IMG/VR virus record: IMGVR_UViG_3300045988_122700
Source: a virus
DNA length: 41,278 nt
Strand: one strand, 5' to 3'
A program made the translations under genes and the position numbers. The notes under the pieces are model-generated. The model was not told the DNA's origin. It saw only the letters and a program-made list of their open reading frames with translations, and searched no databases. This document shows positions 1 through 41,278 of the stretch, piece after piece; position 1 is the first letter of the stretch, and each line of letters begins with the position of its first letter.

Positions 1-55
1 AAAAGCAGCAATCGAAAAAGCTGAAAGCGCAGAAGAATTAAATACAATTGAGTTG
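1..55. repeat. Terminal direct repeat: nt 1-55 are identical to nt 41224-41278 (circular-contig overlap)
   Basis: Seen directly: the first 55 nt (aaaagcagcaatcgaaaaagctgaaagcgcagaagaattaaatacaattgagttg) reappear as the last 55 nt of the window. A 55-mer overlap is what a de Bruijn assembler at k=55 leaves on a circular contig. The implied unit length is 41223 bp. Confidence 0.85.
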
Positions 56-63
56 GAGGATTA
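1..63 (+). CDS. 3' end of the ORF that starts at 40784 and crosses the window junction (...KAAIEKAESAEELNTIELED*)
   Basis: The ORF from 40784 runs in frame through the repeated 55-mer and stops at TAG 61-63. This is valid only if the molecule is circular. Confidence 0.45.
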
Positions 64-65
64 GA

Positions 66-515
66 ATGTCTTATTTAAAAGAATTTGGAGAGTTTGTTTT
101 AGGGCTTTATGCGGCCTATGAAATCAAGATTATCATTGTATGCGGGGTTGTCGGTGGTTTAGTAACTAAGGCCGTAGGTGGGTTTGACAAGCAGCTTGTA
201 GGGCTGCTTATTTTTATGCTTATCGACTATGCTACTGGCATGTATGCGGCATGGCACGAGCATGACCTTTGGAGCAAAAAGGCTTTCCGTGGCTTGTTCA
301 AAAAAGCTAGCATTTTAGGTGTAGTGGCCTTTTGCGCTGGTGTAGATGTGATGCTTAAAACAGATATCGCAAGATATGGAGCTATTGCAGGGTTCGGGAT
401 CATGGAAGCTATGAGCATTATCGAAAACGCGGATCGTGGCGGCTGGGGTCACCTCTTTCCAACGTGGATTCGTGAAAAACTTGCGGCGATTAAAGACACT
501 AAAAAATTAGTATGA
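66..515 (+). CDS. Holin (two TM helices; phage_holin_4_1-like 'LIDYATGM' motif)
   Basis: GGAGGA lies 5 nt upstream of the ATG at 66. Hydrophobic helices IKIIIVCGVVGGLVT and LVGLLIFMLIDYATGMYAAW are present. The gene sits immediately upstream of the lysin. A 48 start is an alternative. Confidence 0.6.
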   Translation: MSYLKEFGEFVLGLYAAYEIKIIIVCGVVGGLVTKAVGGFDKQLVGLLIFMLIDYATGMYAAWHEHDLWSKKAFRGLFKKASILGVVAFCAGVDVMLKTDIARYGAIAGFGIMEAMSIIENADRGGWGHLFPTWIREKLAAIKDTKKLV

Positions 516-769
516 AAATTACAAACGAAGAAGCCATAAAAGAACTAAAGGCCATGCTTAACGCATTAGACCCTCGCTTTCTAACATGGGATAGAGAGAG
601 CAGGAAGTTTGAAGCGTTGAGCATGGCTATTGATTTATTGGAACAGGAGGATAAGGATGATAAAAGAAATTCAATTTCAGCGGAGCAAACAGATGATGTT
701 TGCAATGAACGAACAATACCAGGTGATTGGACAATGGCCGTGCAAAGACGATTTTGTACCCGGCTATAA
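512..769 (+). CDS. Hypothetical small protein (85 aa); its 3' end overlaps the lysin frame
   Basis: The ORF is in the provided track. Its ATGA start overlaps the holin stop. The overlap with 657-1061 is unresolved. Confidence 0.3.
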   Translation: MKITNEEAIKELKAMLNALDPRFLTWDRESRKFEALSMAIDLLEQEDKDDKRNSISAEQTDDVCNERTIPGDWTMAVQRRFCTRL

Positions 770-1061
770 TGCCACAGGTGACCCTAGGGGAAGCTTACCG
801 AATGGAGTATATACTGGTGTGGCCGCAGAAGTAACAAACGGCGCATATGGACCGGCTTATGGTAATTTCTACATTACCACACATGATCCCCGCGCACGTG
901 ACGTTCACGGCGGCGGTAGTGGCTTACCCGACCCTTATGCGGACTATCAGGGCTGGATACCGACATATGGCTGTTTGCGAATGCAGAACGCTGACGGTGT
1001 AGAGCTAAGTAAAATGATTATTGAGGGCGGTAACAATGTTGTTTTAACCGTTATAAAATAA
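657..1061 (+). CDS. Putative endolysin with L,D-transpeptidase (YkuD) catalytic fold
   Basis: The motif HGGGSGLPDPYADYQGWIPTYGCLRM matches the YkuD signature H-x(14-17)-G-C-[ILV]-R-M. The RBS ggaggataagg precedes the ATG at 657. Position after the holin supports a lysin role. A later start (693 or 696) is possible. Confidence 0.55.
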   Translation: MIKEIQFQRSKQMMFAMNEQYQVIGQWPCKDDFVPGYNATGDPRGSLPNGVYTGVAAEVTNGAYGPAYGNFYITTHDPRARDVHGGGSGLPDPYADYQGWIPTYGCLRMQNADGVELSKMIIEGGNNVVLTVIK

Positions 1062-1203
1062 AAAAATAACATGTTTTAAATATTAAATAAATTATAGTAA
1101 TCATCTTAAAGGTTTATTTAATTAAAAAACTTGAAAATTTATAATTGCCATGATTTAATAATTAAAAGCAAGAAAAAATTATTATCAAGGGGGCTTTATT
1201 ATA

Positions 1204-2148
1204 ATGAAAAAAATATTGGCTTTAGGTGTGCTTTTCTCAGTTGGAACTGTATTTTCAGTAGGCTATGCAGCTATTCCTGAAGGAAGTGCTACAGGAACAC
1301 AGGCAGTTGCAATAGGTGATAACTCAGTAGCAAGCGGAAGGTTTTCAGTTGCTGCTGGTGAAGGAGCAATTGCAAGTGGCGATATGGCAATTGCGGTGGG
1401 AAATACTGCAGTTGCAAGCGGATTTTCTTCGCAGGCTATAGGGGAATCAGCCAAAGCGAGCGGTGCAATGTCTGCAGCTTTTGGTTATGGAGCCGAAGCA
1501 TCAGGTAATTATTCTTTGGCAATGGGAATGAATTCGGAGGCACGAGAGAACCATTCTGTGGCCATAGGCACTAATTCCATTGCCGACAGAGAGAATACGG
1601 TTTCTTTTGGCTATGCTGGTGGCGAACGCCAGCTTACTAATATTGCAGCAGGTACAGAAGCAACTGATGCAGTTAATGTTTCACAACTGCGTTTGACTGA
1701 AGCAAATTTCAGCGCTGGATTAAGTGAAACAAATCGCAGGATAGATTCGGTGAAAACTGATTCTGACAGAGGCGACGCATTGGGAGCAGCTCTTGCCGCT
1801 TTGAACCCAATTGCGTATGATCCATATGAACCAACTCAGATAATGGCAGGTTTGGGCAACTATAAAGGTCATAGCGCGATGGCAATTGGTGTAGCTCATT
1901 ATACTAATGAAAGAACGATCCTCCACATGGGGGCATCGTCTAACGGTAATGATTTTATGGTAAATGCTGGCGTAACATGGAAGTTTGGCGGGGCTAAGAA
2001 AGCGTTGCCGCAACAATATCAAAAGGGGCCTATTAGCAGTGTGTATACAATGCAGGAAGAAATGACAAGTATTAAATCAGAAAATCAGAAATTACGGCAA
2101 GAATTAGAATTAATAAAAACGCAATTAGGTATACAAAATAACGTTTAA
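1204..2148 (+). CDS. Trimeric autotransporter adhesin (YadA-like head repeats and anchor) with a ~55-aa post-anchor C-terminal extension
   Basis: The signal peptide is MKKILALGVLFSVGTVFSVGYAA. SVASG/AIASG/AVASG YadA-head repeats are present, as is the neck motif NIAAGTEATDAVNVSQL. The YadA-anchor-like segment is MAGLGNYKGHSAMAIGVAHY...VNAGVTWKFG. It is followed by the coiled-coil tail ...IKSENQKLRQELELIKTQLGIQNNV. Confidence 0.8.
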   Translation: MKKILALGVLFSVGTVFSVGYAAIPEGSATGTQAVAIGDNSVASGRFSVAAGEGAIASGDMAIAVGNTAVASGFSSQAIGESAKASGAMSAAFGYGAEASGNYSLAMGMNSEARENHSVAIGTNSIADRENTVSFGYAGGERQLTNIAAGTEATDAVNVSQLRLTEANFSAGLSETNRRIDSVKTDSDRGDALGAALAALNPIAYDPYEPTQIMAGLGNYKGHSAMAIGVAHYTNERTILHMGASSNGNDFMVNAGVTWKFGGAKKALPQQYQKGPISSVYTMQEEMTSIKSENQKLRQELELIKTQLGIQNNV

Positions 2149-2213
2149 AATATTTAATGGCGAAAATATTTAGTTCGAAAAAATAAGGCGCGTATCTCAA
2201 AAAAATGACAAAA

Positions 2214-2243
2214 AGCACTTTGCGAAAGCAGAGTGCTTTTTTC
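2214..2243 (+). terminator. Rho-independent terminator downstream of the trimeric autotransporter gene
   Basis: Stem agcacTttgc / gcaGagtgct has one mismatch. The loop is gaaa. A tttttt run follows. Confidence 0.5.
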
Positions 2244-2257
2244 TATGGAGGAATAAC

Positions 2258-2644
2258 ATGTATGAAAAAATCAAAACTTGGATATCTAATAATCGCTTTC
2301 TTATTGGTATGGGCGTTGGCGCAGTTCTTTTTCTTGCCTGCTATCTGTTCAGCCGAGCCGGTATACATGATAACGGAAACGGAACTGGTGACGTTGGAAC
2401 AAAACTCCAACAGGCAATTGGAAATCAGCAGTCAATTAGCGCAGGAATTACAGACAGCAAAAAAACAGTTGAAAGCATCGGAGAAGGAATCGACCGAAGC
2501 CAAACTGCAGAAAGAGCAGCTGCAGAAGCAGTTGATCGAGCTGGAAGCCTCGTCGAAGAATCAAGAAACCTTTCAGAAAGAAATCTTGAAATCATTGCCG
2601 CCATCCGTGCCCGTGGTGCTTCGGGAGATTGGAGCGAAGATTGA
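2258..2644 (+). CDS. Small membrane-anchored protein (128 aa; N-terminal TM helix, Ala/Glu-rich soluble part)
   Basis: GGAGG at 2247-2251 lies 6 nt before the ATG at 2258. Third-codon positions are A/T-rich, like the neighbouring genes (~24% T3, low G3). The fully overlapping 2262-2774 frame has ~6% T3 and ~40% G3 and is probably a shadow ORF. Confidence 0.45.
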   Translation: MYEKIKTWISNNRFLIGMGVGAVLFLACYLFSRAGIHDNGNGTGDVGTKLQQAIGNQQSISAGITDSKKTVESIGEGIDRSQTAERAAAEAVDRAGSLVEESRNLSERNLEIIAAIRARGASGDWSED

Positions 2645-2825
2645 CGTTGATCACTATGTGAGTGGTATCAGCTATGGCGTCAGCAGGCGCATAGGGAGTA
2701 AGTACATAGGTCTGAGGGGAGAGTATGACTGGGGCGAGAAAAAGGCAGGGGTCTGGCTTACATACACATATTAAAAGAAGGTTTTTTCCAGTTGCAAGAC
2801 TTACGAACTTGTGAATTTATTCAAA

Positions 2826-2856
2826 ACAAAATGTCTTGCGGGGGGGGACAAATGTG
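2826..2856 (+). promoter_or_regulatory. Putative sigma70-type promoter (TTGCGG - 19 bp - CATAAT) with a G8 homopolymer (2830-2837) in the spacer, ~180 bp upstream of the autotransporter ATG
   Basis: Read directly. The -35-like hexamer is at 2826-2831. The G8 run is at 2830-2837. CATAAT is at 2851-2856. Spacer length depends on the length of the G tract. Confidence 0.35.
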
Positions 2857-3035
2857 ATATCATAATACGAGTTAAACAAAAAGCATAATTGTATAGATAC
2901 AAAGAATGTCGGTTGGCGATAAGTGTTATTACGGTTACTAGCACGATTAAGTTAGTAATAATAAGGCAAAAAGATATGTCTTATGATTGCTATATATTAA
3001 AAGAACATATTAACCAATAAAGGGGAGAAGCACTT

Positions 3036-6000
3036 ATGAAAAAAACAGTAAAAAACAGGATTGCCAGGGAAACATTAAGTAGGTTTCTAGGACATAGCGT
3101 GCTGTCTGCGGTTTTAGTGTTGGGGTGGAATGTTTCCACTGTATTTGCAATCAGTCCGTCTTCTGGTATTGAGCAGGTAATTGGTGCAACTAATACTGTA
3201 ACGGCGGCGCCTACATATACAATTACCAATGATGACTACAAAGCGGTTCTTTATGCGCGCAGTACGGCTGGCAATGCTGCTGCATTGAATGTAAACGGTG
3301 ATGTTAATGTTACTTATATACAACCTACGTCCAGTTTGCACGATAATTATGGTACCTTGATTTTCGTAACAGGAACAGGTACAGATTCATCGTCTGTTAA
3401 AGTCGACGGCGATGTTAATTTTAATGTCAGCGGTTTGGCCTATTCGGATATTTGGATTGATTCGGCCAATACTACTATCGATATCACAGGAAAATTGACA
3501 GGTGTTTCCGATAGCAGGGCGGCAGTGGTTATGGCCCGACAAGGAACTGTAAATATCGGCTCGGTAGACGTAACTGTTACATCTGATCCTGCCAATAATA
3601 ACAATGTAGCCATTTGGTTACAAGATGGTTCAACAGTCAACGTTGCAGGTGAAATAAAACTTGATACACAGGGGCAATGGGGTAAAGGAATATGGGCTAA
3701 TGGAGCATTGGGAGCGACTACTCTTACTGCAGGGGCCATAGATATCAAGACTAAGGTTCAAGCTATTTCTGTTCTGAATCAGTCAACGGTCACAGTTGAT
3801 GGACTGGTCAAAGTTGTTAAAAACAGCACCAGTGATAGTGATGTGGTTGGTAGTAGTTCTGGGGGGAGTATCACTGCCGGTAGTTTTGATATTGTTGTTA
3901 ACGATGCATTGACGAATGAAACGGCTTTAAGGGCCTTTGGCGACGACAGTACTATAAATTGCCTTGGTACAGCAAAGATCGTCATAAATAAAAATGCCGG
4001 CGATACAGGCAGTTATGTTTCGGCTGTCTTAGCTGGCGCGAGAGGTGAAATTACTTTAGGATCGCTTGACGCTGAGCTGGATACGAAATATTCAAGGGGA
4101 ATTAGTGTTTTAAGTAATAATACTGATTCTAAAGAGACTTTGGTTACCGTAAATGGTGCGGCTAAGATTATGATGAAAGGTGAAGGATCTTATGGCATCA
4201 TAGCCCAAAGCGGAAAAAGTAAAATCATGCTGCAGGATGTTCAGGTGACTACAACAGGGAATTATAGCTACGGCATAAGTTCTGGCGGTATTGTTGAAGC
4301 GAATAATGTTGTATTAAACGGCAGTGGCATACAGGCATTTGGAGTTCATGCCGCCGGAGGCGATGGTACAGTTATCTTAAAAAACTTATGGGCGGATATG
4401 GCTGGTCAGGCTTCTCGCGGAGTTTATGCTCAGAATGGCGGTTCGATTACTGCCGATTACGTTGACATCAAAACTACAGGGATTGGTTCAGCCGCTTTAG
4501 CGGTAACCAATATAGGGACGATACAGCAGTCAGCAATTACCATCGGCGGCGGATATGTTTCTTCTGCCGATAGTAGCTCAGCTGCTTTAAGATTGTATAG
4601 CGATGCAGATGCAGGTGCAAATAATCCGGTAATTAATCTAACGAATGTGCAGGCGGAAGGGGTTAATGGAAGCCGTCTGATATTGTCTTCGGGCTTTAGC
4701 ACTCTAAATGCGGCAAGTAGTATTTTGACAGGCAATGTTTACGCCAACGATACAGGAACCAATGGGCGATTCACGTTTAATATGGACGCCTCCGAGTTGA
4801 ATGGAAGTGTTTTTAGTAGTTCTTCCACTGTAGATATCGATTTGACGATGGATAATAACAGCAGATGGAATATTGCAGGTGGTGTAAGCGTAAATAACCT
4901 TCATTGTTTAGATAACAGAAACGGTATTGTTGATATGTCTTCTAAAAGCAACGGTTATGAAACTTTGATGATTGATTCATTGAAAGGTACTGGTACTTAC
5001 ATTTTTGATACAGATTTAAGCAGTGAGATCTATGGTGATAAGATTTCTATCGTTACATCTGAAGTAGGAAACAATCTTGTACAGGTTAAGGATGCCAGCT
5101 TGATAAATGGAGAAGTAACAGGAGTTAAAAATCTGTTGATAATTACTGATGCTAGTCAAAATGCGACTTTCGTAGGTTCGGCATTAAATAGTGGTGGTTT
5201 ATGGGACGTTACACCAACTATAGAGCGCGGTGATGTTGCTTTGGATGCAGTAGGCAATCCGGTCGGCACTTCTTCTCAGTGGTATTTGACAAAATTAAGA
5301 AAGGCTGTTAATAAAGATACGGAAGTTTTGCTGAAGGCCAGCGATAACAGTTATGCTCTATGGCGTAATACTAATGACAGTCTGCGCAAACGGTTGGGTG
5401 ATATTCGGTATCGCGGCAACCAAGATGATTCCGACGGTATTTGGGCTCGTTATACAGGAGGCAAGTTTGATGGCAGTGGTTTTGAAGCCTCTTATAATAT
5501 GTATCAGCTGGGTTATGACAAGTCTGAGAACGCTAAAAGCACTTATGGATTTGCTATGGACAGTGGCACCAGTCACGCCGATTATTCTTTTGGCAGCGGA
5601 AAAGATAAATTATGGTCCGGCAGCATTTATGGAACTTGGAATGGAGAAAGAGGCGAGTATACTGATATAGTTGCACGTATAGGCATGTTTGATACAGACA
5701 TCAATTCGTTCGGTGATTATCCTGATAAAGGCAGTGCCAAAAATCATGCCTATAGCCTGAGTGTTGAATATGGAAAAACGATTGAAATGAGTGAAAAGAG
5801 AAAAACCTTTATTGAACCGCAAATTCAGTTTACACTTGGTCGTTTGGGTAGTAGCAGCTATACGACTGACCGCGGTACCGATGTTTATCTTAGCGGTGTC
5901 AACAGTTATATCGGACGAGTAGGTGTAGTTGCAGGTAAAAAAGGGGCTGTTGGTAATGATTTTTACCTTAAAGCAAACCTGCTGCATGAATTCGGTGGCG

Positions 6001-6203
6001 ACCGAGATATCAAAATGGCTGCGGCGAATGGTGAAACTTTAAGTAAGAGCTGTGATTATGGTGACACATGGTTTGAGTTGGGACTGGGTGGTAATATCAG
6101 TATGGGTAAAAACAGCCAATTCTACGGTGACATCGAACGTAGCTTTGGTGCTGATATCCAAAAAAAATGGCAGATTAATGTCGGCGCCCAGTGGTCATTC
6201 TAA
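3036..6203 (+). CDS. Classical (type Va) autotransporter, 1055 aa: long beta-helical passenger plus C-terminal beta-barrel translocator
   Basis: The RBS aggggag precedes the ATG. The extended signal peptide is MKKTVKNRIARETLSRFLGHSVLSAVLVLGWNVSTVFA. The passenger is Gly/Thr/Asn/Val-rich and repetitive. The C-terminal ~280 aa have alternating beta-barrel character and end in ...NVGAQWSF (terminal aromatic). Confidence 0.85.
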   Translation: MKKTVKNRIARETLSRFLGHSVLSAVLVLGWNVSTVFAISPSSGIEQVIGATNTVTAAPTYTITNDDYKAVLYARSTAGNAAALNVNGDVNVTYIQPTSSLHDNYGTLIFVTGTGTDSSSVKVDGDVNFNVSGLAYSDIWIDSANTTIDITGKLTGVSDSRAAVVMARQGTVNIGSVDVTVTSDPANNNNVAIWLQDGSTVNVAGEIKLDTQGQWGKGIWANGALGATTLTAGAIDIKTKVQAISVLNQSTVTVDGLVKVVKNSTSDSDVVGSSSGGSITAGSFDIVVNDALTNETALRAFGDDSTINCLGTAKIVINKNAGDTGSYVSAVLAGARGEITLGSLDAELDTKYSRGISVLSNNTDSKETLVTVNGAAKIMMKGEGSYGIIAQSGKSKIMLQDVQVTTTGNYSYGISSGGIVEANNVVLNGSGIQAFGVHAAGGDGTVILKNLWADMAGQASRGVYAQNGGSITADYVDIKTTGIGSAALAVTNIGTIQQSAITIGGGYVSSADSSSAALRLYSDADAGANNPVINLTNVQAEGVNGSRLILSSGFSTLNAASSILTGNVYANDTGTNGRFTFNMDASELNGSVFSSSSTVDIDLTMDNNSRWNIAGGVSVNNLHCLDNRNGIVDMSSKSNGYETLMIDSLKGTGTYIFDTDLSSEIYGDKISIVTSEVGNNLVQVKDASLINGEVTGVKNLLIITDASQNATFVGSALNSGGLWDVTPTIERGDVALDAVGNPVGTSSQWYLTKLRKAVNKDTEVLLKASDNSYALWRNTNDSLRKRLGDIRYRGNQDDSDGIWARYTGGKFDGSGFEASYNMYQLGYDKSENAKSTYGFAMDSGTSHADYSFGSGKDKLWSGSIYGTWNGERGEYTDIVARIGMFDTDINSFGDYPDKGSAKNHAYSLSVEYGKTIEMSEKRKTFIEPQIQFTLGRLGSSSYTTDRGTDVYLSGVNSYIGRVGVVAGKKGAVGNDFYLKANLLHEFGGDRDIKMAAANGETLSKSCDYGDTWFELGLGGNISMGKNSQFYGDIERSFGADIQKKWQINVGAQWSF

Positions 6204-6268
6204 AATAGTTTAACAGTTTTTTATCAAGGCTAAGTAACCCTCTCGGCCTTGTTAAAAATATTCCCCAT

Positions 6269-6305
6269 AAAACCGTTCTGATTTTTTCAGGACGGTTTTA
6301 TTTTT
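6269..6305 (+). terminator. Rho-independent terminator after the autotransporter gene
   Basis: Stem aaaaccgtTctga / tcaggAcggtttt has one mismatch and a T-rich loop. atttttgt follows. Confidence 0.55.
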
Positions 6306-6459
6306 GTGGGCATAATATTTATATAATTGTGTTATATTTTCTTTATAAATAAAAAATAAAAAAAATATCTGTAAAATAGTAAGAGCCTACCGTAATTGGT
6401 AGACTTATTTTTTATGCGTAAAATGGTCGCACTTTAACGCAAAAATATTGTGTTTTTGA

Positions 6460-6482
6460 CGTTGGTACCACGTTGGTACCAA
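6460..6482. repeat. Tandem 11-bp repeat cgttggtacca x2, each containing the 10-bp palindrome TTGGTACCAA, abutting the integrase stop codon (candidate attP core or integrase-binding site)
   Basis: Seen directly in gacGTTGGTACCACGTTGGTACCAAc. The second copy ends 1 nt before the integrase stop (cta at 6483-6485, minus strand). Confidence 0.5.
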
Positions 6483-7583
6483 CTAAAGCGAATAAATATT
6501 TTTAATTTTTTCGGGAAGATGTTCATCATAACCAGGAATCGCGTGGCCATATAAATCTAATGTGTGGCTCGCTTTGCTATGACCTAAACGCTTAGCTACT
6601 TCAAGCAGAGGAATGCCAGAAGCTAATAGTTGTGTAGCATGGGTATGACGCAAACAATGAAATTTTTTATGCTCTATTCCTGCCGCTTTTAGAGTGGCTT
6701 TCCATATTCTTTCGATGTTGCGTGGGGCATAAGGTGTACGATTTAAAGTATGAAAAACATAACCCTGTAATTCTATTACTTTATCGCTTTGTCGGAGGCT
6801 GTTTAAAGCTGACATGACTTCTTCTGGAACAATGATGCTTCGGTTGCCTGCGGGTGTTTTTGGTGGCATATCAATGAGCTTGCCGGAAATTTCTTGCAGA
6901 CTATTATTTATAATTATCCGATTGTTCGTTACACAAGGCCATTTAAGACCAAGAATTTCCCCTAACCGTGCTCCGGTCGTTATAGCTAATAACATCATAG
7001 GATAATATTTTCTTAGTCTAAGATTTGTCGACTTCGATTGAAGAGTGTTTAGAATTTGTTGTATGTCTTGTTGGCTAAAAATAACGATTTCAGTTTTTTC
7101 CACTCGAGGAGCTGCAATTGCAAGCATGATATTTTTGTTGATTAAATCCAAAATGTGAGCTTTGGTTATGGCAGCTTTGAGCAGTTTATGTAATTTGTTT
7201 TTAGCATTACTGCTTAATATAGAATCATTATAAAATTGCTGCACTGAATGAGCTGTTAAATGCTGCAGCCTTATATTAGCTAAAGGCATTAAATAATTCA
7301 TAGTTTGCTTATATCTTAGTACAGTTTTGGGGCGAACATTCGGCGCAATGTAAGTTTTTAACCATTCGATTAGCCATTCACCCACCGTTATATCTGATGG
7401 CGGTATGTAGCTGCCTTTAAATATTTCTGATTTAGTGGTAGATAACCATGTAATTGCGTCATCAGGGTTATCGAACCTTTTTACGATCCTTTTGCCGTTT
7501 GGATCTGTAATTGCTGCTCTATATTTGTCCCTGGCGTTTTCATAATTAATAGAACCTTCGCCGTTAATTCTCTTTCGGGCCAT
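6483..7583 (-). CDS. int: Tyrosine recombinase / phage integrase
   Basis: The C-terminal catalytic motifs are ...HCLRHTHATQLLASGIPLLEVAKRLGHSKASHTLDLYGH (R...HxxR...Y). The N-terminal part is an arm-type/SAM-like domain. The RBS is ggagctgatttttt ATG. Confidence 0.9.
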   Translation of the reverse strand: MARKRINGEGSINYENARDKYRAAITDPNGKRIVKRFDNPDDAITWLSTTKSEIFKGSYIPPSDITVGEWLIEWLKTYIAPNVRPKTVLRYKQTMNYLMPLANIRLQHLTAHSVQQFYNDSILSSNAKNKLHKLLKAAITKAHILDLINKNIMLAIAAPRVEKTEIVIFSQQDIQQILNTLQSKSTNLRLRKYYPMMLLAITTGARLGEILGLKWPCVTNNRIIINNSLQEISGKLIDMPPKTPAGNRSIIVPEEVMSALNSLRQSDKVIELQGYVFHTLNRTPYAPRNIERIWKATLKAAGIEHKKFHCLRHTHATQLLASGIPLLEVAKRLGHSKASHTLDLYGHAIPGYDEHLPEKIKNIYSL

Positions 7584-7632
7584 AAAAAATCAGCTCCTAA
7601 CTGTAATTTGAGTATGCAGTAGCAGAGCTGAT

Positions 7633-7719
7633 GTGCTATAATATTTATAGTAATCAGCTCGCTGTAGGGGTGGGCGTTACTTGACCGTTTCGGAGTTCCA
7701 GTCCGAGGCGGTCTTTTTT
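7633..7719 (+). ncRNA. Candidate small RNA: plus-strand extended -10 promoter (TGtGcTATAAT, 7633-7643) followed by a canonical terminator hairpin and U-run (7683-7719), with no ORF between them
   Basis: The hairpin gaccgTTtcgg-agttccagt-ccgaGGcggtc is followed by ttttttatttat. No plus-strand gene lies upstream to terminate. The element sits in the int/lipoprotein intergenic region. Confidence 0.3.
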
Positions 7720-7721
7720 AT

Positions 7722-8384
7722 TTATAATCCGTCAACTTCTATTCCTTCAACCTTCCAATCTTTGTTGAAATCAACCCTAAATTTACTTTTTACCATTGAG
7801 TTAAAACTGTTTTTTGCATCAACATAACCGACAACACTAATTATATTATTAGATTTAGATACCCAATAGGAACCCGGGAACTTAGCTGATGCTGGATCTT
7901 TTAAAATCTTCTTAACTTCGCGTTCTGCATAATTCATAGCTGTATGTTTTTCGCTATTGGTTAAATTACCGCTGGATATATTGCTTAATACTTTTCCGTT
8001 TTCATATAATGTAACATTTTTATAAACTATTTTGGTTATTTCCTTTGCTTCGTTTCCATATGCAACGGCTATGGCTTTTCCTAAAAGTGGGGACTCTATC
8101 ATATAGCCCATGCTTGGTGTTCCGTCGATCTTGGTTAAATCATTAATACCAACCGAAAGTAGTATGGCATCAACTTTTTTTGCGGTGTCATCATCAATAC
8201 CCATACCGCTTTTTATTGCTTGAGTATTGTCTTTGCTTAAGGTTTTTGGAGCAGGTGCTTTTTGTTCCAATTTACTTTCTTTTTGTTGGCTCGCAGTTGT
8301 ATTCCCACTGCCGCCACACCCCGAAAAACTAAATATAGCTAAACATAAAAATAATATAAATAAAGTCTTTTTCATCATAAACAC
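7722..8384 (-). CDS. Lipoprotein (220 aa) in the lysogeny operon; candidate superinfection-exclusion or lysogenic-conversion protein
   Basis: Signal peptide plus lipobox MKKTLFILFLCLAIFSFSG-C. It lies between the ImmA-like gene and int, co-oriented with the repressor. Confidence 0.7.
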   Translation of the reverse strand: MFMMKKTLFILFLCLAIFSFSGCGGSGNTTASQQKESKLEQKAPAPKTLSKDNTQAIKSGMGIDDDTAKKVDAILLSVGINDLTKIDGTPSMGYMIESPLLGKAIAVAYGNEAKEITKIVYKNVTLYENGKVLSNISSGNLTNSEKHTAMNYAEREVKKILKDPASAKFPGSYWVSKSNNIISVVGYVDAKNSFNSMVKSKFRVDFNKDWKVEGIEVDGL

Positions 8385-8440
8385 ATCCTCTATTGTAATT
8401 AAATTAGCATAATGCTAACCAAAAAGTTAAAAAAATAAAA

Positions 8441-8662
8441 CTACCTGTGCCTAAATAATTCAATTTCATCAACTTTATAGTGCCCCTCAAAGTCATTATT
8501 TACAATATGCTCCTGCTCATGCAGGAGCGTTTTTTTATTTGTTTCAAAAGAATGTCGTGAATTTAAAACACATATTTTGTCGCCATCCGCATTTACCACA
8601 CAATAGCCGCCAATTTTACAGGGCAGATTGGCAAGAACCACCCTAGATACCATAATAATCAC
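8441..8662 (-). CDS. Short ImmA/IrrE-like HExxH metallopeptidase (73 aa; appears to lack the C-terminal half)
   Basis: ICVLNSRHSFETNKKTLLHEQEHIVNND matches the ImmA/IrrE pattern around HExxH. Its start overlaps the repressor stop (TAG aggtgattatt ATG). Confidence 0.5.
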   Translation of the reverse strand: MIIMVSRVVLANLPCKIGGYCVVNADGDKICVLNSRHSFETNKKTLLHEQEHIVNNDFEGHYKVDEIELFRHR

Positions 8663-8664
8663 CT

Positions 8665-9048
8665 CTAGTCTACATCATGTTCTTCTTCTTTTTTCATTCT
8701 ACCAATTATTTCTGCTGCAAGTTTTAAATCATCAGCAGAAACATTTCTTGCTGCATCAAATAATATTCTCATACCAGGATTATCATAAAGCTCTTGCGCC
8801 ATTTTTGCAGCTTCAGGGTCAAGGTAATAGCCGTCTTGTGGCACAGTGTTTTCTTCTAATAGAGCCTCTGTCGGAACAGAAAGAGCAACAGCAATAGCCG
8901 TTAGCGTGGCTATACTTGGGTTATAGGCATTTCTTTCAAGTCCAGCGATATAAGACCGAGAAAGATTTGTAAGTTTTGCCAGCTCTAATTGCGTTAAGTC
9001 CTTGCAGTTTCGATATTTTTTTATCTTTTGTCCAATACTGTCAGCCAT
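8665..9048 (-). CDS. XRE-family HTH repressor (CI/ImmR-like)
   Basis: The N-terminal HTH is IGQKIKKYRNCKDLTQLELAKLTNLSRSYIAGLERN. The RBS agagggga is present. The gene is divergent from the cro-like gene. Confidence 0.8.
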   Translation of the reverse strand: MADSIGQKIKKYRNCKDLTQLELAKLTNLSRSYIAGLERNAYNPSIATLTAIAVALSVPTEALLEENTVPQDGYYLDPEAAKMAQELYDNPGMRILFDAARNVSADDLKLAAEIIGRMKKEEEHDVD

Positions 9049-9068
9049 AACAAGTCCCCTCTTTCGTC

Positions 9069-9118
9069 TAGTATTTCTGACTTATTTAAATTTTAACACA
9101 AAAATGTCAGAAATACTA
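9069..9118. promoter_or_regulatory. Operator: 13-bp perfect inverted repeat TAGTATTTCTGAC ... GTCAGAAATACTA (arms 9069-9081 and 9106-9118, 24-bp spacer) in the repressor/cro intergenic region
   Basis: Read directly. The right arm abuts the -35 of the rightward promoter. A near-copy, gacagaaatac, occurs at 9372-9382. Confidence 0.55.
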
Positions 9119-9147
9119 TTGACGCAATGTTGGCAATACAGTACAAT
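9119..9147 (+). promoter_or_regulatory. Rightward early promoter (TTGACG - 17 bp - TACAAT) for the cro-like gene. The leftward repressor promoter is an extended -10 (TGTTAAAAT on the minus strand, ~9090-9100).
   Basis: The hexamers are read directly with a 17-bp spacing. AAAGGAG follows 7 nt upstream of the ATG at 9173. Confidence 0.55.
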
Positions 9148-9172
9148 ATAAAATATAGAAAGGAGATGGCAT

Positions 9173-9373
9173 ATGAAAGAAGATATTGGCAAAATTATTA
9201 AAGAAAAACGTTTGCTGTTAAATCTAACTCAGCAAGAACTTGCCGAAAGAGCAGATATAAGTCGTTCTTATCTAGTTGAGATTGAAAAGGGCGTATATAA
9301 TATAAGCTCTGAAACATTGATAAAATTGGCGAGTGTTTTAGATGTTGACTTAAATTTTTTTAAAACTTCGTGA
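9173..9373 (+). CDS. Cro-like XRE HTH regulator (66 aa)
   Basis: LTQQELAERADISRSYLVEIEKG is an HTH. The gene is divergent from the repressor. Confidence 0.75.
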   Translation: MKEDIGKIIKEKRLLLNLTQQELAERADISRSYLVEIEKGVYNISSETLIKLASVLDVDLNFFKTS

Positions 9374-9414
9374 CAGAAATACAGTACATCTGGCAAACAG
9401 AAAGGAGCTTAAAG

Positions 9415-9582
9415 ATGGAAACCAAACAACAAAAAGCCGTCAAAGATATTACGAGTATCCTCAACGGCTTTACTGCATCAGAGATTCAAGAAGTTTTGTT
9501 TAGCGTAAATGAAGAATGCAGTGCTAATTATGTGCTTGTGTTAGATGAGAAAGTAGCTTCAGGAGATTCTTGTCTGTCCTGA
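9415..9582 (+). CDS. Hypothetical early protein (55 aa; METKQQKAV...)
   Basis: It starts directly after the conserved 20-bp motif aaacagaaaggagcttaaag. The upstream part of ORF 9370-9582 lacks an RBS. Confidence 0.5.
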   Translation: METKQQKAVKDITSILNGFTASEIQEVLFSVNEECSANYVLVLDEKVASGDSCLS

Positions 9583-9709
9583 TAACACGGCATTCCTTGA
9601 AATCCACATCATAGAATGCACATGATAAACATGGTGACGGTATAGCATTAATATTAATACTATTGCAAGGGCAAATGCGTTTCATTCTATAGTCTGACAC
9701 AATAATCAC
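9524..9709 (-). CDS. Small Cys-rich protein (61 aa; CxC...CxxC, zinc-ribbon-like) transcribed antisense to the early operon
   Basis: The strong SD aggaaggaggtg lies 5 nt before the GTG start. A perfect extended -10, TGATATAAT, lies ~25 nt upstream on the minus strand (plus coordinates 9725-9733). Cysteines are at residues 13, 15, 27 and 30. Confidence 0.5.
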   Translation of the reverse strand: MIIVSDYRMKRICPCNSININAIPSPCLSCAFYDVDFKECRVIRTDKNLLKLLSHLTQAHN

Positions 9710-9764
9710 CTCCTTCCTGAATACATTATATCAGGTTTGGACTAAACAGAAAGGAGCTTAAATA

Positions 9765-10514
9765 ATGAATAACTTGATCAGTGTACAAGTAAATGAAAAT
9801 CAGGAACAGACCATTAGCGGCAGAGAACTGCATATGTTTTTGGGAGTAGAAACTCCATATAAAAAATGGTTTGACCGTATGTGTGAGTATGGCTTTGAAG
9901 AAAACAGAGATTATTTAGTGACAGACATTTTTGTCCCTAACTCAAATGGCGGGAAACAAAATCAAGTTGAACATATCTTAAAACTCGATATGGCTAAAGA
10001 GTTATGTATGCTGGCTAGAAACGAAAAAGGGAAACAAGCAAGACACTACTTTCTTGAGGTAGAGCGTGATTGGAACAGTCCCGAAAAAGTAATGGCTAGA
10101 GCCTTGGTAATTGCCGGCAAACAGATTGACACACTGAAGCTAGAAAATACGATGCAACAACAAGTAATCGCTGAATTCAAGCCTATAAAAGAATATGTAG
10201 ATACAATCTTATCGAGTGAAGACACTGTAACAATCACACAAATTGCTGCCGACTATGGTTTAAGCGCGAAGGCTTTGAATAAAATTCTTAATGAACAAGG
10301 TTTAATCCGTAAAGTAGGTGGGCAATGGGTACTGTATAGCAGTCATATGCAAAAAGGATATACAAGATCTGAAACGATAGATGTAGCTCGTGCTGATGGC
10401 AGTGTCAAAGTTGTAATGAATACCAAGTGGACACAAAAAGGTAGGTTAAAAATTCATGAACTGCTTACAGCAATTGGTATTGTTGTCAACATGGATAAAA
10501 CAGAGGCAGCGTAG
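9765..10514 (+). CDS. Phage antirepressor (N-terminal Bro-N/ORF6N-like, C-terminal KilA-C-like)
   Basis: The N-terminus ISGRELHMFLGVETPYKKWFDRMCEYGFEENRDYL is typical of Ant/Rha N-domains. The C-terminal half ...ITQIAADYGLSAKALNKILNEQGLIRK is KilAC-like. It is preceded by the 20-bp motif. Confidence 0.7.
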   Translation: MNNLISVQVNENQEQTISGRELHMFLGVETPYKKWFDRMCEYGFEENRDYLVTDIFVPNSNGGKQNQVEHILKLDMAKELCMLARNEKGKQARHYFLEVERDWNSPEKVMARALVIAGKQIDTLKLENTMQQQVIAEFKPIKEYVDTILSSEDTVTITQIAADYGLSAKALNKILNEQGLIRKVGGQWVLYSSHMQKGYTRSETIDVARADGSVKVVMNTKWTQKGRLKIHELLTAIGIVVNMDKTEAA

Positions 10515-10535
10515 TAAACAGAAAGGAGCTTAAAG

Positions 10536-10787
10536 ATGGAACTGACAGAAAAAGACTTGGAGTTACTACGGGAATTGAAACGTTTTTCGCTATTTGAAGC
10601 AGGATATATACAAACCGGTTTTAATAAGCCGAACCCTTTGAGACCATTATCGCCAGTAGCACAGCGTATCATTGACGCGATTAAAAAAGAAAAAGGGCTA
10701 ACATATGTTGGAGCATATGCCGCCCTAGAGTTAGTTTATAACTATTTGAAGTTTGAATCTAATTTTGTTGCTCTTCCAAAAGGATAG
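10536..10787 (+). CDS. Hypothetical protein (83 aa)
   Basis: It is preceded by the third copy of aaacagaaaggagcttaaag. Its 3' end overlaps the minus-strand gene 10759-11262 convergently. Confidence 0.45.
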   Translation: MELTEKDLELLRELKRFSLFEAGYIQTGFNKPNPLRPLSPVAQRIIDAIKKEKGLTYVGAYAALELVYNYLKFESNFVALPKG

Positions 10788-11262
10788 AGACTACTTCATA
10801 AGTTTTTTCTTCGTCTAATGCGTAGAAGTCAAGTTTAGGCATTTGCTGATTGTAGAAAACTGGAGAATAAAGAAAAGGTGTTAAATTTTCTTTAAACTTA
10901 GATGCTAATTCTTCAAAAAGTTGGTCTGAAATTTTGTGGAAAAAGTAAGCGGGATTTAGCAATTTGCTTAAAGTATTTTGATCATATTCGCCATAAGCAG
11001 AAATTTCAAAAAACTCTCCTATTTTACGATAATTAACTAACTCAACTTTTTGGAGATAGCCTTTATTCAATGGGTCATAGCTTGTTAAATAGGAGTATCC
11101 ATTTTGGTAATCAAAAAAACTTCCCGAAATAATAAAATCTTTGTCCTTAAACAATATCTTTGGTATTAATTTTTTGGTTTTATAGTTGGCTGCAAGATAA
11201 TTTAATAAAGCGTCCAAAAATTGTAACTGGCTAAATGTGTAGTGTTTCATCATAATAATCAC
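10759..11262 (-). CDS. Hypothetical cytoplasmic protein (167 aa) with its own promoter, oriented like the lysogeny genes; candidate immunity/exclusion or defence gene
   Basis: The strong SD aaaggaggtg lies 6 nt before ATGATG. The extended -10 TGGTATAAT lies immediately upstream on the minus strand. No TM segment is present. Orientation is opposite to the surrounding early genes. Confidence 0.6.
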   Translation of the reverse strand: MIIMMKHYTFSQLQFLDALLNYLAANYKTKKLIPKILFKDKDFIISGSFFDYQNGYSYLTSYDPLNKGYLQKVELVNYRKIGEFFEISAYGEYDQNTLSKLLNPAYFFHKISDQLFEELASKFKENLTPFLYSPVFYNQQMPKLDFYALDEEKTYEVVSILLEEQQN

Positions 11263-11325
11263 CTCCTTTCAAGGTGATTATACCACAGTTAACATTCTAC
11301 AAAACCAAAAGCGAGGTGAAATATA

Positions 11326-11610
11326 ATGCTGGAAGTTATGACGGCAAAAAATTACGCAAAGCGTACCGGCTATCCGTTGGACTCAATCAGGCGTATGTGC
11401 AGGGTTGGAGAGTTACCATGTGATAAGCAAGGCAGTGTATATCTAATTGATGTAGGTGCTGCAGACGCAATTATTAAGGAGCGTATGGCTATGGCGCAGG
11501 CAGAGAAAGAAAGTTTGCGACAAGCAAAGCAGCGGCGTAGTCGTGTCAGAACCCGATCCTATGGGAACGGTCAAGGATTTGATTTTGTAGCAGCTTTGAA
11601 AGCTTTATAG
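11326..11610 (+). CDS. Excisionase-like / AlpA-type HTH DNA-binding protein (94 aa)
   Basis: TAKNYAKRTGYPLDSIRRMCRVGELPCDKQGSVYLID resembles excisionase-family HTH. The tail is basic. The RBS is gaggtgaaatataATG. Confidence 0.5.
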   Translation: MLEVMTAKNYAKRTGYPLDSIRRMCRVGELPCDKQGSVYLIDVGAADAIIKERMAMAQAEKESLRQAKQRRSRVRTRSYGNGQGFDFVAALKAL

Positions 11611-11747
11611 GTGATAGAAGATGTCTATAGCTCATAACTTTAATCACTTTCTGGTAGGAAGAAAAAATCGAAGTCGACTAAACGTAAAAAGAAGCAACGA
11701 TTAAATACTAAACATTGTAATAAATATGAGAAAGGACGGTAGAAAAA

Positions 11748-11918
11748 ATGGAAGATATTTACATAGCATACTTGGCAGTGGTTGATATAACAACAGATGT
11801 ACTTGATAGTGTAGCAAGATATCCGGCGATGTGGTTACTGACGATTGTTGCGGCTGTTGTGGCTTGTAGGATGATCTATAACATAGGTTACGCTATGGGG
11901 CAGGTGGCAGGCTTATGA
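11748..11918 (+). CDS. Small hydrophobic protein (56 aa). It is followed by a translationally coupled 31-aa hydrophobic micro-ORF (11916-12011, ATGA overlaps at both ends).
   Basis: Translated by hand: MEDIYIAYLAVVDITTDVLDSVARYPAMWLLTIVAAVVACRMIYNIGYAMGQVAGL. Then MIRDFTVATTAIFIGTYVAIMAAVVTVGVLR. Both are below the 60-aa cut-off of the ORF track. Confidence 0.35.
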   Translation: MEDIYIAYLAVVDITTDVLDSVARYPAMWLLTIVAAVVACRMIYNIGYAMGQVAGL

Positions 11919-12006
11919 TCAGAGATTTTACCGTAGCAACTACTGCAATATTTATTGGAACATACGTAGCTATTATGGCTGCTGTAGTCACAGTAGGGGT
12001 GTTGAG

Positions 12007-12213
12007 ATGAGCGAAAAACGTCTTATAAAAACAAACAAACTCTGCCTTGCGAACGGTGATGAGTTCGACAAAACAGAGTTTGAAGTGGATACCGATGTAC
12101 TATCTGGATTTATTAAGGTCAAAACGGAAGGTAAAACAATTTATGTTAATCCAGAGTTCATCATATCCTTTGAAGAAAGTAACTTGTCCAGAGTTATTTC
12201 TTCTTGCCGGTAG
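12007..12213 (+). CDS. Hypothetical protein (68 aa), third member of the coupled small-ORF trio
   Basis: Its start overlaps the preceding micro-ORF stop (gagATGAgc). Confidence 0.4.
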   Translation: MSEKRLIKTNKLCLANGDEFDKTEFEVDTDVLSGFIKVKTEGKTIYVNPEFIISFEESNLSRVISSCR

Positions 12214-12334
12214 TTTTAGTCTGAGAAAGCGCACTTCCAGCTACAGACTTAGATGTTTTGCTGTAGTTATCGTTTTTCAATATCTTGGATGCTTTGCTTG
12301 CTACAGATTTAGATGTTTGCTTTGTGTTTGGCAT
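12194..12334 (-). CDS. Small basic Lys/Ser/Thr-rich protein (46 aa) with an internal peptide repeat (KTSKSVA x2)
   Basis: Translated by hand from the minus strand: MPNTKQTSKSVASKASKILKNDNYSKTSKSVAGSALSQTKTTGKKK. The strong SD aaaggaggg lies 6 nt before the ATG. The peptide repeat corresponds to a 60-bp-spaced DNA direct repeat (12238-12263 and 12298-12322). Confidence 0.4.
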   Translation of the reverse strand: MPNTKQTSKSVASKASKILKNDNYSKTSKSVAGSALSQTKTTGKKK

Positions 12335-12451
12335 CACAAACCCTCCTTTCTACATAATATTCTTAAGATAGTTGAGAACGATAAAATGGAAAACAAAATA
12401 TACGTTCACACTATATGTAGTAATTATACCACAACGATAGGAGTAGTCAAG

Positions 12452-12628
12452 ATGAACAAAATTAAACAAATTCGTGAACAAAAAGGTTTGTCAAGATATC
12501 AAGTAGCTAAAGTCAGTGGTGTTTGGTATAAAAATCTAATTGATATTGAAAATGGTAAAGATGTGACATTATCCACGCTCAGGAAAATTGCAGCAGCAAT
12601 GAACTGTGAAGTATCTGATTTAGTTTAG
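12452..12628 (+). CDS. Small XRE-type HTH protein (58 aa)
   Basis: MNKIKQIREQKGLSRYQVAKVSGVWYKNLIDIENGK. The RBS is ataggagtagtcaagATG. The upstream part of ORF 12047-12628 is non-coding-like. Confidence 0.6.
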   Translation: MNKIKQIREQKGLSRYQVAKVSGVWYKNLIDIENGKDVTLSTLRKIAAAMNCEVSDLV

Positions 12629-12762
12629 GAGGAGTGATTATGAGAAAGCAAAAGAAAAAGAGCTACCAACGGTGCAACGTTGATAGCTCAGGGTGGACAT
12701 GTAAATTTTACGAAGTTTAGCGTCCACCTTCATTTTAGCAAAAGAATTGGAGGATTGCAAGT

Positions 12763-12948
12763 ATGGATAAATTTGACGATTTAGTATATTCGCTGCGATA
12801 TGAAGCAGAATCTATTTTAGAGAATCTGAAAGAAATGGATGATCTAGATGGGGATGAAGCCAAAGTCAGCGTGCTTCTAAAGTGGATTCATAACAGCGCA
12901 AATACTATCGAAAATAAAATAGAAGACTGGAGGTCTGACCAATGTTGA
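12763..12948 (+). CDS. Hypothetical acidic protein (61 aa)
   Basis: The RBS is attggaggattgcaagtATG. It overlaps the ERF start. Confidence 0.45.
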   Translation: MDKFDDLVYSLRYEAESILENLKEMDDLDGDEAKVSVLLKWIHNSANTIENKIEDWRSDQC

Positions 12949-13574
12949 AGAGTGAACAGATTAACGAGCTTGCTGCCGCTTTGGCAAAGGCACAAGGGCA
13001 GATTGAAGGAGCAAAGAAAAGCAGCAGTAATCCGTTTTTCAAAAGTAAATATGCAGACCTGGCTGAGTGTTGGAACACGTGCAGAGAGGCTTTAACTGCA
13101 AATGGAATATCAGTTATCCAGATGCCGGAAGAAATCAATGAGAACGGAAGACTGAACATTACAACGATGCTTGCACATTCAAGCGGGCAGTATATATCCA
13201 GCACTCTAACAATGACTGTAACTAAATTAGATCCGCAAGCTATTGGCAGTGCAATCACTTACGGCAGGAGATATGCTCTTGCTGCTATGGTTGGACTGGC
13301 TCAGGAAGACGATGACGGAGAAAAAGCAATGGCAAGACCGAAAGATAAAAAATCTGCAGAAAGTCCGATTAATATTACATCCGTTAGTGAGAACGGTGCA
13401 GTAAGGTTTATTAACGGAGTACAGTGCCAAATTCAGGATAGAAACGGTGATTGGCATGATATTGAGTTTTTGAAAATTGAAGTACTGGAAAAGCTCTTAA
13501 ACGATGATAAATATGTGAATGCTCATGAGGCTATAAGAGCAGCGATAAACGCTAAGGCTGTAGGCACAAAATGA
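12942..13574 (+). CDS. erf: ERF-family single-strand annealing (recombination) protein
   Basis: The N-terminal region LAAALAKAQGQIEGAKKSSSNPFFKSKYADLAECWNTCREALTANGISVIQ matches the ERF core pattern (..N.fFkSkYAdL..v...v...l...G.s). Confidence 0.75.
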   Translation: MLKSEQINELAAALAKAQGQIEGAKKSSSNPFFKSKYADLAECWNTCREALTANGISVIQMPEEINENGRLNITTMLAHSSGQYISSTLTMTVTKLDPQAIGSAITYGRRYALAAMVGLAQEDDDGEKAMARPKDKKSAESPINITSVSENGAVRFINGVQCQIQDRNGDWHDIEFLKIEVLEKLLNDDKYVNAHEAIRAAINAKAVGTK

Positions 13575-14146
13575 AGCTGACAGTTAAAGGGTTACAGATG
13601 TTGAAAGGGATAGGGCACATAAATTTAGTAGTACCTGTCCCTTTATCAGAGGAAGAAGAAATCAATAAAATCGATCCTGAAAAGCAGTATGTTGTAGAGG
13701 TCAAGCAATGGCGTAAAGGGCGTTCTAACGATGCTAATAAATACGCTTGGGTATTATGTCAAAAGATAGCAGAAAAGCTGTCAGAAGAGAGCTTTCACAG
13801 CAAGGAAGATGTTTACAGGAAGGCAATCAGGGAATGTGGTTACGGCAGAATATGGCCAGTGCCAACTGACGCTGTAAACAGAACTATTGAAATTTGGCAA
13901 AGTAATGGTGTCGGCTGGATAGCTGAATTGGTTGGAGAGTGTCATAACATTAAAGGCTATAGCAATGTAAGAGTATATTATGGCAGCAGCGCTTATGACA
14001 CGAAAGAGATGAGCCGATTTATAGATTGTTTAGTATCTATGGCAAAAGAGATTGGTGTAGAGACCAGGCCGCAGGAAGAATTAGATGACCTAATCAGGGA
14101 GTGGGGCGTTAAAGATGATTCCAAAAATAAAGAGGATAAGACTTAA
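13571..14146 (+). CDS. Hypothetical protein (191 aa) in the recombination/replication module
   Basis: ATGA overlap with erf. No motif recognised. Confidence 0.5.
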   Translation: MKLTVKGLQMLKGIGHINLVVPVPLSEEEEINKIDPEKQYVVEVKQWRKGRSNDANKYAWVLCQKIAEKLSEESFHSKEDVYRKAIRECGYGRIWPVPTDAVNRTIEIWQSNGVGWIAELVGECHNIKGYSNVRVYYGSSAYDTKEMSRFIDCLVSMAKEIGVETRPQEELDDLIREWGVKDDSKNKEDKT

Positions 14147-14405
14147 AGGTAAAGCTCTCAGCAAGCTTTGTGAGGAGGTATATAACCGTGACAACGGGTT
14201 ATGTGTATATTGCTCTCACTATGTTGAGCCTGGAGTTAAGCCACACCATGAGCCTTTAAAATCACAGGGCGGACAGGACAGGCTTGAAGATATGGCAATG
14301 CTTTGTAATGACTGCCATTCCCTGCGGCATAATTCCGTTAAGGGCATCGTTATTGGTCAAAAGGTAAGGTCGTATTTATCTGCAAAATATGACCGCCAGG
14401 AGTAG
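14115..14405 (+). CDS. HNH endonuclease
   Basis: CVYCSHYVEPG...HHEPLKSQGG...LCNDCHSLRH is a CxxC...H..N...CxxCH HNH zinc-finger nuclease motif. Confidence 0.75.
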   Translation: MIPKIKRIRLKGKALSKLCEEVYNRDNGLCVYCSHYVEPGVKPHHEPLKSQGGQDRLEDMAMLCNDCHSLRHNSVKGIVIGQKVRSYLSAKYDRQE

Positions 14406-14411
14406 GAAATT

Positions 14412-15326
14412 ATGAATACAGGGTTTATTGCTTTACATCGAAAATTGTTAGATAGTCCGATTTGGCAGGTTACGACAGTTGAGCAAAAAGTAATTTTAAT
14501 TACACTGCTTTTAATGGCAAATCATAGTGAGAAAAAGTGGTACTGGCAGGGTGAAGAATTCATTTGCCAACCGGGACAATTTATAACCAGCTTGCCTAAT
14601 ATCGTAAAAGCTTGTGGAAATGGGCTAACAGTCCAAAATGTAAGGACTGCGTTAAAAAAGTTTGAAAACATGAATTTTTTAACAGACCAATCAACAAAGA
14701 CTGGAAGGCTGATAACCATAGTAAATTGGCAGGTTTATCAAGGGAAAAGAGATGTCGATAACAGACAACCTAACAGTCAGCTAACAGAGAGCCAACAGAC
14801 ACCTAACAGACAACCTAACAGTCAGCTAACATCTAACAATAATGATAATAATATAACAATGATAAACAATGATAATAATAACGCGTGCGAGCAAACCCAA
14901 AAACCAATCGAGGTTAACGAAAAAGAAAAAGGCTTTGAGTTATTTTGGGAATTGTATCCGTCGAAACGGAAAAAGCCTGTTGCAAGAATAGCATGGATGA
15001 ATATGCGTGTACACTCGGAAGAACAGTATGCGTTGATTAATACTGCTGTTGAGCGATACAAAAAAACTAATCAGTGGCAGGAAGAAAACGGCAGGTACAT
15101 ACCTGATCCTGATACTTTCCTGCAGGATGAACGCTGGACGGATGAAATCAAATTGCCGGAAGCAGTGCAAGCTGCTGACAAGGAAGCCCAAGAGAAAGCC
15201 GAATGGATAGCAAAGAACAAGGAGCGCTGGGCAGCGATACCTCCGGAGAAAAGAAAGTACAGGCTGGCTTGTTTTATGGGGCTGGACTGGGAAGAAGTGA
15301 GGGATATGCCGTATGTTGGAACTTAG
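14412..15326 (+). CDS. Phage replisome organizer (N-terminal Phage_rep_org_N / DnaD-like) with an internal low-complexity Asn/Gln-rich segment
   Basis: MNTGFIALHRKLLDSPIWQ...ILITLLLMANHSEKKWYWQGEEF...QPGQFITSL matches replisome-organizer N-domains. The central region is encoded by the iteron DNA. Confidence 0.7.
   Translation: MNTGFIALHRKLLDSPIWQVTTVEQKVILITLLLMANHSEKKWYWQGEEFICQPGQFITSLPNIVKACGNGLTVQNVRTALKKFENMNFLTDQSTKTGRLITIVNWQVYQGKRDVDNRQPNSQLTESQQTPNRQPNSQLTSNNNDNNITMINNDNNNACEQTQKPIEVNEKEKGFELFWELYPSKRKKPVARIAWMNMRVHSEEQYALINTAVERYKKTNQWQEENGRYIPDPDTFLQDERWTDEIKLPEAVQAADKEAQEKAEWIAKNKERWAAIPPEKRKYRLACFMGLDWEEVRDMPYVGT
14761..14880. repeat. Iteron cluster plus an AT-rich tract inside the replisome-organizer gene; candidate phage origin of replication
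   Basis: The 26-bp unit acagacaacctaacagtcagctaaca occurs exactly twice (14761-14786 and 14806-14831, period 45 bp). CTAACAG heptamers recur about 7 times. An AT-rich tract follows (aataatgataataatataacaatgataaacaatgataataataa). Confidence 0.5.
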
Positions 15327-15963
15327 AGAGATAACGGCAGCTTATGAAGTGTGGCAGGCGGCGGGACTAAAGCCGAACTGGGTAAGCGAAGATGCAAAAA
15401 AAGCTATCGAAAGGCAAACCCTGGAGCGGTATAAATACACAGACATTGAGATGTGGGGCGATACTGTTGATTATATCGCTGATAATAATAAATATTGGCC
15501 AACATGGGCAGATATTAATAACACCTTATCAATCCTACGGCAAAATAAAATTCGCGAAGAAAAGAAAGCTATTGAGCGTAATTCTAAAGCGGCGAATGAG
15601 TTTGTGAAGAAGCTATTTGCTGACCTTGATGCTGGTAAAACATTTGGCGAACTACGGCAGCCAATAAGCGATAAGGTTAGAGCTGCAGCAAAGAGGATTT
15701 TTCCTGATGCCGACGATAGCTTTATAAAGCGTAATTGCAGCGATATCAGCTTTATCGCAGACGTCGAACGAAAATGCGCTGAATGTATTAACACTGTTGA
15801 TTGCCCATACAGCGGACATCAACCGTTTTTGAGAGTAGACAAAGAAAGCGGATTTACTTATGTGGTTGCTGATCGTGAACGGTGTTATAAATATCACCCG
15901 TTAGTGCCAGATGTAACACCTAAACAGTCAACACGTCGTCAAGGTGATTTAACTAAAGTTTGA
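15313..15963 (+). CDS. Hypothetical replication-module protein (216 aa); no Walker A motif, so not a DnaC/DnaB homologue
   Basis: The ORF overlaps the organizer stop. The C-terminal Cys cluster is CSDISFIADVERKCAECINTVDC. Confidence 0.5.
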   Translation: MLELREITAAYEVWQAAGLKPNWVSEDAKKAIERQTLERYKYTDIEMWGDTVDYIADNNKYWPTWADINNTLSILRQNKIREEKKAIERNSKAANEFVKKLFADLDAGKTFGELRQPISDKVRAAAKRIFPDADDSFIKRNCSDISFIADVERKCAECINTVDCPYSGHQPFLRVDKESGFTYVVADRERCYKYHPLVPDVTPKQSTRRQGDLTKV

Positions 15964-16259
15964 TTATAAGGCGCAAGGTAACGATGAAAAAGAAACTTTC
16001 GGAAAAAGATGCACCTAAGTTTATTGTTGTCAAAGAATGTGGGAAGAAAGTAATTTATGAACAGTTAGAAATAAAATACCCCCCAAATTCTAAAGAACAG
16101 GAAGAAGCAGATATACACCGATAGATTCATTTTAGTTAAAACGGCTGCCCAGCTACTGCCTCGGCACTATATACAAGCAATGTGGCGCAAAAGGGAAGTA
16201 TACCTGTGGAATGGCCTTACCACAGGGGGCAGCCTTTTAAATATAAGGAGTTGAAAATA

Positions 16260-16559
16260 TTGACTGAGTTACTGATAACGATACCGGGAGAACCGTGCGC
16301 ACAAGGTAGACCGAGGTTTAGTACAGCAGGAGGCTTTGTTAAAGCATATGATCCGGCAAAAAGCAGGAACTACAAAGCATATGTAAAGCTTATTGCGCAG
16401 GAAGAAATAAAAAACCAAGGCTGGAAATACACAGAATTGCCCTTAGCGGTCACGATAACAGCTTACATGAGTATTCCGACAAGCAAGTCTAAAAAGTTTA
16501 AACAGGAGGCTATTTTAGGCGGAGAGCGTCCCGCAAAGAAGAGCGTACAAAGACGATAA
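16260..16559 (+). CDS. rusA: RusA-family Holliday-junction resolvase (probably initiates at TTG 16260; the longer ORF from 16182 lacks an RBS)
   Basis: LLITIPGEPCAQGRPRFSTAGGFVKAYDPAKSRNYKAYV matches the RusA N-terminal pattern. AAGGAG at 16245-16250 lies 9 nt before the TTG. Confidence 0.6.
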   Translation: MTELLITIPGEPCAQGRPRFSTAGGFVKAYDPAKSRNYKAYVKLIAQEEIKNQGWKYTELPLAVTITAYMSIPTSKSKKFKQEAILGGERPAKKSVQRR

Positions 16560-16786
16560 GCAGATAGTAGCTGCTACAGTTAATAAGTGGTATGCAGAAG
16601 TACCGAGAGTTGAAGCATTAATAAGAATTATTTAGGACGGTGCTGTTAATGATTAATGTCAAAGTAATGCTAAATTTAATAAAAGATGAGCCGGAAAATG
16701 CTTATATACCAATAGTTAAGCCGGAGCTAGTTGCTCTGCTTAAAGAAGTGAAAATGCTGCGGTAGTGAGATAGGGCAATATATAGT

Positions 16787-17290
16787 ATGGACTATGATAA
16801 TGCGGTAAAAGGAGCTGAAAACGTGATAGATTGTGAAAAATGTTATAGGCTAAAAAGTTGCGGCGACAGATATTATTGTGCGTTTATAGGCTTAAATCCT
16901 TGTATTAGAGGAGAACATACACCAGTACAAGAGTATAAAGGTGCAGCAAATCCGTTAACATCGACAGATTTACGTTTAGCTCATTTACAAGAGCAACAAC
17001 GTAGGCGTGAGGAAGCTAGGGCGAGGAAAGAAACAGAAGCGGGAAAAGAACAATACAAGCCGCACAAAACTATGAAAGTAGTATTTAGGGATATTATGCA
17101 TAAACACAGTGGCATTCCGATGTTTCGACCGCCCGGAAATTCGGCATCATCTAAGGCGTTTGTTTGGAGTAATATGCATACAGTAATTTTCGAAATGGGG
17201 TTTGCTGGGTGGGATGTTCCGGCAATTGCTCAAAAGCTGGGCGTGGCGAAAAACACGTTATATTCGTACATTGGTAGATACAGGGGGTAG
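16787..17290 (+). CDS. Hypothetical Cys-rich protein with a C-terminal HTH-like segment (167 aa); possible late-gene co-regulator
   Basis: The N-terminal C-x2-C...C...C cluster is CEKCYRLKSCGDRYYC. The C-terminus is AIAQKLGVAKNTLYSYIGRY. It lies directly upstream of the ArpU-like gene. Confidence 0.45.
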   Translation: MDYDNAVKGAENVIDCEKCYRLKSCGDRYYCAFIGLNPCIRGEHTPVQEYKGAANPLTSTDLRLAHLQEQQRRREEARARKETEAGKEQYKPHKTMKVVFRDIMHKHSGIPMFRPPGNSASSKAFVWSNMHTVIFEMGFAGWDVPAIAQKLGVAKNTLYSYIGRYRG

Positions 17291-17293
17291 CAG

Positions 17294-17707
17294 ATGACTA
17301 TAGAGGAGATAAAGGCAAAGCTAAAAAGATATCGTTTCATTGCGGGAGAAATTAGTGACTTGCTAGATGAGCGGGAGCGTCTGCGGTCGCTTGCCGAAAA
17401 GATTACACCTTCGCTGTCCTTTGCTCCTGTACATGGTGCCAATACGGATAAAATGGCACCTGTGGTTGCCAATCTCATTGAGGTAGAGCGATATATTGAA
17501 AAACGCAGTAAAGAGCTTCTGCGGGCAAGAATGGAGGCAGAAAAACTGATTGATAGCTTATCGGACGAAAGGCATAGAGCAGTATTAAAAAGCTATTATT
17601 TTTCAAGGCGCAGCTGGGAAGAGTGCTGCGTAGCAGTGGGTTATGAGTGGGCGCAAATACATAGGATCCATTCGGGGGCATTATACGAGCTAAGAAAGAT
17701 GATATAG
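17294..17707 (+). CDS. ArpU-family / sigma-70 region-4-like late transcriptional regulator
   Basis: It is ~137 aa. The C-terminus RHRAVLKSYYFSRRSWEECCVAVGYEWAQIHRIHSGALYELRKMI resembles sigma region 4 HTH of ArpU/RinA-type late activators. It sits just upstream of the packaging genes. Confidence 0.55.
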   Translation: MTIEEIKAKLKRYRFIAGEISDLLDERERLRSLAEKITPSLSFAPVHGANTDKMAPVVANLIEVERYIEKRSKELLRARMEAEKLIDSLSDERHRAVLKSYYFSRRSWEECCVAVGYEWAQIHRIHSGALYELRKMI

Positions 17708-18094
17708 AATGATACCATGGACCCTTGATATAATATAAAGTGTAAAAATGTGAAATTGATATAACGCATACGCAGTAACCCGCTCACTATCCGAGCAAGT
17801 GGCAAACCGTATGTTATATATTTGCTATGGCGTTCGCCGTATGATGGCATATGATAGCTGCAATTTATCGTATGAATGATGCGGATAACTACCCATAGCC
17901 CCTACCGTGCGACTAGCAGCAGTCGCATTGGTAGTGTCAAAACAACGGCATGAGAGACGGTAACTGTACGCGGCCCGTGAAGAAGCCCATAGAACGCAGA
18001 GCACCATATCTGTAGACTTTGGGGTAGCCTTACCGGTGGGGCGAAACCCTGCCGTTGGGGTGATACAGCGGCATATTTATTGGAGAGTGATTAA

Positions 18095-18262
18095 ATGTTA
18101 GTAAAAGAACTAATAGAAAAGCTCAAGGAAATGCCTCAAGATGCACTAGCGATGTATGATTATGATTGTGAACTTGTTCCTATAGATAAAGCGGAAACGT
18201 ATACATTTGAAGGAACTATTGTTGTAGAACTTTCTACAGACTGGAACAAGAATATACGTTAA
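18095..18262 (+). CDS. Small hypothetical protein (55 aa)
   Basis: The RBS is ttggagagtgattaaATG. The ORF is short and was found by hand translation. Confidence 0.3.
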   Translation: MLVKELIEKLKEMPQDALAMYDYDCELVPIDKAETYTFEGTIVVELSTDWNKNIR

Positions 18263-18388
18263 TCTACATAAATAATTTAGTCTTAAAAAGCCGTTAAAAC
18301 ACGGTAATATATATCAGAATTTAGCATATAACTTAATACAAAGCACTTACTTATGTAGGTGCTTTTTTATTGACATGGTGGTGATTGA

Positions 18389-18700
18389 ATGAAGATGAAC
18401 CTAACCGGCAAGATCAGAAAGATAATAAAAGCTTTGGAAATGCGAGGGCTTATATACCTGTATTCAAGGGAGCAAGTATATAGTCAGAAGCTATCTAAGG
18501 TATGCACTATGTACAGAATAGATTACCTCATGCCATGGGAAGAATATAAAAAGAAATTTCCGGATAAGGCAGAGCGGAAAAAGAATAAGGGTGTAAGTGT
18601 TAGGGTCGAAATGGCAAGATCATTTAGGGAGATAGATATTTTGCTATATATTGTTGATGTATTGAAGGCAGGTGATGAAGGTGGAGAAGTTAACCATTAA
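18389..18700 (+). CDS. Hypothetical basic protein (103 aa), first gene of the late operon
   Basis: The RBS is ggtggtgattgaATG. It overlaps the terS start. Confidence 0.5.
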   Translation: MKMNLTGKIRKIIKALEMRGLIYLYSREQVYSQKLSKVCTMYRIDYLMPWEEYKKKFPDKAERKKNKGVSVRVEMARSFREIDILLYIVDVLKAGDEGGEVNH

Positions 18701-19085
18701 GCAAAAAGCTTTTGCTGATTATTATATACAGACTGGTAATGGGACAGAGGCAGCAAAACTAGCTGGATATAGTGAAAAGACTGCAAAAGTGATTGCGGCA
18801 GAAAACTTAACGAAACCAAACATAAGGTCATATATAGAAGAACGGCTTGCACCAATAGAAGGACGGCGAATAGCAACCGGTGATGATGTGCTTGAGTACC
18901 TAACCAGGGTAATGAATGGAGAGGAAAAAGATTCGTTTGGACTTGATACAAGCATAAGCGACAGAAACAAAGCAGCAGAGCTATTGGGCAAGCGTCTTTT
19001 GTTGTGGAAGGAACAAATTGATGTGTCAGGCACAGTAAACGTAGCACAGGTGTTAAAAGAAGCGCAGGAGCGTGCGAAGAAATGA
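18675..19085 (+). CDS. terS: Terminase small subunit (Terminase_2 / P27 family)
   Basis: LTIKQKAFADYYIQTGNGTEAAKLAGYSEKTAKVIAAENLTKPNI is the canonical TerS N-terminal HTH region. GTG at 18672 is an alternative start. Confidence 0.8.
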   Translation: MKVEKLTIKQKAFADYYIQTGNGTEAAKLAGYSEKTAKVIAAENLTKPNIRSYIEERLAPIEGRRIATGDDVLEYLTRVMNGEEKDSFGLDTSISDRNKAAELLGKRLLLWKEQIDVSGTVNVAQVLKEAQERAKK

Positions 19086-20530
19086 TCACCAAAGAAATGA
19101 TTGAATTTGTTGCGCGGTTTGAACATGATCCTGTTGGATTCGTTAAAGCTATGTATCCTTGGGGAGAAGGAGAGCTTGAAGGACAATACCCTCAAACGTG
19201 GCAACTTGAATTGTTAAGCAGTGTAGCAGAGAAAATGCAATATGATCCGATGAAGGTACAACGATATGCAACTGGCTCAGGGCATGGCATTGGTAAGTCT
19301 GCTGTAAATGCTTGGCTCATTGAGTGGGCGCTATATACTAAAGTCGATGCTAAAGCTGTAATCACTGCCAACACAGACACACAGCTAAGAACTAAAACAT
19401 GGGTGGAGTTGTCGAAGTGGCACAGGCTTAATATTGCTAGCGAAATGTTTGTTTATACAGCTACTTCACTATACAGCGCAGACCCAGCACATGAGAAAAC
19501 ATGGCGAGCCGATGCTATACCCTGGAGCAAAAGTAATCCGGCGGCATTCGCGGGCCTTCACAACAAAGGCAGCCGAATATTATTGGTGTTTGATGAAGCC
19601 TCAGAGATTGATGATGTCATTTGGGATGTTGCTGAAGGTGCAATGACGGATGATGATACAGAGATACTTTGGTTTGCGTTTGGGAATAGAACACGAAACA
19701 CAGGAAAGTTTAATGACTGCTTTGGGAAAGATAAAAGCCGATGGGATACACGAAAGATTGACAGCCGTACAGTAGAGGTAACCAACAAGCGACTATTACA
19801 AGAATGGGTAGATTATTACGGCATTGATAGTGACTTCGTGAAGGTTCGTATACTCGGAGAGCCGCCATCATCCGGTGAATATCAATTTATCGGGCGTGAC
19901 ATTGTCGAAGCTGCTAGAGCAAGGACATTGGATTACCACAGTTATCAATTCGCTCCTGCTGTTATTGGTGTTGACCCTGCATGGTTAGGCAAAGACGAAG
20001 CATCTATATACGTTCGCAAGGGTAACTGGAGTAAGTTGCTTTACACAGAAGCTAAGAGCGATGACCATAAAGCCTTTGCACACAGGATAGCTCTTTATGA
20101 GGACGAATACAGGGCTGCAGCTGTTTGCATTGATATGGGATATGGCACAGGCGTATACAGCGAAGGTAAAGCTCTTGGCCGCAGGTGGCACTTGATACCA
20201 TTCGCCAGTACAAAATGCGATATGGGATATTTCAATAAACGTGCTGAAATGTGGGGGAGTATTAAGCAATGGCTTATAGAAGGCGGCGCACTTGACCCGC
20301 TGGATAAAGATATAGCCGATGAACTAATGCTGCCGGAACTCGTTGCTAGCAATAATGGCACGATCAAACTGCAGCGTAAAGAAGATATGGCTTACAGTCC
20401 TAATAGGGCTGATGCTCTAGCGCTGACCTTTGCAGTTAGGCTCAAGGCAAGTTCATATGGACTGCCGGCGCAAAAAGCAAAAGCAGGCAAACAGGCATTG
20501 AGATATGACCCGTTAAAAGCTATGTATTAA
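19082..20530 (+). CDS. terL: Terminase large subunit
   Basis: It has 482 aa. The Walker A-like YATGSGHGIGKS is present. An acidic nuclease half follows. ATGA overlap with terS. Confidence 0.85.
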   Translation: MITKEMIEFVARFEHDPVGFVKAMYPWGEGELEGQYPQTWQLELLSSVAEKMQYDPMKVQRYATGSGHGIGKSAVNAWLIEWALYTKVDAKAVITANTDTQLRTKTWVELSKWHRLNIASEMFVYTATSLYSADPAHEKTWRADAIPWSKSNPAAFAGLHNKGSRILLVFDEASEIDDVIWDVAEGAMTDDDTEILWFAFGNRTRNTGKFNDCFGKDKSRWDTRKIDSRTVEVTNKRLLQEWVDYYGIDSDFVKVRILGEPPSSGEYQFIGRDIVEAARARTLDYHSYQFAPAVIGVDPAWLGKDEASIYVRKGNWSKLLYTEAKSDDHKAFAHRIALYEDEYRAAAVCIDMGYGTGVYSEGKALGRRWHLIPFASTKCDMGYFNKRAEMWGSIKQWLIEGGALDPLDKDIADELMLPELVASNNGTIKLQRKEDMAYSPNRADALALTFAVRLKASSYGLPAQKAKAGKQALRYDPLKAMY

Positions 20531-20569
20531 CTTTTAAATAAATCTAGCATAAAAGAAAGGGATGGTAAC

Positions 20570-20764
20570 ATGAGCAAAATTTTTAAAAGCCCATCATACT
20601 CTGCTCCTGCACCAGAAGCAACAGTAGTTGAGCCAGCAGCTCAAAGGGTAGAAGCGCCAACAGCTGACAACAACATCGCAGAAACAGCAGAGAAAAAGAA
20701 AAAACGCTATGGCTTTGCTAAGACTGTTGGTAGCGTAACTGGCGGCGACACATTGGGGGCGTAG
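20570..20764 (+). CDS. Hypothetical small protein (64 aa)
   Basis: The RBS is aaagggatggtaacATG. Confidence 0.4.
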   Translation: MSKIFKSPSYSAPAPEATVVEPAAQRVEAPTADNNIAETAEKKKKRYGFAKTVGSVTGGDTLGA

Positions 20765-20766
20765 CT

Positions 20767-22422
20767 ATGGAGATTACTTATAGCGATGCAAAGAAGCTGC
20801 ACAGCGCATTGTTTGCCGCAGAGGAATTCTCACGCCACAGGGAAATGTGGCTGCGTATCCAGGCTAAGCAAATACCGTTTTTGGGCGAACTTGGACAGAC
20901 AGACCAGCTTATTAAAAAGGACCGCGGCATTGTCGATATGACAGCATGGCGGTCTAATTTAATTTTTGCAGGCGGTATGGCAAATGGCAGCGTTCCGCAG
21001 ACTGTACAATGGTTTGACTTTGATGTAGAAACAGAAGATCAAGTGGCCAAAGAGATTGCACAGGGGCGCAGGGATACAGTCAGCCTTGCGCTTAATCATT
21101 CAAACTTTTATTCAGCTGTGCATTACGCATACCAAGAATTGACCTTTGGCCAGTCGCCGGTGGGAACATTCTTTGATCCATCAAGAGGTATTGTGTTTGA
21201 AAATTACAGTGTAGGCAGTTATGCTTATGCGCTTAACCAGTTCCGTGATGTAACTGCCTTTGCTGTCAAAAAGAAATTCACCTATAGACAACTTGCACAG
21301 AAGTTTGGTATTGAGAAGTGCCCGGATAAAGTTAAAAATGCTCTCAAAGAGAATAAAGGCACAGAAAGCACATTGAATTGTTACTGGCTATTAACACAGA
21401 ATCCTTCTATCAAGCATGATTCCTTTGGACCAGAAGGCAAAAGATACCTGTCATTGTATTGGGTAGAAGGAGAAAACGATTATATCAGCACTGGCGGGTT
21501 TGATGTTATGCCTATTGCTATTGCTCCTTACATTGTAATTCCTAATAGTAATTACAGCATCGGACCTGGTTGGTTTGCGGATAGTGATTGCGCAATGTTG
21601 TATGAACAGTTAAAGAATGGCTTTGCAAACATGACAATGCACAGCGAACCGCCTCTGCAAGCTCCAAGCGGTGTAGAAGTTGACTATAGGCCAGGTATGG
21701 TTACTGAGCTTGATGGAGTTAATCAGGGCAAGGTTGAATCACTCTTTAATGTTGCTCCTGCATTCCAGGCGATCTTTGAGGTTGCACAGCGTACTGAGAG
21801 CAATATCGAAGCTGCTTATAATGTCAACCTGTTTGCTATGCTCGAACAATCTAAGTTTGACGGTCAAGGCAGAACGGCCTTTGAACTTGAGCTTAGGCAA
21901 CAAGAAAAAATGCAGCTGCTGACTCCAATTGTTACCAGAATCAATCATGAGTTTTTGGGCAAGATTATCGAAGTTGTTTATTCGTACTATGAGCGCAACA
22001 ATGGTTTTGCTTCTGTACCGCCTGAATATGATGGGATTGACCTGGAAGTAAAATATGTATCGCCGCTGGCTCAGGTACAGAAAATGAGTGGCATGGAAGC
22101 GTATGAATATCTGCTGAATATGATCATGCAAGTGTCGCAGCTTAAACCTGAGATTGCAGGAATCTTAGATGCAGAAACATTCATTAGGGAGTTTGGCGAC
22201 AAGTCAGGCGCACCGCTTAAATTGCTCTTTGATCAGAAAGAGTATGCAGATATTCTGCAGCAGCAAGCACAGGCTGCAGAAGAAGAAAAACAGCTTGCGC
22301 AAATTACAACAGCAGCCCCAGCGGTCAATGACTTTGCCGATGCTGCAAGGAATGTTCAAGAAATGGCAACAGATGGTAGTAACCCAGCAGTAGAACAGCT
22401 TATGGCAAGCTTGCAGCAGTGA
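20767..22422 (+). CDS. Portal protein (putative)
   Basis: It has 551 aa and lies immediately downstream of terL. Size and position fit a portal. No motif was verified. Confidence 0.6.
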   Translation: MEITYSDAKKLHSALFAAEEFSRHREMWLRIQAKQIPFLGELGQTDQLIKKDRGIVDMTAWRSNLIFAGGMANGSVPQTVQWFDFDVETEDQVAKEIAQGRRDTVSLALNHSNFYSAVHYAYQELTFGQSPVGTFFDPSRGIVFENYSVGSYAYALNQFRDVTAFAVKKKFTYRQLAQKFGIEKCPDKVKNALKENKGTESTLNCYWLLTQNPSIKHDSFGPEGKRYLSLYWVEGENDYISTGGFDVMPIAIAPYIVIPNSNYSIGPGWFADSDCAMLYEQLKNGFANMTMHSEPPLQAPSGVEVDYRPGMVTELDGVNQGKVESLFNVAPAFQAIFEVAQRTESNIEAAYNVNLFAMLEQSKFDGQGRTAFELELRQQEKMQLLTPIVTRINHEFLGKIIEVVYSYYERNNGFASVPPEYDGIDLEVKYVSPLAQVQKMSGMEAYEYLLNMIMQVSQLKPEIAGILDAETFIREFGDKSGAPLKLLFDQKEYADILQQQAQAAEEEKQLAQITTAAPAVNDFADAARNVQEMATDGSNPAVEQLMASLQQ

Positions 22423-22431
22423 GGTGAGTAA

Positions 22432-22776
22432 ATGTTTGCAGATGATAAGCGCAAGGTAAAAGAATACGAAACATATAAAGCAAAGGCTTTGGCAGAAAAA
22501 GATGCCGAGGCCTTTCGTTGGTTATTGAACGATCACAGAGGGCGTTGGTTTCTCTCTAAGCTTGCAGATGAAGGGTTTGTGCATCAACCAACATCAACAA
22601 CTGATACAAACGCTATCTGTATGCGTGAGGGGCGAAGATCATTGGTTTTAGACCTACATAAGCAAATACGCACTCTAGGTATATCAGAAGAATTGTTGCT
22701 TGTCAGAGCTGATGGTGAGCGCAGAACATGGCGCAGCGATATTAAAGAAAGCTTTAGTCGAAAGGAGAAAAGTTAA
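22432..22776 (+). CDS. Hypothetical head-module protein (114 aa)
   Basis: ORF with RBS gaggtgagtaaATG. Confidence 0.45.
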   Translation: MFADDKRKVKEYETYKAKALAEKDAEAFRWLLNDHRGRWFLSKLADEGFVHQPTSTTDTNAICMREGRRSLVLDLHKQIRTLGISEELLLVRADGERRTWRSDIKESFSRKEKS

Positions 22777-22777
22777 T

Positions 22778-23503
22778 ATGTCAGATGATATTAAGACGAA
22801 TCACAAGCTAATCTTGCAACTTCATGCAGGAGAGGGGGAAGCTGATCTTGGCAATACGGAAGAACAGCAAGAAGCGCCACCGCCAGAACCGCAGGGTGAT
22901 AACCCGCCAGCAGAACCGGCAGTAGAACAGAAAGAAGCGGCTGCACCAAAAGAGGAAGAAGCTAAAAAGCCAGATGAGAAGTCAGAAGAAAAGCAGGATG
23001 ATGAAGTCCCTGTTATTGACGATGAATTTGTAAAAAACAAACTGACAGAGCTTCTGGGTGATGTAAATGACGAGAACATCACAAAAGAATCTATTGAAAA
23101 GCTGCAGGCGATTGGCATTACAGATCCTGATATGGCCAGTAGAGCATTGGAATATGTCTGTTCTGCTCATGTCGAAAAGTTATCAAATGATTGCGCAGAG
23201 TGCTTGAAACACTTTGGGGCGACAGAAGATAACTTGACGCCAGAGTATACCAAGGCTATGGATGATGCGAGAATTGCTCTAAATGCTATTGACGCAAAAG
23301 TCCCTGGGTTTAAAAAAGAAATTGATCAGGCAGCGCTTGGTAGCAATTTAAGAATGGTTTTGGCGTTGCAGAAGCTGCTACCTTTTGTCGGTGATGAAAA
23401 AGGCGGTATAAATAGCAACACTGGTGTTGGTGCGCAAAAATCAGAACAAGGTTTTATGGACACTGTGTTCGCAGGATATCCTAGCGAAGCAGACCTAAAA
23501 TAA
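22778..23503 (+). CDS. Scaffolding-like protein (acidic, Pro/Glu/Lys-rich N-terminus, helical C-terminus)
   Basis: aaaggagaaaagttaatATG. The composition is typical of scaffold proteins. It lies between the portal and capsid genes. Confidence 0.55.
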   Translation: MSDDIKTNHKLILQLHAGEGEADLGNTEEQQEAPPPEPQGDNPPAEPAVEQKEAAAPKEEEAKKPDEKSEEKQDDEVPVIDDEFVKNKLTELLGDVNDENITKESIEKLQAIGITDPDMASRALEYVCSAHVEKLSNDCAECLKHFGATEDNLTPEYTKAMDDARIALNAIDAKVPGFKKEIDQAALGSNLRMVLALQKLLPFVGDEKGGINSNTGVGAQKSEQGFMDTVFAGYPSEADLK

Positions 23504-23529
23504 AAACAAAGAAAAGGAAGGTAAAAAGA

Positions 23530-24543
23530 ATGGCAACTATTGCAGTAAAAAATCCTACAATCAAAGACGTCATTGACGGACAATCCCCTGATGGGAAAAC
23601 AGTACTTGACTTGGTTAATTTGCTTAGCCAAGAAAACCCTATCTTAGAAGATATGGTAGTTAAGGAGTGTAACCAGAATGACCAGAACAAAGAAATCGTT
23701 ACAACTTCTTTGCCGCTTATTAAAAAGCGTAAGTACAACGAAGGTGTAAAAAGCTCCAAAGGAACTCGTGCACCGATTACTGACGCAACATCTATCTACA
23801 CCGCACGATGCGAAGTCGATGTTGACTTGGCAGAATTGAATGGCTGTACTCGTGAATTCTTGATGCGTGAGAATGAAGTGTTCTTAGACGCAATGAGCAA
23901 AAGCGTTGCAACTGATTTGTTCTATGGAGCTCAGGACCCGGGCAACAATGGACTTGTTGGTCTTGCAGAGCGTTATAGCACTCTGACCCGCAAGAACTCT
24001 GATGGTAAGCTGCCGGAAACAGCAGACTATATCATTGATGCTGGCGGTACTGGTAACGACTTGACTTCCGTATGGTTTGTCGTATGGGGTTTAAAAACCT
24101 GCTTCACTATTTATCCTAAAGGCAGCAAAGCTGGTTTGGACGTTGAGCCAACAATCATGGGGGATGCTTATGATGAAAACGGTGATCCGTATCCGGCTCA
24201 TATCACCAAGTACAAACATAAAATTGGTTTGTGTGTAAAAGACTTGCGCAGCGTAGTCCGCATTGCAAACATTGATACTGTTGCACTTGCTGCAGACCCT
24301 GACAAAGCTAAATTGATTAAATACTTCATTGATGCTTTTGTTAAGATCAAAAACAAAAATTCTGGTAAGTTAGTTATTTACTGCAATGATGCAGTTTATG
24401 CTCACTTGTGGAAAATGGCTATTGATCGTAACAATGTAGAGTTTGAAGTATCCAACGTTGAAGGTAAGCCTGTGGCAACGTTCCAAGGCTATCCGCTCAA
24501 GCGTTGTGATGCAATCTTGTCTACAGAAGCACAAGTGGTTTAA
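23530..24543 (+). CDS. Major capsid protein (putative; 337 aa)
   Basis: The strong RBS is aaaggaaggtaaaaagaATG. It follows the scaffold gene. A strong terminator follows two genes downstream. Confidence 0.6.
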   Translation: MATIAVKNPTIKDVIDGQSPDGKTVLDLVNLLSQENPILEDMVVKECNQNDQNKEIVTTSLPLIKKRKYNEGVKSSKGTRAPITDATSIYTARCEVDVDLAELNGCTREFLMRENEVFLDAMSKSVATDLFYGAQDPGNNGLVGLAERYSTLTRKNSDGKLPETADYIIDAGGTGNDLTSVWFVVWGLKTCFTIYPKGSKAGLDVEPTIMGDAYDENGDPYPAHITKYKHKIGLCVKDLRSVVRIANIDTVALAADPDKAKLIKYFIDAFVKIKNKNSGKLVIYCNDAVYAHLWKMAIDRNNVEFEVSNVEGKPVATFQGYPLKRCDAILSTEAQVV

Positions 24544-24561
24544 GAAGGGAGATAAAAGAAT

Positions 24562-24936
24562 ATGTTTGATGTACAAGCAATGAATGCGAATAATGTGGCT
24601 TATGCTGCAGGTGCGCTGCCTGATGTAATCGACCTTGGCGCAGACTTCTCTAATGCCATTGACCCGAATTTGAATTATGTGGTGTCTTTGTCTGAACCTG
24701 CGGGCGCTGCAGTGACTATCACTGTGAACGCTTCTGCAAAAGAGAATATGAGCAATCCAGTAGTAGTTGCAACTGTTAAGGTGGCAGAAGGCATGAAGTA
24801 TGGCTTTGCACCGCTTGGAACAATCCCTGCACGTTACCTTGGCGCTACTGCGTCCGGCACGACTACTGGTAATATCGAAGCAGGCTTAGCCTATGGTGTG
24901 CGTAGTCCCCTTGGCGTAGGCATGGCGCAGGGGTGA
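24562..24936 (+). CDS. Hypothetical head protein (124 aa; possible decoration protein)
   Basis: The RBS is agaagggagataaaagaatATG. The protein is Ala/Gly/Val-rich. Confidence 0.45.
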   Translation: MFDVQAMNANNVAYAAGALPDVIDLGADFSNAIDPNLNYVVSLSEPAGAAVTITVNASAKENMSNPVVVATVKVAEGMKYGFAPLGTIPARYLGATASGTTTGNIEAGLAYGVRSPLGVGMAQG

Positions 24937-24940
24937 TAGT

Positions 24941-25291
24941 ATGCTGACTAAAGTATTTGCCATCTCCACGACACAGGTTAGAAAGAATGGCAAGCCAATA
25001 ACATTAACAGAAGGTAGTGTTATTGAGCTGGATTCTTCTATTGGGGACACTTATTCTAAGCGAGCCTGTAGAGTTATTGAGCAAAATAAGACTTATTCAG
25101 TTCCTGTAGAGGAATATGAAGAAGGTGAGGAAGTAGTCGAACCGAATGTTATTGACCTGGCTACTGCAAATAGAAGTGAGTTATTTGCTTTTGCGGAGGA
25201 AAATGGCATTGCGCTTCCGGCAGAGCTTCAAAAGAAGAATGTAGCAACTGAAAAACTCCGTGAAGGTATTTTGAAGGCGCTGCGAGGTTAA
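24941..25291 (+). CDS. Hypothetical protein (116 aa)
   Basis: ORF directly before the terminator. Confidence 0.45.
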   Translation: MLTKVFAISTTQVRKNGKPITLTEGSVIELDSSIGDTYSKRACRVIEQNKTYSVPVEEYEEGEEVVEPNVIDLATANRSELFAFAEENGIALPAELQKKNVATEKLREGILKALRG

Positions 25292-25297
25292 TTATTA

Positions 25298-25330
25298 GGC
25301 GGGTAGTTTTACCCGCCTTCTTCTAAATAT
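25298..25330 (+). terminator. Strong rho-independent terminator after the head module
   Basis: GGCGGGTA-gttt-TACCCGCC is a perfect 8-bp GC-rich stem. ttcttctaaatat follows. Confidence 0.6.
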
Positions 25331-25370
25331 ACAAATCAAATTTGCCTAGTTAGAAGAAGGAGTGATGAAA

Positions 25371-25991
25371 ATGTATTCGATAACTGACCTTGTAAATATG
25401 GCTCTTAAACAAATCAAGGTGAGGGAGATAATTTCACTTGATGATGAAACGGTGGAAGCTAAAGGAGCAAAGCAAACTCTGCCTATAGTTTTAGAAACCT
25501 TGCTTAATAAGACTGATTGGCGGTTTGCTAAAGTTCGTAGGGTTTTGCCGAAACTGGACAAGGATAGCATCAACAAGGAGTATGCGACCGGAAAGCTTAT
25601 GCATGAGAATGTCTATTTATATCCTGATGATGTTGTAAGGATCCGTAGCGTAACCAGTGGCAGAAAAGAAAACGTTGAATATGAGCTGCTGTCTGTGAAG
25701 CTTCATAACAGAGAAGCTTTTGTACCGGTGCTGGTGTCCAGAGAAGAAAGAATAGAACTTTCTTATACCAGATACTGCGATGAAGTTAATTTATGGCCAG
25801 CGATATTTCAACGTGCCTTTGTGCATTACTTTGCTTATAGCATGACGATGCATTCTGCTTTAGGAGATGCGCAGGCTACACAGTTGCAGCTTTATAACAT
25901 GGCTGTTAAAGAAGCAATGGCATCCAATACCAATGAAGATAAACATAGGCTCAGGCGTGACACTGGACCTCTGAAAGCGAGGGATTGGTAA
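25371..25991 (+). CDS. Virion/tail protein (putative; ~206 aa)
   Basis: aaggagtg precedes the ATG at 25371 with good spacing. ATG 25362 lies only 2 nt after the SD. Confidence 0.45.
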   Translation: MYSITDLVNMALKQIKVREIISLDDETVEAKGAKQTLPIVLETLLNKTDWRFAKVRRVLPKLDKDSINKEYATGKLMHENVYLYPDDVVRIRSVTSGRKENVEYELLSVKLHNREAFVPVLVSREERIELSYTRYCDEVNLWPAIFQRAFVHYFAYSMTMHSALGDAQATQLQLYNMAVKEAMASNTNEDKHRLRRDTGPLKARDW

Positions 25992-26860
25992 TGGCGTATA
26001 GATACTTAACGCCTAACCTGACAGGGGGCGTAGCATCAAAAGATATTCTTGCTCGGGTTGATCTTGAAAAATATGCTACATTTTTAAAGCAATGTAAGAA
26101 TGGCATTGTTAAACCTTATGGCGGCGTATATAAGCGTAATGGCACTATTTATATTGATGAACTGACCGACCAAGGTAACATTAGACTGTTTGCATTCAAA
26201 CAGGCTGACGTAGATTATCTGCTGGAGTTTACCGACAAACATTTAACGGTGCGTCAGCAAGGGGGCGTGGTTAGCGAAGTAGACAGTCCGTTTACATCAG
26301 ATGATTTGCCGAACTTGAAGGTTACTCAGTCTGCAAATACGATGTTTGTTTGTTCCGGCAGACTGCCTATTATGGAAATTCGAAATAATAACGGTACCTT
26401 TACAATCGGCAAATTGAAAATCCCTATCCCCCCTTTTGATGAATTACAGGATGGCGTGAATTTTAGTATATCTAATTCGACAGGGGATGCTACCTTATCA
26501 TCTGACGTTGATTTTTTCGATGCATCTACAGAAGCTTTGGGGGTCAAAATATTACAGCGTGTAGCGACTAAGATAGAAGACGTCACTCTTAGCGGACAGC
26601 AAACTCTTGGACCAGTAACATTATATAAGGACGCTCGAATTATTATTAGTGGGGAGTGGTCTGGAAATGTTATTTGGCAATATTCTAGTTGGAGCAGTCA
26701 GTTTCAGACTATTGGAACATATACTAGCAATGGTACTATATATTCTCCTGTATCAATCAGTGCTAACTATAGAGCATTAATTACCGTCGCAACCGGACAG
26801 GTTGCAGTGAAAATGATAAGTGAAAATTATAGCGGCGGCAGCGGAGGAGAGGGTGACTAA
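25985..26860 (+). CDS. Virion/tail protein (putative; 291 aa)
   Basis: Overlapping start and stop codons with its neighbours indicate translational coupling. Confidence 0.5.
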   Translation: MVMAYRYLTPNLTGGVASKDILARVDLEKYATFLKQCKNGIVKPYGGVYKRNGTIYIDELTDQGNIRLFAFKQADVDYLLEFTDKHLTVRQQGGVVSEVDSPFTSDDLPNLKVTQSANTMFVCSGRLPIMEIRNNNGTFTIGKLKIPIPPFDELQDGVNFSISNSTGDATLSSDVDFFDASTEALGVKILQRVATKIEDVTLSGQQTLGPVTLYKDARIIISGEWSGNVIWQYSSWSSQFQTIGTYTSNGTIYSPVSISANYRALITVATGQVAVKMISENYSGGSGGEGD

Positions 26861-28536
26861 TGGTAGAAATACAAGGCACATATTCAGGTCAGAATACGAA
26901 AGAATTTTTCGTCGGCGATAGCCTAAATCTCCTCACCAAAGGAACTTGGACAGGAACTATAATACTCCAGCGAAGGGCTAAACTTTCAGATGAGTTTGTA
27001 GATTACAGAAAATATTATTCTACCAATGATTTTAACGTCAATGAAAGCTTTACAGAAGATGGTGATGGGCATTATTACCGTTTGGCTTTAGATATCAACA
27101 GCGGTTCGGCAACGGTTAGGATCACAAATTATGGCTATACAAATGAAGGGATTGCCTACATTAAAGAAGTAGTTGATTCAAAAAACGCCATAGTGGAAAT
27201 ACAGAAAAGCTTTGCGACAGATGCAATAGCAGAAGGGTATTATATTAGTTTGTTCTCAGCCGTAAATGGCTATCCAAAATGCGCAGATTTCTTTCAGGAT
27301 AGATTGGTATTGGCAAATATAAACAGTAAGCCTAATGGTATTTGGTTTAGCAAGAGCGGTGATTACACCAATTTTGATGAAGTAATAAAAGACGGGACAT
27401 TGACTGATGACAGTGCTATAAATACAAGTGTTGTCGCCCGGAATGATTATAATATCAAGAATATTATTGCAGCAAAAGACTTGTGCGTATTTACCGGCGA
27501 CGATGAAAGAATCGTTAGCGATGGTGCGACGGTAACACCTACAAGTATTAATATACGCAGACAGTCTTCGTGGGGTAGCACTGATAAGCATGTTCCGTTT
27601 GTAGCAGATAATCGGGTTCTTTATATACAGAGCAATAATAAATTCTTGCGTGACTTTGGTTATACATATGAAACAGACGGCTATACCGGCAACGAATTAA
27701 CGCTGTTCGTCCATGACATTATTGATTCTGAGGTCAAAGATTATTCATATGCAAAGTATCCTGAGAACCTTATTTACTTTGTGCTGGATAGTGGAAAGAT
27801 GATTTGCCTGACTTACCTGGTCAATGAGAAGGTTTTTGCATGGAGCGAGTTTGTAACGGATGGGAAGATAAAACAAGTTGAAACTATCTCTGAAAATGGT
27901 GATGATGTTATTTATATTGTCGTAAGCCGTGATGGTAAAAGGTACCTTGAAAAACTTGCTTTTGATATGCTGTCAAGCAGACCTATTGATTATGTAATGT
28001 TAGACTGCAGTACAATATTTACAGATAGTGATGGGCAAGGAATTAAAATACCAAGGCTGGCTAATAAGTTGGTTTGGGTGGTTACAAGCGGCGATATGTT
28101 GAACGTAAAAGCACAGACGGCAGACGCAGAAGGGAATATCGCTATTGAGCCGGCTGAAAGCGGGGTATATGGAAAGATTATTGTCGGACTTCCTTATGAA
28201 TTTGTTTTGGAGTTGCCGGCAGTACATGTCACGACCAAAGGGCGGGGTAGTTCTATCGGGACTATTAAATCAGTTACCTCTGTGACAATGGAACTTCGAG
28301 AGAGCTATTATGGTGATGTTTATGCAAGGGAAGGTCTGCGTCCGAATCCTATTTTCAGTACAGTTAGGAGGCAGCTAAGCGCATTGACACCTGAACTTCA
28401 AGTGGAACTTTATACTGGACTGGTTGAAGTACCTATATCTTCTGATTCCAATACAGAAGGCGGCATAGTGATAAAACATGACGAGCCGTATCCGTTTAAG
28501 CTACTTTCCATTGCAAGGGATGTTGATATGTCGTGA
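26860..28536 (+). CDS. Large tail/virion protein (558 aa)
   Basis: TAATG overlap with the previous gene. Size and position fit a tail tubular or adaptor protein of a short-tailed phage. Confidence 0.5.
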   Translation: MVEIQGTYSGQNTKEFFVGDSLNLLTKGTWTGTIILQRRAKLSDEFVDYRKYYSTNDFNVNESFTEDGDGHYYRLALDINSGSATVRITNYGYTNEGIAYIKEVVDSKNAIVEIQKSFATDAIAEGYYISLFSAVNGYPKCADFFQDRLVLANINSKPNGIWFSKSGDYTNFDEVIKDGTLTDDSAINTSVVARNDYNIKNIIAAKDLCVFTGDDERIVSDGATVTPTSINIRRQSSWGSTDKHVPFVADNRVLYIQSNNKFLRDFGYTYETDGYTGNELTLFVHDIIDSEVKDYSYAKYPENLIYFVLDSGKMICLTYLVNEKVFAWSEFVTDGKIKQVETISENGDDVIYIVVSRDGKRYLEKLAFDMLSSRPIDYVMLDCSTIFTDSDGQGIKIPRLANKLVWVVTSGDMLNVKAQTADAEGNIAIEPAESGVYGKIIVGLPYEFVLELPAVHVTTKGRGSSIGTIKSVTSVTMELRESYYGDVYAREGLRPNPIFSTVRRQLSALTPELQVELYTGLVEVPISSDSNTEGGIVIKHDEPYPFKLLSIARDVDMS

Positions 28537-28985
28537 TCGAGTTAAAAGACTACAGCGAAGAAATGCTGGAAGATGTGCGGTACATTTTTCATAATCTTAG
28601 ACCGGACGATCAGAAAATGTTTGCTGATTCTCCTGATGTGGAAGAAAACATAAGGCTGCACATAGAAAAAAGCTGTGAGATGAAAATAGTATATATAAAT
28701 GATAAGCCAGTATGTCTTTTCGGGGTAACAGAAAGATACCCTGTTTTAAAATGGCGATACATGGCTTTTCATTTTGGGACAGATGAAGTTGACCGGCACA
28801 AAAAGAGTTTTGTAAAAATAGGCCGAGAGGTTATCGAAGGATGGCTGAATAAATACGGAAATTTATATATGGCGGCCTACAGTTATTACAAAAAGTCTTT
28901 TGTTATGGCAAAAGCGTTCGGATTTAAGTTTAAATTCAATGTTCATGAGATTTATATATTTACAAAGGAAAAACCACAGGCATAA
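28533..28985 (+). CDS. Hypothetical protein (150 aa)
   Basis: ATGTCGTGA overlap with the upstream gene. Confidence 0.45.
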   Translation: MIELKDYSEEMLEDVRYIFHNLRPDDQKMFADSPDVEENIRLHIEKSCEMKIVYINDKPVCLFGVTERYPVLKWRYMAFHFGTDEVDRHKKSFVKIGREVIEGWLNKYGNLYMAAYSYYKKSFVMAKAFGFKFKFNVHEIYIFTKEKPQA

Positions 28986-29088
28986 ATAACCTGTGGCAAG
29001 CGAAATGATTATTGAGAATATAAGCTGTCGAACAAAGAAGTAAAACACGCCATAGGCGAAATATGAAGATAATAAAAGGGGTGATGAT

Positions 29089-29733
29089 ATGTCAGCAGTA
29101 ATGGCTGTAATGCAAGGGGTAATGACGTTTGCCCAGGGGAACCAGCAGGCATCGCAGATGAAAGCACAGGCTCAGCAAGCCGAGTATCAGGCACAGGCAG
29201 AGAGGGCCAATGCCCAGATCGCAGAACGAAACAGAGAAGTAGCGGGAGCTAATGCCGCCGAGGAGTTGCGGGGCGCACGCAACAGGAAAGATTTAGTTGC
29301 CGGGCAAAATACAGCGGCTCTAGCCAGTGCTGGGTTTGAAAGTGACAGCGGTCTGGGGGCGGCTCTTGACAGAGCGAACATAGGTAGCTTTGAACAACAG
29401 ACAGAGAAAATCCGGCAGAATTTATTTACAAGTGACCTTGACCTGCGGCAGGAAGTTGCTAACCGCAATCAGGCTGCAGCTGCTGCCGACGCTACGGCGA
29501 AGAACTTGCGGAGTGCTGCTAAAAACACCAGGCGTATGGCGATTCTCGGAGGAGTACTTACTACTGCGAGCGGATTACTGGGTGGCGGTGGCAAGGCAAG
29601 TAAGGGAGCTTCAAGCGGCGGGGCACAATCTTATGGCTTAGGCCCGAATGGCTATCAATGGGGAGCCAACAATCATATTGGATTCCAGACAGTCAGCAAG
29701 AATTATAAAACTGTTTATGGAAATAGTTTTTAG
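29089..29733 (+). CDS. Ala/Gln-rich virion internal protein (214 aa)
   Basis: The RBS is aaaggggtgatgatATG. The composition is low-complexity A/Q/G-rich, typical of ejected internal proteins. Confidence 0.45.
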   Translation: MSAVMAVMQGVMTFAQGNQQASQMKAQAQQAEYQAQAERANAQIAERNREVAGANAAEELRGARNRKDLVAGQNTAALASAGFESDSGLGAALDRANIGSFEQQTEKIRQNLFTSDLDLRQEVANRNQAAAAADATAKNLRSAAKNTRRMAILGGVLTTASGLLGGGGKASKGASSGGAQSYGLGPNGYQWGANNHIGFQTVSKNYKTVYGNSF

Positions 29734-29747
29734 TATGAGGTGTTTAT

Positions 29748-31823
29748 ATGGCTAATTTAACAATAAAAAACAATTCATATGAGCCAATAGCCCTGCGGCA
29801 ACAGCAGGCCAAGGTTGGATATGAAGGTGCTAAGATAGTAGACCAGAGCGGGGTTTATGCTCAGGCTGGCGAAGCGTTTAAAAAAGTAAACGCAATGGTA
29901 ATAGCGAAAGAAGAATCTGATGAAGCAGAACGTGTTTTATTGGCAAGCAGTGAAGTTACTAAGCGACTTTCTGATTTAAAAATCAATATTGAATCTAATA
30001 TGCAAGGCAGCAATGCTAAAAATGCTAAAGCTCTATATGAACAGAAAGCCCAAGCTATCATGGATGAAGTTTATGCAGGTAGCGGTATAAAGTATAAAAC
30101 CGGAGAAAATATGTTTCGTCATAGTGCGATAAATGCAGTTGTAAAAGGTAGCCATTGGGCAGGGCAATGGGAGAACAACCAGGTCACAGAAGCCCGGAAG
30201 GTTACATATGGACTTGCGCTAGACGAGAACATAAACAATGTTATTGCTGGTTCGATGAGCCCTGAAGAAGCTTACGAATTTTCAAAAATACAAGGTAAGC
30301 ACCTTTTTGCCAATCTCGCCCCAGAACAAATGGCTCTTATAGACAAAGCTCGAGCGGATAAATTTGCAAATACGCTGGTTACAGCAGCCATAGAAAGAAA
30401 TGACTATGAATCTGCTCAGGCAGTGTTTGATTACTTAAAAAAAGACATGACATCAGAAAGTAGGGCTAAGCTTGATGCTGCGATTTACACTAATCAGGAA
30501 TATAGCGAAAATAAATCATTGGCCACAGCTTTAGCAGATAGTGGCATTACTGACCCCGAAGGGATGAGGGTCTTTCTAGCAGATAAAGCTGGAGTTAGTA
30601 ATGCTAACTTGGCTTTTAATCCAGGGGTTAGCTTCAAAGGAGCACAGGATGTAACTGTTACAGGGACGCAAGCACTTGTGGGCATACTGTCGCAGATGGG
30701 CATTGGGGATATAGTAATCACTAGCATTAATGACAGTTTAGAACTTCATGCCGGCAGTGGTGGAAAAAGAACTCACGCAGGCGGATACAAGATTGATATA
30801 GCTAGTGATGCTCTTGCGGCTATGACGCCTAAACAAAGATATGCTGTTAAAGCTCAAATAGAGAGGGCATTGCCTGGTGTAGTTGTTCTTAATGAGTATG
30901 ACGAGCCTTCTGCAAACTCTACCGGCAGGCATTTTGATATTGACTTCACTGATTACAAAGGTTCTAAAGGCATTGGCATGAGTGAAATGCGAATGGATAA
31001 AATTATATCTCAAGCATCTTCAATAAGGGCTGATAGAGAACGCCAGCAAAAAGCTCAGGCAGATGCCGCATTTAGTTCTACAGTTGATACGCTTTACAAT
31101 ATGTACAAAAGTGGCGTTTCTTATGAAGATGCACTTGGCCAAATTAAAACAATGGTTGGAGCTAACTATAAGTTAGGTAAGAACTTTGAAACGGCTGCTA
31201 AATTTTTCTGGGGTGATGATGCTAAAACCGTAGGGCCGGGTGGAAGTGCAAAAAAGGCTTCTACTACAACTGTTACAAGGGTTAATGATATGTTATCTGA
31301 TGGCAAGTTTAGCAACAGAGAAGAATACCTTGCCTTTGCGCAAGCACAGGGATTGAATCCCGACCAAATATATGAGGCTAATAAAACATATGATAAATAC
31401 GAAAAAGGGGAAGGCATATTCGCTTATGATTGGAACAATGATATTAAGCGACAAATTGTAGGGGATATAGAGAATAATGCTGCGAAAGAGGCTGCATGGA
31501 TAGGAGCATTGCCACTTTTGAAAGAGAGGGTCCAGCTTGAAACACAGAAAACAGGAACAGTACCACCTGTTTTTGAGGTTGTTTCATGGGGGAGAGAATA
31601 TATTGCAAAGAAACCTGTTGGGACGATGGAAGCGAGAGGTACGTTCTTAAATAGCACTGAATTAGTTGAATTAAGCCAGGCTGACTATCGGCGCAGCGGA
31701 ATTGATAGCGTTGTGCATATCCAAAATGCAGATGGCACTGGACAGGATCTTTATGAAGTTCATTTAACTAATGGGACTGTTCAAGTCATGAATGCCGCTA
31801 AACTATACACTATAACGAGGTGA
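29748..31823 (+). CDS. Virion internal/ejection protein (691 aa)
   Basis: The RBS is tgaggtgtttatATG. It directly precedes the giant protein gene. Confidence 0.5.
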   Translation: MANLTIKNNSYEPIALRQQQAKVGYEGAKIVDQSGVYAQAGEAFKKVNAMVIAKEESDEAERVLLASSEVTKRLSDLKINIESNMQGSNAKNAKALYEQKAQAIMDEVYAGSGIKYKTGENMFRHSAINAVVKGSHWAGQWENNQVTEARKVTYGLALDENINNVIAGSMSPEEAYEFSKIQGKHLFANLAPEQMALIDKARADKFANTLVTAAIERNDYESAQAVFDYLKKDMTSESRAKLDAAIYTNQEYSENKSLATALADSGITDPEGMRVFLADKAGVSNANLAFNPGVSFKGAQDVTVTGTQALVGILSQMGIGDIVITSINDSLELHAGSGGKRTHAGGYKIDIASDALAAMTPKQRYAVKAQIERALPGVVVLNEYDEPSANSTGRHFDIDFTDYKGSKGIGMSEMRMDKIISQASSIRADRERQQKAQADAAFSSTVDTLYNMYKSGVSYEDALGQIKTMVGANYKLGKNFETAAKFFWGDDAKTVGPGGSAKKASTTTVTRVNDMLSDGKFSNREEYLAFAQAQGLNPDQIYEANKTYDKYEKGEGIFAYDWNNDIKRQIVGDIENNAAKEAAWIGALPLLKERVQLETQKTGTVPPVFEVVSWGREYIAKKPVGTMEARGTFLNSTELVELSQADYRRSGIDSVVHIQNADGTGQDLYEVHLTNGTVQVMNAAKLYTITR

Positions 31824-31827
31824 GGTT

Positions 31828-40787: not shown

Positions 40788-41278
40788 TACAGAAGGTTAT
40801 CAAATATAAATACGAAGGAAATACATATGACAGCTTTGCGCAGTTAAAACAGGCGTATCCTTATATCAGCTTTCCGGTCGGAGCAGATGCTGATGTTCTT
40901 TCGACTTTAGGGATTGAAAAGGTCGAAAAATACCCACCGCTGGAACGCTGTAAGGAAGTGCTTATTAATGCCGCTAAACTGCGTAGGGATACCGCAGAGG
41001 TCGCCCCTGTTGAGTACAAGGGCAATACCTATGACTTTGACACAAAAAGCCGTGACAGGCTAGATATTGCGTTAAAAGCATTGACAGTGCAGGGCGAAGG
41101 CGCAACAATCGGTTGGGCAATGGCAGACAACTCAACAGCTATAATTACCGCCGCTGATATTATGGGTGTTTTTGTAACCAGCGCAGTCAGAAGTAATGCG
41201 TTGCACGAGCGGTATCGAAAACAAAAAGCAGCAATCGAAAAAGCTGAAAGCGCAGAAGAATTAAATACAATTGAGTTG
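40784..41278 (+). CDS. Hypothetical tail-fibre-associated / assembly protein (5' portion; continues through the window end to the stop at 61-63)
   Basis: ATGA overlap with the upstream gene. The reading frame is open to the window end, and the terminal 55-mer is identical to the window start. Confidence 0.5.
   Translation, partial: MIQKVIKYKYEGNTYDSFAQLKQAYPYISFPVGADADVLSTLGIEKVEKYPPLERCKEVLINAAKLRRDTAEVAPVEYKGNTYDFDTKSRDRLDIALKALTVQGEGATIGWAMADNSTAIITAADIMGVFVTSAVRSNALHERYRKQKAAIEKAESAEELNTIEL

Follow-up and report, generated by a model that had tools for sequence, protein, structure and literature searches.

The stretch of DNA analysed here (the window, 41,278 nt; IMG/VR record IMGVR_UViG_3300045988_122700) is a circularly assembled temperate tailed phage. 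We consider it probable (roughly 0.75) that it represents the excised circular genome of a phage of Phascolarctobacterium faecium, with two independently acquired lysogenic-conversion morons lying where the late region ends, between the endolysin and attP, one encoding a trimeric autotransporter (TAA) and the other a classical autotransporter (AT). The host, P. faecium (Acidaminococcales), is a human gut bacterium and a diderm Firmicute; a first-pass annotation of the sequence was therefore right in proposing a diderm Firmicute, but not in pointing to Veillonella.

The window begins and ends with an exact 55-bp direct repeat, and its two ends adjoin each other in the prophage L007. This makes the contig a circular permutation with attP within it, in line with the circular assembly that had been proposed. 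Its phage gene set is full (terminase, portal/adaptor, major head protein, tail, repressor, Ant and replication protein). The lysis module begins 5' of the cargo with a holin (48-515, plus strand; PF05105 Phage_holin_4_1, E = 9.5e-25; phrog_199 holin), 3' of which sits a putative endolysin (630-1061, plus strand) that forms the left edge of the first cargo slot. The sole family match of this lysin is a sub-threshold one to the YkuD-like fold (E = 0.016, spanning the full profile), and PHROG and PDB searches gave no match; its 32 relatives in IMG/VR (71 to 99% identity) belong to phage lysis modules every time. At the other end, the attP core TATATTTTCTTTATAAATAAA (6333-6353) is the place to which the attR phage-chromosome junction maps in integrated relatives. 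On its int side are a hairpin element (6368-6424), terminator-like on both strands, and the tyrosine integrase (6483-7583, minus strand; PF00589, E = 3.5e-25; PF14659, E = 8e-8). The hairpin is conserved at 80 to 83% identity in L017 and L015, directly 3' of either the small gene or the cargo that these relatives carry, and marks the right border of the second slot in non-integrated relatives.

Integrated relatives place the cargo with respect to the chromosome. L007 matches positions 1-6325 of the window at 97.6%, and homology stops at 6325. The attR sites of L007 and L111 both carry the attP core, followed by identical chromosome (MerR, UbiD and further genes). In both prophages the gene order is tail, holin, lysin, TAA, small gene, AT, attR and chromosome, the AT being the final gene before attR.

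Moron 1 (1204-2148, plus strand, type Vc) is a minimal Negativicutes-type TAA, short at 314 aa, which combines head repeats, stalk and YadA anchor with a short coiled coil in the periplasm, as is typical of diderm Firmicutes. It matches the Pfam profiles YadA_head (E = 3.4e-18), YadA_stalk (1.6e-11) and YadA_anchor (8.3e-14), and consists of a signal peptide (residues 1-22), about eight head repeats of 14 residues (28-135), a stalk helix (159-198), a four-strand anchor (211-259) and a periplasmic C-terminal helix (276-307), a layout that the AF2 model (pLDDT 78) reproduces. Matches in the PDB are BpaC, YadA and EibD, as well as 9gh4 over residues 174-308, and the best non-phage homologues are Veillonella YadA-like proteins, with 44 to 51% identity over stalk and anchor. 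Negativicutes TAAs have and require a periplasmic C-terminal domain, and those of Veillonella parvula drive aggregation and biofilm formation (PMC7549365; bioRxiv 10.64898/2026.01.22.700529). The AT-rich region 5' of the gene (1062-1203, plus strand, 16% GC) holds an RBS, GGGGG, at about 1190; a consensus scan of the plus strand found no convincing promoter in 1062-1203, nor was a strong terminator found 3' of the lysin, and the TAA may therefore be transcribed solely together with the late genes. The unit ends in an intrinsic terminator (2207-2243, plus strand; -20.3 kcal/mol, z = -6.65, then U6), which is kept at the right border of the first slot.

Moron 2 (3036-6203, plus strand, type Va) encodes the 1055-aa AT. 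Its matches include the Autotransporter beta-domain (PF03797, E = 2.9e-32), Pertactin (PF03212, 2.7e-5), TIGR01414 (7.5e-48) and, in the PDB, the BrkA barrel 3qq2 (E = 1.5e-9). The domain matches of both proteins far exceed what chance would give. A signal peptide of about 38 aa is followed by a Thr/Ser/Gly-rich passenger of about 590 aa, a pertactin-like junction (628-721) and a beta-barrel (about 780-1055). Beyond the junction, the passenger has no recognisable adhesin domain, and the label 'adhesin' is applied to this protein by analogy. Homologues at 98% identity (P0001, with 162 member sequences; P0002, named P. faecium) are followed by one at 56% in a chromosomal AT array, whereas PHROGs and 50,697 GenBank phage records yielded no detectable match. 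An intrinsic terminator closes the unit (6264-6310, plus strand; -22.8 kcal/mol, z = -6.1, then a U-run). For both morons, the first-pass annotation thus holds on coordinates and protein sizes, as it does for the open reading frame between them (2205-2774); the AT-rich region and both terminators that it reported are present, the two autotransporters are complete type V secretion proteins as claimed, and the homology searches it called for return the Veillonella and P. faecium relatives given above.

The 'small membrane protein' that it placed in the same cassette is better described as an overlapping gene pair. The open frame 2205-2774 could encode 189 aa, but ATG 2262 is the likely start, giving a 170-aa product (frame B, 2262-2774, plus strand) with a signal peptide followed by two long helices and, at the C-terminus, four beta strands that end in YTY. 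Its motif Y.ITE.EL..LE is conserved throughout the phage family, and its relatives fill 576 clusters, which bear the name of a hypothetical P. faecium protein; the AF2 model reaches a pLDDT of only 56, and a profile comparison gave no similarity to the YadA anchor. Frame A (2258-2644, plus strand), in the -1 frame relative to B, would encode a candidate i-spanin-like lysis protein of 128 aa with an N-terminal TM helix. It is open in 21 of the 21 loci examined, is preceded by an RBS (GGAGG, 6 nt 5'), and matches phrog_18860 (E = 4e-5), while its relatives match the Rz-like spanin phrog_739 (E about 3e-3); codon-position statistics indicate constraint on both frames. More than 20 adhesin-free relatives have the pair immediately behind the lysin, even where the lysin is an Amidase_3 enzyme; we assign it to the lysis module as a candidate spanin-like gene, not to the adhesin cargo.

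Comparison with relatives reveals presence/absence polymorphism on either side of this pair. The first slot lies between the lysin and the small gene, with borders at about 1042-1062 and at 2204-2208, as defined against L009 and L011; these two have other cargo 5', yet are 90 to 95% identical to the window over 2204-2356. The TAA occupies this slot in the window, L007, L010, L015 and L160-162, whereas L011 and L014 have an HTH/Peptidase_M78 pair, L009 a DUF2335 gene and L036 a HaeIII-type restriction-modification system; the slot is vacant in L017 and about 15 more distant relatives. The second slot, after the small gene, is filled in the window and L007 by the 1055-aa AT, in L111 by another AT, of 904 aa, in L156 by a GGDEF gene and in L015 by HicA/HicB/SecB-like genes; in L017 it, too, is vacant. 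Behind the promoter of the window AT, L111 and L156 have other genes. The idea of a lysogenic-conversion slot whose content differs between related prophages was therefore well founded, for two slots. The TAA also moves between phages: it is common to a siphophage-like and a P2-like prophage with different att sites.

These comparisons bear on two other accounts of the locus. Chromosomal AT arrays do hold close homologues of the AT (the 56% relative), and the occurrence of its promoter module is mostly chromosomal, so that the adhesin genes might belong to the chromosome beside a decayed prophage and not be phage cargo. This can almost certainly be dismissed: the circular contig runs across attP to int on the other side, the gene set is complete, the chromosome of L007 and L111 begins only past the AT terminator and the att core, and IMG/VR viral contigs hold the same module. 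Both type V genes lie inside the phage, between lysin and attP/int as initially described. The other account, that of the first-pass annotation, treats the three genes as one co-regulated adhesin operon in which the small membrane protein helps autotransporter secretion. The genes are indeed collinear on one strand, and dedicated helper proteins exist for some TAAs (TpgA, cited in bioRxiv 10.64898/2026.01.22.700529). However, the small pair follows the lysin in phages devoid of adhesins, the TAA is found without the AT (L015, L160, L161), unrelated genes fill the AT slot, and the strong terminator at 2207-2243 and a separate promoter isolate the AT, which makes a single operon highly unlikely. 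What had been taken for one cassette consists of two morons, TAA and AT, each independent and in a variable slot of its own.

The promoter of the AT (2788-2863, plus strand) is a host-type module, borrowed from the host. Metagenomic P. faecium sequences, and the genome of the type strain, carry this module ahead of many chromosomal genes for TAAs and ATs. It comprises an inverted repeat (GCAAGAC, 2793-2799; GTCTTGC, 2833-2839), a -35 element TTGCGG (2836-2841) and an extended -10 element TGaTATCAT (2855-2863), separated by a 16-nt spacer within which falls a G8 tract (2840-2847). This tract shows length polymorphism. Among the metagenome matches listed, G8 was found at least 87 times, G7 at least 31, G9 at least 4, G6 at least 3 and G13 at least once, so that about 30% of these copies depart from the modal G8. 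Also among the matches listed, more than one tract length occurs in 6 of 13 groups whose flanks (+/-120 nt) are identical, and a 1219-aa TAA locus has G7, G8 and G9 in each of its two major flank haplotypes. The five loci with phage-type flanks have G8 (window, L007, L111) or G7 (L070, L156), and the tracts of the isolate genome DSM 14760 are G7, G7 and G6. Control A7/T7 tracts, shorter than G8 and of A/T only, were invariant.

In a lysogen, the TAA and AT would reach the outer membrane through Sec export and BAM-dependent insertion, and the cell surface would thereby display new proteins, which we infer to be expressed from the prophage and to act in adhesion or aggregation. Biofilm formation and the phage's own receptor landscape might change as well, as the first-pass annotation proposed. 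Transcription of the AT would start from the host-shared module with G8 in its spacer. Slipped-strand mispairing in the G tract would alter this spacer (15 nt for G7, 16 nt for G8, 17 nt for G9), and AT expression could then switch heritably between levels across the lysogen population. A form of lysogenic conversion that is already known would in this way be extended to include double-membraned Firmicutes.

Two objections concern this scenario. The tract lengths were taken from assembled contigs of different samples, that is, consensus sequences from many short-read assemblies, part of them at low coverage, and the controls comprise A7/T7 tracts only; the differences might then be errors of sequencing or assembly, or fixed differences between strains, the promoter not being phase variable. 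The share of non-modal copies, the mixed identical-flank groups and 1219-aa TAA haplotypes, the isolate tracts and the position of the G run exactly in the -35/-10 spacer make this quite unlikely. The promoter had been called phase-variable-looking, and this agrees with a range of G6 to G9 (once G13) between copies with otherwise identical flanks. Alternatively, surface display may mainly benefit the phage, by receptor masking or remodelling (superinfection exclusion), and not serve adhesion or aggregation. Many morons adjoining int or lysis genes are exclusion factors, defence-type cargo fills the slots of relatives (restriction-modification, HicAB, HTH/M78), and the TAA, at 314 aa, is unusually short, below the characterised Veillonella adhesins. 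We nevertheless regard this as unlikely, as the AT promoter is the phase-variable one of host TAA and AT genes, a feature more in keeping with an adhesin of host type than with an exclusion factor expressed constitutively.

By stating that adhesins of the outer membrane are normally found on the chromosome, the first-pass annotation made the find look newer than it is, given Antigen 43 in CP4-44 and the E. coli phages P-EibC/D/E, which encode TAAs, the Eib immunoglobulin-binding proteins (Sandt, Hopper & Hill 2002, cited in a table of PMC8065619). Like the window TAA, these are carried by temperate phages, and they are expressed as lysogenic-conversion surface proteins, whereas expression of the window TAA is predicted. 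By tblastn the latter matches eibC, eibD and eibE (E = 6e-9 to 8e-7), with about 33 to 37% identity in the head repeats only. The Eib proteins differ in their proteobacterial host, in having no periplasmic C-terminal domain and in the lack of a classical AT alongside. We know of no slipped-strand poly-G promoter for eib.

Antigen 43 (flu) is likewise a classical autotransporter annotated in a prophage-like element, the cryptic prophage CP4-44 of E. coli K-12, and is phase variable and self-associating. Its phase variation proceeds via Dam/OxyR, however, not through a homopolymeric tract, and CP4-44 is decayed and IS-ridden, whereas the window phage is intact and excisable. Promoter phase variation by homopolymeric tracts is known from surface proteins of Neisseria, Haemophilus and Moraxella; one such tract is the poly-G run 5' of uspA1. 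In these systems, slipped-strand length changes of a G/C homopolymer set adhesin expression, as we propose here, but the present tract is phage-borne and belongs to a conserved module, about 75 nt long, that many type V genes of a diderm Firmicute have in common. In the literature library searched, no paper combines the terms Negativicutes, phase variation and homopolymeric.

The Lom and Bor morons of lambda-type phages are also independent outer-membrane-protein transcription units in the late region of temperate phages and missing from relatives (table of PMC8065619); they encode a small beta-barrel or a lipoprotein instead of type V secretion proteins, and their genome position differs. Finally, V. 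parvula has classical ATs as well as the Vta TAAs, and Vta shares the Negativicutes-type architecture of the window TAA, with a periplasmic coiled coil beyond the YadA anchor (PMC7549365; bioRxiv 10.64898/2026.01.22.700529); the word 'prophage' is absent from the former paper and 'phage' from the latter, a TAA survey preprint. In contrast to the phage-borne TAA described here, Vta proteins are chromosomal, mostly about 3000 aa long, and encoded in an adhesin cluster.

The location of the autotransporter genes inside the phage is settled by the ends of the genome and by its integrated relatives. The window encodes a terminase, a head-tail adaptor/portal, a major head protein, tail proteins, a 2166-aa polyvalent protein, a tail fibre, a holin, a putative YkuD-like lysin, an integrase, a CI-like repressor, Ant and a replication initiator. 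Its termini share an exact direct repeat of 55 bp, and its two ends are adjacent to each other in the integrated prophage relative L007, so that the contig is a circular permutation containing attP. The window is a complete, excised temperate phage. In L007 and in a second integrated relative, L111, which share one chromosomal integration site, the genes follow the order tail, holin, lysin, trimeric autotransporter (TAA), small gene, classical autotransporter (AT), attR (the phage-chromosome junction) and chromosome (MerR, UbiD and others). Comparison of attP with the two attR places the att core at 6333-6353, about 130 nt past the AT stop codon and just beyond a strong terminator; a tRNA integration site was discarded, the window having no tRNA genes. 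The adhesins could in principle be mere chromosomal neighbours of a prophage remnant, but this is excluded by the circular contig together with the position of attR, which falls after the AT in both L007 and L111. A megablast search of window 1-8000 against GenBank phages gave no match, that is, no close phage relative.

Thirty-two IMG/VR loci fetched via the lysin, and others fetched via the TAA, the AT and the small protein, reveal two variable slots. Slot 1, between the lysin and the small gene (borders ~1042-1062 and 2204-2208), contains the TAA in the window, L007, L010, L015 and L160-L162, a 98-aa ORF with an HTH/Peptidase_M78 protein in L011 and L014, DUF2335 in L009 and a HaeIII-type restriction-modification system in L036; distant relatives have nothing there. 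Slot 2 lies between the small gene and a hairpin element that is conserved (window 6368-6424). The window and L007 have the 1055-aa AT in it, L111 has another AT, of 904 aa (PF03797, 1.6e-41), L156 a GGDEF protein and L015 HicA/HicB/SecB-like genes. Both slots are empty in L017. The first-pass annotation had proposed a moron slot and suggested looking for other cargo in related prophages: such cargo is found (L009, L011, L015, L036, L111, L156), inside the phage boundaries and variable among relatives between conserved flanking genes. The core reading therefore holds, namely type V surface-protein cargo for lysogenic conversion beside attP in a phage of a diderm Firmicute; the function of this cargo and its expression from the prophage are what we infer.

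The same annotation had treated the TAA, the small membrane protein and the AT as one cassette, and this part has to be abandoned. The TAA and the lysis module also occur without the AT in L160 and L161, a P2-like myophage prophage integrated elsewhere in the chromosome, the two slots vary independently, and the TAA unit ends at a strong terminator (2207-2243, -20.3 kcal/mol). To judge from these arrangements, the TAA and the AT are separate acquisitions. L160 itself (1-9873), from P. faecium, carries Phage_GPD, Baseplate_J, P2 GpU, Tail_X and PAAR genes with the lysis/TAA module; a 2019 survey of Negativicutes prophages described no clearly P2-like prophages (bioRxiv 10.1101/606087).

Three other regions of the window deserve mention. 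The polyvalent protein (31828-38328) combines MuF_C with an ADP-ribosyltransferase domain (ART-PolyVal) and lies where a tape-measure protein is expected. Between it and the tail fibre, the minus strand (38437-39069) has genes for a membrane protein with DUF805 (E=3e-18) and for a secreted protein of 66 aa, at a dip in GC content and GC skew; this looks like a further moron. Between the integrase and the repressor, a 220-aa protein (7722-8384, minus strand) has a lipoprotein-type signal, LAIFSFSGC, and no Pfam match, in a position typical of a superinfection-exclusion or lysogenic-conversion lipoprotein.

The TAA gene (1204-2148, plus strand, 314 aa) and the AT gene (3036-6203, plus strand, 1055 aa) lie where they were first annotated. 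The TAA matches YadA_head (PF05658, E=3.4e-18), YadA_stalk (PF05662, E=1.6e-11) and YadA_anchor (PF03895, E=8.3e-14), and reading of its sequence gives an N-terminal Sec signal peptide, MKKILALGVLFSVGTVFSVGYA/A. The AF2 model of the whole protein (pLDDT 78) has a minimal trimeric autotransporter layout: residues 1-24 are unstructured, and are followed by a head of about eight 14-residue beta repeats (pLDDT >90), a stalk helix (159-198), an anchor of four strands (211-220, 223-233, 238-247, 250-259) and a post-anchor part of 53 residues with a helix at 276-307. Structural matches in the PDB are the BpaC head (7o23, E=3e-35), YadA (2lme, E=9e-6) and 9gh4, the last over residues 174-308. A periplasmic domain of more than 10 residues follows the anchor in 99.8% of Negativicutes TAAs (bioRxiv 10.64898/2026.01.22.700529), and a short periplasmic domain is required for their stability (bioRxiv 10.64898/2026.01.22.700529; PMC7549365); as modeled, helix 276-307 is such a Negativicutes-type domain. 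The protein would be predicted to trimerize, to be displayed at the surface and to be adhesive. Its closest homologues are those of phage relatives, at 99%, 86% and 66% identity. The next-best matches, at 44-51% over stalk and anchor, are YadA-like proteins of Veillonella; TAAs of Phascolarctobacterium score lower (33%), a hint that the gene has been transferred among families of the Negativicutes. A candidate parallel in an unrelated IMG/VR phage (L003, 9380-10777) was rejected: it is a tail fibre in which YadA_head repeats are combined with K1-lyase_C and no anchor is present, and it indicates that TAA head repeats also serve in virion fibres.

The AT has a long signal peptide, by reading of the sequence, and its C-terminus matches the Autotransporter beta-domain (PF03797, E=2.9e-32, residues 802-1033), TIGR01414 (E=7.5e-48) and the BrkA barrel (3qq2 in the PDB, E=1.5e-9), as expected of a 12-strand beta-barrel translocator. 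A Pertactin match (PF03212, E=2.7e-5, 628-721) may mark the junction or autochaperone region of a putative beta-helical passenger, and residues 40-620 match no family. By analogy, the AT may act as an adhesin or in self-association. It had no relatives in IMG/VR as a single-sequence query, no tblastn match in 50,697 GenBank phage records and none in PHROGs; it may be present in phage collections in a form too diverged for such searches.

The first-pass annotation had also credited the cargo with its own terminators and promoter. Terminators are indeed found after both genes. As for promoters, the AT unit has a host-type module upstream and a strong terminator downstream; none is identifiable in the region upstream of the TAA (16% GC), where the module is absent and no terminator was found. 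The AT module (window 2788-2863) has a G8 tract (2840-2847), longer than the 7-nt minimum for a slipped-strand tract, flanked by a -35-like TTGCGG on one side and an extended -10, TGaTATCAT, on the other. The spacer is of 16 nt, and the hexamers were assigned by eye and from their conservation in 43 distinct variants of the promoter. Its general form is CCAGTTGCAAGAC-N29-AATGTCTTGC-G(n)-ACAAA-TGnTAttAT, and it is little diverged relative to its own flanks. A scan of metagenomes found at least 119 loci with the module, all from human gut samples; among the matches listed, it mostly lies upstream of TAAs (for example, of 1219 aa) and of classical ATs of about 900-1470 aa.

A phase-variable look had been attributed to this promoter, and the remark gains support from mixed tract lengths on identical flanks. 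Among the matches listed, there are at least 87 copies with G8, 31 with G7, 4 with G9, 3 with G6 and 1 with G13, and 6 of the 13 groups with identical flanks (+/-120 nt) hold more than one length. The 1219-aa TAA family alone has, among the matches listed, at least 16 G7, 37 G8 and 2 G9 tracts, while control A7/T7 tracts in the same family are invariant. Copies with phage-type flanks have G8 in the window, L007 and L111, and G7 in L070 and L156. At the sequence level, such polymorphism is the population signature of slipped-strand phase variation, and AT expression would then be switched reversibly, depending on tract length. Evidently, the AT was captured together with a host-type switch. No Rfam match was found in window 1-9000 at E<=1, hence no regulatory RNA in the AT leader. 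The GCAAGAC/GTCTTGC inverted repeat is probably not an RNA hairpin, the folding of its region being non-significant (z=-1.9), and is more likely a DNA or protein-binding feature.

In metagenomes (L041-L159) and genomes (L179-L187), the module, about 75 nt long with its inverted repeat and G6-G13, lies in front of many P. faecium genes for TAAs and ATs, and its exact core is also found in Anaerovibrio, Selenomonas and Veillonellaceae genomes, before other genes. This suggests a regulated, phase-variable promoter type throughout the Negativicutes. A chromosomal tandem AT array (L004) has a G7 tract about 65 nt inside each 5' coding region, preceded by TTGACAATGTCGTGTGTA (tracts at 6025-6031, 9091-9097, 11684-11691 and 14328-14334); in the lone G8 copy the called ORF is shifted and shorter (835 aa versus 844 aa), which looks like translational phase variation. 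In the literature searched, we found no report of homopolymeric phase variation in Negativicutes.

The small gene between the two slots had been counted as adhesin cargo, and it is better understood with the lysin. Its longest ORF (2205-2774, plus strand, 189 aa) has the TAA terminator inside its annotated N-terminus and a ribosome-binding site, GGAGG, at 2247-2251, so that the real start is likely ATG 2262, giving 170 aa. Two plus-strand frames overlap here over nearly their whole length. Frame A (2258-2644, 128 aa) has an N-terminal transmembrane helix and starts 4 nt before frame B, in the -1 frame; frame B (2262-2774, +1 relative to frame A) opens with a signal peptide and includes a coiled coil as well as the conserved motif Y.ITE.EL..LE. 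Both are open in 21/21 loci examined. Per-site differences, counted separately for the three codon positions of frame B (1, 2, 3), are 0.14, 0.091 and 0.434 outside the overlap, the pattern of a single coding frame, versus a flattened 0.095, 0.135 and 0.19 inside it, and these rates indicate that both frames are constrained. The frame-B protein ends in a transmembrane tail in most phages, and in four beta strands with a terminal aromatic motif (YTY) in the P. faecium group. Its AF2 model, of low confidence (pLDDT 56), has helices followed by the four strands. The beta-rich end looks like that of an outer-membrane protein. The idea of a 'headless mini-TAA' found no support, as hhalign against the TAA alignment gave a coiled-coil match only (probability 9%) and the model was poor.

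Homologues of the small gene lie directly 3' of the lysin across the phage family, with a gap of 6-30 nt in ~15 distant relatives. In the commonest prophage of P. faecium (L169-L178), which has no adhesin, the lysin is an unrelated one of Amidase_3 type and is again followed by the pair; a role as adhesin cargo is thereby contradicted. Relatives of the pair weakly match Rz-like spanin PHROGs (E 1e-3 to 6e-3), and frame A matches phrog_18860 (E=4e-5), of unknown function. Like Rz/Rz1 spanins, the pair sits beside the endolysin and consists of two overlapping frames, the second at +1; unlike them, frame B has no canonical lipobox after its signal peptide, and the alignment has no Cys there in L022, L030 and L031. 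A classical Rz1-type o-spanin is ruled out on this account. We assign the pair to the lysis module, as a putative spanin equivalent of Rz/Rz1-like architecture. It may be an undescribed type suited to diderm Firmicutes with an OmpM-tethered outer membrane, and phages of such hosts may use it to disrupt that membrane. In L169-L178, upstream of the holin, Gp53-like_C tail-fibre fragments occur on both strands beside a Phage_integrase gene, in a layout that varies among samples; this suggests that the fibre tip is invertible, in a shufflon-like manner.

The first-pass annotation had a diderm Firmicute host of Veillonella type. The diderm Firmicute is retained, and the Veillonella type gives way to Acidaminococcales: a partial AT homologue (P0002, 98% identity) and a small-protein homologue (P0154, 81% identity) are named Phascolarctobacterium faecium by NCBI, and the type strain, DSM 14760, has three copies of the AT promoter motif. 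This species is abundant as a commensal of the human gut, and hardly anything is known of its adhesion or of the effects that its phages have on it.

How could such cargo circulate? A tentative scenario, to which we give a probability of about 0.3, is that the phase-variable type V adhesins of P. faecium are shuttled about by its temperate phages. The ~75-nt poly-G module, common to chromosomal TAA and AT genes and to the slot beside attP, would be both an expression switch and a landing pad for homologous recombination. Adhesin alleles (the 1055-aa and 904-aa ATs), and even GGDEF genes, would be exchanged by chromosome and phage and would spread horizontally, and each lysogen population would diversify stochastically in surface phenotype. 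Two breakpoints, at window 2903, just 3' of the promoter, and at ~5959, in the conserved 3' barrel, fit with such swapping. The phage itself is plugged into a host-wide poly-G adhesin promoter, and the sharing of the latter suggests slipped-strand phase variation of type V adhesins in the genus, tapped by phages. The cluster of the AT and that of the TAA have ~160 member sequences each, so that the element appears to be widespread among public sequences. Surface adhesins supplied by a phage would make a concrete, testable case of lysogenic conversion in a diderm Firmicute.

That such adhesins are normally chromosomal had been part of the novelty first claimed, and here precedents exist. Phage-borne TAAs are established: by tblastn, the window TAA matches the eib genes of phages P-EibC/D/E (eibC, eibD, eibE) and a handful of further phage records, it matches several PHROG families, and EibD is listed as phage-encoded (PMC8065619). 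For classical ATs, Ag43 is annotated within the cryptic prophage CP4-44. Among studies closer to the host, the Negativicutes prophage survey mentions neither autotransporters nor adhesins nor spanins (bioRxiv 10.1101/606087), papers on V. parvula adhesins do not link TAAs to phages, and a single-microbe RNA-seq study covers P. succinatutens only (PMC11891138). The kind is thus already known, that of Eib-like outer-membrane protein morons, and in the literature searched the present phage appears to be the first such case for the Negativicutes.
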